Below, in pieces: positions 1 through 64,000 of a stretch of DNA of 64,000 nucleotides (positions are counted from its first letter, which is position 1; the number at the start of each line of letters is the position of its first letter). The stretch lies in the NCBI GenBank assembly GCA_965219445.1, contig CBDCNQ010000005.1:1472001-1536000 (forward strand), given 5' to 3'. The notes beneath the pieces were generated by a model. It searched no databases, was not told the DNA's origin, and saw only the letters and a list, made by a program, of their open reading frames with translations. Both the position numbers and the translations under genes were made by a program. Source of the stretch: Longimicrobiales bacterium. GTDB lineage: Bacteria; Gemmatimonadota; Gemmatimonadetes; Longimicrobiales; Gaopeijiaceae.

Positions 1-1186
1 CTCGGAAGTCCCGCTGACCTGCGTCACGCACGAAGATCTTCGGCACACCATCCACGAAGCTCGCTAAGGCGATCTGAGAGCCGTCGCTGGAGATGGCCAC
101 CCGGTTTCCGCTCCCCCCCGGAGCGTTGAACTCGAAGTCCGTCAGCGCCGTGCGGAAGGGGACTGCGGGCGCGGTGCTGGGCGCGGCTCCCCGCAGCATG
201 CCCCAGAGTGCGATCAGCACGATGGCCACCAGAGCGGTGAGAGAGCGCCGGTCTCGAAGCCAGGGCCGGGCGGCGACCTCCGGAACCGCCGTGGGTGTTT
301 CAGACGCCGAAATCGCGATGCCTGTTCGCGGCCGTGCCTGATAGTTGAAGCCCTCGTCCCCGAGCGCCGTCGCGAATTCCGCCGCGCTCGTGAAGCGGTC
401 GGCGGGCAGCTTCTCCAGAGCCCGCGCGAGTACGTGGCCGACGTGAGGAGGCACGGTCCTTCGCATGCTCGTGATCGAAGGCGCATCCGACGTGAGGATC
501 TGGACCAAGACCGCTTGGGCAGTAGGCGCTGAGAACGGAGGCTGTCCGGCGAGCATCTCGTACAGCACGCAGCCGAGCGCGTAGACATCCGAGCGTGGGT
601 CCACGTCGCGGTCGCCTGTTGCTTGTTCGGGGCTCATGTAGTGCGGCGTTCCGAGGCTGAGACCTGTCTCTGTGATGCGCCCGCCTCCTGCTTGGGCCAC
701 AGCCAACGCAATGCCGAAGTCAGCGACGAGTGGCTCGCCCTGCTCACTCAAGAGGATGTTACCGGGCTTGATGTCGCGGTGGACGACGCCGTGGCCGTGG
801 GCGTAGTGGAGAGCGCCCGCCACCTTCTGCGTGATCGCCACCGAGTCATCCACACCGAGTTGCTTCTCGCGGTCGATGCGCTCCCTGAGTGACTCCCCTT
901 GGACGTGGGGCATCACGTAGAACAGGAAACCGTCCGCCTCGCCCGAGTCGAACAGCGGCAGGATGTGCGGGTGTTGCAGGTTGGCCGTCGTCTTGATCTC
1001 GGCCAGGAAGCGCTCGGCGCCGACCACAGCGGCCAGCTCCGGCTTGAGGACCTTCAGCGCGACCTTGCGCTCGTGCTTGAGGTCGTCGGCCAAAAACACG
1101 GTGGCCATGCCGCCCTCGCCGAGCTCACGCTCGATGGCGTAGCGGCCTTCGAGAGCGGTGTTGAGGCGAGCGACGGGATCAGGCAT
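1..1186 (-). CDS. Ser/Thr protein kinase (Hanks type) with TM segment and start of a beta-propeller/PD40-like region; runs off the window edge
   Basis: Manual translation from ATG at 1186: MPDPVARLNTALEGRYAIERELGEGGMATVFLA..VALKVLK..HRDIKPGNILL..DFGIA..GTPHYMSPEQ..SDVYALG. Confidence 0.95.
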   Translation of the reverse strand, partial: MPDPVARLNTALEGRYAIERELGEGGMATVFLADDLKHERKVALKVLKPELAAVVGAERFLAEIKTTANLQHPHILPLFDSGEADGFLFYVMPHVQGESLRERIDREKQLGVDDSVAITQKVAGALHYAHGHGVVHRDIKPGNILLSEQGEPLVADFGIALAVAQAGGGRITETGLSLGTPHYMSPEQATGDRDVDPRSDVYALGCVLYEMLAGQPPFSAPTAQAVLVQILTSDAPSITSMRRTVPPHVGHVLARALEKLPADRFTSAAEFATALGDEGFNYQARPRTGIAISASETPTAVPEVAARPWLRDRRSLTALVAIVLIALWGMLRGAAPSTAPAVPFRTALTDFEFNAPGGSGNRVAISSDGSQIALASFVDGVPKIFVRDAGQRDFR

Positions 1187-1188
1187 CG

Positions 1189-1437
1189 TTACCGACCGCC
1201 TTGGGAAGCGGCGCGGATGGACGCCGAGCTGCGGCGCAGGCTGTTTTCTCGAAGATGAACACCATTTTCGAGACGATTGCACCCCATCCTCAGCTGGCGG
1301 ATGTGTACCGGCGTGGGACTGAAAACCTGTCGGCCCTCAGCACCGTTCATCATTTGCCTCGCGAGGTAGAGCAACGAGGCGATTACGCCGACTGCTCCGA
1401 GCAGTTCAGCTATGGCACCGATTGCGGTCCAATTCAT
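1189..1437 (-). pseudogene. Small membrane protein of the MNWxAIGAIxE type, apparently broken by an internal inversion
   Basis: N-terminus MNWTAIGAIAELLGAVGVIASLLYLARQM on the - strand; a natural-looking continuation (ADGRRAAAQAVFSKMNTIFETIAPHPQLADVYRRG) lies on the + strand at about 1204-1350. Confidence 0.55.
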
Positions 1438-1561
1438 ACGCGGGTCCTCGGCATGGGAGGATCAGACCGCGCTCAACATCCGAGAGTGGGCCGGTAGGCG
1501 CAAGCAGAATCGTCTCAGACGCTACAGAATCGCGTTCTAAGCGCCTTCGGGCTTCTGGGTT

Positions 1562-2476
1562 TCAGCCGACGCAAACCGCTTCCTCTACCGTGGCGACATG
1601 GATGGAGACCGTATCGGCGAGCTGGTGCGCATACCCGCCTGCCATAAGGACAGCGACGGGGATCGACCGTTCCACCGCCCGCTCGAGCACCATACGGTCG
1701 CGCCGCCTCAAGCCCTCCAGAGTCAAGGAAAGTCCTCCCAGCTGGTCTTCCTCGTACGGATCCGCCCCGGCGAGATAGACGATCAGCTCTGGTGTCGGAT
1801 CGCCGAGCACATCCAGGAGTGCACCGTCGAGCAGATTGAGGTAGTCGTCGTCTTCCGTTCCGTCCTCCAACGCGATATCGAGATTCGACGGCGGCTTGAC
1901 GGCCGGATAGTTGTTCTGCTGATGCATCGAGAAGGTGAAGACATCATCGTCGTCGGCGAAGATCGCGGTGGTCCCGTTGCCCTGATGTACGTCGAGGTCG
2001 ATCACGGCGGAGCGTTCGAGCGCGTCCTCCGCCTGCAGGACCCGCACCGCGACGGCGATGTCATTGTATAGGCAGAATCCCTCGCCGTGGCCCGCATGTG
2101 CGTGGTGAAACCCACCGCCAAGGTGCACAGCCACGCCGTCCTCGAGTGCCCTCCGCACAGTGAGAAGCGTGCCCCCACACGACATGGCCATCGCCTCCCG
2201 CAGTTCCTCCGTGAGCGGCACCTCTAACTGTATCCTCTCGCCGAACGATAATGAGTCGGTCTCGACCCTAGTCAGGAACTGCTCCGTGTGCGCGCGAGCC
2301 AACTCCTCGTGCGTCGCCGCAATCGGGGAAACGAAGTCGCCTTCAGTGAGCGTGCGATCCGAGAGTAGCCGCTCTCGTGCCAGCCGGTACTTGGCGGTCA
2401 CGAAGACGTGCGGCCCAAGGTCAACTTCGTACGTGGGAGACCAGATGACCGCAGGCACAGCTCCGTCGCACCGCAT
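1562..2476 (-). CDS. Histone deacetylase family protein
   Basis: GGGFHHA, GEGFCLYND, IDLDVHQGNGT, YLAGADP, GGY motifs; start chosen at ATG 2476 (ORF extends to 2602). Confidence 0.93.
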   Translation of the reverse strand: MRCDGAVPAVIWSPTYEVDLGPHVFVTAKYRLARERLLSDRTLTEGDFVSPIAATHEELARAHTEQFLTRVETDSLSFGERIQLEVPLTEELREAMAMSCGGTLLTVRRALEDGVAVHLGGGFHHAHAGHGEGFCLYNDIAVAVRVLQAEDALERSAVIDLDVHQGNGTTAIFADDDDVFTFSMHQQNNYPAVKPPSNLDIALEDGTEDDDYLNLLDGALLDVLGDPTPELIVYLAGADPYEEDQLGGLSLTLEGLRRRDRMVLERAVERSIPVAVLMAGGYAHQLADTVSIHVATVEEAVCVG

Positions 2477-2683
2477 CGCTTCTTTGCCAACGTCAGTCGA
2501 TCCCCGGTACGAGCCCCCGAGTTTGCTGCGGATCATCATGCCTCTACATCTCAAGGCCGACCAACAAATCTCATTGATCACGAAGCATTCGCGCTTGCTC
2601 ACGTCTCTGCGATTCTGCCGGGCATCACCATGCCCAGGAGCAGCCTAAGACGCAACCTAAGAGCCGAGAGCGTCTGAACGAGA

Positions 2684-2716
2684 AGACGGCCACCTCCGAA
2701 CGATGGGGGTGGTCCG
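2684..2716. terminator. Hairpin downstream of the receiver gene (possible terminator)
   Basis: acggccacctcc...gggggtggtccgt imperfect inverted repeat. Confidence 0.4.
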
Positions 2717-2774
2717 TGTGCTTATCGGGGATGGCTGGGTGGGCTAGTCGTCAGCCCACCAGTGCTCTCCGCGC

Positions 2775-3164
2775 TCAGCCAACGCCCCTCCGGGCGGGTG
2801 CGGTCGAGCCATGTCGAGTTGCCTTTTCAAGGGCTTCAACGAGTTCGTCGCGGTCAACAGGCTTGTTGAGCACCGCAAACACACCCATGCGCTTTACCGC
2901 AGCAATCAGATCCGGCCCCGAACCGGAAACGGCGATGATCGCCGCATCTGAAAACGAAGCTCGCAACGCCCTGATCAACCCGAGCCCATCGACGTGAGGC
3001 ATTTGAAGATCCGTGATGACGACATCAATGCGTTTTCCAAAGTGGAGATTGAGGGCTTGCACTCCATCAACCGCGACATAGACCTCGTGACCCAGCCCCT
3101 CGACGATGCTTTCCAAGATGACCCGATCACTCGGTTCGTCTTCGACGATGAGTACGTTTTCCAC
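2775..3164 (-). CDS. Stand-alone response regulator receiver (CheY-like)
   Basis: VLIVEDE, VVITDLQMP, AVSG, KP motifs. Confidence 0.92.
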   Translation of the reverse strand: MENVLIVEDEPSDRVILESIVEGLGHEVYVAVDGVQALNLHFGKRIDVVITDLQMPHVDGLGLIRALRASFSDAAIIAVSGSGPDLIAAVKRMGVFAVLNKPVDRDELVEALEKATRHGSTAPARRGVG

Positions 3165-3606
3165 GATATCGAACCCTTGTCCGGGCCGCTGGGCGGGGAG
3201 GGTGGCTGGGTGAATATGCTGTTACTAAACGATGCGACGGAGATCCGAGTGCGGGCAAGCGTTTTAGTTGGGCACTTCCGCCCGGTGGTAGGTCGGCTTC
3301 CGTTGGTCGAGGGGGAGCGCCGCTGCAAGCAATCGGGAAATCTGTCCCATCCAGACATTGACAGGTTCGAGCAGGCACCTTTCCCGAGATCCGGGATCCT
3401 GCCCCGGCCCCCCCCCTGAGCACACCTGGCTTGTGACGTGACCGCCGAGGGCGAACCCCGGACCCTTCGGAAAGCCTCGAATCCCGTCCACGCCCGCCCA
3501 GAAGCCAGCCAGAGCCTCGAAAAACCGCCGTTAGATTTATGGGAGTCATTCGTCTGGAAGGTAGCTATTCCCTATAACCCGCTCCCCCCTCCTGGAGGCT
3601 CCCCGC

Positions 3607-5281
3607 ATGATCGACTTCGCTCAACCGGTACTTGGAGATCACACCGCGCTGGCGACAACTTCGACGACGACACACCGAGCTCGGTCGCGGACCGAGACGT
3701 GGCCCGTCGTTGCTACTGCCGCAACGGTCGAATCCCCCACCCCACTGCCCGCCCCCACCCCCTTCCCACGTGCCGAACTCGAGCGGCTGGGCGATGAGAT
3801 CGCCGAACTCGCCGCCCACATCCATGCCGCCACGTACCGTCTGCTGGTGCTGATCCGTGAGTTCGACCAGCGAGGGGGCTGGGACGCCAGCTTCAAGACC
3901 TGCGCCCACTGGCTGAGCTGGCGCACCGGCATCGCCATGGGACCGGCACGCGAGAAGGTCCGCGTGGCCCACGCTCTCGAGCATCTACCCGGTTTGAGCG
4001 CGAGGATGCGGAGCGGAGAACTGTCATACTCCAAGGCACGAGCCCTCACGCGCGTGGCCACACCGGAGAACGAAGAGGAGTTGATGGACTTCGCCCGCCA
4101 CGGTACAGCGTCGCACGTTGAGAAGCTCGTGCGTGCGTGGCGGCGGGTGGACCGGCTGGAGGAGCAATGGCAGGAGCGGGAGCGTCACCGAACCCGCTCG
4201 CTCACGTTATGGCCGGACGAGGACGGGATGTATGAGCTCCGGGGCCGGTTGGATCCCGAGGTGGGCGCCATATTGATGCGGGCGCTCGAGGCCGCGAGGG
4301 GTGCCCTCTACCGACGGTCCGGGAAGTTCCGGCGTCCGGAGGCTCGCGAGGATCCGGAATCTCGCAAGGATCCGGAACTCACCGCCGAGCAGATGCGGGC
4401 CGATGCCATCGGACTCCTCGCCGAGCGAGCGCTACAGAGTGGTGGGCTGGAATGCGACGGCGAGAGTATCGGCCGCGCTGATCGCTTTCAAGTCGTCGTG
4501 CACGTGGACGCCGAAGCACTCGCGGGATCATCGGAGTCATCGGGACCATCGGGATCATCGGAGTTGCCGGAGTCGTCGGAGTCGTGGCCGCCGCCGCTGC
4601 CCTCGTCGTCACCGCCAACGTTGGGCAGTGCCCTGCTCGAGGACGGCGTACGCGTTCCCGCGGGAACGTCGAGGCGCCTCGCTTGTGACGCGAGTCGCGT
4701 CATTATGACACTCACACAACATGACAGCCGAGATGACGCGTACCGAGATAACACGCACACAGAGCGGTTCCGTGCTCGACGTGGGCAGAAAGACCCGGAC
4801 CGTCCCCCCCGCCATCCGGAGGGCGCTCGACCATAGGGACGGAGGCTGTCGCTTCCCAGGCTGCGGGCTGCGCTTCTGTGACGCGCATCACATCAAGCAC
4901 TGGGCGGATGGCGGAGAGACCCGGCTCGACAACCTCGTCTTGCTTTGTAGGCGCCATCACCGGGCGGTGCATGAAGAGGGATTCGCGGTCGAGATGGTTG
5001 AGGATGCGGAAGGAGGAGGGGGTAGGGGTGAGGGGAGAGACCCGAGGTGGAGGCAGGTAATCCACAGCGGCGCCCGCAGAAATGTCCGCTTCTCCTGGCC
5101 CGACGGACGGCCCTTTCCGGACGCGCCCCGGGCACCAAGGCTGCCCGACGACCCCGTGAGGGCCCTCGAGTCCAAGCACGCCACACTGGGGATCCATGTG
5201 GGTGCTGAGACCACAACCCCGCACTGGAACGGAGAGAGCCTCGACCTGGGGTGGGCAATTCACACGCTTTGGAGGCCCTGA
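3607..5281 (+). pseudogene. DUF222 + HNH endonuclease (REP13E12-like), frameshifted near 4705-4720
   Basis: ORF 3607-4836 has the DUF222-like part (CAHWLSWRTG..AREKVRVA..GELSYSKARALTR..RRLACDAS); ORF 4721-5281 has LDVGRKTR..RDGGCRFPGC..DAHHIKHWADGG..NLVLLCRRHH. Confidence 0.85.
4523..4586 (+). repeat. Degenerate 9-bp tandem repeats encoding a Ser/Gly/Glu low-complexity insert
   Basis: ggatcatcg gagtcatcg ggaccatcg ggatcatcg gagttgccg gagtcgtcg gagtcgtgg. Confidence 0.7.
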
Positions 5282-5529
5282 GCGGCCAGACCCGTGGAAA
5301 CGCGGAGCCGTGAACGCGCCGTGATACGTATCTTCTTATTTGATTTATACGTACGCCGACATCCCTCGTGGACCTTCCCCGCGGCTTTGGAGCCGATGGT
5401 CTGTATTCCTAACATGAAGTCGGACTGACAGATACGCTAATAGGATGGACGGATCACGGTGGGGCATATCGCACCACGCCATCGTCCTGCCCGATGCCCA
5501 AGAAGCCAGGGCCTCGCCCTACTCTCGCC

Positions 5530-6531
5530 CTACCCTGCCTCGGTCGGCCGCGCGACCATCACACCGTCCTGGCCACGGATTCGCTGGATCCTCTCGGCCA
5601 GAGGTACTTCGCTGATCTGTACTACGCCGCCGGCGAGCGGAGCGTGCAGTAGGTGCAGCCGTCCGTCCTGCCACAGGGCGATCCCCGTGTGGGCGATGTC
5701 CAACCCCGCCACGGTGCTGGTGGCCGCGATGATATCCCCATTCTGAATCCCGACCTCGACTCCGGCGATGCGATCCTCAGGGATGTAGTACCGGGGCTCC
5801 GTGCTGAGGCGTTCCTCGACGGCGCTCAGCTCCGTGAGGAAATCCGGATCCTCACCCAATTGGCGGTATGCGTCCGGATGTGTCGTCATGAAGTCGATCG
5901 GCTCGGCATCGGCGACCCCGCCCAGCTCCTGCGACACGTCACGCAAGAGGCCCATCGCATCATTGTCACTGATCCACTCGCTGAAGTAGTGCAAACGGCT
6001 CGGATACTCCCCGAGCTCCCCACCCCGGTAACGGATGTCCTCCAGGAGCCAGGAGAACAACGGCCGTTGGTGACCCTCCGTGCGTGCGACCAACAATGCG
6101 TCGGGGACGATTTGAACGAGGCGCGCCAGCGCCAGGACGTTCTCCACGAAGGTCACGCAGTCCAACTCCTCGAGCTCGATCACGAGGCCCTCTTCGCCGG
6201 GCACCTCGAGGGTATGAGGAGCATAGGGGGTTCCAACGAACGTCTCCCCGATGCGAACGATCAGATCGCCGATGCTCAGATCGGAATATCCCTGCTCCAC
6301 CGCCCAGCGGGCCTTTTCCTCGACGATGGCCCAGTCGGCCTCCGTTCCGGGCAGAGTGGTGGGGCCAGCCGGCGCGTCGGCCCCCGCGCCTAGTTCCGCC
6401 GCCGCCGATTGGGTGGTCGTGCTAGGGAGCGAGCCCTCGGAGGGATCTCCGGAGTTTCCCCCGCAGGCAGAAAGCACACCGGCGCTCAAAATCGCAAGCG
6501 ACCATCGGACCGTCTTGGCTCTGATCAGCAT
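5530..6531 (-). CDS. DUF1460 / NlpC-P60-like N-acetylmuramoyl-L-alanine amidase lipoprotein
   Basis: Lipobox LSAC; GTPY..LDCVTFVE..RYRGG..SRLHYFSEW..GLDIAHTG. Confidence 0.88.
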   Translation of the reverse strand: MLIRAKTVRWSLAILSAGVLSACGGNSGDPSEGSLPSTTTQSAAAELGAGADAPAGPTTLPGTEADWAIVEEKARWAVEQGYSDLSIGDLIVRIGETFVGTPYAPHTLEVPGEEGLVIELEELDCVTFVENVLALARLVQIVPDALLVARTEGHQRPLFSWLLEDIRYRGGELGEYPSRLHYFSEWISDNDAMGLLRDVSQELGGVADAEPIDFMTTHPDAYRQLGEDPDFLTELSAVEERLSTEPRYYIPEDRIAGVEVGIQNGDIIAATSTVAGLDIAHTGIALWQDGRLHLLHAPLAGGVVQISEVPLAERIQRIRGQDGVMVARPTEAG

Positions 6532-6998
6532 GCCCTATCCTCCAACAACAATCCCATCTCCGCAAACTACGGCCCCTCTCCTCCTCCCTGCATCATAAAT
6601 CGAATCGATTCCCGCGGGAATGGACGGATCGTCGCATCCGGCGACTCGGCATCACTCTGATCGGATCGCTCATCGGGATGCTCCGGGCTGCGAGACTCCG
6701 GCTTATGGAATCGAAAGTTCGGATCATGAAATCGTAACTATCAGTCGGACTATCACTTAGCTATAGGCTCGCCTCACGCCAACCGGGGCTGTTGGGCGCT
6801 ACCACAGCGGCGCACGCACCTTTCAAACCCCCCGGGGTAGTCATTTGGGTTCCAGGAACTGACGTTGATCACCGAGCTCGCATGATTGCAGGCTTCCCCA
6901 AATACCGAAGGACCCCGATATTACAAACCCGTGAAGTTGCCGACCGTGAAAGAGACGGTCCGGCCGACGGATCCGGAATTCCGCCAGCACAGGAGTAC

Positions 6999-7427
6999 AT
7001 GATGCCATATCCAGAAGCGCTTATCGCTCCGATGAGACAGGACTTGGTGCAACTCGGCTTCAAAGAGATGAGAACGCCCGATGACGTGGACGAGGTCTTG
7101 GGGACGGAGCAGCGCACGACGGTCGTGGCCATCAACTCGGTCTGCGGGTGCTCGGCCGGAGGCATGCGCCCCGGCGTGGCGGGTTCGTTGACCAACGAGG
7201 CCAAGCCCGACGTTCTCGTGACCGTATTTGCTGGACAGGATCTCGAGGCTACTGAAAGAGCCCGGGAATACTTCACCGGCTATCCGCCGTCGTCACCCTC
7301 CATAGCGTTGATGAAAGACGGCGAGCTGGTCTACATGATGGAGCGCCACCAGATCGAAGGGCGCCACCCGCTCGAGATCGCAGACACCTTGAAGGCGGTC
7401 TACGACGAGCACTGCTCGACAACCTAA
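6999..7427 (+). CDS. BrxA/BrxB family bacilliredoxin
   Basis: MPYPEALIAPMR..NSVCGCSAG..RP..TVFAGQD..PPSSPSIAL..ERHQIEG; AGGAG RBS at 6991. Confidence 0.93.
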   Translation: MMPYPEALIAPMRQDLVQLGFKEMRTPDDVDEVLGTEQRTTVVAINSVCGCSAGGMRPGVAGSLTNEAKPDVLVTVFAGQDLEATERAREYFTGYPPSSPSIALMKDGELVYMMERHQIEGRHPLEIADTLKAVYDEHCSTT

Positions 7428-7491
7428 GTTCAAGCTAGTTGGGGGCGACGCGCCTGACGGTGCGAGAGCGCCCACGTGTGACTCGTCGGCT

Positions 7492-8199
7492 TCAGCTGTC
7501 CGGCCCGGACATGAGTCTCGGCTGAGCGCCCTTCCGTTCCAAGCGACGTCGTCTTTTGGCCTGCCTGGGGGTCTCTCCCGGGAGCCGGACTTCGACGCCC
7601 ACGCCACCGAGCAGGGCAAAACCTCGGATCCGTAGAGTCGGGAGATCCGGATCGCTACGGAGCGGCGTGTCGGTCTGATGCTCGAAGCCGCCGAGCAGGG
7701 CGATTCCGTCCACCTCCACCGCCATCTCGGGCGGGACGATGATCTCGACCCCGCCCAGAACGGCCAGAACGTTCACGTCCGTGACTCCCGGTCCGAGTAG
7801 GGCTTCCCGGAAGTCGAGCGAGATGCCACCCAAGAAGCCGAGTGCGAAGTTCCTTCGCGCCGGGATCCAACGGCCAGAACGGTTCGTGCCGCCGAGGCAG
7901 CTGATCACGAAACCTTGATCCCTCACTCGATCGGCGTCTACGACGACGGGAGATCCACCCTGGGCGGGGATCATGTCGGTGGCGGGCTTCGACGACTCCA
8001 GAGGCGGCAGCCTACGGAGAAGCTCGCGAAGCTCGCCCGCCGTGGAGGATCGATTGACCTCGTCCAAGAGGCCCTCGAACTCCTCCAGATCCATGACATC
8101 GTTGGAGAAATGCTCCATGAGCACTTCGACCGCCCGCTCTCGGACTGTCTCGATGTTGGGCCCCTGGGCCGGCCCCTGGACCGGATAGTCCTCGCTCAT
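7492..8199 (-). CDS. DUF1707 (SHOCT-like) + LiaF-like C-terminal domain protein
   Basis: RERAVEVLMEHF..LEEFEGLL..ELRELL; GGISLDFREA..GGVEIIVPP; ATGA overlap with the upstream gene. Confidence 0.8.
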   Translation of the reverse strand: MSEDYPVQGPAQGPNIETVRERAVEVLMEHFSNDVMDLEEFEGLLDEVNRSSTAGELRELLRRLPPLESSKPATDMIPAQGGSPVVVDADRVRDQGFVISCLGGTNRSGRWIPARRNFALGFLGGISLDFREALLGPGVTDVNVLAVLGGVEIIVPPEMAVEVDGIALLGGFEHQTDTPLRSDPDLPTLRIRGFALLGGVGVEVRLPGETPRQAKRRRRLERKGAQPRLMSGPDS

Positions 8200-9419
8200 C
8201 CCGCCTCCGCTAACACGTCGCTCACCATCTCGCCCGGATCTCCTTGCAGGAAGTCGCGCGAAAACCGCTCGAGAACGGCCGCGCACGTCATGATCTCAGA
8301 AGGATCGATCCACTCGTCGGCGGAATGTGCCTGAGCAATCGAGCCCGGACCGAAACAGACCGCAGGCGTACCTGCTTGGTTCAAGAAAGCCGCATCGACC
8401 CAGGCGGTCATGCCGGCCACCACGGGATCGACTCCCTCACCGACACACGCGGCCACGAGGCCTTCGGCAAGAGGGGAATCGTTCGGTATTTCGGTGGCAG
8501 GACGTGCCAATCCCTCAGTTAGTTTCGCGTCGAGCTCGGGTACTTCTTCCGCCAACTCGTCCAGCACGGCTTGAAACTCTTCGATAATGCCGGCCGCGTT
8601 TTCTCCCGGCAACGTGCGTCGCTCCAGAACGAGCCGGCATGCGTCGGGATAGACGGAGGGCGCCGAGCCGCCGTCGATCGTGCCCGCGTGAAAGGAGCCG
8701 TGACCCAAAAGCGGATGCGGCTCTTCTGCGCGGAGCCGACTCCGCAGAGCGCCCAATGCCGTCAGGTAGCGAGCGGCATGCTCGATGGCGTCCACACCGG
8801 CATCGGGGCGCGAACCGTGCGCTGCACGCCCCCGGAAGGCCGCCTCGATCCACACGAAACCTTTGTGGGCGGGCATGACCGCCAAGCTCGTGGGCTCACA
8901 TACGACCGCGGCGTCGGCCCCTATTCCGGAGCGTACCAATGCCTGCATTCCCAGGCTGGCGTGCTCCTCGTCCGCGGTGAGCGCTACGATCAACGCCCCC
9001 GGCGGCCCACTCCGGGCGACCCTGGCCGTGGCGGCAAGCAATGCCGCGACTCCACCTTTCATGTCGCACGATCCCCTCCCCCAGAGCCGCCCATCGCTCA
9101 GTTCGGCTCCGAACGGGTCGACGCTCATTCCCGCCACGCCTACGGTATCGAGATGGCCGTTCAGGAGGAGCGTCGGGCCATCTCCCTTGCCCTCGAGGCG
9201 ACCCATGACGTTGCAGCGGCCCGGCGCCACCTCGGACATTTCCACCGAAAGACCCCACACACGCAGCCACTCCGCGGTCAACTCGGCAACGGCCCCCTCT
9301 CCCGCGCCGGACTCTTCCAGCTCCGGATTTACCGAGGGAGTGGCGACCAGGGCGCGAGCGAGCGCAACGGGGTCCCCCGCGGTGGCATCCTTCAGAATCC
9401 GGCCCCTTTCCTGTGACAT
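8196..9419 (-). CDS. M20 metallopeptidase, ArgE/DapE-like deacylase
   Basis: LNGHLDTV, GRGSCDMKGG, ADEE, CEPT, AHSADE. Confidence 0.92.
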   Translation of the reverse strand: MSQERGRILKDATAGDPVALARALVATPSVNPELEESGAGEGAVAELTAEWLRVWGLSVEMSEVAPGRCNVMGRLEGKGDGPTLLLNGHLDTVGVAGMSVDPFGAELSDGRLWGRGSCDMKGGVAALLAATARVARSGPPGALIVALTADEEHASLGMQALVRSGIGADAAVVCEPTSLAVMPAHKGFVWIEAAFRGRAAHGSRPDAGVDAIEHAARYLTALGALRSRLRAEEPHPLLGHGSFHAGTIDGGSAPSVYPDACRLVLERRTLPGENAAGIIEEFQAVLDELAEEVPELDAKLTEGLARPATEIPNDSPLAEGLVAACVGEGVDPVVAGMTAWVDAAFLNQAGTPAVCFGPGSIAQAHSADEWIDPSEIMTCAAVLERFSRDFLQGDPGEMVSDVLAEAG

Positions 9420-9845
9420 ACTCCGCCCCCAAGTCGTCATGAACCCCAGACAGGCATGGTGAAGGCCCCGGCCCGCCGAGACAACCCCGAGCGGAGTGTT
9501 GGGAGACCAACAATCCCGCCCTACTTGCGAGATTGAAACCAATTCGCACACTTTTAGTATTGGGAACAGTCGGCACCAAGATCGAATACGACAGGGAGCC
9601 GGTATGAGAATCACGAAACCCGAGCGAGGAGAGTACTATTCGCAAATTTATGTTAGGAATCGTGGGTGCCGCGGCTGTAGCGGCGGGCTTGCTCTTGATG
9701 CGACAGCAGAAGCAGAATCAGCCGAAGGAAGCCGTAACTGAAGCGGAAAGTGCTTCAGCGATCCCGCTGGATCGTATGCGGGAGCTAGGCCTCTAGCACC
9801 ATCCCCCGAAGGGCAACTGGGGCGCCGACCGATCTGATCGATGGG

Positions 9846-9912
9846 CGTCACTCAGTTCTCGACCTGCGTCACTCAGTTGCCGACGTCCGCCACTCAGTTG
9901 CCGACGTACGTC
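9846..9912. repeat. 21-bp tandem repeat x3 just downstream of the ferredoxin stop
   Basis: cgtcactcagttctcgacctg / cgtcactcagttgccgacgtc / cgccactcagttgccgacgta. Confidence 0.85.
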
Positions 9913-10150
9913 ACACGTCGTCGAAGTGGTCGGCATTCTTCGCGATGTAGCTGGTCCACTCGGGGGGCACGTCCGTATCCGGGAAAATCGCCGTCACGGG
10001 ACACTCAGGCTCACATGCGCCGCAATCGATGCACTCCACCGGATGGATGTAGAACATGTCCTCCCCCTCGTAGATGCAATCGACGGGGCATACCTCCACG
10101 CAGCTGGCGTCTTTGAGGTCGATGCAGGGCTCGGCAATGATGTACGTCAT
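9911..10150 (-). CDS. Ferredoxin (FdxA-like, 7Fe/8Fe type)
   Basis: [43 protein letters not shown]. Confidence 0.95.
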
Positions 10151-10267
10151 GGTCTGATACGTGTCGTAGCGTGATCGAGACGGGAACCGATGTACGGCCA
10201 ACCATTAATGCAGAAAAAATCGGGGCCGTCAAGTATCCTGCACATTGATGTCGTGCATCCCCACGCA

Positions 10268-10843
10268 TCAATGTCGGGCATCCGGGGCATCAACAAGGTA
10301 CTTCTCCCTGAAAGTGCGGCACCAGCTGAGGTAACGTCTGGCCAGCTGGGCATGCGTGCGCTGGGCCATCTTCAGGTAGACCTCGGACACTTCTTCATGT
10401 GCCGCTCGGGCCTCCGCCAGATTTCCCCAAAGGTGCGCGTGGCGGACCTGGTCGAGCCGCTCCGCCAGGGCCACCAGAACGATGTCAGACCCGCTGGCGA
10501 GCAGGTCCTCGAGAAGCGTACCGGAGCTGGAGCGGGGCACCGCGTTCCGGAAGGCCGTCACGGCGGGACTCACCCGCTTGGTGACCTCGCCATCGGGCGC
10601 CTCCAAATCCTCCCGGCGCGTATCCAGAAGACAGGCAGCTGCGAGTGCCACGGGGTCGGCCAGACCGACATCATCCAGGAGGACCACGATGGTACGGCCC
10701 GGGTGCAGGTAGTCGGGATCGTGGTCGTCATCGATGACGGCCAAGCGCGGCGCCATCGCCGCCTCGATCGCTGTCCGGATGAGATCTCTGCCTGAGCCGT
10801 CGATCCCGACGATCCGCGCCGTCCGCTCGACACGATCCGACAT
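10268..10843 (-). CDS. Degenerate RelA/SpoT-type HD-domain protein
   Basis: YLHPGRT..LAAACLLDT..LVALAERLDQVRH..EEVSEVYLKMAQR parallels the HD_4 pattern but lacks the HD dyad; GGAG RBS. Confidence 0.6.
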   Translation of the reverse strand: MSDRVERTARIVGIDGSGRDLIRTAIEAAMAPRLAVIDDDHDPDYLHPGRTIVVLLDDVGLADPVALAAACLLDTRREDLEAPDGEVTKRVSPAVTAFRNAVPRSSSGTLLEDLLASGSDIVLVALAERLDQVRHAHLWGNLAEARAAHEEVSEVYLKMAQRTHAQLARRYLSWCRTFREKYLVDAPDARH

Positions 10844-10898
10844 CAACTCCCACCTACTCGGCGGACCGGCATTCGATGTGCCGCCTGTCCCGCTCACT

Positions 10899-11483
10899 TC
10901 ATTCCTTACTCCAGGGCACGTCCGCATGCCCTGCCCGGTGGTTTTCAAGACGAGCCCACACGAAGAGTAGATCGGACAGTCGGTTGAGGTAGGGGACGAT
11001 CCCGGCGTCCAAAGACTCTTCTCGCCCCAGGGCGACCACGGCGCGTTCCGCCCGGCGGCACACCGACCGACATACATGGAGCGTCGCCGCCATCTCGGTC
11101 CCACCAGGGAGCACGAATTCCCGCAGCTCGGGAAGTTCCTCGGTGGCCTGGTCGATCCATTGCTCCATCGCCTCGACCCGATCCACGGGAACGTCGGGCG
11201 TCTGAGGCCGGGGGCGCGCATCGTCTCCCTGTGGGGTCGCGAGGTTTGCACCGAGAGCGAAAAGATCGTTCTGAATCAGTCGAAGTCCGCTCACGACGTC
11301 GGACTCGGGGAGTGAGGATTCGGGGAGTGAGGACTCGGGGAGTGAGGTGAGAGCGAGGCCGACAAACGAATTCAGCTCGTCCACCGCTCCGTAGGCTTGG
11401 ACCCGTTTGTCGTTCTTGGGCACCCGTCCACCGCCGAAGAGTGCGGTGTCGCCCTCATCCCCGGTCCTCGTGTAGATGGCCAT
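10899..11483 (-). CDS. pduO: ATP:cob(I)alamin adenosyltransferase (PduO type)
   Basis: IYTRTGDEGDT, YGAVDELNS, FVLPGG, RRAER, YLNRLSDLLF. Confidence 0.95.
   Translation of the reverse strand: MAIYTRTGDEGDTALFGGGRVPKNDKRVQAYGAVDELNSFVGLALTSLPESSLPESSLPESDVVSGLRLIQNDLFALGANLATPQGDDARPRPQTPDVPVDRVEAMEQWIDQATEELPELREFVLPGGTEMAATLHVCRSVCRRAERAVVALGREESLDAGIVPYLNRLSDLLFVWARLENHRAGHADVPWSKE
11301..11345 (-). repeat. In-frame 15-bp tandem repeat x3 inside pduO (SLPES units)
   Basis: ggactcggggagtga / ggattcggggagtga / ggactcggggagtga. Confidence 0.9.
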
Positions 11484-11487
11484 GGGA

Positions 11488-11733
11488 TCAACGCAGCCGA
11501 GTCAGATTTCGGAGCTGCTGGGCTTTGTCGAGAAGAGACGACGTGGACTTTTCGTCCTCGGGAGAGCCACCCAGCAGATCCCTCAGGTCGAGGATGACCT
11601 CCAGATAGAGCTGGTCGCGTTGGAACTCGAAGTCCAGGCGCTCCCCGCCAGCCCCCTTGGTCTCCGCACTCCGGTCCAACTCATCGCGATAGAGCTTCTC
11701 CAGGTTGTCGAGGATCCGCTGCCGATCTCTCAT
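11488..11733 (-). CDS. Small hypothetical helical protein (81 aa)
   Basis: MRDRQRILDNLEKLYRDEL..LDFEFQRDQLYLEVILDLRDLL; ATGA-coupled to the upstream hydrolase, 4 bp from pduO. Confidence 0.75.
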   Translation of the reverse strand: MRDRQRILDNLEKLYRDELDRSAETKGAGGERLDFEFQRDQLYLEVILDLRDLLGGSPEDEKSTSSLLDKAQQLRNLTRLR

Positions 11734-12371
11734 CCGATGCTCCCTCCTACGACGTCGCCTCCAAGGCCGCTTTGGAAATATTCGCTCAACACGGCCTTCA
11801 TCTCGTCGATGTGTCCGTCGAAGTAATGGTCCCCTCCCGCGATTCTTGCCAGGGTCACGTGGGATCCCAAGGCGGCTACCACCGCCTCCACTTCTGGACC
11901 TGAGCCAAATTCGTCTTCCTCCCCCTGAATCACGAGGATGGGCTTGGCGACATCCGCAAGAAATCGGAAGTCGTACATCCGAACGGGAAGCCCCAGGCCG
12001 AAGAGCGCGACGGCCCGGGGATCGTCCGCCGCCGCCGAGAACGCGACCATCGAACCGAACGAAAAGCCGCCCACCACGAGCGGCATGCCGGGATACCGTT
12101 CTTCGAGCCAATCCAGCGCGGCCAGCACATCCTCTCTCTCACCGAATCCTTGGTCATAACTGCCGGTGCTGGTCCCCACGCCGCGGAAGTTGAAACGCAG
12201 GGCTGCGATCTTCACATCCGCCAGAGCCTGCGCGGCCCGGAACACGGCCGTCGTGTGCATGGTCCCACCCTGAAGAGGGTGGGGGTGACAGACGACACCG
12301 GCGCCCCTCAACGTGCCTGGGGGCTCCCGGTAAGCCACCTCCAAATGCCCATGGGGGGCGGGAATGTTCAC
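11730..12371 (-). CDS. Alpha/beta hydrolase
   Basis: CHPHPLQGGTM, RFNFRGVG, GFSFG, GEEDEF, DHYF. Confidence 0.93.
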   Translation of the reverse strand: MNIPAPHGHLEVAYREPPGTLRGAGVVCHPHPLQGGTMHTTAVFRAAQALADVKIAALRFNFRGVGTSTGSYDQGFGEREDVLAALDWLEERYPGMPLVVGGFSFGSMVAFSAAADDPRAVALFGLGLPVRMYDFRFLADVAKPILVIQGEEDEFGSGPEVEAVVAALGSHVTLARIAGGDHYFDGHIDEMKAVLSEYFQSGLGGDVVGGSIG

Positions 12372-12475
12372 GTGCGTCTCCTACTTCCCTGGCCCTCTTC
12401 TCGCCCGGGCCCAGCCGCCTCGCTATCTTTGGCCCCCGTGCTCGAACGGATTTCTCAGGGACACCACAACGTTCA

Positions 12476-12964
12476 ATGCCATCCAAGAAAAGCGACGACC
12501 AGAAGCTCGCGGATCAAGCCAACGAATTGTACTGGCGGTCGGGCCAAAGCGTGAATCAGATCGCCGAGGCGATGGACCTCTCCAAGAGTGGCCTGTACGC
12601 GTTGATCCGCCCACTGCCCGCCAAGCATGATTGTCCAGAATGCGGAGCGGGGCTCGTCTTTTCCAACCGCACCACCGCGCACAAGGCGATCGGGTCGTGT
12701 CCTGAGTGCAAGTACGAGTGCGTGTGCGAAGCCCCGAAGCCGGGCTCCGAGGTGAAGGCGTCCAAGCGGCGGCCCGTTCGCAGGCCGACCCCCTCCGCCC
12801 AACCCGATGGGGGGGCGGCGAGCGACCTCGAGACCGGAGCCGGGGACGCCGCCGTACTCGAGACGAACGGCCGCCGCCCCCTGAGATCGAATCGGATCCT
12901 GTGGGCGTCGGTGCTCCTGGGGGTGGCCGCCGGGCTATATGTGACCACCCGCCGCTCCCGCTGA
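12476..12964 (+). CDS. Hypothetical protein: N-terminal HTH, zinc ribbon, C-terminal TM anchor
   Basis: SVNQIAEAMDLSKSGLYALI; CPEC..CPEC..CVC; ILWASVLLGVAAGLYV. Confidence 0.75.
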   Translation: MPSKKSDDQKLADQANELYWRSGQSVNQIAEAMDLSKSGLYALIRPLPAKHDCPECGAGLVFSNRTTAHKAIGSCPECKYECVCEAPKPGSEVKASKRRPVRRPTPSAQPDGGAASDLETGAGDAAVLETNGRRPLRSNRILWASVLLGVAAGLYVTTRRSR

Positions 12965-12998
12965 TCGGGCGGCGCACAACCGATTCTACGAACGACCC

Positions 12999-13736
12999 AT
13001 GGACGCCGCGAGTGTTTCCCTGCCTTTCGCGTTCTTCGCAGGCTTGGTCTCGTTCCTGTCACCGTGCGTGCTTCCCGTAGTGCCGGCTTACGTGTCCTTC
13101 GTCTCCGGCCTCACGATGGATGAGTTGTCCGATGGCTCCACGGCCGCCGCGCGACGCACCGCCGTGCTCCACGCGGTGCTCTTCATCCTCGGCTTCCTTC
13201 TGGTCTTCATGACTCTGGGTGCGTCCGCCACGGCCGCCGGCCAAGCCTTCAATCGATTTCTTCCCACCCTCACCCGCGTGGGAGGCGTGGTCGTCATCCT
13301 CCTCGGGATTCTGCTCCTCGACTGGGTTCGGCTCCCGCCGCTGGCTCGGGACGTCCGCATCCACCTCAGGTCCAAGCCCTCGGGCGCAGCCGGCTCCGTG
13401 GTCGTGGGACTCGTGTTCGGAGCCGGATGGACGCCCTGCATCGGTCCCATCCTGGCCACGATCCTTCTCTACGCCTCGATGGAGGCCACCGTCGCGCGAG
13501 GCACCGTCCTGCTGGCCATGTACGGCCTAGGGCTCGGCGTTCCGTTCCTGGTTGCCGCCATCGGATTCAGCTGGTTTCTTACGAGTCTGGAGACGTTGCG
13601 CAGTTGGGCCCGGCCAATTCAGAGGTTCGCCGGGATCCTTTTGGTCGTGATCGGCGTTCTTCTCCTTACCGGTGAGTTTGCCGCCGTCTCGGCATCGCTT
13701 GCGGACCTCGGGCAATGGATCGACCTGGAATTGTGA
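12999..13736 (+). CDS. ccdA: Cytochrome c biogenesis protein CcdA
   Basis: SFLSPCVLP and GWTPCIGPIL motifs, multiple TM segments. Confidence 0.93.
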   Translation: MDAASVSLPFAFFAGLVSFLSPCVLPVVPAYVSFVSGLTMDELSDGSTAAARRTAVLHAVLFILGFLLVFMTLGASATAAGQAFNRFLPTLTRVGGVVVILLGILLLDWVRLPPLARDVRIHLRSKPSGAAGSVVVGLVFGAGWTPCIGPILATILLYASMEATVARGTVLLAMYGLGLGVPFLVAAIGFSWFLTSLETLRSWARPIQRFAGILLVVIGVLLLTGEFAAVSASLADLGQWIDLEL

Positions 13737-14560
13737 TGAACCGAATTCACTCCACGCACCGGGTGACGCCGATGAACCGTCGATTCGTATCGCGGCTTCT
13801 GCTCACCGTATTGGTCACGCACGGAGCCGCGGCAGCGTGTACATCGGGCGGAGCCGATTCTGACGAGCAGGTCAGCGCGCGCCTCAGCACGGGGGCCGCC
13901 GGTGAGCTCCTTTCCAGTGGATTTACGCCCTCCGAGTCGAGGAGCACTGGCTTCGAAGCGCTCATGCGGCCGGCGCCCACGGGACCCCCCCCGGGGGAGC
14001 TGACGGCTGATTCCCTCGGCGTCGATTTTGGAACGTCCGAGGCACCACTTCGGTTGGTCGAGTTCTTCGACTACGGTTGCGGCTACTGCCGAGGGTTTCA
14101 CCAAGACACGCGCGGACCGCTCCTCGAAGAGTACGTGGATCCGGGGCAGATTTTCTGGAAATCGATCCCGTTCATCATCGGAAATTGGCCGGCATCGTTG
14201 CCCGTGTCGCTCGCGGCCGAGTGTGCGAGAGCCCAAGGACGGGATTATTTCGAGGCGATTTCCAACCTCATCTTCGAACATCAGAGCGAGTGGAAGGCCA
14301 GTGCCACCCCTGAGGAGCTGGCGGAGGGCTACGCCGTGGACGTGGGGCTCGATATGCCCAGATACCGGACTTGTTTCGAGAACGACGAGCTTCTGTGGAG
14401 GGTGCAGGCACAGACCCGCTGGGCGACGGACCTCGGTATCCGAGGCACGCCCACCTTCTTTATCGTCGGCTTCGGTCCGATCCAGGGCGCGCTGCCATTG
14501 GACACGTTCCGGGAGGTCTTCGACACCCTGCTCGTCGATGTAGCCGCCGAGCAGCCTTGA
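13736..14560 (+). CDS. DsbA-family thioredoxin-fold lipoprotein
   Basis: EFFDYGCGYC, GIRGTPTF, lipobox-like AAAC; start 13736 or 13772. Confidence 0.9.
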   Translation: MNRIHSTHRVTPMNRRFVSRLLLTVLVTHGAAAACTSGGADSDEQVSARLSTGAAGELLSSGFTPSESRSTGFEALMRPAPTGPPPGELTADSLGVDFGTSEAPLRLVEFFDYGCGYCRGFHQDTRGPLLEEYVDPGQIFWKSIPFIIGNWPASLPVSLAAECARAQGRDYFEAISNLIFEHQSEWKASATPEELAEGYAVDVGLDMPRYRTCFENDELLWRVQAQTRWATDLGIRGTPTFFIVGFGPIQGALPLDTFREVFDTLLVDVAAEQP

Positions 14561-15495
14561 CCAAGAGGCCGTATCTCGGTGCTCTGGTCCGGGCTATCAG
14601 ACGGGCCGCGTGGATGACGCTACCCGCGGTCACGGCCTGCGGACACTACTTCGCCGACGGACCGGAGTGCCGTCCGGTCGGATCGGCCGTTGCCCTCCCT
14701 GGCAGCCTCAGCGAGACGAGCGGCGTCGCCGCGAGCATTCTGAACCCGGCCCTGGTCTGGACACACAACGACGGGGGCCGTGGATCCTTCCTCTACGCGC
14801 TCGACCGCGAGGGTCAGCTCCGAGCCCGCGTCGAATTGAATCAGCGCAACCGTGACTGGGAGGACATCGCTCGTGCACGTTGCGATCTCGGCGCCTGCCT
14901 TTATGTGGCGAACACCGGCGACAACTCGGAGCGCAGGGACATCATCTCCTTTTACCGGCTAGCCGAGCCCGAGGGAGTCGGTGAGTCGAACGTGGACGCG
15001 GACGGGAATGTGGATACCGACCAGAGCGTGGAGGCGGAGCGTTACAGGATGGTGCTCCCCGACGGACCCCGTGATATCGAGGCGATGTACGTCCTGCCTA
15101 CCGAGCAGATCTTCTTTGTCACCAAGGGAAGAAATCATCCGGTCTCGGTCTATCGTTATCCGTCGCCGCTCCGCTCCGAGGACATCGTCACCTTGGTCGA
15201 AGTTCAGCGCCTCACGTCCGCTCCCGTGACCCTAGCACGCATGGTCACCGGCGCATCGGCAACACTCGGCGGAGACATCGTCGCCATCCGCACATATGAG
15301 AGCCTCGAGTTCTTTGATGTCACCGAGGGAGAGCAACTCCTCAAGAGCAGCCTGGGGCGCGTCAATCTTCGGACGCTCCGGGAGCCCCAGGGGGAGGGCG
15401 TCGCGTTCGGTGCCGACGGAGCGGTCATCCTGACCTCGGAGGCCGTGTTGGGGTCGAGCCCCTCGGTAACGTTCCTGAGCTGCAATCTGAACTGA
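14557..15495 (+). CDS. Hypothetical lipoprotein, probable beta-propeller
   Basis: SETSGVAAS..WTHNDGG..DWEDIA..GDN..DIEA..QGEGVAF; TTG start overlaps the dsbA stop. Confidence 0.75.
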   Translation: MTKRPYLGALVRAIRRAAWMTLPAVTACGHYFADGPECRPVGSAVALPGSLSETSGVAASILNPALVWTHNDGGRGSFLYALDREGQLRARVELNQRNRDWEDIARARCDLGACLYVANTGDNSERRDIISFYRLAEPEGVGESNVDADGNVDTDQSVEAERYRMVLPDGPRDIEAMYVLPTEQIFFVTKGRNHPVSVYRYPSPLRSEDIVTLVEVQRLTSAPVTLARMVTGASATLGGDIVAIRTYESLEFFDVTEGEQLLKSSLGRVNLRTLREPQGEGVAFGADGAVILTSEAVLGSSPSVTFLSCNLN

Positions 15496-15521
15496 GGCGC
15501 GCTCGATCAGCGTAGCCCTGC

Positions 15522-15569
15522 TTGACGCTCAGAGGTACCCGGGCTATTGTAGTTGCATATTACAACTAC
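15522..15569 (+). promoter_or_regulatory. Sigma70-like promoter with overlapping palindromic operator upstream of arsM
   Basis: TTGACG-N17-TATTGT, then GTAGTTG-N7-CAACTAC (15549-15569). Confidence 0.7.
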
Positions 15570-15595
15570 TAACCTCATGGAAAGAGGCCAGAACC

Positions 15596-16441
15596 ATGAA
15601 TAAGGACGCCATTCGTGAGGCGGTCCGTGAGCGTTACGCCCGCGTCGCTGAGGGCACCGAGGGGGGTTGCTGCGGAACATCCTGTTGCGGGGATTCGGAA
15701 AAGACGTCCTCAGCCACGCCCCAAGGCGTGGAGGCTCTCCCCTCCACGACCGTCGGATACGATGAGGAGCAGTTGGGCAAGATCCCAGAGGGAGCAGACC
15801 TCGGCCTGGGCTCCGGCAACCCGGTGGCTCACGCCGACCTCCAAGAAGGTGAGACGGTCCTGGACTTGGGCTCCGGGGGAGGGATCGACAGCTTTCTCGC
15901 CTCCTTGAAAGTCGGACCCTCGGGGAAGGTCATCGGTGTGGATATGACGCCCGAAATGGTCACACGGGCTCGCGGCAACGCTCGAAAGGGAGGGTACGTG
16001 AACGTCGATTTCCGCCTCGGCGAGATCGAGTCGCTGCCCGTAGCCGACGCCACGGTCGACGTGATCATCTCGAACTGCGTGTTGAACCTTTCCCCCGAGC
16101 GGGATCGGGTACTGACCGAAGCGCTCCGGGTCTTGAAGCCCGGCGGCCGGCTCGTGATCTCGGACCTCGTGTGCGACGTTGCGGTCCCGGCGCAGCTCCG
16201 TGAGGAAGCCGACGCGGTCACCGCCTGCCTGCCTGTGGAACGGGAGGACTACATGGGTCAGCTCCGAGCGGCAGGATTCGTCGATGTGAGGATATCGGCG
16301 GGTCAGCCTTATCCTCGCGGAACGGCGTCCTCGACCCCCATCGGACAAAGGATCGCCGACGAAGAGCCGGAGCTCGCCAACTCCCTCGAGGCTTTCGCGG
16401 ACTCGGTCAGGGGAGTGATCATCGAGGGACGGCGGCGCTGA
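15596..16441 (+). CDS. arsM: Arsenite S-adenosylmethionine methyltransferase
   Basis: N-terminal CC..CC, LGLGSGNP (usually GCGNP), VLDLGSGGGID, GVDMTPEM, ISNCVLNL. Confidence 0.88.
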   Translation: MNKDAIREAVRERYARVAEGTEGGCCGTSCCGDSEKTSSATPQGVEALPSTTVGYDEEQLGKIPEGADLGLGSGNPVAHADLQEGETVLDLGSGGGIDSFLASLKVGPSGKVIGVDMTPEMVTRARGNARKGGYVNVDFRLGEIESLPVADATVDVIISNCVLNLSPERDRVLTEALRVLKPGGRLVISDLVCDVAVPAQLREEADAVTACLPVEREDYMGQLRAAGFVDVRISAGQPYPRGTASSTPIGQRIADEEPELANSLEAFADSVRGVIIEGRRR

Positions 16442-16578
16442 TCACCCCGGGGGCTGGACGCACGAGCCTCCGTACTCGATGTTGACGAAGAGTCCGTGTC
16501 GGCTCGCCACCGTTGGCGTGCCGGTGAGGCCAATGCTCCGTAACCATCGATGGACACCTCCGGGAATTGGAGAGTCGA

Positions 16579-17313
16579 ATGAAGCCGTCCGTTACCTCAC
16601 GTTTGTGCATGCTCGCAGCATTCCTCGGCATGGCGGCGCCCGCCCTTCTCTCCGGGCAAGTTGCCGATCCCGATCCAACTCGCTTCGCCGAGAAGATGGC
16701 GGAGTTCGCGGCGTATGACGCCATGAACAGCTTCCCCGCCAATGCCACGGTCTTCGTCGGCAGCTCGAGCGTGGTGCGCTGGAACACCGCAGACGGTCTT
16801 CCCGGGATCCCGCTCATCAACCGAGGCTTCGGCGGCTCTCAGATGTCGGACCTGGTCTATTGGGTTGATGAAGCCGTCCTCAAGTACACCCCGAGGACCG
16901 TCGTCGTCTACGAGGGCGACAACGACTCAGGCGCCGGCAAACGGAGCGAGCAGATCCTGGAGGACTACAAGGAGTTCGTCGAGGCGGTCCTTACGGCCCA
17001 ACCATCCACACGCATCGTAATCATGTCGATTAAGCCCAGTCTGCGCCGTTGGAACGTGTGGTCCGAGATGCAAGCCTCGAACGCGGCCCTCGAGGCGTAC
17101 GCTAACGAAGACGCTCGCGTCGACTTCGTCGACGTCGGCACGGACATGCTCGGGGCGGATGGTCTGCCGATTGCCGAGTATTTGGTCGACGACGGACTGC
17201 ACATGACGCCCGCCGGATACGTCGTCTGGAACAGGATCGTGGGGGAGGCGCTGATGCATGGGCCTATGAGCGGGATGCACATGCGCATGCACGGTCAGGG
17301 GGCCGGCCACTAG
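16579..17313 (+). CDS. Secreted SGNH/GDSL hydrolase
   Basis: Signal peptide; FVGSSS, NRGFGGS, YEGDND, DGLH; His/Met-rich tail. Confidence 0.9.
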   Translation: MKPSVTSRLCMLAAFLGMAAPALLSGQVADPDPTRFAEKMAEFAAYDAMNSFPANATVFVGSSSVVRWNTADGLPGIPLINRGFGGSQMSDLVYWVDEAVLKYTPRTVVVYEGDNDSGAGKRSEQILEDYKEFVEAVLTAQPSTRIVIMSIKPSLRRWNVWSEMQASNAALEAYANEDARVDFVDVGTDMLGADGLPIAEYLVDDGLHMTPAGYVVWNRIVGEALMHGPMSGMHMRMHGQGAGH

Positions 17314-18050
17314 GCACCCCCGTCGGACCCGCTCCCCAGATAGCGTAGGAAAACGGAGGCGAGCTCGCTCGCCAGTTGCTGGTCTTCGATGCCGTCGGGG
17401 CGGTCTCCCCAGGCGAAGATGAATCGGCTTCTGAGTGTGGCGAACACCTGAAGCGTGGCGAGCCGGATGGCCCGCTCCGGGTCGTCGTGGGTGTACTGCT
17501 CAGCCCGGGGCAGCAGAAGCCCAATCAGATGATCCGCGACGGTGTTGTCCAGCTCCGCCGTCTGGTCCAAGAGATCGTAGCCCTCGTACGTCATCGCGTG
17601 GATCAGGAATGCACGGAGCAGGGCCCCGTGAGCGTGCATCCATACGACCGCCATTCGGGTGAACTGCGTCACGATCTCCCTCGGACCGGCCGCCTCCCAT
17701 CGGCGCGGCGAGAGTACGCCGGCCCAGCCCTCCTCGGCGTCGGACCGAAATCGGATAGCAAGGTACGCGAGTAGCGCGTCCCTTCCGTCAAAGCGCGCGT
17801 AGAACGTCCCCGAGCCGACCCCGGAGCGCAGTAGGATCCCCTGAACCGTCGCCCCCTCCAGGCCGGACTCCGCGATGAGGTCCTGAGCGGCGGTGATCAT
17901 GCGTTCGAACGAGGCGTGGCTTCGGGGTTGCCGAGGAAGTCGCACGCCCGGCGGGGGAGCCGTCTCGTCCAGCCGAGAGGAGGGCTCCTCTCGGGAGGCA
18001 CTTTCGGTTCTCGCGTTTCCTTGCGCCGCTCGCTCGATGGCTCCCTCCAT
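17310..18050 (-). CDS. TetR/AcrR family regulator
   Basis: PRQPRSHASFERMITAA..ATVQGILLRSGVGSGTFYARF. Confidence 0.9.
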   Translation of the reverse strand: MEGAIERAAQGNARTESASREEPSSRLDETAPPPGVRLPRQPRSHASFERMITAAQDLIAESGLEGATVQGILLRSGVGSGTFYARFDGRDALLAYLAIRFRSDAEEGWAGVLSPRRWEAAGPREIVTQFTRMAVVWMHAHGALLRAFLIHAMTYEGYDLLDQTAELDNTVADHLIGLLLPRAEQYTHDDPERAIRLATLQVFATLRSRFIFAWGDRPDGIEDQQLASELASVFLRYLGSGSDGGA

Positions 18051-18144
18051 GCCTCCCTCGGTGGCTCCCTTCGTGGCTTCGCCAGCTCACCCGGATTCGA
18101 ACGGGAGCCAGCACGTCCGCGGGTTCCCTTTGAAGCAGTTATAT

Positions 18145-18162
18145 GAATTTGAATTCAAATTC
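18145..18162. promoter_or_regulatory. Perfect 18-bp palindrome, likely TetR operator
   Basis: GAATTTGAATTCAAATTC in an AT-rich patch about 95 bp upstream of TetR 18050. Confidence 0.7.
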
Positions 18163-18202
18163 CAATAAGGTGCAAAACTGCTCGCTCCGCAAGGATTTAC
18201 GA

Positions 18203-18847
18203 TCAACTCCAGATGTCGAAGAACTCCACACTTGCCGCGGGAGGGGGAGGAGACGGTCGATCCCCCACGAGGTGCGAGACCAGCGCGGTGCACAGATCCT
18301 CGAGGAACGCCGGCTCGGAGAGGTGGGCTGAGGCCTCCAGTGTTCGACTGACCGTCTCCACGGCCAACTCAGGGTCGGAGTGAACAATCTCATCCCGCTT
18401 TTGGAGAAGCAGATGCGTCGAATCCTCCCGCACACGGGCCCGAATCCGTGACGCTGCATCCGATGGGCCGGCGCCGGGGCCTCGCAGCGCCTGCCCGATC
18501 GCATCTCTGGCACCCCGGTGCACGAGCTCCAGATCCGCATAGAGCCTCGCCAAACCCCGTACCAACTCTTCGATCTGGCGGTCGGCCAAGCCCTCGTTGA
18601 TGGCTTGAGACCACTGCTGCTCGACGGACTCCCAGATACGCTCATCCAGATAGACGAGCAGATCGCTCTTTCCCTCGAAGCGGGCATAGAAGGAGCCCAC
18701 CGACGATCCCGCTCGTCTGGCGATGGCCCCGACCGTGGTGGCCTCCACGCCGTTTTGTGCGATCAGCTCCAGGGCGGCGCGTGCGATGCGCTGTAGGGTC
18801 CGGCGACTCCGGTGCTGCTTCGGTGCTCTAGCTGTGGCCGTTTCCAT
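18203..18847 (-). CDS. TetR/AcrR family regulator
   Basis: PKQHRSRRTLQRIARAA..TTVGAIARRAGSSVGSFYARF. Confidence 0.9.
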   Translation of the reverse strand: METATARAPKQHRSRRTLQRIARAALELIAQNGVEATTVGAIARRAGSSVGSFYARFEGKSDLLVYLDERIWESVEQQWSQAINEGLADRQIEELVRGLARLYADLELVHRGARDAIGQALRGPGAGPSDAASRIRARVREDSTHLLLQKRDEIVHSDPELAVETVSRTLEASAHLSEPAFLEDLCTALVSHLVGDRPSPPPPAASVEFFDIWS

Positions 18848-18902
18848 GGCGTCCTGCTGAGCGGCTGCCCTCCCGGCGGGCGCTTACCTAAGTACGATAA
18901 AC

Positions 18903-18918
18903 TAGAATGAGAGTTCTA
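18903..18918. promoter_or_regulatory. Imperfect palindrome upstream of the second TetR
   Basis: TAGAA-TGAGAG-TTCTA. Confidence 0.45.
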
Positions 18919-19019
18919 AATAACCCAGTAGCATCGGAGTTGGCAAGGTGGCGTGTGGTAGGGTCGGGCTCGCACGCTTCGCTTGTGCTGGAGCTCTAGC
19001 CGATTTGGTCGGTGCGACC

Positions 19020-20234
19020 TCAGTCCTCGCCTCCCGGGCCGGACTGAGCCACGATTGACTTGGCGTCCGGAACCACCAGCCCTGTCGCCGTGATCGCGAA
19101 AACCCGAACCGGGCGACGCACATTCCTCAGGTCGAATTCACCGAGCGCGGTCGCGGGCAGTTCGGGGTGATTCTTGATCTCATCGAAGACCTTTCCCGAG
19201 ATCATGACTGCTCCTGCGACCGAGAGTCCCTGGATGCGAGCGGCAACGTTGACCCCGTCGCCGTATACGCCATCCTCGTCTCGGTTGATGTCTCCGATAT
19301 GAAGTCCGATCCTGACGGGTATCGAAGGAGCCTGCTGCAGTGTCCGTTGGGCCGCGACGGCGGACGACACCGCTTCGATTGCGCTCGCGAAGACGCTGAG
19401 AGTCCCGTCCCCGTAGAACTGCACGATCTCACCCCCGTGGCTTTCGATGGACTGGCGGAGCACCTCCCGATGCCGATCGCGGATGCTCTTGGCCCGATGC
19501 TCGTCGTCCTGCATCAAGGCCGTGAAGCCCACCATGTCCGTAAACATGATCGCCGAGAGTCGTCGGGTAAGCGCCCTCTTGGCCTTGTTCATCTCGGACC
19601 CCATGGAGTAGACGATGCGTGCACCAATCCCAGCCATGACTACCGAAGCGAAGTTGGGGGTGTACAGGCTGGCTACGGTAACCCAGGGGGCCGCCTCGCT
19701 ACCGCCGGCTATTGCGATCAGGTGGGCCAGCGGGCCCATGGCCGCCGAAGCGGAGGCCGCCAACCATGCCTTTCCGGGTGTGTTCGGGACGAGCACCGGA
19801 AAGAGCACGATCCAGACGCAGACCCAGGACACTCCTCGCACGAATCCGGCCTCCGGCCAAGACACGAGGTTGTCCATCATCGACACGCCGAGACTGACCG
19901 CAATCTCATACAGGAGGGCCAGGTCGAGAACCAGGCTAGGCTCGAGGCGACGGGAATGGGCCATCACCACGACGGCAACCGACAGACCAACGAGCACCAA
20001 GGCGATCGTGTGCCCAGGCCGGCCCCAACCGTCTGGACCGGCGAGGTACTGGCCGACCGCCGCCAGCGTCACGACCACTGCCAGCGCACCGGCCACCACC
20101 ACGAGACGTCGGGCACCATCGGCAATCAGCTCTTCGCCGAGCCCGTACGTAATGGGAGCGAGCGTGCTGTCGGACGGGTCCGGAGGAGGGGCCGTTGTCT
20201 GCCGTCGGATGCCTCCTGGCGTGTCGTCGTTCAC
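19020..20234 (-). CDS. Membrane-anchored class III adenylate/guanylate cyclase
   Basis: About 6 TM segments, then FTDMVGFT, YGDG, RIGLHIGD, YGDGVNVAARIQ. Confidence 0.9.
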   Translation of the reverse strand: MNDDTPGGIRRQTTAPPPDPSDSTLAPITYGLGEELIADGARRLVVVAGALAVVVTLAAVGQYLAGPDGWGRPGHTIALVLVGLSVAVVVMAHSRRLEPSLVLDLALLYEIAVSLGVSMMDNLVSWPEAGFVRGVSWVCVWIVLFPVLVPNTPGKAWLAASASAAMGPLAHLIAIAGGSEAAPWVTVASLYTPNFASVVMAGIGARIVYSMGSEMNKAKRALTRRLSAIMFTDMVGFTALMQDDEHRAKSIRDRHREVLRQSIESHGGEIVQFYGDGTLSVFASAIEAVSSAVAAQRTLQQAPSIPVRIGLHIGDINRDEDGVYGDGVNVAARIQGLSVAGAVMISGKVFDEIKNHPELPATALGEFDLRNVRRPVRVFAITATGLVVPDAKSIVAQSGPGGED

Positions 20235-20311
20235 GCGGAGGAGTATCTCCGGTCCCCCTCGATCTCACAAGTCGGCTGACGGACCGCCACAACGCTCGCC
20301 CTCTTCCTCGG

Positions 20312-21046
20312 TCATGAAGCGGCGTTACGGCCTTGTGAAATTTCCCCTGGCTGCCGTCCCATTACAGCGATGTACGCCGCCGCGGCCACAGACGCGGCCG
20401 TGATCCACAGCACGAGCCAGGCGGTCGGCGGGATTCCAGCCTCATCGGCAAACCGGGCGAGGCCCATCTGGCTGCTGAAGAAAGTGTGAGCGGTGATGAG
20501 GAGGACCACGCCGTAATCGAACATCCGGTCAAGGAGTCGCAAAACCCCGGCCAAGAGCACGAAGACCGTCGTCGCGCTGTGCCCCACGATACTGACCGCG
20601 CTGTGTTGCTCATGTTGCAAAAACACCACCGCAAACGCGGCGGCCGCGATCAGGATCTGAATGGACGGGAGTACCTCGGTATACCGAGTCGTCACCAGGA
20701 CGAAGGCTGCGAGCCCGAGCAGCATCAGGTTCAGAGAGACGTGTTGGAGCTCGGCCCTGCCGGCACCATCGAAGATTCCGAGTGGAGGATGCATGATGAA
20801 GGTGTCGACGAGGATGTAGAGCGACGCGGCGCCAAGAGCCAGATAGGCCTCGATCTGTATGAGTCGACGCATATCGAGCGTCCTAGACATGCTCGTGAGT
20901 CCGGCGCTCGCAAATAGCATCGCGGGGCCGAGATGGCCGAAGAACTGGAGAACCCCAACCCTGTCCGAGAATACTCCGGCGAAATAAGCGAGGCCGGTGA
21001 CCGCCAAGACGTGCGCCGCGGCCAATTGGGACGCTTTCTTTAGCAT
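20312..21046 (-). CDS. His-rich polytopic membrane protein (Ytp1/TMEM45-like pattern)
   Basis: GHLGPAMLF, LQHVSL, LQHEQH..GH..LLAGVLRLLD. Confidence 0.7.
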   Translation of the reverse strand: MLKKASQLAAAHVLAVTGLAYFAGVFSDRVGVLQFFGHLGPAMLFASAGLTSMSRTLDMRRLIQIEAYLALGAASLYILVDTFIMHPPLGIFDGAGRAELQHVSLNLMLLGLAAFVLVTTRYTEVLPSIQILIAAAAFAVVFLQHEQHSAVSIVGHSATTVFVLLAGVLRLLDRMFDYGVVLLITAHTFFSSQMGLARFADEAGIPPTAWLVLWITAASVAAAAYIAVMGRQPGEISQGRNAAS

Positions 21047-21251
21047 GGCTCGTGGGTCCCCCGTGAACTTGATGGCCCCCCCGGCGCGGGAGAGGGAAGC
21101 TTCCCCCGCGTAGGGGGGCAGTCAAGGGCGCTGACCGAGCGCCGCCGGGAATCCGGCGGGGTATCCATGTGGCGCATATCACGGAGCTCAGGGGAAAGGG
21201 AGGGGTGGTAGGGGGCAGCCCGAGCAGCCCGAGCGGCCCAACCACCCCACC

Positions 21252-22280
21252 TAAGAGACCAGGCTTCATTGTTTTCCGGGGCGATGATAGAACGATGATG
21301 CCGGCCACCTATGATGTCCGTCTCAAAGTCCTGATGTCACGCCCACTGGAGGAAGGTTATGAAAGCCCGGCCAGCCCAAGCCCTTCCACTTTCCCTCTTC
21401 TCACCGCCCTACAACCGGCTTGAACCACTGCGCTGGGACGACCGTCGCTTCGCGCAACCCAGCGGTCCCGGCACCGGACTAGTGTGGCAACTCGGGCTTG
21501 GAAGCTGGAACGGCGTATTCAAGGTCGTTCGCCGCCGTCCACCCGGGATGGCACTTGTCGTCATCCTGCCTGCGACGGTTGATCTCGATTCGGAGCCGCA
21601 GCTGCTACGCGTAGTCGAGGCATGTCGCCCTCATAGCATCCTGCCTTTCCATCGTGAGCCACAGGTCGACGATCTCAGTGGGCTCCTCAGGCGAGAGCCC
21701 GAGGACCTCTCGGTGGAGGTCATGGACTATCTGCAATGGCGTGGTATCAATGTGGATATCGAGGTCCGACGGCTGATCCGAAGAACCATCGACCTTTCCT
21801 CAGAATTACGCAGTATCACGGCCCTTGCTCGATCCCTTTACCTCTCCAGGCGCGCTCTTGGACGGCGCTTCCTAACGAACGGGCTGCCCGTGCCTTCGCA
21901 TTGGCTCCATTTCGGTCGGGTGCTACGCGCCGCCCTTTGCCTCCAAAGTTCCGGCGTAACCTTGGCGGAGGCCGCTAGCCGATTGGGATATCCCGACGGT
22001 TTCGCATTGTCGAACCAAATGCAACGCCTCGTAGGTGTCCGCCCCTCCGACACACGACGTTATCTCGGATGGGAGTGGCTCGTCGAGGCATGGATCCGCA
22101 CGGAGGCGGCCAGCGGTGGCTTTTCAAGCCACATGTGGGGTACTTTGACCAAAGACTTCAGCTTAGCCCCCGCTCGGCGGGCGGCGGCTGACCCTGACGA
22201 AGAGCAAAAGACTGAGATTTCGAGCGGCCCTCCCCCCCGGCCCAGCGAGAAGGAGCGGTCCCGGTTGTAAGAGACCAGGC
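21252..22280 (+). repeat. 13-bp exact direct repeat flanking the AraC-like gene
   Basis: TAAGAGACCAGGC at 21252-21264 and 22268-22280. Confidence 0.8.
21359..22270 (+). CDS. AraC-type HTH transcriptional regulator
   Basis: SITALARSLYLSRRALGRRF..TLAEAASRLGYPDGFALSNQMQRLVGVRPS. Confidence 0.85.
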   Translation: MKARPAQALPLSLFSPPYNRLEPLRWDDRRFAQPSGPGTGLVWQLGLGSWNGVFKVVRRRPPGMALVVILPATVDLDSEPQLLRVVEACRPHSILPFHREPQVDDLSGLLRREPEDLSVEVMDYLQWRGINVDIEVRRLIRRTIDLSSELRSITALARSLYLSRRALGRRFLTNGLPVPSHWLHFGRVLRAALCLQSSGVTLAEAASRLGYPDGFALSNQMQRLVGVRPSDTRRYLGWEWLVEAWIRTEAASGGFSSHMWGTLTKDFSLAPARRAAADPDEEQKTEISSGPPPRPSEKERSRL

Positions 22281-22315
22281 GTTAAGAACTAAACCTCGCG
22301 AGCGAGGCGACCCAA

Positions 22316-25300
22316 GTGAGCGCTCACACCAACACTGACGATCCCCTGCGTACTGAGGTGCGTCTCTTCGGAGGGCCCCTGGTGCTCGTGGACGGCGAGG
22401 CGATCAAGCTATCGAAATATCAATCGTACCTCATTGCTCTCGTTTTCGGACACGGAGAGGAAGGGATCTCGCGTTCTCGACTGATCGACTTCTTGTGGGA
22501 TGAGCCCGACGGGGCTGCTCAACGTCATCGGTTGAGTCAGCTGTTGCATGGCGTCACGAAGAAATGCAGTCGGAAGATCATACGGGACGACGGGGGATTC
22601 TTACTAAGCGACCTCTCGGACCTGTCGTGCGACCTCACGCGAGTACTGCGGTCGGTCAGAGGCCAGGATTTTCACGGACTGGACGCGCCGTGCGTCGCTG
22701 ACTTTCTCTCCCGCGTCGAAAACGCACCGACGGTCGCGTTCGAGAGCTGGCATGAATCATCGGCCCGACAGATAGAGGATCACTTCACGGACGCCTTATC
22801 GGCAGCTTGTTCGAGCGCTGAAGCGGAGGCGAGATGGTCCGACCTGGGCGGCCTCTTAACCGTGGCGGTCAACGCCTACCCACCAAATGAAGATTTTCTA
22901 CAGCGTTCTATCCGCCACCTCGTCATGACCGACAGCGCTGATCAGGTCCCAAAAGCGGTGTCAGATTTCGCGGCCTGGTGGGAAAGAGCCCACGGGAGGT
23001 CGTGGGTCCCGGAGCGCGCAACTTCGGAGCTGTGCCAGGAGGCCACCGAGAGTGGCCCTCTGGGGCGAAACACGGATGTCGGAGGCAGCACTACTCCCCT
23101 GGTTGGCCGAGGGCCTGAGCTGAAGTTTCTTCATACACGGCTGTCCGCACGAAAGACAGAGCCGCGACTCATCGTCGTGATGGGAGAAGCAGGAATTGGC
23201 AAAACGAGGATCATCGAGGAGGCGATGCGGCGGATTCGCCTGGACGGTATACGGACTCTTGCGGCCAGGGGAGCTGAATTTGAGGACTGCATTCCCCTTA
23301 GCCCGATCATCGATGTGCTTCAGCAACTGTCGACAGAAGATCTTTCCGTCCTGGGTGAGCCCTGGGTAACGGTGCTGCGAGGCCTCCTGCCGCGAGCACA
23401 CGGAGCACCGGAGAAGACCATCCCGCCCCCCCTCCGACCGTTGAGCCTATCTCGGCGCCTGATGGAAGCCTTTCTTCTTCTGTTCGAACATCTCTCGGAA
23501 CGTCAGCCCCTCACGCTATTTCTTGACGACGTACACTGGATGGACGAGACCTCACTCGCGGTCATTCAGTTCGTCAGGCGGCGGGCCAAGGGTGATCTCA
23601 CGATGGTTCTGGTGTTGACCACCGAGTTGATCCAGAAGCGGGCTTACGTTCAGGAGTTCCTGACCTCCATCAACGGGCAGTACGAACGTCTGTCCGTGGA
23701 AGAACTCGACTCGACCTCCGCGGAGGCCATCGTAGATCACCTCACCCAGGGAGTTCTGCCACCTAGGACACTGGAGTCGATCTGCGCTTTGGGCGCCGGC
23801 AACGCATTCTATCTCACCGAGCTGGCGGCCGAGGCCAACGCAGGACGGCTGGAATTCACCACGGAGCTCGACGAGCCCGCGATTCCTCCGTCAGTGCACA
23901 ACCTCCTCCAGCCCAGATTATTGGAGCTTTCCACAGATGCTAGGGATCTGCTTGCGATATTGGCGATCTGGGGGCAGACACAGCCTCTAGCCGACACCGC
24001 CGAGATGCTGAACAAGACGCTGTCTACCCTCATCGAGCCGAGCGAGGAGCTGCTGCGTTCCCGGCTAGTGGTTGAGGATGAGGGAGGATGTCGTATCGGG
24101 CACCCACTCGTTCGCAGGGCCGTTTATGATTCTCTTAGCACGGCGCGGCGTCGGATGTTGCACGAACACGTGGCCCAATCTCTCAACGCGGACGACGAAG
24201 CCAATTGGGGAGCCCTGGCGATGCACTTCGACAGGGCCGGTAAGGCCACGGAGGCCGTCAAATATTCAATGCTTGCGGCAGAGTTCGCGCAGCGGTCGGG
24301 GGCAATTCCAGAGGCTATCAGACACCTGTCGATCGCCCGGCGGAACGAATCCAATGTGGAAGCAAGGAGTGATATCCTCTGGAGATTGGGGCACCTCCAT
24401 TACCTCCGCCAGGATTTGGCAACCGCGGCTCCCATACTCGGGCTCTCCTGTGAAGGCTTGAGAGCGGCGGGTCGGCGAGGTAGAGCCTGGGAGGCCGAAC
24501 TTGAGGAAATGGATTGCCTCCTTCGCCTCAATCCAGGCCTGACTGCCGACCTCCTGGCCAGGCTTCACGAGATGGAAACAACCCTCAAATCCGAAGGGGA
24601 ATCTGAGGCCTATGCTAAGGCTTTGGATATTGAAGTTCACGCGCTCGACCGAAAGGGAGATGTCCAAGCGATTCGAGCAAAGCTCGAAGAGGCCGATGCA
24701 TTGAGCAGAGTCGGCACACCCCGGGCACAGTGCAGGGCGCATTGCACGTTGGCATTACACCAACTATACGGCATACCCGAGCTCGCCCTCGCGAGTGCTC
24801 GAAAGGCAGTCGCTTTGGCGAAGGCACACGACTCGGTCGCTGAGAGACCGATCGCCATAAATCGGCTAATTGTTGTCCTAAACTATCAGGGACTATTGGC
24901 CTCCACAGGAGGTCTGAATCTCATCACCGACGCGGAAACGGCGGCGGCGCTGACGGGCGATCTACTGCTTCGGTTCACCCTTCGACTTAATAGGGGCGTA
25001 TGGCACTTGGATTCCGGTAATTATGATGCTGCCGAGGTTTCCTTCTGCGAAGCGAGAGAGATAGTCGAGAGTGGAGACTCGGAGGCTGCAAGTGTCCTTC
25101 TGGACGTCAATTGTGGGGAACTCAACTTGGGGCTGGGAAAAAACTCGAAGGCCTTAGAGTTTTTCGAACGAGTAATGAATAAGGATCCGGAATCCCTGCC
25201 CGCTAACCTCTCCCTGAGCGCCAAGGCGGGGTTGGGAATATGCGAACTTCACCAGGGCAATCTGCGGCGTGCCGTCGAGAGGCATGATCTAATGCAATTC

Positions 25301-25582
25301 CCAAGCCATTGGTCCTTCGACCCAACGCTACCCATCACTTTCCGAGCCCGCATTCGTCGGTGCAATAGTGACCTGCCGGGTGCCTTAGGAGTCTTGCGTG
25401 CGACCGCTGAACAAGTCGAAACGAGGTTCCCCTTGAGTTGGATCAAGCTTCGTATGGAGGAAATTCGACTCTTACGAACCACCGACGAAGCCACGGCAGG
25501 CCGGCTGGCCGACGATGTGTCAAGAAAGGCTATGAACTTGGGACTCACTCATCAGCAGAAGAGAATTCAAGCCCTCGTTTAA
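22316..25582 (+). CDS. SARP/BTAD-like wHTH + AAA ATPase (STAND-like) + TPR regulator
   Basis: VRLFGGP..ISRSRLIDFLWDE; LVGRGPEL; Walker A GEAGIGKT; Walker B LFLDDVHWMD; helical repeats. Confidence 0.88.
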   Translation: MSAHTNTDDPLRTEVRLFGGPLVLVDGEAIKLSKYQSYLIALVFGHGEEGISRSRLIDFLWDEPDGAAQRHRLSQLLHGVTKKCSRKIIRDDGGFLLSDLSDLSCDLTRVLRSVRGQDFHGLDAPCVADFLSRVENAPTVAFESWHESSARQIEDHFTDALSAACSSAEAEARWSDLGGLLTVAVNAYPPNEDFLQRSIRHLVMTDSADQVPKAVSDFAAWWERAHGRSWVPERATSELCQEATESGPLGRNTDVGGSTTPLVGRGPELKFLHTRLSARKTEPRLIVVMGEAGIGKTRIIEEAMRRIRLDGIRTLAARGAEFEDCIPLSPIIDVLQQLSTEDLSVLGEPWVTVLRGLLPRAHGAPEKTIPPPLRPLSLSRRLMEAFLLLFEHLSERQPLTLFLDDVHWMDETSLAVIQFVRRRAKGDLTMVLVLTTELIQKRAYVQEFLTSINGQYERLSVEELDSTSAEAIVDHLTQGVLPPRTLESICALGAGNAFYLTELAAEANAGRLEFTTELDEPAIPPSVHNLLQPRLLELSTDARDLLAILAIWGQTQPLADTAEMLNKTLSTLIEPSEELLRSRLVVEDEGGCRIGHPLVRRAVYDSLSTARRRMLHEHVAQSLNADDEANWGALAMHFDRAGKATEAVKYSMLAAEFAQRSGAIPEAIRHLSIARRNESNVEARSDILWRLGHLHYLRQDLATAAPILGLSCEGLRAAGRRGRAWEAELEEMDCLLRLNPGLTADLLARLHEMETTLKSEGESEAYAKALDIEVHALDRKGDVQAIRAKLEEADALSRVGTPRAQCRAHCTLALHQLYGIPELALASARKAVALAKAHDSVAERPIAINRLIVVLNYQGLLASTGGLNLITDAETAAALTGDLLLRFTLRLNRGVWHLDSGNYDAAEVSFCEAREIVESGDSEAASVLLDVNCGELNLGLGKNSKALEFFERVMNKDPESLPANLSLSAKAGLGICELHQGNLRRAVERHDLMQFPSHWSFDPTLPITFRARIRRCNSDLPGALGVLRATAEQVETRFPLSWIKLRMEEIRLLRTTDEATAGRLADDVSRKAMNLGLTHQQKRIQALV

Positions 25583-25665
25583 ACGCCTGCCGAACAAACT
25601 CGAGGACATCTCTTTCTCGATTACCGACAAACAAGAACGTAACGCGCGGTTGGTCGGCGCTCAGG

Positions 25666-27055
25666 TCACCGGTTCAGCCTCCCCCAGGATGCCTCAGATC
25701 TTCGTCGATAAGTTCCCGTTGAGGCGCTTCCATGGATCGTCTCTGGCACATTCAAGCCAGCTGCTAAGATCTCGTCGGCGTGGTCTTGCAGCACCGAGGA
25801 CGATACGATCGCGTGGACGACGCCGGGATCAAACTGTGTACCGCAGAACTCGAGTAATTCCTCCCGAACGACAGCGAGTGGAAGGGCCTTTCGATAGGGT
25901 CGGTCGGACAGCATCGCATCTATTGCATCCGCCACCTTGATAATTCGAGCGCCTATGGGGATCTCGTTTCCGACTAGTCCGTGCGGATATCCTCCACCAT
26001 CTACGCGCTCATGATGGTGTCGAACGGCACCAAGCACAGCCTCAGGGTAGGACGAAAGTGACTCGAGTAGCTCTACGCCCGTCGTGACATGAGATTGGAT
26101 CACCCTCCGTTCGAGCACGTTGAGTGGCCCTTCCTTCTGAAGGATTTCCACGTAGATCTCGTCGATCTTCCCAATATCATGAAGCAGCGCTGCAGTCTCG
26201 ACGTATTTGGCCTGTGTAGTGGAGAGACCCAAGGGTTTCGGCAATGCGACGGGATAACGTTGAAACACGCTGCGAATGGCCGGACGTGTACGGATCGCGA
26301 ACATCGATGGCCTTGACGAGAGCCTTCAAGAGGTTGGCACTCACCTCCTGAAGCTGGAAGGTCCTGAGGTAGGCTGTTCGGATGAACAAGAGGGGCAAAA
26401 TGACGAGAAGAAAGCCAGCAATGTTGTAATCCACATAAAGAAATGCCATTACGATCGAGATCGGACTTATAAGCAGATCGTAACCCAGATTCGCACCTGA
26501 GCGGCCTACAACAAGGTCCAATACCCTTCGGAATGGCATGCTCTCCATGATCGCAATGGCGATGGCCACGGCGCTTTGATTGACCACGAGGAAAGTCAAG
26601 CCGAATCCGACAAGTTGAACGCCCTGAATCGCGAACGGTGTGGTGACTGTAGCCTGTGGAACACCGCCAAGCGCCTCAAACACGATGCCCCCCACGACCG
26701 TACAAAGCAGATACTGACTGATGTTGAAGATCGCTTTGATGGGCTCGTTCCGGCGAACAATGACCTCGCCGAACGCGCCGGTGGCAGCGTGGAGGATTAC
26801 CGCAGGAACCGGCCCGAAAAGCAGGACGCAGGTAAGCAGCGGCAAAAACGTGATCGACGAACTGCCTGAATTTCCCGCGAGCTTGACCTTAATGGAGAGG
26901 GCTTCCGAGACGAGACCCAGTATCACGAGAGATAACAAGCCCGCCCAGGACTCAAATGATAGGGAGCTCAGGACCCCCCAATCCAGCAAGAAAAAGGATC
27001 CTGTAGCGAGCGCCACAACGCATCCAACATAGATCCTAAACGAGCTGCTCTGCAT
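25666..27055 (-). CDS. Membrane-sensor (MASE9-like) HD-GYP c-di-GMP phosphodiesterase, split by a +1 frameshift at about 26228-26230
   Basis: About 7 TM segments; RDPYTSGHSQRV in ORF 26177-27055; LLHDIGK, HHERVDGGGYPHGL, ADAIDAMLSDRPYR in ORF 25666-26304; deleting one G of GGG joins them as ETLGLSTTQAKYV. Confidence 0.88.
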
Positions 27056-27064
27056 GCGCGAAAG

Positions 27065-27241
27065 CCCCCCTCGACGGCCCGTCTAGATACCCAAAATGCC
27101 TCTAAAGAGCAAAGCTCCTAGAAAATTGAACAGAGAGCTAAACATGAGCTGCACCTCCTTTCGTAGGTGTCAGCTTCTACCGCTCAAGAAGCTGCGGCCG
27201 CTTCGCTCGCTCCCCGCTCCGCTCTTGGCCCGTCGAGGGGG
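27065..27241 (-). promoter_or_regulatory. Structured intergenic RNA: long-range 14/15-bp inverted repeat plus two hairpins
   Basis: CCCCCTCGACGGGCC (27241-27227) pairs with GGGCCGTCGAGGGGG (27080-27066); CAGCTTCT/AGAAGCTG stem 27171-27194; CACCTAC-GAAA-GGAGGTG 27152-27169. Confidence 0.6.
27083..27145 (-). CDS. 20-aa hydrophobic peptide MFSSLFNFLGALLFRGILGI
   Basis: Perfect RBS AAAGGAGGT 7 nt before the ATG at 27145; TAG at 27083-27085; stop lies 27 nt upstream of the HD-GYP ATG. Confidence 0.7.
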   Translation of the reverse strand: MFSSLFNFLGALLFRGILGI

Positions 27242-27275
27242 TCTCCCTTTTACTTTGAGTCTTGCGGGGCTCCGC

Positions 27276-27965
27276 TCAGATTCTGCCTCGGACCCAACGG
27301 TCCGCGGCCTGTAGCGTCCCCATTATTACAGCCCTATCGGCTGTGTCTTCAACGGCCGCAGCCCCCGCGAGGGCCGTGATCGACCGTCCGTGAATCGCAT
27401 GTATCCCAACCAAGACGAACTGTCCGTCGAACGCCTCGACTGGTTTCACTCCATCTACTGATAACGCTACTTCACCCTCGCCGAGTAAGGCAATGATCGC
27501 CCTCTCGATGGCACGCAGCGTCGCCTCGAGTCTCGCCCGAGGAAGGTCGGCCCCACTCGCTTCTCCCTCATACTGCTCGCCGCCCCACTCCACCGTGACG
27601 GCGACCCTCACTCGGTGCGCCTTCTCCGCGTTGACCCGGTGGGTCACGAAGAGAAACCGCCCCTCTGCACTCCGGCCTCCGAACCCCCTCAAAGCTGTCA
27701 GCGCAGCAGCCTGCTCATCTTCTTTCTGCGCGACCGACACCTTTCGGTGGTCGATCTTCAGACCGAAGTGAGCCAGCAGCGCCGACTCCACATTCCGGAC
27801 CGACTGTTTCGCCGGCACGTCCCCCTCCGTGAGGAGGTGGATCTCCTCTATCACTCCACCGGGGCGAGCCACGACTCGCGCCGACACGACTCCCCGAAGT
27901 GAGTTGAGAAGCGACTCTGCCCTCTCGATGTTCCACTCAGATTTGGGGGTCAGTTCTGCGTCCAC
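27276..27965 (-). CDS. Conserved hypothetical protein; C-terminal half resembles a LeuA allosteric-type domain
   Basis: IEEIHLLT..AKQSVRNVESALLAHFGLKIDHRKVSVAQ; YEGEASG..ATLRAIERA..LAGAAAV..RAVIMGTLQAADR. Confidence 0.8.
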   Translation of the reverse strand: MDAELTPKSEWNIERAESLLNSLRGVVSARVVARPGGVIEEIHLLTEGDVPAKQSVRNVESALLAHFGLKIDHRKVSVAQKEDEQAAALTALRGFGGRSAEGRFLFVTHRVNAEKAHRVRVAVTVEWGGEQYEGEASGADLPRARLEATLRAIERAIIALLGEGEVALSVDGVKPVEAFDGQFVLVGIHAIHGRSITALAGAAAVEDTADRAVIMGTLQAADRWVRGRI

Positions 27966-28449
27966 TACTTTGCGGGTTCGAGGAACGATTTATTGGGCGA
28001 GTCCGAGCAACGACCATTCCGGCCACTCGAACTTGGCCCCACTCCACCGTTCATCGTTCCGGCATTCATGGCCGGCAGAACCGCAGCCCCCTTTGCGTGG
28101 GTTCTCCCTCTCATCTGTTTCCGAGTCGAAATTTTCCTGGACACATCCCTCCTGCGCACGAGTATTCTCGTCCTGAGGGGGGAAATTGAGGCACTTGATA
28201 TGAAGGCCAAAGGCGACGCCTGTCAAGGATTTCATTTTTTTCGCAAACATTTGACGTCAACGGGAGCCGTCATCGCTCTAAGTTGGTTCAGGGATGTAAC
28301 CTTAGGAAAGTGTCCAAAATAGGAAACACTTGGAGTTGGGTTCTGACCGGGTCAGCCACCCAGCGATCTGGACACAGCCTCGGGCCTCAGTATAGACTAC
28401 ACGATACGGGTGAACACCTAGAAGCTCGCCTCAACAGGACCCCGAAACC

Positions 28450-29161
28450 ATGGTGAAATCCGGCGGTGCGGCCGCACTCGTCTTCGTTCTCTCCCTCCTT
28501 CTCGGTGGCTGCGCCTCGGGTGGCTCGATCCCGGTTGTGGACGTCGTGAATCTTCCATCGGTGACGCGAACGGGTATTCAGCCGGGGCGACCAGGTGAGC
28601 ATCGCCTTCTACACGGCGGCGGGAACAAGACTGGACGAGGTCTCCGGTGAGCGCACGGTGGATCCCAACGGCGAGCTCTTTCTTCCCTTTCTCGGTACCG
28701 TCTCGGTACTCGGGATGGAGTCGGCCGACATCCGGAAGCTCCTGGAGGAGCGGTATGGAGCCCTCTATTCGAGTCCGGTCGTCGAGGTGGTCACACAGGT
28801 GAATGTGAACATCACGGGCGCGGTCCGGATTCCAGGCCAGTATTTCGTCTCGCCTTCGGCGACGTTGGTCGATGCCCTGGCTCTCGCCGGGGGAGCAACG
28901 TCCGAGCTCGACTTCTCACTGCAGGGTGGAGCGTCCGATCCGAGCCAAGTGCGCCTCGTCCGCGACGGCGTCGGCACGGTGCTCGACCTGCGTCCCCTCG
29001 ACGTACGCCCCGAGGTGATCGACCTCCTGGTCCAGTCGGGTGACTGGCTCTACGTGCCCAGAGCTCAGAGCTCCCAACTCAGACAGGATGTTTCCTTCTG
29101 GGGGAGTGTGCTCAGCACCCTCTTCACTGGGGTATCCCTCGTCATCCTGATCGCCCGGTAG
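28450..29161 (+). CDS. Polysaccharide export (Wza/SLBB) lipoprotein, +1 frameshift in the G run at 28584-28587
   Basis: Lipobox LGGC; IQPG|DQVSIAF; VDPNGELFLPFLG; GAVRIPGQY..TLVDALALAGG; LVQSGDWLYVP. Confidence 0.85.
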
Positions 29162-29176
29162 ATCCCTGCGAAGTCC

Positions 29177-29204
29177 TTGACACCCCCCGGCTCAGCGGTA
29201 GAGT
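29177..29204 (+). promoter_or_regulatory. Probable tRNA promoter
   Basis: TTGACA-N16-TAGAGT. Confidence 0.5.
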
Positions 29205-29236
29205 ATTTCTGTCGATGCACGCCTGGTAAGAACCGA

Positions 29237-29309
29237 TCCCGCGTAGCTCAGTTGGTAGAGCAGACGGCTGTTAACCGTCTTGTCGCTGGTTCGAGTCCAG
29301 CCGCGGGAG
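29237..29309 (+). tRNA. tRNA-Asn (GTT), CCA not encoded
   Basis: Acceptor stem TCCCGCG/CGCGGGA, D arm AGCTCAGTTGGTAGAGC, anticodon arm GACGG-CTGTTAA-CCGTC, T loop GGTTCGAGTCC. Confidence 0.97.
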
Positions 29310-29546
29310 TTTTCTTGGAGACGGTCCGGCACCTCCCCCCAGGGGGTCGGGCCCTTTCGCTATCGCGCTTCTCTCAGGTGGTCGCTCCGGGGCCGACCCC
29401 GGTTCCCGCCTGGACCTGACCGCCCGTTCTTTTAGCTTCAGGGTTTGCCCCTCATCAGCGGGCGCCGACCCGAGATCGTTCTTGGAACGAAGGCTGGGCG
29501 ACGGAAATTGGGGCTGGACCAAAAGGCATCTTGGATGGAGGGCTCG

Positions 29547-30899
29547 ATGGGCGAGAAAAAAGCGGACGGTACCAGCCAAAGCAGCATGTTCCACGACAGG
29601 TCCGGCAAGCAACTCCCGCTCGCCATGCAGTACGACTACACCAACTTCTACTTCGGGGCGGGGGAGGATGCCTTCGCCATGCTCGACCCCTTCGACGAAT
29701 GGTGGAAGGACTCCGAGCCGTCCGGCTACTACCTGTACGGCCTTCCCATGCAGGGTGCGCCCACCACGCGAGTCGACGTGCGTGACACCAAGACGGGTGA
29801 GGTCCACACCGACCTCCTCAACTTCGCCTCCTACAACTACCTGGGCCTGTCGTACCGGTCCGAGGTCAAGGAGGCCGTGGTCGAGGCAGCGAGTCGCTAC
29901 GGCAACGGTGCGTCTGGATCCCCCATCCTCAGTGGATCGCTGGAGGTGCACCACGAGCTCGCCGACCGCCTGGCCGAGTTCAAGGGCAAGGAGGCCGTCC
30001 TACTCTTCCCGACCGGCTACAGCGTAAACGTCGGGGTCATCGCCGGACTCATGCGCTCGGGCGACCTCTGTGTCGCCGACCAGTACGCCCACGCCAGCTT
30101 GGTCGACGGCATGATCCTCTCGAAGGCCAACAGCCGCTTTTTCCGGCATAACAAGGTCGATGACCTCGAGCGCAAGCTGAAGCGATACGAGGGCAAGAAG
30201 CTGGTCATGATCGAGGGCGTCTACTCGATGGACGGCGACGTTGCGCTCGTGCCCGACATCGTGGAGGTCTGTCAGCGCTACGGGGCCCGCATTCTGATCG
30301 ACGAGGCACACTCCACCTTCATCTATGGAGAAAACGGTCGTGGCGTGGCCGAGCACTTCGGGCATGATGACGAGATCGACATACACGTCGGTACGTTCTC
30401 CAAGAGCCTGGGTGGCCAGGGCGGATTCGTCGCCGGGTCTCAGAAGTTGATCAATTATCTCCGCGGATTTTCGCGGTCCCGAACCTTCTCTTGTGGGCTA
30501 TCACCTGTTGTGGCCGCGGGAATCTTGAAGGCGCTGGAACTTTTCTTGGAGGAACCCGAGCTGAGGACCAAACTCTGGGACAACGTCGAGTTCATGCAGA
30601 AACGCCTTCGCGACTCCGGCGTCTCGGTTGGAGACTCCGAGTCGCAGGTGATTCCGATTATGATACGGGATGACGCGCGAGTCTTCCAAATCGGTGAGGC
30701 ACTCATGCACGAGGGGGTTTACCTGAACCCGGTCAAGTATCCCGCCGTGGGGAAGCACAAATCTCGCTTCCGGATGTCGATCTCCGCCGCTCACTCCCGT
30801 GAGGAACTGGAAGAAGGAGCTCGGATCATCACAAGCGTACTGCAAAGGTATGGCATATGCCCGACGGCCGAGGCCGCTATTACTTCAACCATGGGCTGA
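29547..30899 (+). CDS. PLP-dependent alpha-oxoamine synthase, serine palmitoyltransferase-like
   Basis: LNFASYNYLGL, HASLVDG, FRHN, EGVYSMDGD, DEAH, GTFSKSLG. Confidence 0.85.
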   Translation: MGEKKADGTSQSSMFHDRSGKQLPLAMQYDYTNFYFGAGEDAFAMLDPFDEWWKDSEPSGYYLYGLPMQGAPTTRVDVRDTKTGEVHTDLLNFASYNYLGLSYRSEVKEAVVEAASRYGNGASGSPILSGSLEVHHELADRLAEFKGKEAVLLFPTGYSVNVGVIAGLMRSGDLCVADQYAHASLVDGMILSKANSRFFRHNKVDDLERKLKRYEGKKLVMIEGVYSMDGDVALVPDIVEVCQRYGARILIDEAHSTFIYGENGRGVAEHFGHDDEIDIHVGTFSKSLGGQGGFVAGSQKLINYLRGFSRSRTFSCGLSPVVAAGILKALELFLEEPELRTKLWDNVEFMQKRLRDSGVSVGDSESQVIPIMIRDDARVFQIGEALMHEGVYLNPVKYPAVGKHKSRFRMSISAAHSREELEEGARIITSVLQRYGICPTAEAAITSTMG

Positions 30900-31528
30900 G
30901 CTGCCTCTTTGAGATGCCGACGTCCGATGCACGGCGGCTGGTCGCATCGGACCTCCAACCCCTCGAAGTCCAGCACGAGCGCAGCGTTCTCTCGGTCACC
31001 GTGTTCGACTTTTACGAGGGCGACGCCGGTGCATTCCAGGAAGTGGTGCTCTCCGTGCTGGTGCCACCACTCGTGAAGCCCGGTGATCCACTTCCAAAAG
31101 CCGCCCTTTACCCCTTCCTCGTAGCCACGAGTACGGAGACGGGCCGCAGGGAAGGCGTCGACCGCTGGAAGTTGCCGCACCTCGAACGAGACGTCGAGGT
31201 CACGTTTACCGAGGCCGAGGGTCACATCTGTGCCACCACGAGCGTCGATGGAGAGCCGATCTTCCAGCTGACGGGCACGAGTCATCTTTTCGAGCCCGCT
31301 GAGCTGCTCTTTCACACCTTCGTGTCCGACGCCGGGGGGGTCTATAAGTCGGACATCACCTTGCTCGGCGAGAGCTACAGTGAACACGAGTTCGAGACGG
31401 GCTCACTCGTGATCCATCCACACGAGTTGACCGCGGGTCTGACCATAGACGAGATCGCGAGAGCCCCCTTTCGGGAGCAGTGGATGAAGAAGGGTGTGGA
31501 GGTCTTCGCCCCCCTCGAAGCCATCTGA
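30857..31528 (+). CDS. Acetoacetate decarboxylase-like fold protein
   Basis: ARRLV..LQPLE..SVLSVTVFDF..GAFQEVVLSVLV..GRREGVDRWKLPH. Confidence 0.65.
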   Translation: MPDGRGRYYFNHGLSCLFEMPTSDARRLVASDLQPLEVQHERSVLSVTVFDFYEGDAGAFQEVVLSVLVPPLVKPGDPLPKAALYPFLVATSTETGRREGVDRWKLPHLERDVEVTFTEAEGHICATTSVDGEPIFQLTGTSHLFEPAELLFHTFVSDAGGVYKSDITLLGESYSEHEFETGSLVIHPHELTAGLTIDEIARAPFREQWMKKGVEVFAPLEAI

Positions 31529-31561
31529 AGACGACCCCGCACGGGAAGTCCCATCTGAGCC

Positions 31562-32530
31562 ATGCCACCCGACGCGATATCCCCCGATGACCGCCGTGTC
31601 TTTGTCATCTTCAATCCGGCGTCGGGGCGAGGCCGCGGTGCACGCAGGATCGGGCGACACCTTTCACTCCTCGGGAAACACCTACCCGGCTTTACGCACG
31701 CGGGCACATCGCGCCCCGGCGAGGAGGGTATTCTCGCGGAGCAGGCGATCGCCGACGGGTTCAACCTCATCGTCGCCGCAGGTGGGGACGGGACCTGGAG
31801 TAACGTCGCGGACCGGATCGTGTCGTCGCCCACGGAGAACGTGGCGCTGGGCCTTCTCGCTTCCGGCACCGGAAACGATTTCGCACGCAATTTCGGCGTT
31901 TCGATGCGTAAGCCCGACGTGGCCGTCCGGATGCTGGCGAGGGGAGTCGTCCGTAGCGTCGACGTGGGCAGGGTCGTCACGAGTGGGACACCGGTGGGGG
32001 ATCAGGGCTCACTCGCTGCCTCGGAGGGGCGCCACTTCCTCAATTTGGTTGGATTCGGATTCGACGTCGCGGTCATCGAAGACACGGCTGGTGCCCGATT
32101 CCTGAGAGGAGAGTTGTTGTACAAGCTGACTGCCTTGAAGAATCTCTTTTTCTATTCCGGGGTCCCGTTGGTGCTTGAGAGTGATGGACCCCCGGTGGAC
32201 GGCGAGCAGCTCATGCTCACGATCTCGAACGCGCCCTTCTTCGGAGGCGGTTTCCTGATCGCTCCGGAGGCCGGACTGACCGACGGGCTGTTGCACGCAT
32301 GTGCCATCGGTAACACGGGGGCCTTCACCCGACTGCGTCTCTTCAACTCGGCGCCCAAGGGGCTGCACGTCCGCTCCCCACAGGTCCAGATGCGCGAGAG
32401 CGGCCGCTTTTCAGCCCGCTTCGCCGCGCCACCGAAGTACGAAGTCGATGGGGAGCTCTGGCAGGCCGAGGGAGCCGAGGTGATCGTTGAGACCGTTCCT
32501 CGGGCACTCCAGGTGGTGGTCCCAGACTGA
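31562..32530 (+). CDS. Diacylglycerol/sphingosine kinase family lipid kinase
   Basis: IFNPASGRG, AGGDGT, GTGNDFARN, GFGFD, FGGG, VDGE. Confidence 0.92.
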   Translation: MPPDAISPDDRRVFVIFNPASGRGRGARRIGRHLSLLGKHLPGFTHAGTSRPGEEGILAEQAIADGFNLIVAAGGDGTWSNVADRIVSSPTENVALGLLASGTGNDFARNFGVSMRKPDVAVRMLARGVVRSVDVGRVVTSGTPVGDQGSLAASEGRHFLNLVGFGFDVAVIEDTAGARFLRGELLYKLTALKNLFFYSGVPLVLESDGPPVDGEQLMLTISNAPFFGGGFLIAPEAGLTDGLLHACAIGNTGAFTRLRLFNSAPKGLHVRSPQVQMRESGRFSARFAAPPKYEVDGELWQAEGAEVIVETVPRALQVVVPD

Positions 32531-32569
32531 CGTCTCAGGGTCTCTCGGCCACGCCGAGACACGACCGAT

Positions 32570-33244
32570 CTACGCCGATATGCCGTCCGCGGTAAGGCTG
32601 CCCGCGACGAGTATCCAGCGCTCGTCGGCCAGGAGCTCGGCGTCATGCTCGTCGTGGCTCACGAGAACGATAGGCGTCCCGTTGTCACGGGCGAACGCGC
32701 GTACCATGGCAGCGATCTCCGAACGAAGGGGCCGGTCGAGCGCCGAGAACGGCTCGTCGAGAAGCAGCATCCGGGGGACCGACAGAAGAGCCCGACCCAA
32801 CGCCACCCTCTGGCGTTCGCCTCCGGAGAGAAACCGGGGACGCCGGTCGAGCAAGTCGGAGAGAAACAACGACTCGGCGATTCTCTCCACGTCTGCGTGG
32901 CCGGCTCCGGCGTAGGCGAGATTTTCTCTGAGTGAAAGGTGAGGGAAAAGCAGGGCGTCCTGCGGCACCCATCCGATCCTCCGCTCCCATGCCGGCGTGT
33001 AGACCCCGGAGTCAGAGTCGAGCCAGACCTCGTCGCCGAAGCTCACGCGGCCCTCTGCGCCGGGTTCGAGTCCGGCCAACGCCCGCAGCAGCGTACTCTT
33101 GCCCGACCCCGATGGACCCACGATCGCGACGCGGTCGCTCTCGGGTCGCCAGTCGACGTCCAGCTCGATGGCGTCGAGGGGAACACGCACCCGTACGTGA
33201 AGCCCCCACGCCTCCACCTCCACCGTGCTCCCCTCAGCAGCCAT
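32570..33244 (-). CDS. modC: Molybdate ABC transporter ATP-binding subunit
   Basis: GPSGSGKS, LSGGERQRVALGR, LLLDEPF. Confidence 0.9.
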   Translation of the reverse strand: MAAEGSTVEVEAWGLHVRVRVPLDAIELDVDWRPESDRVAIVGPSGSGKSTLLRALAGLEPGAEGRVSFGDEVWLDSDSGVYTPAWERRIGWVPQDALLFPHLSLRENLAYAGAGHADVERIAESLFLSDLLDRRPRFLSGGERQRVALGRALLSVPRMLLLDEPFSALDRPLRSEIAAMVRAFARDNGTPIVLVSHDEHDAELLADERWILVAGSLTADGISA

Positions 33245-33268
33245 GGGTGCTCTCCTCAGCGGCCATGG
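33225..33268 (-). repeat. 22-bp tandem duplication of the modC start region
   Basis: gtgctcccctcagcagccatgg / gtgctctcctcagcggccatgg. Confidence 0.8.
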
Positions 33269-34839
33269 TGGTCTTCTATTCTGCGGCGCTGCCACCTCGT
33301 CAGCCTCTCGAATCCGAGGAGGGCAATCAGCGAAAGCATCACGCTGGCGATCACCAGAATCCAGGTGGCCCCCCGGCCCGAGGGTGACTCGAGCAATGAG
33401 TAGACCGCAAGGGCGATCGTGCGGGTCTCTCCCTCCATGTTTCCAGCGAGCACCACGGTCGCACCGAACTCCCCCAACGCACGAGCGAACGCGAGAACGG
33501 CTCCGGCCGCGATCCCAGGGAGAGCCAGCGGAAGGGAGATGCGACGGAATGTGGGTGCCTTCGGCACGCCCAGCGTCCAAGAGACCTCCTCGAATCGTCG
33601 GTCCACGGTATCGAACACGGCCCGGATCGCCATGACGTACAAAGGGAAGCCCACGACCAGCGCCGCCAAAGTCGCTCCCAACAGCGTGAACGGAATCGGC
33701 AAGCCCACCGCAGCGAGCAACCCTCCGAGGGCGGACTCCCGGCCCAGCACGCTCAGGAGCAGGAAGCCGGTGACCACGGGAGGGACCACCAAGGGCGCCA
33801 TGACGATCATCGAAACGAAGCTCTTCCCAAGGAAGTCCCGGCGGGCCAGCAACCAGCCCATCGCGACCGCCGGAACCAGCCCCAGGACGACGGCGCTGAA
33901 CGCGACGATTAGTGACAAGCGGACCGCCGACCACGGATCCAACCCCGTTGACGCATTCAAGGGGGGAGCAATGGTCTGCGCCACCGCCCCGCCGGCACTC
34001 GCTGTCCCGAACCCCGATGCTGAAAGCACGGCCGTTGCCTCCGCGCCACCCAGGAAATCGAGGAAGGCCTCTGCAGCCTCGCGGAATTCGGTCCGGGCCG
34101 CGACGGCCCCCGAATACGTGGGCGTAGGAAAGTCCCCACCCTCAAACGCGAAGGCCAGACTCACACGGTCCTCCGCCAACGCGTCCGAGCGATACACGAT
34201 GCCACCGTCCGCCTCGGCCCTTGCCACCCACTCCAGCGTCCCACGGACGCTGCCGCCGCGAATGACGCGCGGCTCGACCGAGCTCCAGGCGCCTACGCTC
34301 TCGAGCGCCGCCCTGGCGTATCGGCCCGCCGGGACGTTCTCTCCGGCCAGGGCGATCCGAGCGAAATCCGCGCGCGCTAAGGAACCGGGGTCGCCGGGCG
34401 GATCAGGCGAGCCCGTGGGCACCACGAACACGAGCTGATTCGTCGCCATACTTCGAATGGAGGTGCCGTCTACGCCACCCCGCTCGTCGAGCCATCGCAT
34501 CCATGAGTCGTCGGCCGAAATGAAAACATCGGCCGGAGCACCCCTGAGAACCTGTGGTGCCAGGCGCGAAGTCGCGTCGAAGCCGAAGCGTACCGGGACC
34601 CCTCCCTGAGCGTCCCAGGCTCGGGCTATGACGGGCAACACGTCCTGGAGACTGGATGCCGCCAGCACAACCAACGCCTCCGGTGTTTGCTCGGTCGCCT
34701 GTTCCGGCCTCCGGTCGGTCAAGGCGACTGGCCCAACCGGCTCGGTCCCTGGCACACCATTTGCACTGTTTGGCTGCGGCACGAACAACTGGACAGCAGC
34801 GACAAAGATGAGCCATTCTGTAGATAGGAGAACTGGCAA
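33256..34839 (-). CDS. Fused molybdate-binding protein ModA + permease ModB
   Basis: AASSL..ADVFISAD..VPAGRYA..GIVYRSDA, then in frame APLVVPPVVTG..FARALGEFGAT; start uncertain. Confidence 0.88.
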   Translation of the reverse strand: MPVLLSTEWLIFVAAVQLFVPQPNSANGVPGTEPVGPVALTDRRPEQATEQTPEALVVLAASSLQDVLPVIARAWDAQGGVPVRFGFDATSRLAPQVLRGAPADVFISADDSWMRWLDERGGVDGTSIRSMATNQLVFVVPTGSPDPPGDPGSLARADFARIALAGENVPAGRYARAALESVGAWSSVEPRVIRGGSVRGTLEWVARAEADGGIVYRSDALAEDRVSLAFAFEGGDFPTPTYSGAVAARTEFREAAEAFLDFLGGAEATAVLSASGFGTASAGGAVAQTIAPPLNASTGLDPWSAVRLSLIVAFSAVVLGLVPAVAMGWLLARRDFLGKSFVSMIVMAPLVVPPVVTGFLLLSVLGRESALGGLLAAVGLPIPFTLLGATLAALVVGFPLYVMAIRAVFDTVDRRFEEVSWTLGVPKAPTFRRISLPLALPGIAAGAVLAFARALGEFGATVVLAGNMEGETRTIALAVYSLLESPSGRGATWILVIASVMLSLIALLGFERLTRWQRRRIEDHHGR

Positions 34840-35026
34840 GCGACGACCCGCTCTTAGGTCCCCTGCGGGGCCATTCTAACGGGCCCACGGAAGGGGAGTT
34901 ATTGATCCCTGGAAGTCGCCCAGGTTAGGTACCCGCCCGAATGCCGGCAAGGATGTCGGCCGGGCGCGCATACACGGGAATACTAGAGATGGAAGCCAGC
35001 TTGAGGCAGATCAGACCCGGTTTGGC

Positions 35027-36817
35027 ATGACACCAGCTCTTATCATCACTGCGTTCGCCTTGGTCCTGGCCGCCGGATGGGCTCTTTTGCGCTCCCGCAA
35101 GAAACCCACCACGGAGGGCGCAGCTATGCGTGGAGCCCATCCCCTGCTGGATCATTCACCGGTGGGCGCGCTCCTCCTCGACCCCTCACTTCGCATCACC
35201 TGGGCCAACGAGGCGTTTTGCGTTCTTTTCGGCCTGATTGACAGCGACTTGATCGGGCGCGAGCTGTCGGAGGTCGTTGAGCAGGAGCTGAAGGGCTTGG
35301 TCGAGGAGCCGGACGCGGTTGAGGCGGGCCTGTTGGAAGCACACGGGTCCGCGGCAACGGCCTCTCCCTTCGAGTTCTACGTCCGGGCACGGGACGATCG
35401 GGGTGAGCGCTGGATCGAACACACATGCCAACTGATCCAGCAGAAGCCACTCGCCGGCGGCCATGTCGCTTATTTCGTGGACGTCACGCCCAGGGACAAC
35501 CTCGGCCCCGCTCAACAGACCCGGAACGCCCACCTCCTCGAGCTCGACCAGATTCTGCTCACCCTGGCTCGCAGGAGCGGCCGCGACCCTGCAGATGAAC
35601 CGTCCGTGCTGCGCGCCGTCGCAGAGTCGGCTACCCCCGCATGGACGCGCGACCGATGGGAGCTCTGGTCTCTCAGTGAGGACCGGGCCCGATGGACGCT
35701 CGACTATTTGAACTACGCGACGCAAAGACAGAGGGATGCGACGACACCAGCGATCTCAGTGACGCAGACGGGCCCGTATCTTCGAAAGCTCGAGCAGGTC
35801 CGTGTGTTGATCACCCCGGACGTCCTGAGTGACTCTGATGGTCCTGTCCTCTTGGGCCAGGGGACGATCGCGCCCGACGCCGCGAGTCGCTTGGATGTCC
35901 CCATCCGGGTCCGCGGGAAAGTGGTCGGCGCGTTCGTCATCGCCCATCACGCGGCTCGCCCCTGGACACTGGACGAAAGTCGCTTCGCCGCCTCGATCGG
36001 AGACCATATGTCCTTCATCGTGGAAACTGGGCGAGCGAGGGAGGCGGTGGGTGAGTTGAAGGTCCAGGTGCCCACCTCGTTCCCACCTGAAGCATCCAGC
36101 AAGATCGATGGTTTCGTCAATCTCGATGAGAACCTCTGTTTCACGTTCCTCAATCCGGCAGTCCTTCAGTGGCTCGAGGAGCGGGAGATAGATGGCGGCG
36201 CCCTTGTAGGCTGTACCCTCGACGAGTCGATGAAGGGTGTCAGGGACAGGTCGATTGTTGCCGAGGTTCGTAAGGCGGCACGTGGCGGGGGGCCCGCTCG
36301 GCTCCGCCGGCAGTTGGACCGCGACGGGCCGTGGCTCGACCTGTATGTCAATCCCTCGGCGACGGGTGTGTCCGTCACGATCCAAAACAGGGCGCGCCGG
36401 AAGGAAAGGGAATCCGAGCGGTCCTTACTCGATTCGGAGACTCGCTTCCGGTCGGTAGTCGAATCGCTGCGTGAGGGGTTGGTCATCACCGACCTAGACG
36501 ACCGCATCGTGTACGTGAACTCCCGCATCACCGACCTGACGGGCCACCGCCCCGAAGAGCTGGACGGAAAGCAAGCCCAGGATCTGCTGTTCGATACCGC
36601 GAACTGGAAAGATCGTGATTCTCGGATGATGGCTCGGCGAGAGAGGAAGCGCACTCGGTACGACGCTCCGCTTCTCGATAAGGACGGCAAGGTTGTTTCG
36701 GTAGAAGTGATCTCCACGCCTCTCCGGGATGCGGACGGCGCCGTGACGGGCGTCGTCGACGCGATCACCGCCGTGGAGAGCCAAGAGGGATTGCGGACCG
36801 CGACTCTCGCGACCTGA
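35027..36817 (+). CDS. TM-PAS-GAF-PAS-PAS sensor without recognisable output domain
   Basis: N-terminal TM; WANEAF PAS; LDVPIRVRGKVVG GAF; RFRSVVESL..YVNSR..DITA PAS; ends at TGA 36815-36817. Confidence 0.85.
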   Translation: MTPALIITAFALVLAAGWALLRSRKKPTTEGAAMRGAHPLLDHSPVGALLLDPSLRITWANEAFCVLFGLIDSDLIGRELSEVVEQELKGLVEEPDAVEAGLLEAHGSAATASPFEFYVRARDDRGERWIEHTCQLIQQKPLAGGHVAYFVDVTPRDNLGPAQQTRNAHLLELDQILLTLARRSGRDPADEPSVLRAVAESATPAWTRDRWELWSLSEDRARWTLDYLNYATQRQRDATTPAISVTQTGPYLRKLEQVRVLITPDVLSDSDGPVLLGQGTIAPDAASRLDVPIRVRGKVVGAFVIAHHAARPWTLDESRFAASIGDHMSFIVETGRAREAVGELKVQVPTSFPPEASSKIDGFVNLDENLCFTFLNPAVLQWLEEREIDGGALVGCTLDESMKGVRDRSIVAEVRKAARGGGPARLRRQLDRDGPWLDLYVNPSATGVSVTIQNRARRKERESERSLLDSETRFRSVVESLREGLVITDLDDRIVYVNSRITDLTGHRPEELDGKQAQDLLFDTANWKDRDSRMMARRERKRTRYDAPLLDKDGKVVSVEVISTPLRDADGAVTGVVDAITAVESQEGLRTATLAT

Positions 36818-36829
36818 GGGCGAAGGAAA

Positions 36830-37261
36830 CTGAGCGTCGCCGAGGTCGTAATCGAGGCACGCGCCTACGAGCTGGACTCCTTCGGACACGTCAATCACGC
36901 CGTTTATCTCAACTATTTCGAGCAAGCCCGCTTCGGGGCCCTGGCCCGTTGTGGCTTTACGTATGACGTACTCGCGCAACGGGGATGGGCGATCCATGTT
37001 GTGCGCATCGAGGTGGACTACCTGAGCGCGGTGCTTCTTGGAGACCGGCTGCGGATCAGAACCTGGACGGAGGAGTTCCGCCGCACGAGCATGGTCATGC
37101 TCCAGGAGGCCCGGCGAGACCCCCGAGCAGGCGAGTCCGATTCAACGCCGGTGGCGCGAGCTCGCGTCGTGGCCGTGTGGATCGGGGAGAGCCGCCGTCC
37201 GATTCGGGTTCCCACGGAGGTCCGTGATGGGCTCGGAAACCTCGAGGCACCTCAAGCCTGA
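36830..37261 (+). CDS. Acyl-CoA thioesterase (4HBT/YbgC hot-dog fold), apparent CTG start
   Basis: Manual translation: (L)SVAEVVIEARAYELDSFGHVNHAVYLNYFEQARF..IEVDY; no ATG/GTG/TTG in frame before the catalytic motif. Confidence 0.85.
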   Translation: MSVAEVVIEARAYELDSFGHVNHAVYLNYFEQARFGALARCGFTYDVLAQRGWAIHVVRIEVDYLSAVLLGDRLRIRTWTEEFRRTSMVMLQEARRDPRAGESDSTPVARARVVAVWIGESRRPIRVPTEVRDGLGNLEAPQA

Positions 37262-37354
37262 GGGTGTGATCACGCGCTGGACGTAGCTGATTGCACGACG
37301 GCTAGAACGAAATGGCATGATGGATCTAGCTAGATGAAAGAGGCGAAGAACGAG

Positions 37355-37942
37355 ATGAACCAGCCGAAGGACGATCGGGAGCGCCTGAAAGACCTACTTC
37401 TGGAGCGCTCCGTGCGCCTTGGCGACTTTACGCTCTCGAGCGGAGCCAAGTCGGCGTACTACGTCGACGCTCGGCAAACCACAATGACCGCCGAGGGGCA
37501 ACGGCTCACCGGCAAGATCGGATACGATCTGATCGACGAGGCCGGCTGGGACGTGACGCACGTGGGGGGCCTGACTCTGGGCGCCGACCCCGTGACCTAC
37601 GCGATCGCGCACCACAGCATCGCACGTGAGCGCGTGCTCGATGGCTTCACGGTTCGCAAGGAAGCCAAGGGCCATGGAACCGGGCGACAGATCGAAGGAG
37701 GCCTCCCTACAGATGCCCGCGTGGTCATCGTGGAGGACGCTGTGACGAGCGGTGCGAGCGCAATCCGAGCGATCGACGCGGTTCGCGAGCACGGGGCCAC
37801 GATCGCCGGCGTGATCTGTATCGTCGATCGGGAAGAGGGCGGTCGCGCCAAGCTCGACGAGCTCGGGGTACCGTTACTGGCGGCATTTACGGGATCAGAG
37901 CTTCTCGATGCTGCGAAAGAGGCGATAGCTGGCACCTCTTAG
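37355..37942 (+). CDS. pyrE: Orotate phosphoribosyltransferase
   Basis: GDFTLSSGAKS, VRKEAKGHG, VEDAVTSG, VDREEG; alternative start 37334. Confidence 0.95.
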   Translation: MNQPKDDRERLKDLLLERSVRLGDFTLSSGAKSAYYVDARQTTMTAEGQRLTGKIGYDLIDEAGWDVTHVGGLTLGADPVTYAIAHHSIARERVLDGFTVRKEAKGHGTGRQIEGGLPTDARVVIVEDAVTSGASAIRAIDAVREHGATIAGVICIVDREEGGRAKLDELGVPLLAAFTGSELLDAAKEAIAGTS

Positions 37943-37958
37943 ATGGCACTTTCTCTTT

Positions 37959-38726
37959 CTATCTGAGGCCCAAAGCCTCACGGAGCTGGGCCGCCGTCAT
38001 GTTGGTCACGTACACCGGTGAGCCTTGATCGAATTCTCGCGCCCGAGCGAGCGACCCGACCACGACCGGATCGAAGCCGGCGTCCACCACGAGGTCCGAC
38101 ACAATCCGAAGGGCATCCTGGTCGTCGCCCGCGACCGGAATCCCGACCTTTTCTCCCTCACGGTGAGCCTCCCGCTCCACCGACCTGTAGTTGATCGCGT
38201 TGAACGCCCGTACGAGGCGGACGCCCGGAACGTATTCGGCCGACGCAACCCCAGCCCCCTTGGCCAATGCCTCCTCCGCCATGGGTCCGTCGCGCCCCGG
38301 GTAGGGATTCCCGCAGTCGATGACGACCTTGCCCTGCATCAAGTGGGCGTAGTCCCGGCCCACCTGCGGGAGCGCGGCGTAGGGCACCGCGATGAAAACG
38401 ACCTCTCCGTAGGCTGCAGCCTGTGCTGGGAGGCCGGCGATCGCGTTGGGGCCTGCCCGCTCGACAAGCTCCGTGAGCTCTTCGGGATGGCGGGAGGAGA
38501 AGAGGATGTGGTGTCCGGCCTCCGCCCACTTGAGGCCGACCGCCCCCCCGATATTTCCCGACCCGATGATGCCGATCCTCGAGCCGGCTTGCTGTGCCTC
38601 GGACGCCGCAAGCCTTCCTGGTAACAGCGTGGGCGCGAGGACCAATCCGGTCGCCGTCGCCCCCGCCCTCAGAAGAAAATCGCGGCGTGACTGCTTGTTC
38701 TCAATCTCCGGTTCCGGTCTGGTCAT
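37959..38726 (-). CDS. Tat-exported NADP oxidoreductase (F420-dependent oxidoreductase-like)
   Basis: SRRDFL Tat motif; IGIIGSGNIG; LVRAFN; AGDD. Confidence 0.88.
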   Translation of the reverse strand: MTRPEPEIENKQSRRDFLLRAGATATGLVLAPTLLPGRLAASEAQQAGSRIGIIGSGNIGGAVGLKWAEAGHHILFSSRHPEELTELVERAGPNAIAGLPAQAAAYGEVVFIAVPYAALPQVGRDYAHLMQGKVVIDCGNPYPGRDGPMAEEALAKGAGVASAEYVPGVRLVRAFNAINYRSVEREAHREGEKVGIPVAGDDQDALRIVSDLVVDAGFDPVVVGSLARAREFDQGSPVYVTNMTAAQLREALGLR

Positions 38727-38851
38727 GCCTGCCTCCTACGTCGATTCCACTGATAGACCCTCCACCGCCAGGCACCGTATCCGTTGGCGGCGGAATGGAC
38801 AAGTCGCCGGTATCCGTCCCACTTGTTGGCCGGCTCCGTCACAAGAGACCC

Positions 38852-40039
38852 TCAGAAGTACGTGGCGAACCCCAGTTGGAAGCCCGCCGTTCGGATCGTG
38901 GGGTTCCCCACGAAGTCCCGCGTCCAGTGGTAGCGATAGTTGGCACGGAACACCGTGCCCGCAGTCGGGCGAAAGCTGGCTGTGAGGACAATGGCTGACA
39001 CCTCGTCGAAGATCTTCCGGCCCGTCGAGTCGAATGTACCTGTGTTGTAGTCGATGTGCTCCAGCCGTAGGCCCGCGCTCACCAAAGCGTCGTCGTAGCC
39101 AAGGAAAGACGGCCGCCAGACCGGCGCCACGAGATCGAGGTACCCGCCCCACTGTCCTTCCCCGAAGACCTCCTCCATTCCAGGAGGCACGTCCACGGAC
39201 GTGAGGGCCAGCTCACCCCTGACGGTCAGCATGCCCACGGTCGTCCCCAGGTCCAGGGCGGCAATCCCAAGCCAGCGCCGATCATCCACCTCCTCCCCCT
39301 CGACCCGAAATGCATTGTAGTAGCCACCGTAGTACGACAGCCCGACTTCACCCAAACTGCTGTCGTGGAACGCGATGCGCCCCGTGACGGCCGGTGAACC
39401 GTTGTTGTCCTCCTCGAGCATCTCCTCGCTCTTGCCGCTGGAGATGTCCGTGCGACCCAGATCATTGTCGACCACGCCGTCCTGGAGCCCGTTGGTAAGG
39501 TAGACGTCGTATGAGAACGTGCGCGAGCCGAAGAAGAGCTTTCCGTATGCGCCCCCACCCACCTCCGACAGCGTCGAGGGGACGATATCGGTCGTGACGA
39601 GAGGGCGCTCCACAAAGTCCCACCGGGGGCTGTCGTGGTTCTGATTGAAGTAGCCCAGGGGGGGCAGGATCACACCCACCCGCAGGACAAAGGCAGGGTC
39701 TAAGATCACGTCGACCAGAGCCGTCTCAAGGGCGATCTCCTCGGTGCCGTGCTCGAACTCGAGCTCGGACAAGAAGCGCACGCGCTGGCTGATGGAGGAG
39801 AAAAAGAAGAGGTTGAACCGGCGCAGCTCCATGGAGAAGCCGTCGGTGACACCGTCTTCCACGAAGTAGTTCGTGTTCCCCTCTATGTAGCCCCCGATGG
39901 AGGTGGCACTCACGGAGCCGATGAAGGGCCGGTTGTAGATGCCCTCCTGGCCGATGATCGTGTCGGCCTGTCCGGCGGCGTGGCCGGTGATAAAGGCCTG
40001 GAGCACGACGCAGAGGAGCCAGCCTCCCTTCCCCCTCAC
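38852..40039 (-). CDS. Outer-membrane beta-barrel/porin-like protein
   Basis: ELEFEHG, FNQNHD, alternating beta pattern, C-terminal ATYF; GTG overlaps the Rieske stop. Confidence 0.8.
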   Translation of the reverse strand: MRGKGGWLLCVVLQAFITGHAAGQADTIIGQEGIYNRPFIGSVSATSIGGYIEGNTNYFVEDGVTDGFSMELRRFNLFFFSSISQRVRFLSELEFEHGTEEIALETALVDVILDPAFVLRVGVILPPLGYFNQNHDSPRWDFVERPLVTTDIVPSTLSEVGGGAYGKLFFGSRTFSYDVYLTNGLQDGVVDNDLGRTDISSGKSEEMLEEDNNGSPAVTGRIAFHDSSLGEVGLSYYGGYYNAFRVEGEEVDDRRWLGIAALDLGTTVGMLTVRGELALTSVDVPPGMEEVFGEGQWGGYLDLVAPVWRPSFLGYDDALVSAGLRLEHIDYNTGTFDSTGRKIFDEVSAIVLTASFRPTAGTVFRANYRYHWTRDFVGNPTIRTAGFQLGFATYF

Positions 40040-40476
40040 GACGTCCCCCTGTCGACCAGCCAAATAGTGATCGAGTCTCGGTCGTGGCTGACGCGGAAGC
40101 GCGTCAGCGGCGCCTCGGCGGGCCCCTGCAGCACCTCCCCCGTAAACGCGAACTCGCTGCCGTGGCAGGGACAGACCAGACGGTCGCCTTCGGGCTCGGG
40201 CTGACACTGCCTGTGCGTGCACTCCACCAAGACCGCTGAGTACGCCCCCGGATCGGTCGTCCGCAAATAGACAGGTTTCGGCGTGCGGCTGCTCTCCACC
40301 AACACCCCAACGTCTTCGCCCAGAGCGGCGCGGGGCAGGACCAGGCGCCCGGGCTCTTCGGTCGCCCGGACGTACCTTAGGCCCACGCACCCTCCCGACG
40401 AGGCTACAAGACACGCACAAGCCGAGACAACGGGGAAGCGGCCCAGAAAGTCGCGCCGATCCATGGGCGCCCTCAT
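40036..40476 (-). CDS. Tat-exported Rieske [2Fe-2S] protein
   Basis: RRDFL; CTHRQC; CPCHGSEF; GPA. Confidence 0.92.
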   Translation of the reverse strand: MRAPMDRRDFLGRFPVVSACACLVASSGGCVGLRYVRATEEPGRLVLPRAALGEDVGVLVESSRTPKPVYLRTTDPGAYSAVLVECTHRQCQPEPEGDRLVCPCHGSEFAFTGEVLQGPAEAPLTRFRVSHDRDSITIWLVDRGTS

Positions 40477-41744
40477 CAGAGGGACCTCAAGAAGGTAAGG
40501 AGCTGTCCTTGCGAATCCGGCGTCAGCCCGCGGAAGGCGTCTCGGCTGGCCGCACCCTCACCGCCGTGCAGCTCAATGGCGTCCCGAAGCGTGCCGGCCC
40601 GTCCGTCATGGAGGTAGAAAGCCTTACCTCCTTGGAAGTTCTGTTGGATCCCGATGCCCCAAAGCGGCGGTGTCCTCCATTCGCTCGTCAGGGCGGATCC
40701 CTCCGTGTATCCGTCATCCAAGTCGGGCCCCATGTCGTGAAGGAGCAGGTCCGTGTAGGGATGGAAGACCACTTCGCTCAGAACCGCGATGTCCGAGAGG
40801 CCCGTCCTGAGGGTCGGGAAGTGACAGCCGGCACAGCCGATGTCGGTGAAGAGCTGCTCGCCGGCGCGCACGTCGGGGTCGTTCTCGTCCCGGCGGGCCG
40901 GGACCCGGAGGGTCTTCAGATAGAACACGACGTTCGCCACCACGCTGGACGCGACCTCGGGGTCCGGTGCGTCGTCCGACGTGCGAGCGCCTTGCAGGGG
41001 GTTGAACAGGTCCTCCACAAGAAGATCGCTCGTGACGCCCATGTCCTGCAGGTAGGCCCCCACCGTCTGATGGAGAAGGTTGACCGTCAGCGCCTTCTTG
41101 CCGAAGCGGCCGATGTAGCGACCGTCCACCAAGGTGCCCCTGGCGGCGGGACCAGGGCTGGACTGGGCCTCGAGCGCGACCACGTTCTCGATGAGGTCCG
41201 ATGGTTCGTGGAGCTGTACGCGACCGCTGATGCCGTCTCCGTCCAGGTCGTCCGGATCTGCGACGGCGAGGAGCGTGGCGTCGTCAACAGCATCGAGGAA
41301 GCCCAGGCCCGTTACCGCAGGAGGCATGAACGTCGCCACCCCGGTGGCCGCCGCGGGTAAGGTCTCCGGCGGATGGCCCGCGATGGATCGATTCTGGAGT
41401 TGCGGACCGCCGAACCCAGGCATCGGATCGAAGCCGTTGACGGTGGACCGGCCGAAACGTCGGAAGTTGAAGGCCGGGTGCCCCTTTCCGTCGCCGACGT
41501 GACACTGCTCGCACGACGTTGCGACGAAGATCGGGCCCAAGCCGTCGGAGACCGAGAATCGGCGTCCGAACTCCTCGTCGCCTAGGAGGTGAAGTCGGAT
41601 CTGGCCCGAGGTGAGGCCCTCGACGGTACCATCGAGGGCCTCGTTGTCGGGCGGAAGACCGGGCGTGACGATATCGCAGGCCGACAGGGCGACGACGAGA
41701 ACGGGCAGAACGGTGACCCACCCGGCGCGGTGGTGGCCCATCAT
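40476..41744 (-). CDS. Di-heme oxidoreductase family (DUF1111-like) lipoprotein
   Basis: Lipobox LSAC; CEQCH; GRFGKKA; CAGCH; TDLLLHDMG; WRTPPLWG; LHDGRA. Confidence 0.9.
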   Translation of the reverse strand: MMGHHRAGWVTVLPVLVVALSACDIVTPGLPPDNEALDGTVEGLTSGQIRLHLLGDEEFGRRFSVSDGLGPIFVATSCEQCHVGDGKGHPAFNFRRFGRSTVNGFDPMPGFGGPQLQNRSIAGHPPETLPAAATGVATFMPPAVTGLGFLDAVDDATLLAVADPDDLDGDGISGRVQLHEPSDLIENVVALEAQSSPGPAARGTLVDGRYIGRFGKKALTVNLLHQTVGAYLQDMGVTSDLLVEDLFNPLQGARTSDDAPDPEVASSVVANVVFYLKTLRVPARRDENDPDVRAGEQLFTDIGCAGCHFPTLRTGLSDIAVLSEVVFHPYTDLLLHDMGPDLDDGYTEGSALTSEWRTPPLWGIGIQQNFQGGKAFYLHDGRAGTLRDAIELHGGEGAASRDAFRGLTPDSQGQLLTFLRSL

Positions 41745-41753
41745 ACTTCCAAG

Positions 41754-41794
41754 TTTAGGCTAGCCTCAAAGTAGAAAGTTTAGGCTAGGCTAAA
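41754..41794. promoter_or_regulatory. Two tandem DtxR/MntR-like palindromic boxes
   Basis: TTTAGGCTAGCCTCAA (41754) and TTTAGGCTAGGCTAAA (41779), 25 bp apart, just upstream of the di-heme gene. Confidence 0.7.
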
Positions 41795-41806
41795 TTGAGC
41801 GCCACG

Positions 41807-42078
41807 TCAACACGGCTGCGCGAGTCCCACACGCCCGAGGGGTATCCGCTCCAGGTTGGGGTGCGCGACGTAGGCTCCCGGGACCACGTGGTTCACAAGG
41901 ATGTCAGCACGGCCGCGCGGCCGAGGTTCCGGCCGGACCCCGTGACTAGAGCGACCTTCCCCTCGACGGGCCGAGCGGACGTAGACAGCGTGGGACCGAC
42001 AAGCGGCAGCGCCATCGCCGCCCCCATTCCGCGTAGAGCCGTCCGTCGTGAAAGCGGTTTCCCTCTGCCGATCTCCAT
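41807..42078 (-). pseudogene. Eroded Tat-signal SDR oxidoreductase remnant
   Basis: SRRTAL..GKVALVTGSGRNLGRA, then after a frameshift DILVN-HVVPG..LERIPLGRVG; most of the core is deleted. Confidence 0.7.
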
Positions 42079-42109
42079 GACTCGACTCCTGTTAGGCCGG
42101 CATCGGTCC

Positions 42110-42736
42110 TCAAGGAAGCTCGATAGCCGGGTTGACGTAGTCGGCCGCGAGGACCCGGTCGGGATCAGGACGCACGCTCAGGTAATCCACATGGTCGGGG
42201 ATGTTGGACCAACCATGCGGCACACCGGCTGGGATGATGACGACGTCGCCCACCTTCACGTCCTTGCTCTGCACATCACCCACGATTGTTCCGCTGCACG
42301 ACGGTCCGTTCAGAATGGTCGCCCCACGGCCGCCCGGTGCGGACTGGCGCCCGTTCATGATCTGGCCGCCGGTGACAAGTGTTCCACCGCCCGAGATGAT
42401 GACGTACGTCTCGGTCTGATAAAAGTGCAGGCCCCCCCTCGCGCCGCTCGGCGGACCATCGGATATTCCGCAAATCCGGGCCGGTGGCAGGGCTGCACCA
42501 CCACCACCACCGCCACGTCCGGCGCCGCCCGTGGCTCCTCGGTGAATCACGCCCACGGCGAGGTTGAGCTTCCCGATGTCCCGGCTGATGATCTGCCGAT
42601 CGGTCCCTGGAAGGGCATTCACCACCTGGACCTGCTCCGCAGTGATGTAGGTGGCAGACATGAGAGTCTGGGCAGTCACGCCGACGGGCAGCGCGAGAAG
42701 CGGTAAGACAAGCGTTGACCACGCTAGCGTTCTCAT
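42110..42736 (-). CDS. Secreted cupin-fold protein
   Basis: Signal peptide; TETYVIISGGGTLVTGG; VGDVVIIPAGVPHGW; VRPDP. Confidence 0.85.
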   Translation of the reverse strand: MRTLAWSTLVLPLLALPVGVTAQTLMSATYITAEQVQVVNALPGTDRQIISRDIGKLNLAVGVIHRGATGGAGRGGGGGGAALPPARICGISDGPPSGARGGLHFYQTETYVIISGGGTLVTGGQIMNGRQSAPGGRGATILNGPSCSGTIVGDVQSKDVKVGDVVIIPAGVPHGWSNIPDHVDYLSVRPDPDRVLAADYVNPAIELP

Positions 42737-42921
42737 CGAACCCTCCTTGCTGAGTGGGAGGCCCAAGCTACGGGGCATGAGAAGGCGGGTCAAACGGGTG
42801 AGCTGAGACGCGTTCGGGGCGGTGGTGAGCAAGCTGTGGTTTCCTTGCTCACCAACCGTGTTGGTCGTACCCTGACTTCAGCGATCGCCTTCTCACTGAG
42901 CCGTACGAGCTGCCCCCAAAG

Positions 42922-45225
42922 ATGCCAGCACTGAGGAAGTTCCTCGACGAGATCCGCCACCCCTCCCTGTGGCAGGTGCTAGGTGTTTACCTAGCCGGTG
43001 GATGGGCGGTCTTCACGGTGATCCTCGACGTGTCCGAAGCGCTGCTGCTCCCGACGTGGGTCGTCCGGTACTCGCTAGCGCTACTGCTCGTCGGGCTGCC
43101 GATCACCCTCGTCACGTCGCACGTGCAGCAAGGGCTCTCGAAACGTGGCGTCGTGCCGCACAAGGGTATCCGACGCCTCTTCACGTGGCGGAACGCGCTC
43201 GTCAGTGGCGTGCTGGCTTTCGCGGCACTGGGGTTCGTTACGGCCGTGCGGATCGTGATGCCCGCCGCGCCGCCACAGCTTCCCGCGGGGAGTGCCGTGC
43301 CGCAGCTAGCGATCTTCCCAGCCACGGTCCGAGGGGGCGCCGACCCGGTCCTGCACGAGGGAATCGTAGACCTGCTACGTGGGAAGCTGGCAGTGATCTC
43401 CAACCTGCAGATCGTCGACCCCGGGACCGTGATCAAAGCCGCCGGCATGCAGTCGCAGGAGGTGGTGGTCGATGTGGCCCGTGCAGCTACCATCGCCAGC
43501 GAGCGTGGCTGGACTCTCTTCATACTCCCGGTAATCACGGCAAGCGGGGGAGAAATCCGCCTCCAGGCGTCTCTCTTCGACGTCGAGTCCACAGAGGAAC
43601 CGTTGGTCCTCGCCGAATCCGGGGGTGACGCCCTCGAGGTCTTCGCGCATATCGACGAGCTCGCCGTCGATCTCGTTCTCGCACAGTTCGGTCGGGCGAG
43701 CGCGCGGCTGGTGCGTTCCGCATTCCAGATGACCACTTCCGTTACCGCCTGGGAGAACTTCCTCCGGGGCGAGCAGGCGATGCGGAACTCACAGCACGAT
43801 GTGGCGGTCGAGGCGGACAACACGTTCGCGCTGGCGGAACTCCGGACCGCGATCGTCGCTGCCCTCATGGAAACGGACGGATCGTTCACGCATCTCGTGG
43901 GATCGGCGCCAAACGCGCTTCCGAGGGCTAGTGCACTCGTTGATCGACTCGACGAGCGTGACAGGGAGTTCCTCGCGGCTTACGAAGCGTTCCGTGCCGG
44001 CGAAGGCGACCGCGCCGAGGCGGCGTTCGAGGCTATGCTCATCGAACGGCCCGGAGACGTCGAGGCCCGTTTCTTTCTTGCGCAAACGCTCATGCGACTC
44101 AACCCAGCCCGGGGGCGCTCGGTGTTCGAAGCGCGGGCCGTATTCGAGGAGGTGCTGCGAGCCGACCCCGGCTTCACGTGCCCTATATGACCACTCTTAC
44201 AGCTCGTCGGGAGCGAGCATGACGCGGTAGCCTCAGACAGCCTCAACGCAATGCTTAAAGTGGTCCGCGGCTCGGGAAGACCCAATCATAATGACATGAT
44301 CAATACCGTCATGCGGGGTGACGATCAAACAGCCGAGGTGCTTTTCGCTCGCTTTGACGCCCGGCCGGCTGCCGTCAACTTGGCGTTTCCGATTCACGTC
44401 GCCGCCTGGGGCGGAGACTTTTCCATGGCGGTCAGGCTGGCCCAGGGATACACTCGGTCGGCGAACGCCGATCCGATCCGGCTCGCGGGGCACCTCAACC
44501 TCGCACGGCTCTTCGTGGCCCACGGAAGGTGGCGAGCCGCCGACGTCGAGCTCGAACGGGCCGCCGACGTCGACCTCGAGCAGGCACGCATGACACGAGC
44601 CGTCCTGGTGACCTTGCCTTTCCTATCCATCCCGCGCGACGACCTCGTGAGTGTGATGGAGGAGCTGCAGCGCTGGGCACCCTCAGTCCCGGAACAGGGA
44701 TCACCGCCAGAACGCGCGTACGATCAGCACGCTCGCCTCTATTTCATGGGTTTGCTGGCCTCGAAGTTGGGCGACGAGACGGGGGCTCTGGAATACGCGG
44801 ACGCGATCGAGGAACTCGGCGACGTTGCCGGGACCGCGGTACCTGGAGAGCTGGCGACAACGCTTCGGGCGGATGTCGCGTGGCGGCAGGGGAGCTCTCC
44901 TGCAGACGTTCTGCGCGCTCTCGAGCCCCTGCGCGGACAGGTCCCCGCGGTCCTCTGGGATCACCCGGCTTTCGGACAGGAGCACGCTCGGTATGTGCGG
45001 GCTTCGGCCCTCCACCGGGCCGGAGAGGACGCTGAGGCGCTTCGATGGCTCGAAGACACGTTCACCCTCACTCCTGGCACGGTGTACTACTTGGCTCCTA
45101 CCCGGTACCTAGCGGCCCAAGTGCTGGATGCCTCCGGTCGGGGCGAGCAGGCAGGCGAAGCCCGCGCAACGTACCGCGAACTTTGGGCGGATGCCGACGG
45201 GGGGATTTCGTTGCCCGGAGGCTGA
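42922..45225 (+). CDS. Membrane-anchored TolB-N-like/TPR protein with in-frame TGA at 44188-44190 (candidate selenoprotein; otherwise a split gene)
   Basis: ORFs 42922-44190 and 44251-45225 are in one frame with no other stop; junction DPGFTCPI*PLLQLVG; 17-nt hairpin 11 nt after the TGA. Confidence 0.7.
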
Positions 45226-45266
45226 AATCCTCCCCGTCGGACCTGTATTGAACGGGCGGCCGGCGC

Positions 45267-46496
45267 CTAGTTACCGTTCAGACGGATGAACTTCTGGATC
45301 CGGTGGCCGGTCTGCACCTCGCCGGTGTAGAGATTTCCCTGGGAATCGAAACCCATGTAGTGGAGCCAATCGAAATGGCCGGGTTGTTTTCCACCCGTAC
45401 CCCAGGAGTAAACAGGCTCGAGCGTCGCCCTATCCAGAGCCCACACCTTGTTGTTGGTACCGTCGGGCACGTAAAGGAACCGCTGCTCGGTATCGAGCGG
45501 GTCGAACTCGGCGCCCCACGTGGATCCGGGCCCGTACGTCTGCGGAGCGAGTTCGTTCTCCATGATGTAGGTCCCGTCCAACTCGAAGACCTGGAAGCGG
45601 TTGCTGGGACGGTCGCTCACGTAGACCCGCCGGTCGTTGGAGATAGCCAATCCGTGGACGGGTGTACGCCACGTGGTTGTTCGGGGAGCGTTCGGGTCCC
45701 ACGGGCCCGGATTCTCGTCCTTTGGAACTTCACCATAGGCTCCCCAATGTCGTTTGTACTCACCGGTATTCGCATCGAAGACGACCAGCCGCCGATTGCC
45801 GTAGCCATCCGCTACGTAGATTTCGTCGGTCTCGGGGTCCACCTCCATGGTGGCGGCTCGGTTGACCGAGTTCGGGTCATTGCTGCCCTGGCTCACACCG
45901 ACGTCCCCGATCTTAAGCACCAACTCGCCGTCCTGCGTGAACTTCATCATGTGATGGTCGTCGCCTCCGTTCCCGGCGACCCACACGAATCCCTGGTAGT
46001 CCACATGAATTCCGTGCTCGCTGTTGAACCACTGGTATTCCCCGCCGGGATCATCGCCGCCCCAGGCTTGGATGACTTCCCCCGCCGGGTTGAACGCCAA
46101 CACGGGTGGCGCCGTCGTGCAGCAGAGCGATTGGACCGGATCGCTGCCCCACGATTGGTCTCGGGTGGTCATCGGCGGCGTCGAGCCGGCATTCGTACCC
46201 TGCACGGTGAACGGCCTGTGGATGATCCAGAGGTTGTCATTGCTGTCGATGGAGGTGCCGGCGACCTGCCCTATGATCCAGTTGTTGGGAAGGGGTTGGG
46301 GCCAGAACGGGTCGACCGCGAACTGCGCCACGCCTTCCGGCACCCCGGGGCCCGACGCGTCCGCGGGCATATTGGGCATGGAAGACGCCATCGCGGAAGA
46401 CGACATCCCGCCGTCGTCCATCCCGCATGCCGATGTGGCGAGGACCATTATCGATGTTACCAAGACTGCGCGAATCCAAGCTTGAGATCGGTTCAT
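45267..46496 (-). CDS. NHL-repeat beta-propeller lipoprotein (peptidylamidoglycolate lyase-like)
   Basis: VDPFWPQPLPNNW, EHGIHVD, YVADGYGNRR, DSQGNLYTGEV. Confidence 0.88.
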   Translation of the reverse strand: MNRSQAWIRAVLVTSIMVLATSACGMDDGGMSSSAMASSMPNMPADASGPGVPEGVAQFAVDPFWPQPLPNNWIIGQVAGTSIDSNDNLWIIHRPFTVQGTNAGSTPPMTTRDQSWGSDPVQSLCCTTAPPVLAFNPAGEVIQAWGGDDPGGEYQWFNSEHGIHVDYQGFVWVAGNGGDDHHMMKFTQDGELVLKIGDVGVSQGSNDPNSVNRAATMEVDPETDEIYVADGYGNRRLVVFDANTGEYKRHWGAYGEVPKDENPGPWDPNAPRTTTWRTPVHGLAISNDRRVYVSDRPSNRFQVFELDGTYIMENELAPQTYGPGSTWGAEFDPLDTEQRFLYVPDGTNNKVWALDRATLEPVYSWGTGGKQPGHFDWLHYMGFDSQGNLYTGEVQTGHRIQKFIRLNGN

Positions 46497-46591
46497 TGTT
46501 CGTCACCATGCAGAGGAATTTTTCCAAACGAAGCAGGACAAAGTAAGGCGGATATCGCCCCCTGCCAACCGACCGGAGGGATTTTCTGGGG

Positions 46592-46607
46592 GGCCCCGTT
46601 CGGGGCC
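46592..46607. terminator. Hairpin after dnaN
   Basis: ggccccg-tt-cggggcc directly after the dnaN stop. Confidence 0.4.
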
Positions 46608-47723
46608 TCAGTCGAGCAATCGCAGTGGCATCACCAGGCAAAGATAGTCTTCCGCCTCTTCGCCCTCCGCCGGAACCGGCTCGATGGTCGCGGCCCGCTC
46701 TGGAGCCTTGAGCGTGATTTTTACCTCGTCGGTGGACATGTACTTCAGCACCTCGAGTAAATACGCCGCATTGAATCCGATTTCGATTCCCTCTCCTTCA
46801 TACGTCAACTCCAGCTCGTCCTCTCCCTCGCCGAGATCCGGTGTGAGGACGTTCAGATGGACTCGATCGGACTCGAAAGCCATGCGGATCCGGTGCGTTT
46901 GGTCGCTCGCAACCACCGCCATACGGCGGACCGCGGATGTCAGCGCACCCTTTGCGACGATCGCAAACTTATCGTTGTCCTTCGGAATTACTTGTTCGTA
47001 GTTGGGGTATGTCCCTTCAATGAGCCTGGTATAGACTTCGGTGCCATCCGCCCGAAATCCGAGATGGTTACCGCTCTTGGCGACCTCGAGGGTCTCCTTA
47101 CTCTCGAAGAGACGCTGAACTTGCTGAAGTGCGATCGGGGGTACTATGAAGTCTTCGCTAGGGGCGCTAGACGAACCCGCAGCGACGCCCTTCCTAGCAA
47201 GGCGGTGCCCGTTCGTCGCAACCATACGCATGTGCCCGTCTCTCAACTCCCAAAGCACACCATTGAGGATCGGCCGGCTCTCCTCGGAGGAAACCGCAAA
47301 CGCGGTGTTCTTGATCAAACCGTGGAGGTCTCCACCTTGAACGCTCCATCCCTGCTCGAAGTCCACCTCCGGCAGTGTGGGAAAGGCATCACTTGGAAGA
47401 CCATTGAGCTTGAAGTGGCTCTTTCCGCACCTCAATTCGATTTGATCGCCTCGGGTACTCAACTCCACGGGTTGCTCCGCTAATTCCTTCACGATTTCCT
47501 GGAGCTTCTTTCCAGGCGCAGTGATGCTCCCTTGCTCCTTCACTTCCGCGGGAACCCATACGCGAACTGCTACATCCAGGTCAGTGCCACTCAACGAAAT
47601 CCCGTCTTCTCCGGCTTCGAAAAGGATATTCGAGAGAACGGGAAGAGTTGTCTTCGTCGGAATGCTCGCAGAAACGGCGGCAAGCCCCGTATGCAGGTTC
47701 TGCCGAGTGATCAAGCAATTCAT
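46608..47723 (-). CDS. dnaN: DNA polymerase III beta clamp
   Basis: TLPVLSNIL, SRPILNG, ATNGHRL, GTYPNY, IGFNAAYL, VMPLRL. Confidence 0.97.
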   Translation of the reverse strand: MNCLITRQNLHTGLAAVSASIPTKTTLPVLSNILFEAGEDGISLSGTDLDVAVRVWVPAEVKEQGSITAPGKKLQEIVKELAEQPVELSTRGDQIELRCGKSHFKLNGLPSDAFPTLPEVDFEQGWSVQGGDLHGLIKNTAFAVSSEESRPILNGVLWELRDGHMRMVATNGHRLARKGVAAGSSSAPSEDFIVPPIALQQVQRLFESKETLEVAKSGNHLGFRADGTEVYTRLIEGTYPNYEQVIPKDNDKFAIVAKGALTSAVRRMAVVASDQTHRIRMAFESDRVHLNVLTPDLGEGEDELELTYEGEGIEIGFNAAYLLEVLKYMSTDEVKITLKAPERAATIEPVPAEGEEAEDYLCLVMPLRLLD

Positions 47724-47759
47724 CGAGCCTCCACGGCGTCCTGGTTATGAACAGTGCCT

Positions 47760-47945
47760 AAATAGAAAATACTGAGTTATAGAAAAAAACTAGTAGTAGT
47801 AGAGAGTGTAAAAATGTTTAGAAACCGGCGTTCGTTAATGGTGGCAAGGAATCCGAATCTTTCCTCTTTTTGTGGAAACGAGAGAATATCAGTATTTCCA
47901 TCCGAGCATGTGGAAAAGGAGTAAGAAATCCTCGGATTTTCCACA
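47760..47945. other. Replication origin (oriC): DnaA boxes, DnaA-trios and AT-rich tract between dnaA and dnaN
   Basis: TGTGGAAAC 47871, TGTGGAAAA 47909, TTTTCCACA 47937; (TAG)4 at 47791-47802 next to an A-tract. Confidence 0.85.
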
Positions 47946-47984
47946 CACCGTACATGCTTCAAGCGAGTCACGTCCCTCGTCCAG

Positions 47985-49364
47985 TCAAGATCCTCTCCCG
48001 ATTTCTGCACGTACGCCCTCAACCGTTTGGCGGAACTCGGCGTCGACGCTCATCGCGTCCTCGACTTTGCGAATCGAGTGGATTACCGTCGAGTGATCAC
48101 GGTCCCCGAATAGCTGACCGATGTGTACGAGAGAGTAGTCCAACAGATCTCTGATCAGGTACATGGCAACCTGGCGAGGGACCGTCAAGTCTTTGGTCCT
48201 TCGCTTCGAACTGAGAGCTTCTTCGCGGACTTGCCAGCGTGTCGCGACCGCTCTGCGGATGTGTTCGGCACCCAACACGGAGCCGGTGTTCCCCGAGGCA
48301 CTCCCGAAGCTTCCATGTAGCGCCTTGCGTGCAAGATCCACGGAAATCTCTTGATTCGTAATGGATGAATAGGCCAGTAACTTGATGATCGCCCCTTCGA
48401 GTTCGCGGACCGAGGACGTACAAAACTGTGCGATGAAGTCCATCACGTCGTGAGAGACCATGAGTCCGTCGTCGGCGGCCTTCTTGCGTAAGATGGCAAC
48501 CCGGGTTTCGTAGTCGGGCGACTTAATGTCGGCGACTAGGCCCCACTCGAACCTCGAAATGAGCCTCTCCTCGAGGCCGGGAATCTCCTTGGGAGGCCGA
48601 TCGCTCGTGAGTACGATCTGCTTTCGGGCATCATAGAGGGCGTTGAACGTATGGAAGAACTCCTCCTGGGTGCGCTCCTTGCCCCTGAGGAACTGAATAT
48701 CGTCGACGAGCAGGAGGTCCATCTGGCGGTATCGCCGACGGAACTCGGCCGTGGTTCCCTGCTGAATGGCAGTGACGAGGTCGTTGGTGAACTGTTCGCT
48801 TGGGACGTAGGCGATCCGCATGGTGGGGTCGGCCAGTAGCACGGCGTTCCCGATCGCGTGCATGAGGTGCGTCTTTCCGAGACCTACACCGCCGTAGAGG
48901 AAAAGAGGGTTGTATGTGAGGGCCGGTTGGTCGGCGACGGCATGGCACGCGGCCGTGGCGAGTTGATTGTTGTTTCCCACAACAAATCGCTCGAACGCGT
49001 AACGCTCGTTCAGTGACGGGGGAGGTCCGTCCCGGTCGGCCCCAGGTGCCGGCGGGCCGGCTCCAAGTGCGTGCGGGGTGACCTCGATGGTGGGCATCGG
49101 GGGCGCCGCGGCCGGGTCGGCGCAACGGAAGGTAAGGGTCAGAGGGCGACCCAGGATCTGCTGAATCACCTCCGAGAGGAGGGGTCCGTACCTATGGCCA
49201 ATCCACTCGACATGGAATTGGCTCGGTACCTCGACAAGAATCTCCGAGTCGGTGACCCCCACCGCGGAGGTGCCGGCGAGCCACGTGCGGTATGTCTGTC
49301 CCTGGAGTCTGTCTCGGGTTGCCTCGAGAACCCGGGACCAGAGCTCGTCGGCCGTGAACTCCAT
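47985..49364 (-). CDS. dnaA: Chromosomal replication initiator DnaA
   Basis: YNPLFLYGGVGLGKTHL, DDIQF, QEEFFHTFN, VRELEGA, RDHSTVIHS. Confidence 0.98.
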   Translation of the reverse strand: MEFTADELWSRVLEATRDRLQGQTYRTWLAGTSAVGVTDSEILVEVPSQFHVEWIGHRYGPLLSEVIQQILGRPLTLTFRCADPAAAPPMPTIEVTPHALGAGPPAPGADRDGPPPSLNERYAFERFVVGNNNQLATAACHAVADQPALTYNPLFLYGGVGLGKTHLMHAIGNAVLLADPTMRIAYVPSEQFTNDLVTAIQQGTTAEFRRRYRQMDLLLVDDIQFLRGKERTQEEFFHTFNALYDARKQIVLTSDRPPKEIPGLEERLISRFEWGLVADIKSPDYETRVAILRKKAADDGLMVSHDVMDFIAQFCTSSVRELEGAIIKLLAYSSITNQEISVDLARKALHGSFGSASGNTGSVLGAEHIRRAVATRWQVREEALSSKRRTKDLTVPRQVAMYLIRDLLDYSLVHIGQLFGDRDHSTVIHSIRKVEDAMSVDAEFRQTVEGVRAEIGRGS

Positions 49365-49437
49365 GCGCTCCTAAGGTGAACGTTGACGCTTGCTGACGAA
49401 TGCGGAATGACGTCGGCTCAAGACGCTAGATTCCGAA

Positions 49438-49446
49438 TGTGGAAAA
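49438..49446. promoter_or_regulatory. DnaA box upstream of dnaA
   Basis: TGTGGAAAA. Confidence 0.55.
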
Positions 49447-49617
49447 GTCAATTTCCCCTCTCAGCACGGTGGTCCTTGCCAGTCTCGCCCACCTTGACCG
49501 GCGCTCGCACACTCGGATATTTTAATATGCTCTGCATTCTGCTGCGCGGCCTATCCACGTGGCCGTGGGACGACGACCCACTGTACTTCTTCAACTGCCT
49601 TCTAGGCGCCGAACGTT

Positions 49618-49767
49618 ATGAAGCCCACATACAGGCCACGGAATCGGAAGCGCTTAAACAAACACGGTTTCCGGGAGCGTATGAAAACTCACGGTGGGCG
49701 AAAAACGCTTGCGAGGAGGCGGGCCCGGGGGCGCGGCCGCCTCGCGGTGAAGATCGGGTCGAAGTAA
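49618..49767 (+). CDS. rpmH: 50S ribosomal protein L34
   Basis: Manual translation [49 protein letters not shown]. Confidence 0.96.
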
Positions 49768-49786
49768 TCAGGCTCTAAGTAATCGG

Positions 49787-50191
49787 ATGATGGCAGCCCA
49801 TTCGGCTGCGGGGACGGGCCTGGGAGGAGGAGGATTTCGCTTACCTCGCTCGGGGCGGATCCGAAAGGCCCGAGACATTCGATCCCTTCTCAGGGACGGA
49901 TCGAGGAAGAAGACGCCCAGCTTGGACGTCTTCTTTTTATCTTCACCCACGGCGCGCAGCCGTTGGGGCATCATCGTCCCCAAACATCGACATTCCATCG
50001 TGGAGCGGAATCGTGTCAAACGACGTCTACGCGAGATCGGCCGAACCCGTGTGCTACCACGACTCAGGGAGCAGGGGCTGGCCTTGGACGTGTTGGTGAG
50101 GGCACGACGTGAAGTCTATGGGGTCGGGTATCGCAGACTGAGTGATGAGCTTCAGTCGATGACGGAGGATCTGTGTTCAGACGTGGGATGA
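49787..50191 (+). CDS. rnpA: RNase P protein component
   Basis: [21 protein letters not shown]; synteny. Confidence 0.92.
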
Positions 50192-50472
50192 TCCGAGCCA
50201 TCCGCTTTTATCAACGAGCCCTCTCTCCGCTCACCGGGCCCTCCTGCCGCTTCACACCCACATGCTCCGAGTTCGCGGTCGGCGCCATCGACCGGTACGG
50301 GGCGCTTTCTGGGGGGTGGCTGGCGTTCAAGCGGATCCTGCGCTGTCATCCGTTCGGAGGGCAAGGCTATGACCCGGTTCCCGAAGTCACAGCTACCGAA
50401 TCGATTGCGGGGGACACGCGCATACAGAACACATACTCCCGGGACGTGCATTCACGTGAGGGCATGAGATAG
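50188..50472 (+). CDS. yidD: Membrane protein insertion efficiency factor
   Basis: [29 protein letters not shown]; start 50188 or 50173. Confidence 0.93.
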
Positions 50473-52227
50473 ATGCCGCAAGAAGCACGGTTCCTGCTGG
50501 CCATCACGCTGATGATTCTCGTTCTCATCACGACGAACATCTTGTTTCCGCCGGTCCCCCCCCAGGAGGGAGTCGGATCGGAGGGCGATGCACCGGGACA
50601 GCTCGACAGTTCTGGGGCCGCTGGTGCACCGAGCATACCGCTGGGAGAGCCGGACACCGGGACGGGAGCGAGCGCGGATCAGCCCGATGCCCCTGCGGGC
50701 CAGCCAGGGGCGGTGCCGGGTCCGTTCGACCGGCCTAGGGACCCCGCCGCGGGGGCCCGCGGGGATACGGTCGTCGTCGAGGGCCCTCTGTACCGGCTCG
50801 AGTGGAGTACGACTGGGGCCCGGCTGATGTCGGCTCAATTGCTTCAATTTCAATCGTTCGATCAAGAGGGTGTCGTCGAGCTCATCGTCCCCGGAAGCGA
50901 TGGCGCGTTGGCAATGCAACTTCGGGTCGCCGAGGGCGCACTCGACCTCGGTGCAGAGGCGTTCGAAGTCGAGCCGGCCGATGGTCTGCGACTCATCGAG
51001 GGTGATGGGCCTCGGACCCTGACTTTCCGGTATCGGCACCCCTCGGGCGCTCTCACGCTCGAAACCGCCTACACCTTCGAGCCCTCGTCGTACGTCGTTG
51101 ACGTGCGAACTGAGGTCGTGGGTGCGGATGGTGCGTTGATTCTCACGTCGATGGGCTCGGGGCTCCAGTATAGCGAGCGTAACCGCGCCGAAGAGTCACG
51201 GATAATGGGGTACGTTACGAACCACCTGAGTGAGGGGATCGACGATGAGATCCTCAGTCGGGTCGACTCCGACCGCACACTTGAGGGACCCCTCCTGTGG
51301 GCTGCACTCAAGAGCAAGTACTTCATCTTCGCGTTCGTCCCGGGCCGCGAAGGCAATGAGGAGTATCTGGGAGGGTTGATCGCGAGCCCCGCTCCGGGCG
51401 AAGACCAGGCGGCGATCGCCGTCACTCAGGCTGTGGGCAACAGCGGCGTGTTGGAGCACCGAATCTTTCTCGGGCCACAGGAGCGCGACCTCCTGATCGC
51501 GTTCGAGAACGATCTGGAAGAGGCGAACCCGTACGGCTACCGCTGGATGCGGCCGGTCGTCCGACCCGTGGTGGCGGTCGTGTTGTCGATCCTGACCTTT
51601 TTGCACACGAATCTGGCCGTCGGGTACGGCTGGGTGCTCATCATCTTCGGCGTCATGATGCGCGTTCTGACCTTCCCGCTGAACCAGAAGGCGATGCGCG
51701 CGCAGATGCGGAACATGGCGGTGCAGCCGTTGCTTCAGGAGATCCAGAAGAAGTACAAGGACCAGCCGGAGAAGCTCCAGAAGGAGATGATGAAGCTGTA
51801 CAAGGACCACGGCTTCAATCCGTTGGCCGGGTGTCTGCCGATGCTTCTTCCGTGGCCCGTGTTGATCACGTTGTTCTTCGTGTTCAGAAACACGATTCAG
51901 TTACGTGGGGAGAGCTTTCTTTGGCTGCCGAACCTTGCGGACGCCGACCCGCTCTACGTCCTCCCGATCCTGCTGGGCGTGTCAATGTTCTTCATGCAGT
52001 GGATCTCGGTCCGATCCATGCCTGAGCCCAATCCGCAGATGAAGATGATGCTGTGGATCATGCCTATCATGATGACCTTCATCTTCTTCAACTTTGCGTC
52101 CGGCCTGAACCTCTACTACGCCACGTCCAATGTGGCGACGATCCCGCAGCAATACTTGATAGCCAAGGAGCGTCAACAGCTCCGGGAGACGACACCGATG
52201 CATCAGCCCGCAACGAGCGGTGACTGA
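50473..52227 (+). CDS. yidC: Membrane protein insertase YidC
   Basis: EMMKLYK..NPLAGCLP, DPLYVLPIL, SGLNLYY. Confidence 0.96.
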   Translation: MPQEARFLLAITLMILVLITTNILFPPVPPQEGVGSEGDAPGQLDSSGAAGAPSIPLGEPDTGTGASADQPDAPAGQPGAVPGPFDRPRDPAAGARGDTVVVEGPLYRLEWSTTGARLMSAQLLQFQSFDQEGVVELIVPGSDGALAMQLRVAEGALDLGAEAFEVEPADGLRLIEGDGPRTLTFRYRHPSGALTLETAYTFEPSSYVVDVRTEVVGADGALILTSMGSGLQYSERNRAEESRIMGYVTNHLSEGIDDEILSRVDSDRTLEGPLLWAALKSKYFIFAFVPGREGNEEYLGGLIASPAPGEDQAAIAVTQAVGNSGVLEHRIFLGPQERDLLIAFENDLEEANPYGYRWMRPVVRPVVAVVLSILTFLHTNLAVGYGWVLIIFGVMMRVLTFPLNQKAMRAQMRNMAVQPLLQEIQKKYKDQPEKLQKEMMKLYKDHGFNPLAGCLPMLLPWPVLITLFFVFRNTIQLRGESFLWLPNLADADPLYVLPILLGVSMFFMQWISVRSMPEPNPQMKMMLWIMPIMMTFIFFNFASGLNLYYATSNVATIPQQYLIAKERQQLRETTPMHQPATSGD

Positions 52228-53632
52228 CGAAGCCTCCAACCGGCCTCCCGAGCTGGCGGTGGACTCCATCGCGGCGTTGGCTACCGCCGCGGGGCCAGGC
52301 GCGATCGCTTTGGTGCGTATTTCCGGACCCGAGGCCTTCCAGATCCTCGAGGCCCTCACGTCCGACCAGGACGAGCCAGCCCCGCGGACAGCCAGTGTAC
52401 GTTCGATAACTGCGGGCGAGGGCGGGGATCTCCTGGACCGGGCGCTCGTGACCACGTTCCCGCGGCCGGACAGCTACACCGGTGAGGACATGGTCGAGAT
52501 CTCCTGCCACGGCGGTTGGCTGGTGCCCCGGTTGATCCTGGATGCGTGCATTGCGGGAGGGGCTCGCTTGGCCGAGCCGGGTGAGTTCACCCGCCGGGCG
52601 GTCCTGTACGGGAAGATGGATCTGGTGCAAGCCGAGGCCGTGCTCGATTTGATCGAAGGGCGGAGTAAGGCCCAGCACGACGCGGCTCTGTTCCAAGTCG
52701 AGCGAGGTCTGAGTCGACGGATCGCGGAGCTCCGAGAGCAACTCGTCACCCTCGAGGCGTACCTGGCCCATCACATCGATTTCCCGGAAGAGGACGAAGC
52801 GCCCATGCCGGTGGATGCCATCGTGAATGCGGCCGCGGCACTGCGGGAAGCTCTGGAGGAGCTCCTGGAGACCGCGCCGGAGGGGGAGCTCCTCAGGGAG
52901 GGGGCCCTGACGGTGCTCGCCGGTCCACCGAACAGCGGTAAGTCTAGTCTGTACAACACTTTACTGGGAGAGGAGCGAGCCATCGTCACCGAGGTACCCG
53001 GCACGACCCGGGACGCCCTCGAGGCCGTGATCTCGGTTGGGGGCTTTCCCTTCCGCTTGGTCGACACCGCCGGGCTCCACGATTCGGATGATCGTGTGGA
53101 GGAGCTCGGGATCGAGGTGGCGCGTCGGTATCTCGACCGCGCGGATCTCGTGCTTTTCTGCGTAGAATCCCATACGGAGGTGGGGTCGGCCGAGCGGGAG
53201 TTCTTGGCGGGGTTGGGGGATGTCCCGACGGTTTTGCTAAGGACCAAGGCCGATTTGGCGTCCGGAGCAGGCGCGTCCCAGGGTCTGGCATCGGGGAATG
53301 GCGCCAATGTGAGTGAGAGTGTCGAGCTGTCTGTGGTCGACGGAACCGGGCTGGGACGCCTTCATGCGCTTCTTCCCGAAATGGTCTACGGGGGGCTCGC
53401 TCGGACGGGTGTATCTGTGCCCGCGCTTACCCGAGCCCGGCAGTCGGAGGCGGTCCGGAGGGCTCGCGATCATGTGGTGGCGTTCATGACGACGTTGGAG
53501 GGGGGTACGCCGGTTGCGGTGGCGTCGGCCCAGCTTCGGCCTGCGGAGACGGCCCTGGAGGAGTTGCTCGGACTGATTTCGACCGACGAGATTCTAGATC
53601 GGGTCTTCCGCGAGTTTTGTATTGGCAAGTAG
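52220..53632 (+). CDS. mnmE: tRNA modification GTPase MnmE
   Basis: GPPNSGKSS, GTTRD, DTAG, C-terminal FCIGK. Confidence 0.97.
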   Translation: MTDEASNRPPELAVDSIAALATAAGPGAIALVRISGPEAFQILEALTSDQDEPAPRTASVRSITAGEGGDLLDRALVTTFPRPDSYTGEDMVEISCHGGWLVPRLILDACIAGGARLAEPGEFTRRAVLYGKMDLVQAEAVLDLIEGRSKAQHDAALFQVERGLSRRIAELREQLVTLEAYLAHHIDFPEEDEAPMPVDAIVNAAAALREALEELLETAPEGELLREGALTVLAGPPNSGKSSLYNTLLGEERAIVTEVPGTTRDALEAVISVGGFPFRLVDTAGLHDSDDRVEELGIEVARRYLDRADLVLFCVESHTEVGSAEREFLAGLGDVPTVLLRTKADLASGAGASQGLASGNGANVSESVELSVVDGTGLGRLHALLPEMVYGGLARTGVSVPALTRARQSEAVRRARDHVVAFMTTLEGGTPVAVASAQLRPAETALEELLGLISTDEILDRVFREFCIGK

Positions 53633-53694
53633 AGTTTTGTGGCAAGGAAGGGACGTCGGCGAGGACGTTGGCACGGGACGGGGATGTACCGTAC

Positions 53695-53982
53695 ATGAGC
53701 GATTCCGAGTCTGAGTGGCAGCAGCGGGGCTTTCGAGTCCGCGGACGGGTACAGGGGGTCGGTTTCCGATGGTGGACGCGCGGTAGAGCGTCGAAGTTCG
53801 GCCTACGGGGTACCGTCGCGAACCGACCTGACGGTACAGTGGAGGTTCACGTGGTCGGGGACATCGAGACGCTCGAAGCCTTTGCCGCCGAGCTGGAGGT
53901 CGGTCCGCCGATGGCACGAGTCGAGGGAGTCGACGGCTTTCGGTCGGACGCGAGCCTCCCGACCCATTTTGAGATCATTTAA
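53695..53982 (+). CDS. acyP: Acylphosphatase
   Basis: VRGRVQGVGFRWW..GTVANRPDGTVEV..GPPMARV. Confidence 0.93.
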   Translation: MSDSESEWQQRGFRVRGRVQGVGFRWWTRGRASKFGLRGTVANRPDGTVEVHVVGDIETLEAFAAELEVGPPMARVEGVDGFRSDASLPTHFEII

Positions 53983-54001
53983 TGCAGCGGGTTTGTGATC
54001 C

Positions 54002-55924
54002 ATGACGGATTCTCAATTCAAGAAGCTTTCCTACGATGTGATCGTCGTCGGGGGTGGCCATGCCGGCTCCGAGGCCGCAGCCGCGGCCGCACGGATCGGA
54101 GCTAGAACGCTGTTGATCACGCCCGATCTCGCCCGGGTCGGGCAGATGAGCTGTAACCCCGCGATCGGAGGAGTAGCGAAAGGCGTGGTCGCGAGGGAAG
54201 TGGACGCGCTGGGTGGAATCATGGGCCGTGCGACCGATGCGGCGCGGATTCAGTTCCGGATGTTGAACCGCTCGAAAGGGCCGGCCGTGTGGAGTCCCCG
54301 AGCCCAGTGTGACCGGGGCCTCTATCCCCTGGCTGTGCGAAAGGCGCTCGACCAGGTCCCCGGCCTTTGCCTCCATGGGGACATGGTGACGGGCCTGCTC
54401 ATGGAGCAGGGTCGGGCGGCCGGAGTGCGGACAGGTGGAGGCCTCGAGTTCCGTGCGCAGGCGGTCGTGGTGACGGCCGGTACGTTCCTGCGAGGCAGGA
54501 TCCATATTGGGGGCGATGCCAGTGTGGGGGCGGGCCGGGCCGGAGAGGCGCCTTCGGTCGAGTTGGCGGAGGAATTGGAGGCGCGTGGTCTCGAAATCGC
54601 CCGGTTCAAGACCGGTACGCCTCCCCGCATCGACGGACGGAGCGTGGATTTCACCCGCACGGAGCGGCAGGACGGTGATCCGCAGGACTTCCGTTTTTCC
54701 TCCTATACAAGGGAGAGTATCCCCGAGCAGCGGCCCTGCTGGATCACGTGGACCGGGGCGGGGCTTCGTGAGGTTGTCGAGCGTAGTCTGGACCAGAGCG
54801 CTCTCTTTGGAGGCGAGATCTCCGGGCGTGGGCCACGGTACTGTCCCTCGATCGAGGACAAGATCGTCCGGTTTCCGGACGCGCCCCGTCATCAGGTCTT
54901 CCTGGAACCGGAGGGGTTGGAGACCACCGAGCTCTATGTGAACGGCCTGTCGACGTCGCTACCTGCCGACGTTCAAGTGGAGTTTCTCCATACGGTTCCC
55001 GGCCTCGAGCGTGTGGAAGTGACGAGGGTCGGGTACGCGATCGAATACGATTATTTCCCACCTCACCAACTGAGGCATACCCTGGAGTTGAGGGAATTTC
55101 CAGGCCTCTACTTCGCGGGGCAGATCAACGGGACGACCGGGTACGAGGAGGCTGCAGGCCAGGGACTGATGGCGGGGGCGAATGCCGCGCTGAGGGTTCT
55201 TGGGCGGGCTCCGTTCGTGCTCGAGCGGGACGAGGCCTATATCGGTGTCTTGATCGACGACCTGATCACCAAGGGGACGGACGAGCCGTACCGTCTGTTC
55301 ACATCCCGAGCCGAGTTCAGGCTCTTGCTCCGACAGGACAATGCGAGCCGACGCCTCGGCCCCCGAGCCAGAGAAATCGGTCTGCTGACGGAGATGCAGA
55401 GCGAGGCGCTCGCCACAATCGAAGAACGAGAGGCTCGAGTCCGAAAGTGGTTCGTCGAAACCGTGATCGATCCGGCGAGCGTCAACCCGTTGCTGCAGGA
55501 CCGTGGCAGCAGTCCCGTGACGCAGTCTGCGCGAGCGTCCGAGCTCTTAAAGCGTCCGGAAGTACCGGCGAGTGGGCTCGCGAACGCCGGAGGGGCCGCA
55601 TTCGACCCCATTGCGGATGCGGACGCGCTGGCCGCGGTCGAGATCGAGCTCAAATACGAGGGATATGTACGGCGTGAGGCCGAGCGCGCCCTGAGCCTAC
55701 GAAGGCAGGCGGACTTCGAGTTGCCCCATGAGCTTCCCTACGAAGGGCTGCTGAGCCTCTCCTCCGAGGCGAGGGAAAAATTGGCGCGGGTCCGTCCCTC
55801 CTCTCTTGCGCAGGCAGGCCGGATACCGGGCGTGTCCCCGGCGGATTTACAGAGCCTGATCCTAGAGGTCCGGCGATGGCGCCGGGACGGATCGACGGAG
55901 GCGGTGGCGAAGAGCGGTGCCTGA
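54002..55924 (+). CDS. mnmG: tRNA uridine-5-carboxymethylaminomethyl modification enzyme MnmG (GidA)
   Basis: GGGHAG, MSCNPAIGG, RFKTGTPPR, GPRYCPSIEDK, GTTGYEEAA. Confidence 0.98.
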   Translation: MTDSQFKKLSYDVIVVGGGHAGSEAAAAAARIGARTLLITPDLARVGQMSCNPAIGGVAKGVVAREVDALGGIMGRATDAARIQFRMLNRSKGPAVWSPRAQCDRGLYPLAVRKALDQVPGLCLHGDMVTGLLMEQGRAAGVRTGGGLEFRAQAVVVTAGTFLRGRIHIGGDASVGAGRAGEAPSVELAEELEARGLEIARFKTGTPPRIDGRSVDFTRTERQDGDPQDFRFSSYTRESIPEQRPCWITWTGAGLREVVERSLDQSALFGGEISGRGPRYCPSIEDKIVRFPDAPRHQVFLEPEGLETTELYVNGLSTSLPADVQVEFLHTVPGLERVEVTRVGYAIEYDYFPPHQLRHTLELREFPGLYFAGQINGTTGYEEAAGQGLMAGANAALRVLGRAPFVLERDEAYIGVLIDDLITKGTDEPYRLFTSRAEFRLLLRQDNASRRLGPRAREIGLLTEMQSEALATIEEREARVRKWFVETVIDPASVNPLLQDRGSSPVTQSARASELLKRPEVPASGLANAGGAAFDPIADADALAAVEIELKYEGYVRREAERALSLRRQADFELPHELPYEGLLSLSSEAREKLARVRPSSLAQAGRIPGVSPADLQSLILEVRRWRRDGSTEAVAKSGA

Positions 55925-55925
55925 C

Positions 55926-55941
55926 TGTTTCACGTGAAACA
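55926..55941. promoter_or_regulatory. parS: parS site
   Basis: Perfect TGTTTCACGTGAAACA. Confidence 0.95.
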
Positions 55942-55961
55942 GACGGAGGAGTCCCGAGACA

Positions 55962-55977
55962 GGTTTCACGTGAAACA
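55962..55977. promoter_or_regulatory. parS: parS site
   Basis: GGTTTCACGTGAAACA (1 mismatch). Confidence 0.92.
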
Positions 55978-56009
55978 CCCCGCCCCTCGGTCCGGGTGCT
56001 CGCGGGAAG

Positions 56010-56489
56010 CTACCTGGGGATCAGCACCTGTCTGAGCATGGCCGGTTCAGGGGTGCGGTCGAGGTTGAAGTCGAACTCGCTCTCACCCTCCAGAATGACG
56101 GAGTCGCCCACTCGCTGCCACAGGGCCCGTGACTCAGGTCCCGCGGGCGACTCTGGCATGAGGACGACGAACGCACCGTCGACCGTGAGTTTCCCGATTT
56201 CGCTACTGGATTGCCCGCCCCCCTCCAAAATCGCCGTGTAGCGTCCAGACGGTTGGACCAAGAGTGTGAAGACCGCCCCGAGTGCTGTCAGATCCGTGGA
56301 CACGTCTGGATTCGCCAGGCTCGTCATCACCATTGAATCGGCCAGCCAGTCACCCACCATGAAGTCGGGGTTCAGGTCCGGATCGGTTGGGTCGCTTCCG
56401 CACCCGGTCGCACCAATGGCTACGGCGCCAATAACGCTGAGCACTCGCAACCCGTTTCGTATGTGAACGAGAGGACTTTTCGCGTTCAT
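56010..56489 (-). CDS. Hypothetical lipoprotein (lipocalin-like beta-rich)
   Basis: Lipobox ATGC; VGDW; FDFNLD. Confidence 0.75.
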   Translation of the reverse strand: MNAKSPLVHIRNGLRVLSVIGAVAIGATGCGSDPTDPDLNPDFMVGDWLADSMVMTSLANPDVSTDLTALGAVFTLLVQPSGRYTAILEGGGQSSSEIGKLTVDGAFVVLMPESPAGPESRALWQRVGDSVILEGESEFDFNLDRTPEPAMLRQVLIPR

Positions 56490-56677
56490 GACAGTCCATT
56501 GGGGGGAGAAGAACATGAAAGGCGACGATGCCAGACAATCGCTCCGCCGCGCCTGAGTTTCGGCAAGCCATCACGCGTCGGCAAGAGGCAGCGGAACATG
56601 TCCTTGCGTTTTGCTCCCGCTTGGACGACCGTTTATTCTAGACGCACCCCGAAGGTTCATTCCAACGGTTTGTTCGC

Positions 56678-57460
56678 ATGTCCCGCGTCATCGCCATCGC
56701 CAACCAAAAGGGCGGTGTGGGTAAGACCACGACCGCCATTAACCTGGGCGCCGCAATCGCGGTGGCCGAGGCTCGGACGTTGGTCGTCGATCTGGACCCG
56801 CAGGGGAACGCCTCGAGTGGACTAGGGCTTTCACCGGGCGACGACGAGCGCGTCACGATCTATGACGTTCTCATGAGTGGTGGGGATGCCAAAGCAGCTG
56901 TACGTGCGTCGGTTCAGTTCCCCCTTCTTGACCTCATGCCGAGTACGAGGGACTTGGTGGGTGCGGAGATCGAGCTCGTCGGCGCCTTGAGCCGGGAGAC
57001 GATTCTTCGCCGAGTCCTGGAGCCGATTCGGTCCGACTACGATTTCATCCTCCTGGACTGTCCGCCCTCACTCGGGCTTCTGACCCTGAATGCTCTTACG
57101 GCTTCCGACTCTCTGTTGATTCCGATCCAATGTGAGTTCTATGCCCTGGAGGGTCTCAGTCAGCTGCTCAACACCGTCCGGCTAGTCCAGCGGGCGCTCA
57201 ATCCGCAACTCGAGATCGAAGGCGTGCTGCTCACGATGTTCGACGGGCGACTCAACCTTGCGAGACAAGTGGCCGCCGAGGCGAAGGAGTATTTCGGAGA
57301 CCGTGTCTACAAGACATCCATTCCGCGAAATGTTCGGTTAGCCGAGGCCCCGTCCTTCGGGCAGCCGATCCTCCGTTACGACGTTTTGTCCAACGGGGCC
57401 CAGAGCTATCTGTCGCTCGCCGAGGAGCTCATGGCGGGTCACGAACCGACGGCGGCGTGA
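56678..57460 (+). CDS. parA: ParA/Soj ATPase
   Basis: NQKGGVGKTT, DLDPQGNAS, DCPPSLG, QCEFYALEG, RLAEAPSFG. Confidence 0.97.
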   Translation: MSRVIAIANQKGGVGKTTTAINLGAAIAVAEARTLVVDLDPQGNASSGLGLSPGDDERVTIYDVLMSGGDAKAAVRASVQFPLLDLMPSTRDLVGAEIELVGALSRETILRRVLEPIRSDYDFILLDCPPSLGLLTLNALTASDSLLIPIQCEFYALEGLSQLLNTVRLVQRALNPQLEIEGVLLTMFDGRLNLARQVAAEAKEYFGDRVYKTSIPRNVRLAEAPSFGQPILRYDVLSNGAQSYLSLAEELMAGHEPTAA

Positions 57461-57515
57461 TGGCACGGCGGCCCGATGGCGGTGCTCCGTTCCTTCCTAC
57501 GGAGGATATAGGCGA

Positions 57516-58415
57516 GTGAGTCTGCCACCGAAGAAGGCACGTCTCGGCAAGGGGCTTGGCGCCTTGCTCGGTGAGTATTTGGACGAGGCCCCGAGGCACG
57601 AGGCGCAGCTCGTCGACGTGAAATCGATCGGCCCTAACCCACAACAGCCCCGCAAGACCTTCTCTGCGGAAGAGTTGGCAGAGCTGGCCCAATCCATCGA
57701 GGAGAATGGCCTCCTTCAGCCGCTCTTGCTCCGACCGGCTCCGAAGGTCCTGGGTAAATACGAGTTGGTCGCTGGCGAGCGCCGCTTGCGCGCCGTCCAG
57801 AAGCTTGGCTGGAAGCAGGTCCCGGCGGTCACCCGGGACGTCGACGATAACACGCTCCTGGTCCTTGCTCTCGTGGAAAACCTTCAGCGCGAGGCGCTGA
57901 ACCCCATGGAAGAGGCTGAGGGGTACCAGGTTCTCATGGACAAGCACGGACTGAGTCACGGCCAGATCGGGCACTCCGTCGGCAAGAGCCGCTCGACGGT
58001 GGCGAATGTGGTCCGCCTTCTTCAGTTGCCGGTGTCGGTGCGTGGGTATGTGGAGTTGGGATCGCTCACGAGCGGACATGCCAGAGCGCTGCTCGCTCTC
58101 GACGATGAGAAAAAGATGGTGGGGCTCGCCCGGAAGGCCATCAACGAGGGTTGGTCTGTCCGTGAGATGGAGGGTCATGCCGGGGTCGAATCGGTCAGGA
58201 AAACGAAGAAATCGAAGCGGCGCCCGTCCAAGCACCGGGATCCGGTGGTTCGGGCTCTCGAGGAAGATCTGCGGGCAGCGCTCGCGACCAAAGCGAGCGT
58301 CCGGCTTCGTCGAGGCGGCTCCGGTGTGATTGAGGTGCCGTTCCGCAATCACGAGGACTTCGAGCGAGTCTTCCAACTGATCACGGGCCGAGAGGCGTCG
58401 GAGGTCGTGTCATGA
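57516..58415 (+). CDS. parB: ParB/Spo0J partition protein
   Basis: LGKGLGALL, QPRKTF, AGERRLRA, ENLQRE. Confidence 0.96.
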   Translation: MSLPPKKARLGKGLGALLGEYLDEAPRHEAQLVDVKSIGPNPQQPRKTFSAEELAELAQSIEENGLLQPLLLRPAPKVLGKYELVAGERRLRAVQKLGWKQVPAVTRDVDDNTLLVLALVENLQREALNPMEEAEGYQVLMDKHGLSHGQIGHSVGKSRSTVANVVRLLQLPVSVRGYVELGSLTSGHARALLALDDEKKMVGLARKAINEGWSVREMEGHAGVESVRKTKKSKRRPSKHRDPVVRALEEDLRAALATKASVRLRRGGSGVIEVPFRNHEDFERVFQLITGREASEVVS

Positions 58416-59167
58416 AGGGCCCCGTCATGCGGATCATTTTTGTGCCGGCCACCAGCCAGAGCCGGACGTACGAGGTCTCATACAGGCGCCTGCGCGTGCT
58501 CCGCGGTCTCGCCCTCGGCTGCGGCGTGGCGGTGGCGTTCTTGATCGTGACGTGGGCGTACATGGCCTCGCGTGTCGCCCACGTGGCGGAGCTTGAGGCA
58601 GAGGTCGCATTGATGCGTGCGGATCGAGAACGGATTCCCGGACTGATGCGCCAGCTCAATACCGTCGAACGTCAGTATTCGGACATTCTTGGTCTCTTTG
58701 CTCCCGATGGCGCGGGGGCGCCCTCGGAACTTTGGCTCCCGCCTCCGGGCTCTCTCAGCCGCTCCTCGGGTGGTGACGACGGGCGCGACGGCCAACCCGA
58801 TAGCTGGCCGCTCGCCGAGCGTGGCTTCGTGACCCGGCGCATCGATGAGGGTGGACAACCCCACCCGGGCCTGGACATCGCAACGCCCACTGGCTCATAT
58901 ATTCGCGCCGCGGGTGCGGGCCGAGTCATCGAGGTCGGCGAGGATTCCACATACGGAAAGTATGTGAGGATCGATCATGACAACGGGTACGAGACCTTGT
59001 ACGGCCATGCGTCCGATACGTCGGTCGAGCTCGGGGAGGAAGTACGGAAGAACGAGGTAATCGGGCTGAGTGGGTCGACCGGCGAATCGACGGGGCCTCA
59101 CTTGCACTTCGAGATCCTATTCGAGGGAGAGGAAGTTGATCCTCTCGGGTTGGTACAACAACCATGA
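58412..59167 (+). CDS. M23 family metallopeptidase
   Basis: HPGLDIA, YGH, STGPHLHFE. Confidence 0.93.
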   Translation: MKGPVMRIIFVPATSQSRTYEVSYRRLRVLRGLALGCGVAVAFLIVTWAYMASRVAHVAELEAEVALMRADRERIPGLMRQLNTVERQYSDILGLFAPDGAGAPSELWLPPPGSLSRSSGGDDGRDGQPDSWPLAERGFVTRRIDEGGQPHPGLDIATPTGSYIRAAGAGRVIEVGEDSTYGKYVRIDHDNGYETLYGHASDTSVELGEEVRKNEVIGLSGSTGESTGPHLHFEILFEGEEVDPLGLVQQP

Positions 59168-59188
59168 ATCACAAAGGATTAGGACGAT

Positions 59189-59812
59189 ATGGCCAAGCCT
59201 CCCCCCACCTCTAACATTCCCCCCGAGGCGGTGATTTCGATCATTGGCGCAGGCATGACCCTGGACGGCGACTCGGAGACAAATGGCTCGCTACGCGTCG
59301 AGGGTACGATCCGTGGCAATGTTCGGGCCGGCAAGTCTGTGGTGATCGGCAAGGATGGCCTGGTGGACGGGAGCATCTTCACCCAGGATGCAGTGGTTGC
59401 CGGTTGTGTTTCGGGTGGAATTCACGCCGTATCTCGCCTCGAGCTTCTAGCGACCAGTGAAGTTTCGGGCGAAATCGAGGCCCCCAGGATGCAAGTCGAG
59501 GAGGGTGCCAAGGTCCAGGGACAGGTAGCAATCGGTGAATCGAGTGGGCCGGGGGCTTTCAAGGCTCCGCGGCCAGAGACCCGGAGTGGCGAAGGAAAAG
59601 ACGAGTCGGGGACGGAGCCGGCGGATCCAGAACCGGGCGACGCAGACCCAGAGGACCTGGAGGCGCTGCACGCTGAATCGGGGGAGCCTGAGTTGGAGGA
59701 GCCGGAAGGGGAGGAACTTGAGGCGGTGCAGCCTGAAGCGGAGGAGCCGGAGTCAGACGAGCTCGAACCCGAGGAACTCGAAGCGGCTCAGCCGGAACGC
59801 TCCCGGGATTGA
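59189..59812 (+). CDS. Bactofilin with acidic repetitive tail
   Basis: SIIGAGMTLDGD..LRVEGTIRGNV..VEEGAKVQG; EPE-rich C-terminus. Confidence 0.92.
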   Translation: MAKPPPTSNIPPEAVISIIGAGMTLDGDSETNGSLRVEGTIRGNVRAGKSVVIGKDGLVDGSIFTQDAVVAGCVSGGIHAVSRLELLATSEVSGEIEAPRMQVEEGAKVQGQVAIGESSGPGAFKAPRPETRSGEGKDESGTEPADPEPGDADPEDLEALHAESGEPELEEPEGEELEAVQPEAEEPESDELEPEELEAAQPERSRD

Positions 59813-59879
59813 TAGGGGACGGGCCCGGACCCGTTGGAGCGGCAGGGCCACCCCGGGATCGGCGATATGCAGGGGCTAT

Positions 59880-59991
59880 TTATCCACAGAACGTGGACAA
59901 TTGCCTTAATCCATTACGTGACAATGATTTACACCGGATATGACCCGGGCGACACCCCTGCGGGCAGTCGTTTTACGGGTACTTTTCCACA
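59880..59991. promoter_or_regulatory. Second DnaA-box cluster
   Basis: TTATCCACA 59880-59888, CGTGGACAA 59892-59900, TTTTCCACA 59983-59991. Confidence 0.6.
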
Positions 59992-60009
59992 TTTCAGCCC
60001 GACGACACG

Positions 60010-60762
60010 GTGAAGATTGAATCCCTTGTCCAATATCTGGACGAGTATCTCTCGATCGACGGGTTCCCCGACTACTCGCCCGCCCAGAACGGCCTTCAGG
60101 TGGACGGACCCGCGGAGGTGCAGCGAGCAGCGGTGGCCGTGGACGCCAGCGAGGCAGTGATCCAGGAGGCTGTGTCCCGGGGCGTGGACATCCTGATCGT
60201 CCACCACGGGCTCTTTTGGGACGAGCAGGCCAAGATGGTTGGTCCACGTTTCCGAAAGCTCCGAGCCCTGATCGAAGGCAAGGTCGCGCTCTATTCGGCG
60301 CACCTGCCCTTGGATGCCCACTCTGAGGTGGGCAACTGTGCAGTACTGTGCCGGGCGTTAGGGTGGAACCCGAAGGAGCGATTCGGAGGCCATCAAGACC
60401 ATGACATCGGGTGGTGGTGTGAAGTCGATTACGAACGAGATGAACTGGTGGAGCACGTCGGTGAGGTGGTGGGTGGTCCGGTAAGGCTCATCCCCGGCGG
60501 CCCCGAGCACGTCTATCGAGTGGGGTTGGTCACCGGCGCCGCTGCGAACCTCATCCCGGAGGCGTTCCGGCAGGGTCTGGATGCGCTCATCACGGGCGAG
60601 GGACCTCACCACACATACCACGACGCCATGGAGTATGGGGTAAATGCTTTGTACGCGGGACATTACGCTACCGAGACATGGGGGGTGAGAGCGTTGGGAG
60701 CTCATCTGGAGGAGCGATTCGAAGTCCAGCAGGAATTCATCGACAGGCCCACCGGCCTTTAG
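60010..60762 (+). CDS. Nif3-like dinuclear metal protein
   Basis: NGLQVDG, VHHGLFW, HLPLDAH, AGHYATE. Confidence 0.94.
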   Translation: MKIESLVQYLDEYLSIDGFPDYSPAQNGLQVDGPAEVQRAAVAVDASEAVIQEAVSRGVDILIVHHGLFWDEQAKMVGPRFRKLRALIEGKVALYSAHLPLDAHSEVGNCAVLCRALGWNPKERFGGHQDHDIGWWCEVDYERDELVEHVGEVVGGPVRLIPGGPEHVYRVGLVTGAAANLIPEAFRQGLDALITGEGPHHTYHDAMEYGVNALYAGHYATETWGVRALGAHLEERFEVQQEFIDRPTGL

Positions 60763-60879
60763 CCGCCCCACCCGACCTTCTCGGGCACCACCTCTCGGAG
60801 CCCTGTGAGCTTGTCCTGGGTACCGCTCCTGGGTACGATCTTCAGACGCTTTCGCTCAACACGTCTGGGAGGCAACTCC

Positions 60880-63231
60880 ATGCTGCATAGGGTCCTGACG
60901 GGTCCGGGCCTCATCCTTGCCGCCGTTGGCCTTCTGTCGGCCCAGGACGTTCCGACACCCGAGTCCCATTTCGGCCACCAGATCGGCGCTGAGAAGACTC
61001 TGGCCAATTGGACGGAGCTCACGGGGTACTATGAGGTGCTTGCAAACGCGAGCGAGCGAGTGAAGGTCGATACCCTCGGCCTCACGACTATGGGCCAGCC
61101 ATTCGTGATGGTGACGGTTACGAGCGAGGAAAACCAAGATCGTCTCTCCGAGCTTCACGACATCCAGATGCGGCTCGCGGATCCCCGCCGGGTGTCCGGC
61201 GAGGAGGAGCTTCAAGAGCTCATCACTGCGGGGCGCACCGTGGTGCTCATCACGCACGGTATCCACTCGACGGAGGTGGGTGGGTCCCAAAGCGCCGCCC
61301 GGCTCCTTTACCGGTTGGCATCTTCGAATGAAGAGCGAGTTCGCGAGATTCTGGACAACGTCATCCTGCTGGACATTCCGTCCCTGAATCCGGACGGGAC
61401 GGAGTGGGTGGCGGACTGGTACAACGAGTGGCTCGGCACCCGGTACGAGGCTTCGTCCCTTCCCTGGCTCTACCACTACTATGTCGGCCACGACAACAAT
61501 CGGGATTGGTACGCGTTCACGCAAAAGGAGACGCAGCACACGGTGCTCGGGGCCCATAACGCTTGGCACCCGCAAATCGTGCATGACATTCATCAGATGG
61601 GCGGTGGGGGCGCTCGCATCTTCTTTCCGCCCTATATGGATCCGATCGAGCACAATGTCGATCCGGCGATCATCAGTGCCGTGAATATGCTGGGTATGGG
61701 GATGGCCGCCGAGCTCACTGCCCAGGGAAAAAGCGGCGTTGTGACCAATGCCATCTATGATGGCTTCTCCCCGGCCCGGGCCTATCAGCATTATCACGGC
61801 GGTGCTCGCATTCTGTCGGAGACGGCCTCGGCGGGCATCGCGACCTCCGTATACGTCTCGCCTTCGAGCCTCGAGGGGGGACTAGGGTACGACGCCGCGA
61901 CTGCTTCCGTGAACTACCCCGATCCGTGGACCGGCGGGGCGTGGGGTCTGCCGGACATAGTCGATTACATGGAAGCTGGAGCGATGGCTCTGCTCAGCAA
62001 TGCGGCCAAGAATAGAAAATATTGGCTGGAGAACTTCTACCGGATCAACCAGCGAGCGGTGAACGGATGGGACGCGTGGCCCGCCGCGTGGGTCATTCCC
62101 GCCGACCAGGACAACGAGACGGGCCTGGCGTACGTGCTACGGATCTTACGAATGGGCGACGTAGAGGTGTACCGCGCACCGCAGGCCTTCGAGGCCGATG
62201 GGGAGTCGATGCCGCCCGGCACGTACGTGGTTCCGATGAACCAGCCCTACGCGTCCTTTGCCCAGACGCTCCTGGAGGTGCAGCAGTATCCGGACCTGCG
62301 TGAGTATCCCGGCGGTCCACCTCGCCGGCCGTACGATGTGACGGCGCACACGTTGCCACTGCTCATGAACGTTTCGGCCATTGCCGTGGAGGATCTGGAT
62401 GCGAGCGTGGCCGACATATTCGAGTCTGCGCCGATCGAGACACCTGATTTCGTTTTTCGCTTGCCCGAGGCCCTTCAGGGTGCGGCGGCGCCACGGATCG
62501 CTCTTTATAAGTCCTGGCGAGAGCCCATGCAGGCCGGCTGGACGCGCTGGCTTTTCGATCAGTATCAGCTCTCGTACGACACGCTCAGAGACGCCCGTGT
62601 TCGGGCCGGAGATCTCGGCCGCGATTACGACGTGATCCTCTTCCAGGGACAGACCCCGGTATCCATCGCCTCGGGTTTTCGGAGTGGGTTCGTTCCCGAA
62701 CCCTACGTGGGAGGCTTGGGAGGCGAGGGTGAAAGCGCGCTGGACCGCTTCGTACGCGAGGGGGGGCGCATCGTGGCGATCGAGGAGGCGACCGAGTACA
62801 TGACCAATCTCTTCGACCTCGGTGTCTCGAGCGCCGTGGAGAGGCTCGCAGTGACGAACTTTTACATACCCGGATCGATCCTCGAGATGCGTCCGGAGCC
62901 CGGCTACGCGCTGAATGAGGGGCTCCCCGAGTCGCTAGGAGCCTGGTTCTCTCGCGAAAGCAGGGCGTTCGATGTGTCCGATCCCTCCGTTCGGGTCACT
63001 GCTCGATTCAGTGCCGGGAACCCCTTGCGGTCCGGCTGGCTGCTCGGACCGGAGCATGTGGCCGGGAAACCTGCGGTCGTCGAGGTTTCGGTCGGTGAGG
63101 GCTCGCTCGTGCTATTCGGCTTCCAGCCCAATTACCGTGCACAAACGGTGGCAACGTGGCCGATGTTGTTCAACGCGTTGGCTCCTCCTCCGGATCACCG
63201 CCCCGGGCTGGACCTCGGGGATGATGGATGA
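60880..63231 (+). CDS. M14 zinc carboxypeptidase family protein
   Basis: Signal peptide; IHSTE, NPDG, DNNRD, HDIHQMG, YDVTAHTLP. Confidence 0.9.
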   Translation: MLHRVLTGPGLILAAVGLLSAQDVPTPESHFGHQIGAEKTLANWTELTGYYEVLANASERVKVDTLGLTTMGQPFVMVTVTSEENQDRLSELHDIQMRLADPRRVSGEEELQELITAGRTVVLITHGIHSTEVGGSQSAARLLYRLASSNEERVREILDNVILLDIPSLNPDGTEWVADWYNEWLGTRYEASSLPWLYHYYVGHDNNRDWYAFTQKETQHTVLGAHNAWHPQIVHDIHQMGGGGARIFFPPYMDPIEHNVDPAIISAVNMLGMGMAAELTAQGKSGVVTNAIYDGFSPARAYQHYHGGARILSETASAGIATSVYVSPSSLEGGLGYDAATASVNYPDPWTGGAWGLPDIVDYMEAGAMALLSNAAKNRKYWLENFYRINQRAVNGWDAWPAAWVIPADQDNETGLAYVLRILRMGDVEVYRAPQAFEADGESMPPGTYVVPMNQPYASFAQTLLEVQQYPDLREYPGGPPRRPYDVTAHTLPLLMNVSAIAVEDLDASVADIFESAPIETPDFVFRLPEALQGAAAPRIALYKSWREPMQAGWTRWLFDQYQLSYDTLRDARVRAGDLGRDYDVILFQGQTPVSIASGFRSGFVPEPYVGGLGGEGESALDRFVREGGRIVAIEEATEYMTNLFDLGVSSAVERLAVTNFYIPGSILEMRPEPGYALNEGLPESLGAWFSRESRAFDVSDPSVRVTARFSAGNPLRSGWLLGPEHVAGKPAVVEVSVGEGSLVLFGFQPNYRAQTVATWPMLFNALAPPPDHRPGLDLGDDG

Positions 63232-63977
63232 AGTGCCCGAGTTGCGGTGCGGCTTCCGAGGAGGGACGGTTCTGCTCGAACTGCGGTGCGGCGTTGGCGA
63301 CGCCACAGTGCCCGACGTGTGGACATCAGCCTCCTGCCGGGGCCCGATTCTGTAATCAATGCGGAAACGAGATTGGCGGCTCTCCGAGCCGTCCCGGGGG
63401 CTCAGGAAATCAGGTGGCGTGGTGGATGGCCGGTGCTCTCTCGTTGGGACTGATCTTGGTGTTCGCATATCCCCTGTATGGCCCTGCACGGCAGGCCACG
63501 CCCCCGGTCGCCCCACCCCCAGCGACAGGAGCGGCTGGTGTCGATCTGTCGTCGATGACACCGCGTGAGGCGGCGGATCGCCTTTTCAATCGTGTGATGA
63601 CTGCCGTATCGGCGAATGACTCCACCGAGGTGGCCGGCTTCCTGCCCATGGCCATTCGTGCCCTCGAGCTCGCTGAGCCGTTGGACACCGACGGCAAGTT
63701 CCACCTCGTGCTGCTTCGTCTGACGGGCCAGCTCAACGTGGAGGCCCTGGAGGGTGCGCAGGAGATTCTCTCGGAGCAGCCGAACCATCTGCTCGGGTTG
63801 GCCATGGCCGGGGACGCGTCACTGGCCATGGGTGACAGCGCCAGTGCCCGCGCGTATTACCAGCGCTGGTTGGATGCGTACGAGACCGAGGCGGAGAAGG
63901 ATCTCCTCGAGTACCGGGACCACAGTCCGATGTTTTCGCAAATGCAGAGTACGGCCGAGGCACTGGGACGAAACTGA
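63228..63977 (+). CDS. Double zinc-ribbon + TM + TPR-like protein
   Basis: CPSCG..FCSNCG..CPTCG..FCNQCG, TM segment, helical C-terminus. Confidence 0.85.
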   Translation: MKCPSCGAASEEGRFCSNCGAALATPQCPTCGHQPPAGARFCNQCGNEIGGSPSRPGGSGNQVAWWMAGALSLGLILVFAYPLYGPARQATPPVAPPPATGAAGVDLSSMTPREAADRLFNRVMTAVSANDSTEVAGFLPMAIRALELAEPLDTDGKFHLVLLRLTGQLNVEALEGAQEILSEQPNHLLGLAMAGDASLAMGDSASARAYYQRWLDAYETEAEKDLLEYRDHSPMFSQMQSTAEALGRN

Positions 63978-64000
63978 ACGACCTGAGCGATCGGGCTCCG

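Follow-up and report, generated by a model that had tools for sequence, protein, structure and literature searches.

The locus described here lies on the minus strand of the window (the whole 64,000-nucleotide stretch of DNA analysed, from a Longimicrobiales bacterium of the Gemmatimonadota), where the order is gene U, leader, peptide, MASE9 (PF20972) and HD-GYP (PF13487). The genes and features are as follows:

27276..27965, minus strand: gene U, encoding a 229-aa protein, directly upstream of the leader in nearly all loci
27227..27247, minus strand: 5' arm of the long-range helix P1, with its core at 27241-27227
27199..27224, minus strand: AGCG(G/A)A repeat cluster, with invariant alignment columns and less variable than any other part of the RNA
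27169..27195, minus strand: P2 hairpin, with an 8-bp stem, a bulged A27170 and an extra AGCGG in the loop (27184-27180)
27152..27169, minus strand: P3, a weak hairpin (72.5% of cells paired) over the peptide RBS AAGGAGGTG (27160-27152)
27083..27145, minus strand: 20-codon hydrophobic peptide ORF, MFSSLFNFLGALLFRGILGI, with a codon-position pattern
27060..27080, minus strand: 3' arm of P1, holding the SD-like G-run of the HD-GYP gene (27072-27065)
26177..27055, minus strand: MASE9 sensor domain and the start of the HD domain, the first piece of a frameshifted gene (PF20972)
25666..26304, minus strand: rest of the HD-GYP domain, in another frame (PF13487)

P1 joins 27247-27227 with 27080-27060, and enclosed within it are the AGCG(G/A)A repeats, a covarying hairpin, a strong RBS and the 20-codon hydrophobic ORF. 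Its core was already described in the original prediction and was recovered as such, CCCCCTCGACGGGCC (27241-27227) pairing with GGGCCGTCGAGGGGG (27080-27066) at 14 of 15 positions, with a G-G mismatch at 27229/27078. The placement claimed for the second arm was likewise correct: it starts 2 nt past the peptide TAG (27085-27083) and contains the HD-GYP RBS, the G-run of which ends 9 nt before the ATG at 27055, or 10 nt counting from the 7-mer GAGGGGG. Beyond the core, the helix is lengthened via GGGAGA/CTTTC to about 19 pairs. P1 is the top inverted repeat of the region, and no comparable inverted repeat was present in 1500 random 250-nt windows of the same contig. In addition, it is found in both the minimum-energy and the centroid structures of the leader, which is more stable than its shuffles (z = -3.49, 0/200 shuffles as stable; for a wider cut, z = -2.32, 5/200). 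The leader is single-copy in the genome, with one blastn match, one repeat cluster and one strong model match. MITE, REP or IS ends, or another inverted repeat of the DNA, were rejected on the single copy, on the sense duplex being stronger than the antisense duplex in 59 of 72 loci, and on the pattern of G-U pairs described below.

The MASE9 gene was found in 80 of the 201 genomes of the family. A total of 74 own-family loci were read, the window included (70 from the genome search, with the weakest matches left out, and 4 others), and the common layout was observed in 72 of them, the other two being one at a contig edge and one with a deletion. One genome contributes two loci among the 72, and since these are kin loci, the counts overstate independence. 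In a MAFFT alignment of 64 of the 72 loci (the 8 with long insertions, uncertain starts or extra repeats being left out), P1 was 92% paired and 9 of its 13 pairs showed two-sided changes, and P2 had 88.7% of cells paired with two-sided changes in 7 of 9 pairs, so the conserved pairing with compensatory change proposed as a check of the original prediction is present. The covariation score was 0.375, compared with 0.206 in shuffles (0/500) and 0.125 or less when slid. An alignment-free duplex test gave a mean of -36.6 kcal/mol for native arms vs -28.6 kcal/mol for cross-species arms, and every one of the 72 loci beat its median foreign partner. Pairs that are not Watson-Crick are G-U when read on the mRNA strand (pair 20-301 has 15 U-G and 0 unpaired), indicating that P1 is RNA of the mRNA strand. 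Both arms are needed in one transcript, and a main transcription start downstream of 27227 is therefore unlikely. Judged by these sequence comparisons, the helix is RNA, and selection acts on the repeats, the hairpin and the ORF inside it.

The AGCG(G/A)A repeats had been overlooked in the original prediction. They sit between arm 1 and P2, a further copy is found in most P2 loops, and the cluster at 27199-27224 is the only one of its kind in the genome. The number of copies varies from 3 to 7 in the own family (overlapping counts), with variable spacing. The perfect 8-bp stem of the original prediction corresponds to CAGCUUCU/AGAAGCUG at 27194-27187/27178-27171, and the bulged A at the base of P2 is among the most invariant letters in the own family. 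The hairpin with a GAAA tetraloop that had been drawn over the peptide RBS does exist at 27169-27152, but it contains one A-G mismatch and its tetraloop is not conserved; only two C/U-G pairs of P3 are well kept in the own-family alignment.

Complementarity of the repeats to the peptide start region exceeded that of shuffles in 67 of 68 own-family loci and in 27 of 31 other Gemmatimonadota loci (mean z -1.7 and -1.4, with 4 loci of uncertain start dropped from each set), which is a modest and non-independent signal. The same test found no such complementarity in the Bacillota loci, and a tetramer version of it was weak, control windows matching in 37 of 68. When free, the repeat cluster is predicted by these pairing calculations to pair with the peptide start region. 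One short motif in variable copy number and spacing is the usual signature of a protein site; the array is a likely protein site with U as the candidate binder, and it is probably the true input of the leader. Another AGCGGA (27276-27271) overlaps the U stop codon, outside P1, and similar extra copies precede arm 1 in several relatives. Other repeats were also seen, namely AGCGTAG repeats beside an intact U at loci L235 and L249, while locus L239 has the peptide and neither U nor the repeat cluster.

The repeat/P2 core can also be read as a metabolite riboswitch, for a cyclic dinucleotide for example, with P3 and P1 as its expression platform. Invariant unpaired nucleotides and a conserved bulged A beside an RBS, upstream of a c-di-GMP enzyme and in two phyla, would suit such a sensor, but the conserved letters amount to one short motif in 3-7 copies with variable spacing, and there was no match in Rfam. 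The Rfam search of 26500-28500 gave one chance match (E 1.9) inside a coding region, and 8 related loci gave 0 matches at the gathering score. We consider a riboswitch very unlikely, and the known families suggested in the original prediction (c-di-GMP-I/II and other Rfam families) find no support in this search. A CsrA/RsmA target or sponge was rejected as well, CsrA being present in 6 of 81 genomes of the class and not in the host genome, and many repeats being AGCGAA. TRAP and ANTAR patterns were dropped on motif shape only.

Gene U had no match in Pfam or NCBIfam. Its relatives comprise 3048 representatives at 50% identity, and homologues also occur without the leader. In the structure model of U (pLDDT 90.5), the N-terminal alpha/beta domain resembles the tails of CDF transporters and BolA (6vd9_A, Z 9.2, rmsd 2.1, 68 aligned), the C-terminal part has a LeuA/CMS regulatory-like fold (3f6g_B, Z 9.9, rmsd 3.2, 110 aligned), and weaker matches to dsRNA-binding domains were found. 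Metal-transporter tails and amino-acid-binding domains are matched no less well than RNA-binding ones. The modelled fold would thus allow RNA binding together with ligand sensing, and the location of the gene and its co-occurrence with the repeats point to U as the best candidate binder.

The peptide has a GRAVY of 1.6, and an alternative GTG start is located 9 nt upstream of its start. Codon entropy among 16 related 23-mers was 0.24 bits at position 2 vs 1.22 at position 3, and in the comparison with three close relatives, 14 changed codons were synonymous and 9 were not. From these substitution patterns, the peptide appears to be coding and under purifying selection. A terminal Trp is present in the peptides of 63 of 72 relatives; the window peptide does not have it, and it has also been lost in two close relatives, whose enzymes are intact or unread. 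Two genomes carry two loci each: in G004 the copies (L005 and L035) encode different peptides, and in G007 (L006 and L039) one copy of U is cut by an insertion sequence and the other locus keeps the leader.

A short hydrophobic ORF inside an RNA with paired 5' and 3' ends is also what a type I toxin-antitoxin locus with an antisense RNA would look like, as the original prediction had suggested. Here P1 covers the start of the next gene and not the SD of the peptide, P3 over the peptide SD is weak, the unit is single-copy and fixed between two genes in an operon, and the peptide is neutral or acidic in 68 of 72 own-family loci. No promoter-like site of the plus strand was found over the leader, and neither the proposed antisense RNA nor the toxin found support. 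A type I toxin locus is regarded as extremely unlikely.

The masking of the HD-GYP start was assessed by position and by predicted cost of opening. Of 69 own-family loci, 67 have an SD-like run inside P1, and the median distance from the peptide stop to the helix is 2 nt. Opening the HD-GYP start (-17..+8) costs a median of 21.1 kcal/mol (n = 70; 22.0 in the window), compared with a baseline of 11.4 kcal/mol over 90 genome controls, of which 1 reached 21 or more; when arm 1 was left out, the cost was 10.7 kcal/mol. In the folding model, P1 of the own family thus makes the HD-GYP start about twice as costly to open. Six columns of the outer 3' arm are purine in 98-100% of the 64 rows, the adjacent inner columns being variable, and this purine-only arm fits a second role as SD. 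The spacing from the G-run to the AUG has a median of about 11 nt (range 6-17) vs a genome median of 7, and the run may therefore be a poor SD.

The most probable reading is that P1 closes around the gene of the peptide and masks the MASE9-HD-GYP start, that translation of the peptide opens P1, and that the enzyme is made only afterwards, to which we give about an even chance. In its first step, the repeat/P2/P3 element would gate the peptide start, probably via a protein binding the AGCG(G/A)A repeats, with U as the best candidate. In the second, a ribosome ending at the peptide stop would melt the inner half of P1, to be followed by reinitiation or by entry of a 30S subunit at the HD-GYP start 23-49 nt away. 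In the third, the peptide would be a product in its own right, probably serving MASE9 as a ligand or as a partner in the membrane. With a +9 ribosome footprint, the median opening cost was 17.8 kcal/mol (14.8 in the window), with a median drop of only 1.1 and just 29 of 70 loci dropping by at least 3 kcal/mol, and with a +15 footprint it was 9.7 (7.4 in the window), which is about the baseline. A ribosome at the peptide stop thus removes the cost only with a reach of about 15 nt, so coupling is plausible and unproven. The true reach of the ribosome is probably between +9 and +15, and coupling is therefore feasible, with reinitiation as the easiest route. In several loci of other Gemmatimonadota families the HD-GYP start has no SD before it, but the helix is retained 3-15 nt upstream of the AUG, as would suit a start that depends on reinitiation; a helix end at that distance is still inside the 30S footprint.

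Outside the Gemmatimonadota the arrangement differs. Among the Bacillota loci, 25 of 40 passed a strict stem test, the SD was wholly outside the helix in 18 of these 25, and the median distance from the stop to the helix was 12 nt, about as far as a ribosome would reach; start codons in this set were called automatically and a few are doubtful. Since the SD is free of the helix there, masking is lineage-specific, and the shared ancestral role would not be SD masking; the helix is, by this phylogenetic distribution, older than SD masking. The claim that translation of the phosphodiesterase depends on a ribosome finishing the peptide is supported in part: masking by position and the doubled opening cost (22 vs 11.4) speak for it at this locus, but masking is not universal. 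Because the SD is left free in the Bacillota, the same helix would act there via another output, RNA stability or termination.

Such an output is central to the main rival reading, in which P1 is mainly a clamp that defines a stable peptide mRNA of about 190 nt, single-strand nucleases trimming the operon transcript to the helix ends, so that the peptide RNA outlasts the U and HD-GYP RNA and the SD of this lineage is covered only incidentally. Families of the Bacillota and Gemmatimonadota in which the helix holds no SD have retained it, the G/C orientation and the A/U flanks flip between lineages, and the enclosed loop stays at 145-243 nt in the loci passing the stem test, all of which argues for a clamp, but the outer 3' arm of the own family is purine-constrained beyond the needs of pairing and the helix lies close up to the peptide stop on one side and the HD-GYP start on the other. 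We regard the clamp as the main role as rather doubtful, and it could act together with coupling.

Processing of P1 by RNase III was excluded. RNase III was not found in the host genome G000 (91.8% complete), and PF00636 was detected in 1 of 101 genomes of the class (families f1-f9) vs 18 of 19 in the other classes of the phylum; since no RNase III was found in G000 or in 100 of the 101 genomes of the class, P1 does not serve as an RNase III site here. This is an apparent class-wide loss of RNase III, and a search by title found no paper on such a loss.

In a further rival reading, P1 is an intrinsic terminator with a giant loop, at which a ribosome trailing RNA polymerase would cover arm 2 and allow read-through (attenuation). 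At least 5 U in the 8 nt after the core were found in 12 of 32 Bacillota loci, and U exceeds A in 50 of 72 own-family tails; against this, the tails reaching 5 U number just 6 of 72 in the own family and 2 of 22 in other Gemmatimonadota, the Bacillota have several A-rich tails that pair with U-runs upstream, and the tail in the window is CTTTCGCGC. We consider an attenuator of this type distinctly unlikely; in the Bacillota loci it may nevertheless operate.

To return to the coupled leader, its distribution was followed beyond the own family. MASE9-HD-GYP enzymes were found in 111 of 251 genomes of Gemmatimonadota and in 56 of 151 genomes of a second phylum. In other Gemmatimonadota families the arm sequences are unrelated and the G/C orientation is sometimes flipped, yet the arms pair, 21 of 26 loci passing the stem test. 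A further 9 full-length loci, 6 of them from other classes, had the same layout by eye and by model. In the phylum of genome G438, which includes a locus nearly identical to one Bacillota plasmid record, the peptide is present in 40 of the 50 MASE9 loci read, with U upstream in 39 (one recognised by eye from its C-terminus), and the remaining 10 loci, one of which is cut by a contig end, have neither U nor the peptide. Two Bacillota plasmid records carry U, the helix, the repeats and the peptide. The MASE9 query on plasmids returned no record, no relative of U was found on viral contigs, and an Atlas search with a homologue gave clusters of Gemmatimonadota only.

The RNA model R1, trained on the own family only and with E-values that are rough, matched the leader in other Gemmatimonadota (26 of 27 loci), in all 9 of the further full-length loci and in Bacillota loci bearing the peptide (18 of 41; E <= 1, with 11 of these 18 at E <= 0.01). 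All 44 matches (26 + 18) were on the coding strand, and the controls gave none, neither in 16 loci with a U homologue and no MASE9 nor in 9 MASE9 loci without the peptide. Two phyla share the order U - leader - peptide - MASE9-HD-GYP, and the enclosed loop is 145-243 nt in the loci passing the stem test. At locus L218, U and P1 are present and AGCG repeats are absent; GAGAT-type repeats lie beside its intact U (1003-1265). The leader is thus real and widespread: a cis-regulatory RNA that carries a micro-gene inside it, covaries strongly, is absent from Rfam and has apparently not been described. The helix is used differently in two phyla and so offers a test case for one long-range helix switching outputs.

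The tap-repA, mok-hok and MS2 coat-replicase systems are mechanisms of leader-ORF coupling. As in these, a masked start is proposed to become accessible through translation of an ORF upstream of it; in contrast to them, the 5' arm here lies upstream of the ORF and not within it, and no antisense RNA is evident. In addition, the peptide sequence here is under purifying selection, with the Trp end in 63 of 72, unlike tap or mok. The leader most likely works in this general manner, and we would accept this about as readily as doubt it. It is outside the classes of type I toxins, known riboswitches, RNase III sites and CsrA sites.

The closest likeness in the literature is the infC-rpmI-rplT operator of E. 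coli, where, in the available part of PMC1888825, a far-upstream segment pairs beside a downstream initiation site, genes are translationally coupled within an operon, and the pseudoknot is bound by ribosomal protein L20, which is encoded in the same operon. Here, by contrast, a simple helix surrounds a whole micro-gene and a repeat array, a signalling enzyme is regulated, and the protein binder is only a candidate. The leader shares with type I toxin mRNAs, as the accessible text of PMC8594479 describes them, a small hydrophobic ORF in an RNA with paired ends; that text mentions leader ORFs of Hok/Ldr, and its T1TAdb treats covering of the toxin ORF's own SD as the key determinant. In the present RNA, the SD of the peptide is not hidden by the pairing, and the unit is intergenic in a fixed operon and single-copy.

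The MASE9-HD-GYP proteins TM1467 and HdgA (bioRxiv 10.1101/2021.11.05.467447, PMC6205966, each in its available part) have PF20972 plus HD_5, as here. The available portion of the MASE9 paper (bioRxiv 10.1101/2021.11.05.467447) proposes ligand binding within the membrane and names no ligand, and that of PMC6205966 reports that HdgA was poorly expressed. A leader RNA, a peptide and a U gene are absent from the available portions of both texts, the word 'peptide' occurring 0 times in that of PMC6205966. A literature search found no description of the U-leader-peptide-MASE9-HD-GYP module within its scope, which was without most subscription journals and the supplements of RNA-motif surveys, where the motif could be listed. 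MASE9-HD-GYP proteins are widespread orphan sensors, with the one studied member barely expressed in the laboratory; if the leader keeps the enzyme off until the peptide is translated, this would explain the poor laboratory expression and would name the peptide and U as partners.

The MASE9 domain was modelled in the orthologue at L090 (1187-1891) with a pLDDT of 91.3. The best structural match was 4huq_S (Z 12.1, rmsd 3.4, 160 aligned), and the top 14 matches were all ECF S-components or metal-binding relatives. MASE9 is thus predicted to have the fold of a small-ligand-binding ECF S-component; Z alone is not decisive for helical proteins, and the matches are homogeneous. Joining these elements, a four-part relay can be proposed, in which an RNA-binding U would read the AGCG(G/A)A repeats and free the start of the micro-gene, its translation would open the helix and switch on the c-di-GMP phosphodiesterase, and the Trp-ending peptide would be the ligand of MASE9, an ECF S-component fold being reused as a peptide receptor, in at least two phyla. 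As a whole this relay is tentative and improbable.

In the window strain, the HD-GYP gene has one extra base near 26227 compared with two intact relatives, which the original prediction had overlooked. Three runs from two studies (X1, X2 and X6) gave contigs that agree with the window over this position without a difference, although one of the runs may be the source sample, and related strains in run X9 are without a base near 26227. An assembly error was rejected as the cause of the frameshift, as the short-read contigs of the three runs agree with the window. Most relatives have a single open frame of about 460-510 codons, and the HD-GYP enzyme of the window strain is, from the broken frame, probably inactive.

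Further genes are found around the module. On the plus strand at 22316-25582, a gene for a 1088-aa AAA/TPR protein (STAND-type) is convergent with the HD-GYP gene; a homologue is present in 48 of the 80 related loci, about 50 of which are long enough to show one, and this gene may be part of the system. A divergent polysaccharide-export/SLBB gene (28595-29161, plus strand) occurs in 33 of the 80 related loci and is followed in the window by a tRNA-Asn (29237-29309, plus strand). In the Natranaerobius record L211, a DUF5317 gene (5726-6233) follows the HD-GYP gene.

Follow-up and report, generated by a model that had tools for sequence, protein, structure and literature searches.

A Conserved In-Frame TGA, Probably a Selenocysteine Codon, in a Membrane-Anchored TolB-N/TPR Protein Family Found Mostly in Gemmatimonadota

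The gene at positions 42922 to 45225 (forward strand) of the window, defined here as the whole 64,000-nucleotide stretch of Longimicrobiales DNA that was analyzed, contains one in-frame TGA. To judge from sequence comparison, this TGA is almost certainly decoded as selenocysteine (Sec). The selenoprotein reading, put forward in a preliminary description of the window, is supported by the conservation of the TGA together with a covarying hairpin, by cysteine homologues, and by the full Sec machinery in the genome. The protein and its relatives very likely form an uncatalogued selenoprotein family of transmembrane sensors. The decoding itself is canonical, and the novelty is the host protein.

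Gene and Reading Frame

The gene comprises two ORFs, 42922 to 44190 (422 aa) and 44251 to 45225 (324 aa), which lie in one frame. When TGA is translated as U, the joined frame is 767 codons long and places U423 within DPGFT-C-P-I-U-PLLQLVG. The preliminary description had proposed a single 767-codon frame broken only by TGA, and the joint translation bears this out, the one internal TGA being codon 423 (44188 to 44190). It is annotated as a Sec codon on the basis of the homologue comparison. The ATG of the second ORF (44251) had been described as lacking an obvious ribosome-binding site, and no SD-like word is present upstream of it. The C420-P-I-U423 motif spans 44179 to 44190, and Cys420 is the sole cysteine of the window protein.

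Assembled contigs of runs X1, which may be the source sample, and X2 span the TGA with 0 differences. The sense codon that the preliminary description had allowed for at this place is therefore absent from the assembled contigs of both runs. The window gene has a 21-nucleotide in-frame deletion at position 43803 (forward strand), located at a short direct repeat and corresponding to 7 aa of a TPR helix in orthologues. A contig of run X4 retains these 21 nucleotides. A promoter and terminator scan around the gene gave nothing informative.

Conservation of the TGA

A TGA is present at the same column in 51 distinct loci, which represent all searches pooled and de-duplicated. These loci extend to approximately 30% identity and are mostly from Gemmatimonadota. 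Among 61 related genomes, TGA is found exactly at query position 423 in three genomes of the same genus (74–83% identity) and likewise in two genomes of another family (approximately 30% identity, two copies each). The stops in two other matches from this set sat elsewhere, at positions 273 and 121. When a profile of the TGA region was compared with 401 genomes of the class, 138 matched. The best 19 matches include 18 with the TGA, from 15 genomes in five families (one, G192, unpublished), and the 19th reads CTLC.

One genome per species was also scanned with the pattern D-P-x-F-x-[C/U]-P-[I/L/F]-TGA, in which neither the hairpin nor the Ile codon was fixed. The scan returned 76 loci, which sort into 47 homologues (47–246 bits) and 29 chance hits (15 bits or less) that were kept as a control. 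The homologues are titled as Gemmatimonadota groups in 46 of 47 cases, and the other is titled "uncultured bacterium".

The frame past the TGA is open for at least 340 codons in 44 of the 51 loci. Three run off their contig, and the downstream frame is short in four (L084, L093, L096, and L171). Frameshifts occur in a few family loci. In eight loci, both motif positions are TGA (U-P-I-U, here UxxU). A short conserved frame starting from the ATG that overlaps the TGA was considered and rejected: it lies in the −1 frame and ranges from 4 to 360 codons in length.

The same pattern is visible in annotated proteins. Of 193 database proteins, 47 end at CPI (44) or CPL (3), and a further five stop just before the first motif position, as expected for UxxU. 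A metagenome scan for the Leu codon of the three CPL proteins yielded one chance hit only. Homologues ending in a CPI-stop with an in-frame downstream ORF, for which the preliminary description had suggested a search, are thus found both as database proteins and in the 51 loci. At least 52 database entries are halves of these genes, and the family is annotated as broken in two.

Downstream Hairpin

The TGA is followed by an 11-nucleotide spacer, CCACTCTTACA (44191 to 44201, forward strand), whose length is fixed and whose sequence varies in the gap-free alignment A2. The spacer is followed by a candidate bacterial SECIS (44202 to 44218, forward strand), GCTCGT-CGGGA-GCGAGC, composed of a 6-bp stem and a 5-nucleotide loop with an invariant G at loop position 2. 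Spacer and 17-nucleotide hairpin are exactly as first described. The minimal E. coli fdhF SECIS is reportedly also a 17-nucleotide hairpin after an 11-nucleotide spacer, which matches the geometry in the window.

The bSECIS model of PMC13188914 has a loop of 3–9 nucleotides, a stem of 4–16 bp, a G in the first two loop positions, and a UGA-to-loop distance of 16–37 nucleotides. The window and family hairpin falls within this geometry, with a 5-nucleotide loop, 6 bp, G at loop position 2, and 17 nucleotides from UGA to loop. In the UxxU loci, the distance from the first UGA to the loop is 26 nucleotides. The consensus energy limit given in the same source is −7.5 kcal/mol or lower. The window hairpin alone has a value of −7.3 kcal/mol, and the two commonest family forms have values of −9.0 and −8.9 kcal/mol.

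Folding energy does not set the hairpin above shuffled sequence. The 48-nucleotide region has an energy of −12 with a z of 0.12, and 105 of 200 shuffles are equally stable. The geometry is uncommon: of the 119,241 TGAs of this genome, 83 are followed by a 6-bp stem that begins at +12 and has G as the second loop base. Among the 60 of those 83 TGAs that were listed, the one in the window alone has at least 300 open codons on both sides. Because the energy alone is ordinary, the evidence for a SECIS is conservation across homologues.

The hairpin is in register +12 in all 51 loci and is complete in 50. With L097 excluded, 50 loci (47 distinct) remain, and 99.6% of their stem cells pair. The bottom pair is CG, GC, or UA, the next pair is CG or UA, and the top pair is CG or UG, so that two stem pairs change on both sides. 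The pairing score was reached by 0 of 500 shuffles, a comparison that overstates significance since the loci are related and the compensatory cells represent few events. Slid registers pair at 33–62%. The changes in the bottom pair are not free, because they alter the first base of a codon. Loop base 2 is always G and is followed by G or U. The full stem is found in 0 of 30 non-TGA paralogues and in 0 of the 29 chance hits, both used as controls. The covariation check proposed in the preliminary description therefore came out in its favor: the stem covaries at a fixed distance and is conserved with the TGA.

The hairpin is made of codons of a TPR helix (L-A/V-x-x-E). The L-A-x-x-E codons of Cys-less, non-TGA paralogues already give 2–5 of the 6 pairs, which suggests that the SECIS may have been co-opted from pre-existing helix codons.

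AUA Codon Preceding the TGA

The codon immediately before the TGA is the rare Ile codon ATA (44185 to 44187, forward strand) in 51 of 51 loci. Elsewhere in those genes, Ile is encoded by ATA in 57 of 1182 cases, and across the whole genome in 2599 of 36,824. The codons at −2 and −3 of the TGA vary among the 51 loci. In FdnG-type genes with Ile before Sec, found in five genomes among 201, the codon is ATA in four. At ordinary TGA stops of this genome, ATA is present in 10 of 22 Ile cases, which speaks against a purely Sec-related meaning of the codon.

The invariance and the FdnG-type genes support a role of AUA in decoding, perhaps one that favors SelB over RF2 by a pause or through the P-site tRNA. 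Two other accounts of the codon were rejected. A general rule of A before a Sec UGA does not hold, as SelD, the Prx-like gene, and the ArsM-like gene of this genome have GGG, TGG, and GGC at that position. A further hairpin over the second UGA depends on a PMWD context. Six of the eight UxxU loci retain this hairpin and the window has none, so the invariance of AUA is left unaccounted for. A literature search found no published effect of AUA before Sec among the titles and abstract openings listed.

Selenocysteine Machinery

The genome (G000, 92% complete) contains tRNA-Sec (selC), SelA, the SelB wing domain, and a SelD that itself has a Sec-type in-frame TGA, so that all four genes of the selA/selB/selC/selD check are present. 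It also contains FdnG-type, Prx-like, and ArsM-like genes with in-frame TGA codons and downstream hairpins. These were found as controls by a codon-model selenoproteome screen, which was noisy (172 candidates, 90 of them listed) and served only this purpose. SelA, the single machinery gene checked in relatives, is present in 15 of 15 TGA-bearing sample genomes, a weak test because SelA is present in 349 of 401 class genomes. TGA terminates 972 of 1788 long frames in the genome. The genome is not recoded, since TGA is otherwise its main stop codon.

Protein Architecture

The window protein is predicted to consist of a three-helix anchor, a TolB-N-like domain, and a TPR solenoid. The anchor (42970 to 43260, forward strand) consists of three transmembrane helices, predicted by a hydropathy scan at approximately aa 17–38, 47–68, and 93–113, and has no Pfam match. 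From the K/R-rich loop that joins helices 2 and 3, the topology is predicted to be N-in, C-out, in which case the Sec domain would face the periplasm. The TolB-N-like alpha/beta domain (43303 to 43680, forward strand; approximately aa 128–253) was assigned from predicted secondary structure and matches TolB (1c5k) with a Z of 13.3 and an rmsd of 2.4 over 124 residues. The TPR-type helical solenoid (43690 to 45183, forward strand; approximately aa 257–754) is continuous over the TGA. Its assignment comes from Pfam TPR_19 and the model, and its matches are generic TPR matches only.

An AlphaFold model of aa 121–767 was built with Sec as Cys from 139 sequences, with a mean pLDDT of 91.3 and a pTM of 0.91. 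It predicts the alpha/beta domain followed by a continuous helical solenoid. In the model, Cys420 caps a TPR helix and U423 lies in its first turn (model helix residues 302–311, corresponding to aa 422–431). No thioredoxin fold was found around the motif, which the model places inside an all-helical solenoid. Structure matches are to generic TPR, SARP, and TolB proteins only, and the ESM Atlas matches are generic TPR clusters. The window protein contains no Hanks-type kinase domain (HRD, DFG) and no output domain.

The 51 loci can be sorted by architecture. Thirty have an N-terminal Ser/Thr kinase and one membrane helix, 11 have a three-helix anchor (the window gene included), and the remaining 10 are incomplete or ambiguous. 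HRD and DFG are intact in all 30 kinases, and the eight UxxU forms all belong to this kinase group. In the kinase members, Lys and Arg together average 4.2 before the membrane helix vs 2.2 after it. This bias is positive-inside, and the Sec domain is therefore predicted to be outward-facing.

Cysteine Homologues and Tree

Full-length CxxC proteins make up 12 of the 193 database proteins, and a 13th was present in a larger alignment. The Cys homologue from the class genomes (L062) reads CTLC. A FastTree tree of 139 rows was constructed with the motif and 12 columns on each side removed; it is midpoint-rooted and gives no direction. In this tree, a single branch (support 100) unites 39 Sec rows with 11 CxxC rows and includes no Cys-less rows; two CxxC rows lie outside it. 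Sec and Cys forms are intermingled. Four changes of the Sec label are needed on the tree, which means that the two forms have interconverted.

In the alignment (A3), 87 of 139 rows have no cysteine at the motif helix. Inside the branch, the column contains no sense codon except Cys. A Cys-less paralogue, L012, has Trp at the aligned column. The preliminary description had weighed CPIC-type homologues against homologues with Trp; in the same branch the residue is Cys, not Trp. Besides the pair, no Cys or His is invariant in the branch. Met at U+2 is present in 64% of Sec rows, 23% of CxxC rows, and 1% of Cys-less rows.

Gene Neighborhood

The neighbors of the window gene encode a cupin, a di-haem oxidoreductase, a Rieske protein, and an NHL protein. 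No gene neighborhood is conserved among the scanned loci, except for the downstream NHL gene within the genus. ArsM-like methyltransferases adjoin L107, L142, and L149, an association that covers three scanned loci, two of them close relatives, and has no enrichment control. ArsR-rhodanese genes adjoin L107 and L149. The ArsM-like neighbor of L149 carries its own in-frame TGA and hairpin.

Comparison with Known Systems

The window gene shares with bacterial SECIS decoding a UGA with a short stem-loop, G[G/U] at the loop start, 17 nucleotides from UGA to loop, and the full machinery. It differs in that the window stem has no bulged U, its −7.3 kcal/mol is at the model limit, and AUA is invariant before the UGA. 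Several families in PMC13188914 have CxxU or UxxU with CxxC homologues, as here: GrdA, SelW-like, AhpD-like, the FCYXU TonB-dependent receptor, the FmdB-family regulator, and the mercuric-transport-like family.

The preliminary description considered the TolB-N/TPR family not to be known as selenoproteins, and it is indeed absent from the 119-family catalogue in Table 1 of PMC13188914, which has no TPR solenoid, TolB-N/TPR sensor, or transmembrane kinase. The words "TPR" and "tetratricopeptide" have 0 occurrences in the main text of that paper. The passages of deep-Sep (PMC12013277) and BSepDB (PMC13326102) that were examined make no mention of such a family. In NCBIfam, no model exceeds its cut-off for this protein and none for a selenoprotein hits at an E of 0.01 or lower, and Pfam gives TPR only. 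A literature search at the level of listings and abstract openings, without subscription journals, found no paper on such a family.

Selenoprotein O, listed in Table 1 of PMC13188914, likewise carries a Sec motif on the same chain as a kinase-like fold. It is a pseudokinase, whereas the kinase here is Hanks-type with HRD and DFG, and the Sec is across the membrane in a TPR domain. The window member itself has no kinase. Other Gemmatimonadota TolB-N/TPR membrane proteins (kinase-, SARP-, and three-helix-anchored) have the same outer domain at approximately 25–35% identity. Most of these differ in having no Cys at the motif helix, and the Sec/Cys motif marks one branch.

Among the 50 fold matches listed, the periplasmic domain of CadC (3ly7) alone gives a long alignment that takes in both the alpha/beta part and the helices as far as the motif, with a Z of 11.4 and an rmsd of 10.6 over 227 aligned residues, which is weak for a helical repeat. 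CadC is also a one-component membrane sensor with an alpha/beta and helical domain outside, and its periplasmic disulfide holds it inactive (PMC3096576). Unlike the present family, CadC has cysteines 64 residues apart, no Sec, and DNA binding as its output. The comparison is a working analogy and not membership.

Discussion

Given Sec at position 423, we infer that the CxxU pair is a reversible Se-S redox switch; the receptor statement as a whole is somewhat better than an even bet. SelB-GTP-Sec-tRNA would bind the hairpin 11 nucleotides past UGA423 and insert Sec, giving one 767-aa CxxU chain. This chain would be anchored in the inner membrane with its TolB-N/TPR domain, as predicted, outside. 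In 30 of the 51 relatives, the same outer domain appears to be tied via one helix to a cytoplasmic Hanks-type Ser/Thr kinase, for which reason it is taken to be a receptor input domain. The window member would signal through a partner, because its three-helix anchor has no output domain. The helix-capping Cys/Sec pair would toggle between a selenenylsulfide (a diselenide in UxxU) and free selenolate and thiol. Toggling would shift the solenoid and pass the redox or electrophile status of the periplasm across the membrane, loosely as the CadC disulfide does.

The same selenoprotein could instead hold a soft metal(loid) at CxxU, such as Cu(I), Hg(II), Ag(I), or As(III), and report exposure to it; this is possible and clearly less probable. 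One chain would give two ligands and a dimer four. Helix-capping CxxC is how MerP and CopZ bind metal, and the enrichment of Met at U+2 in Sec and CxxC rows relative to Cys-less rows fits such a site. The ArsM-like genes beside three loci, the ArsR-rhodanese genes beside two, and the Sec-type TGA in the ArsM-like neighbor of L149 point the same way, as do the C/SxxU and UxxU families listed as metal-binding in Table 1 of PMC13188914. The ArsM link is limited to three loci with two close relatives and no enrichment control, however, and the window gene itself lies among the cupin, di-haem oxidoreductase, Rieske, and NHL genes. No third ligand is invariant; since no other Cys or His is, a two-center redox pair is favored over a four-ligand site in one chain. 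It is distinctly unlikely that the Se-S bond is purely structural, or that recoding is itself the sensor, with selenium setting the ratio of full-length to truncated protein. A stop at the UGA would leave the anchor (or kinase) and half of the outer domain, the invariant AUA shows unusual selection on the decoding context, and the eight UxxU forms, all kinases, need two recodings from one hairpin. Against this, CxxC versions arose several times in the branch, so the chemistry of the pair matters without truncation. The AUA is also not specific to the receptor, as it precedes Sec in FdnG-type formate dehydrogenase in four of five genomes.

Readings without Sec fare worse. A conserved split gene, in which translation really ends at the UGA and the second half is started anew as a separate protein, is highly implausible. 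An in-frame ATG does occur two codons past the TGA in 35 of 51 loci, and the enrichment of ATA before ordinary TGA stops (10 of 22 Ile cases) is what ATGA overlaps would give. The window and 15 other loci have no such ATG, however, an SD-like word precedes the first ATG in only 2 of 51 loci, and Met is found at that place in uninterrupted CxxC proteins as well. Nor would a restart explain why Cys occupies the column, why UxxU loci have TGA at the other Cys as well, or why the hairpin is there. A restarted half could not join a periplasmic first half, because its start has no obvious export signal. That the TGA arose by nonsense mutation or sequencing error, or is read as Trp through a changed code or leaky readthrough, is scarcely credible. 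The few frameshifted family loci, the 21-nucleotide deletion in the window copy, and the Trp of paralogue L012 could be cited for it, but the same TGA recurs in 51 loci from at least five families, TGA ends 972 of 1788 long frames, and Cys is the only sense codon at the column within the branch. The plain nonsense mutation that the preliminary description gave as its alternative is accordingly excluded, with the TGA and hairpin conserved, Cys in the homologues, TGA in the assembled contigs, and the machinery in place. By these comparisons, mutation and sequencing error are already refuted.

A wider arrangement, rather improbable at present, would be a family of receptors, mostly Ser/Thr kinases, that use Sec for sensing and also as a gate on translation. 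In it, the AUA-UGA-SECIS cassette would tune the completion of the outer domain, and selenium supply would set kinase output through the ratio of full-length to truncated receptor. If this is true, UxxU would be a genetically encoded diselenide switch, and selenium-sensing signaling would be built from a recoding step.

The family illustrates how a SECIS may originate from helix codons and points to an apparent AUA-before-UGA rule. The TPR solenoid would join the Sec-bearing folds. The natural series of Cys-less, CxxC, CxxU, and UxxU forms, together with a kinase read-out, would allow the preference for Sec over Cys to be tested where no catalysis is involved. The selenoproteins catalogued in bacteria are for the most part redox enzymes and metal handlers, and a Sec motif in the input domain of a transmembrane sensor or receptor kinase would extend selenium biology into signal transduction.

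Surroundings of the predicted selenoprotein gene

Upstream of the predicted selenoprotein gene lies a divergent cluster on the reverse strand (window 38852-42832), which encodes a cupin-like protein, a di-haem oxidoreductase (DHOR), a Rieske protein, and a porin-like protein. This cluster is not conserved next to orthologues of the selenoprotein gene. Downstream are an NHL-repeat gene, dnaN, and dnaA, in that order (window 45267-49364), with dnaA about 4 kb from the selenoprotein gene. The NHL-repeat gene is also found downstream at two orthologous loci.

The selenoprotein gene lacks 21 nucleotides in frame at window position 43803 relative to its orthologues and to a contig assembled from sequencing run X4. 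Short direct repeats flank the deletion, and the contig from run X1 stops at the same place. The gap may reflect a true loss in this strain or a collapse of the sequence during assembly.

Other Sec-type genes in the genome and at locus L149

Contig C5 carries two other Sec-type genes on the forward strand. The FdnG-type formate dehydrogenase (L175, position 799772) carries a SECIS-like hairpin, and its Ile-Sec pair is spelled ATA TGA; ATA precedes the Sec TGA in four of the five FdnG-type Ile-Sec genes found among 201 genomes. The peroxiredoxin-like gene (L176, position 880037) contains a UxxC motif (YRGYW-U-PFC) with a 7-base-pair hairpin and is a selenoprotein of an already known kind.

An ArsM-like methyltransferase on contig C4 (position 262917, forward strand) has an in-frame TGA close to the C-terminus and a strong hairpin, as does another at locus L149 (about position 5400, reverse strand).

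Separately, 17 tRNA genes are packed into about 2.4 kb of contig C3 (31920-34298).

Family loci with methyltransferase neighbours and UxxU or CxxC motifs

Family kinases adjoin ArsM-like methyltransferases at loci L107, L142, and L149; at L149, a kinase of the UxxU form (TGA at both motif positions) immediately adjoins the TGA-bearing methyltransferase gene. At L107 and L142 the kinase also has a SigH-like ECF sigma factor beside it, and at L107 and L149 an ArsR-rhodanese fusion. Other class I methyltransferases lie beside family loci L085, L120, L160, and L171.

An 8-base-pair hairpin, immediately 5' of the SECIS, can be folded across the second UGA in six UxxU genes (L120, L122, L124, L126, L161, and L167). 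It is disrupted in L107 and weaker in L149.

Two CxxC proteins, P0084 and P0136, are placed outside the Sec/Cys branch of the tree. Their position points either to an independent gain of cysteines at the same helix cap or to an incorrect placement.
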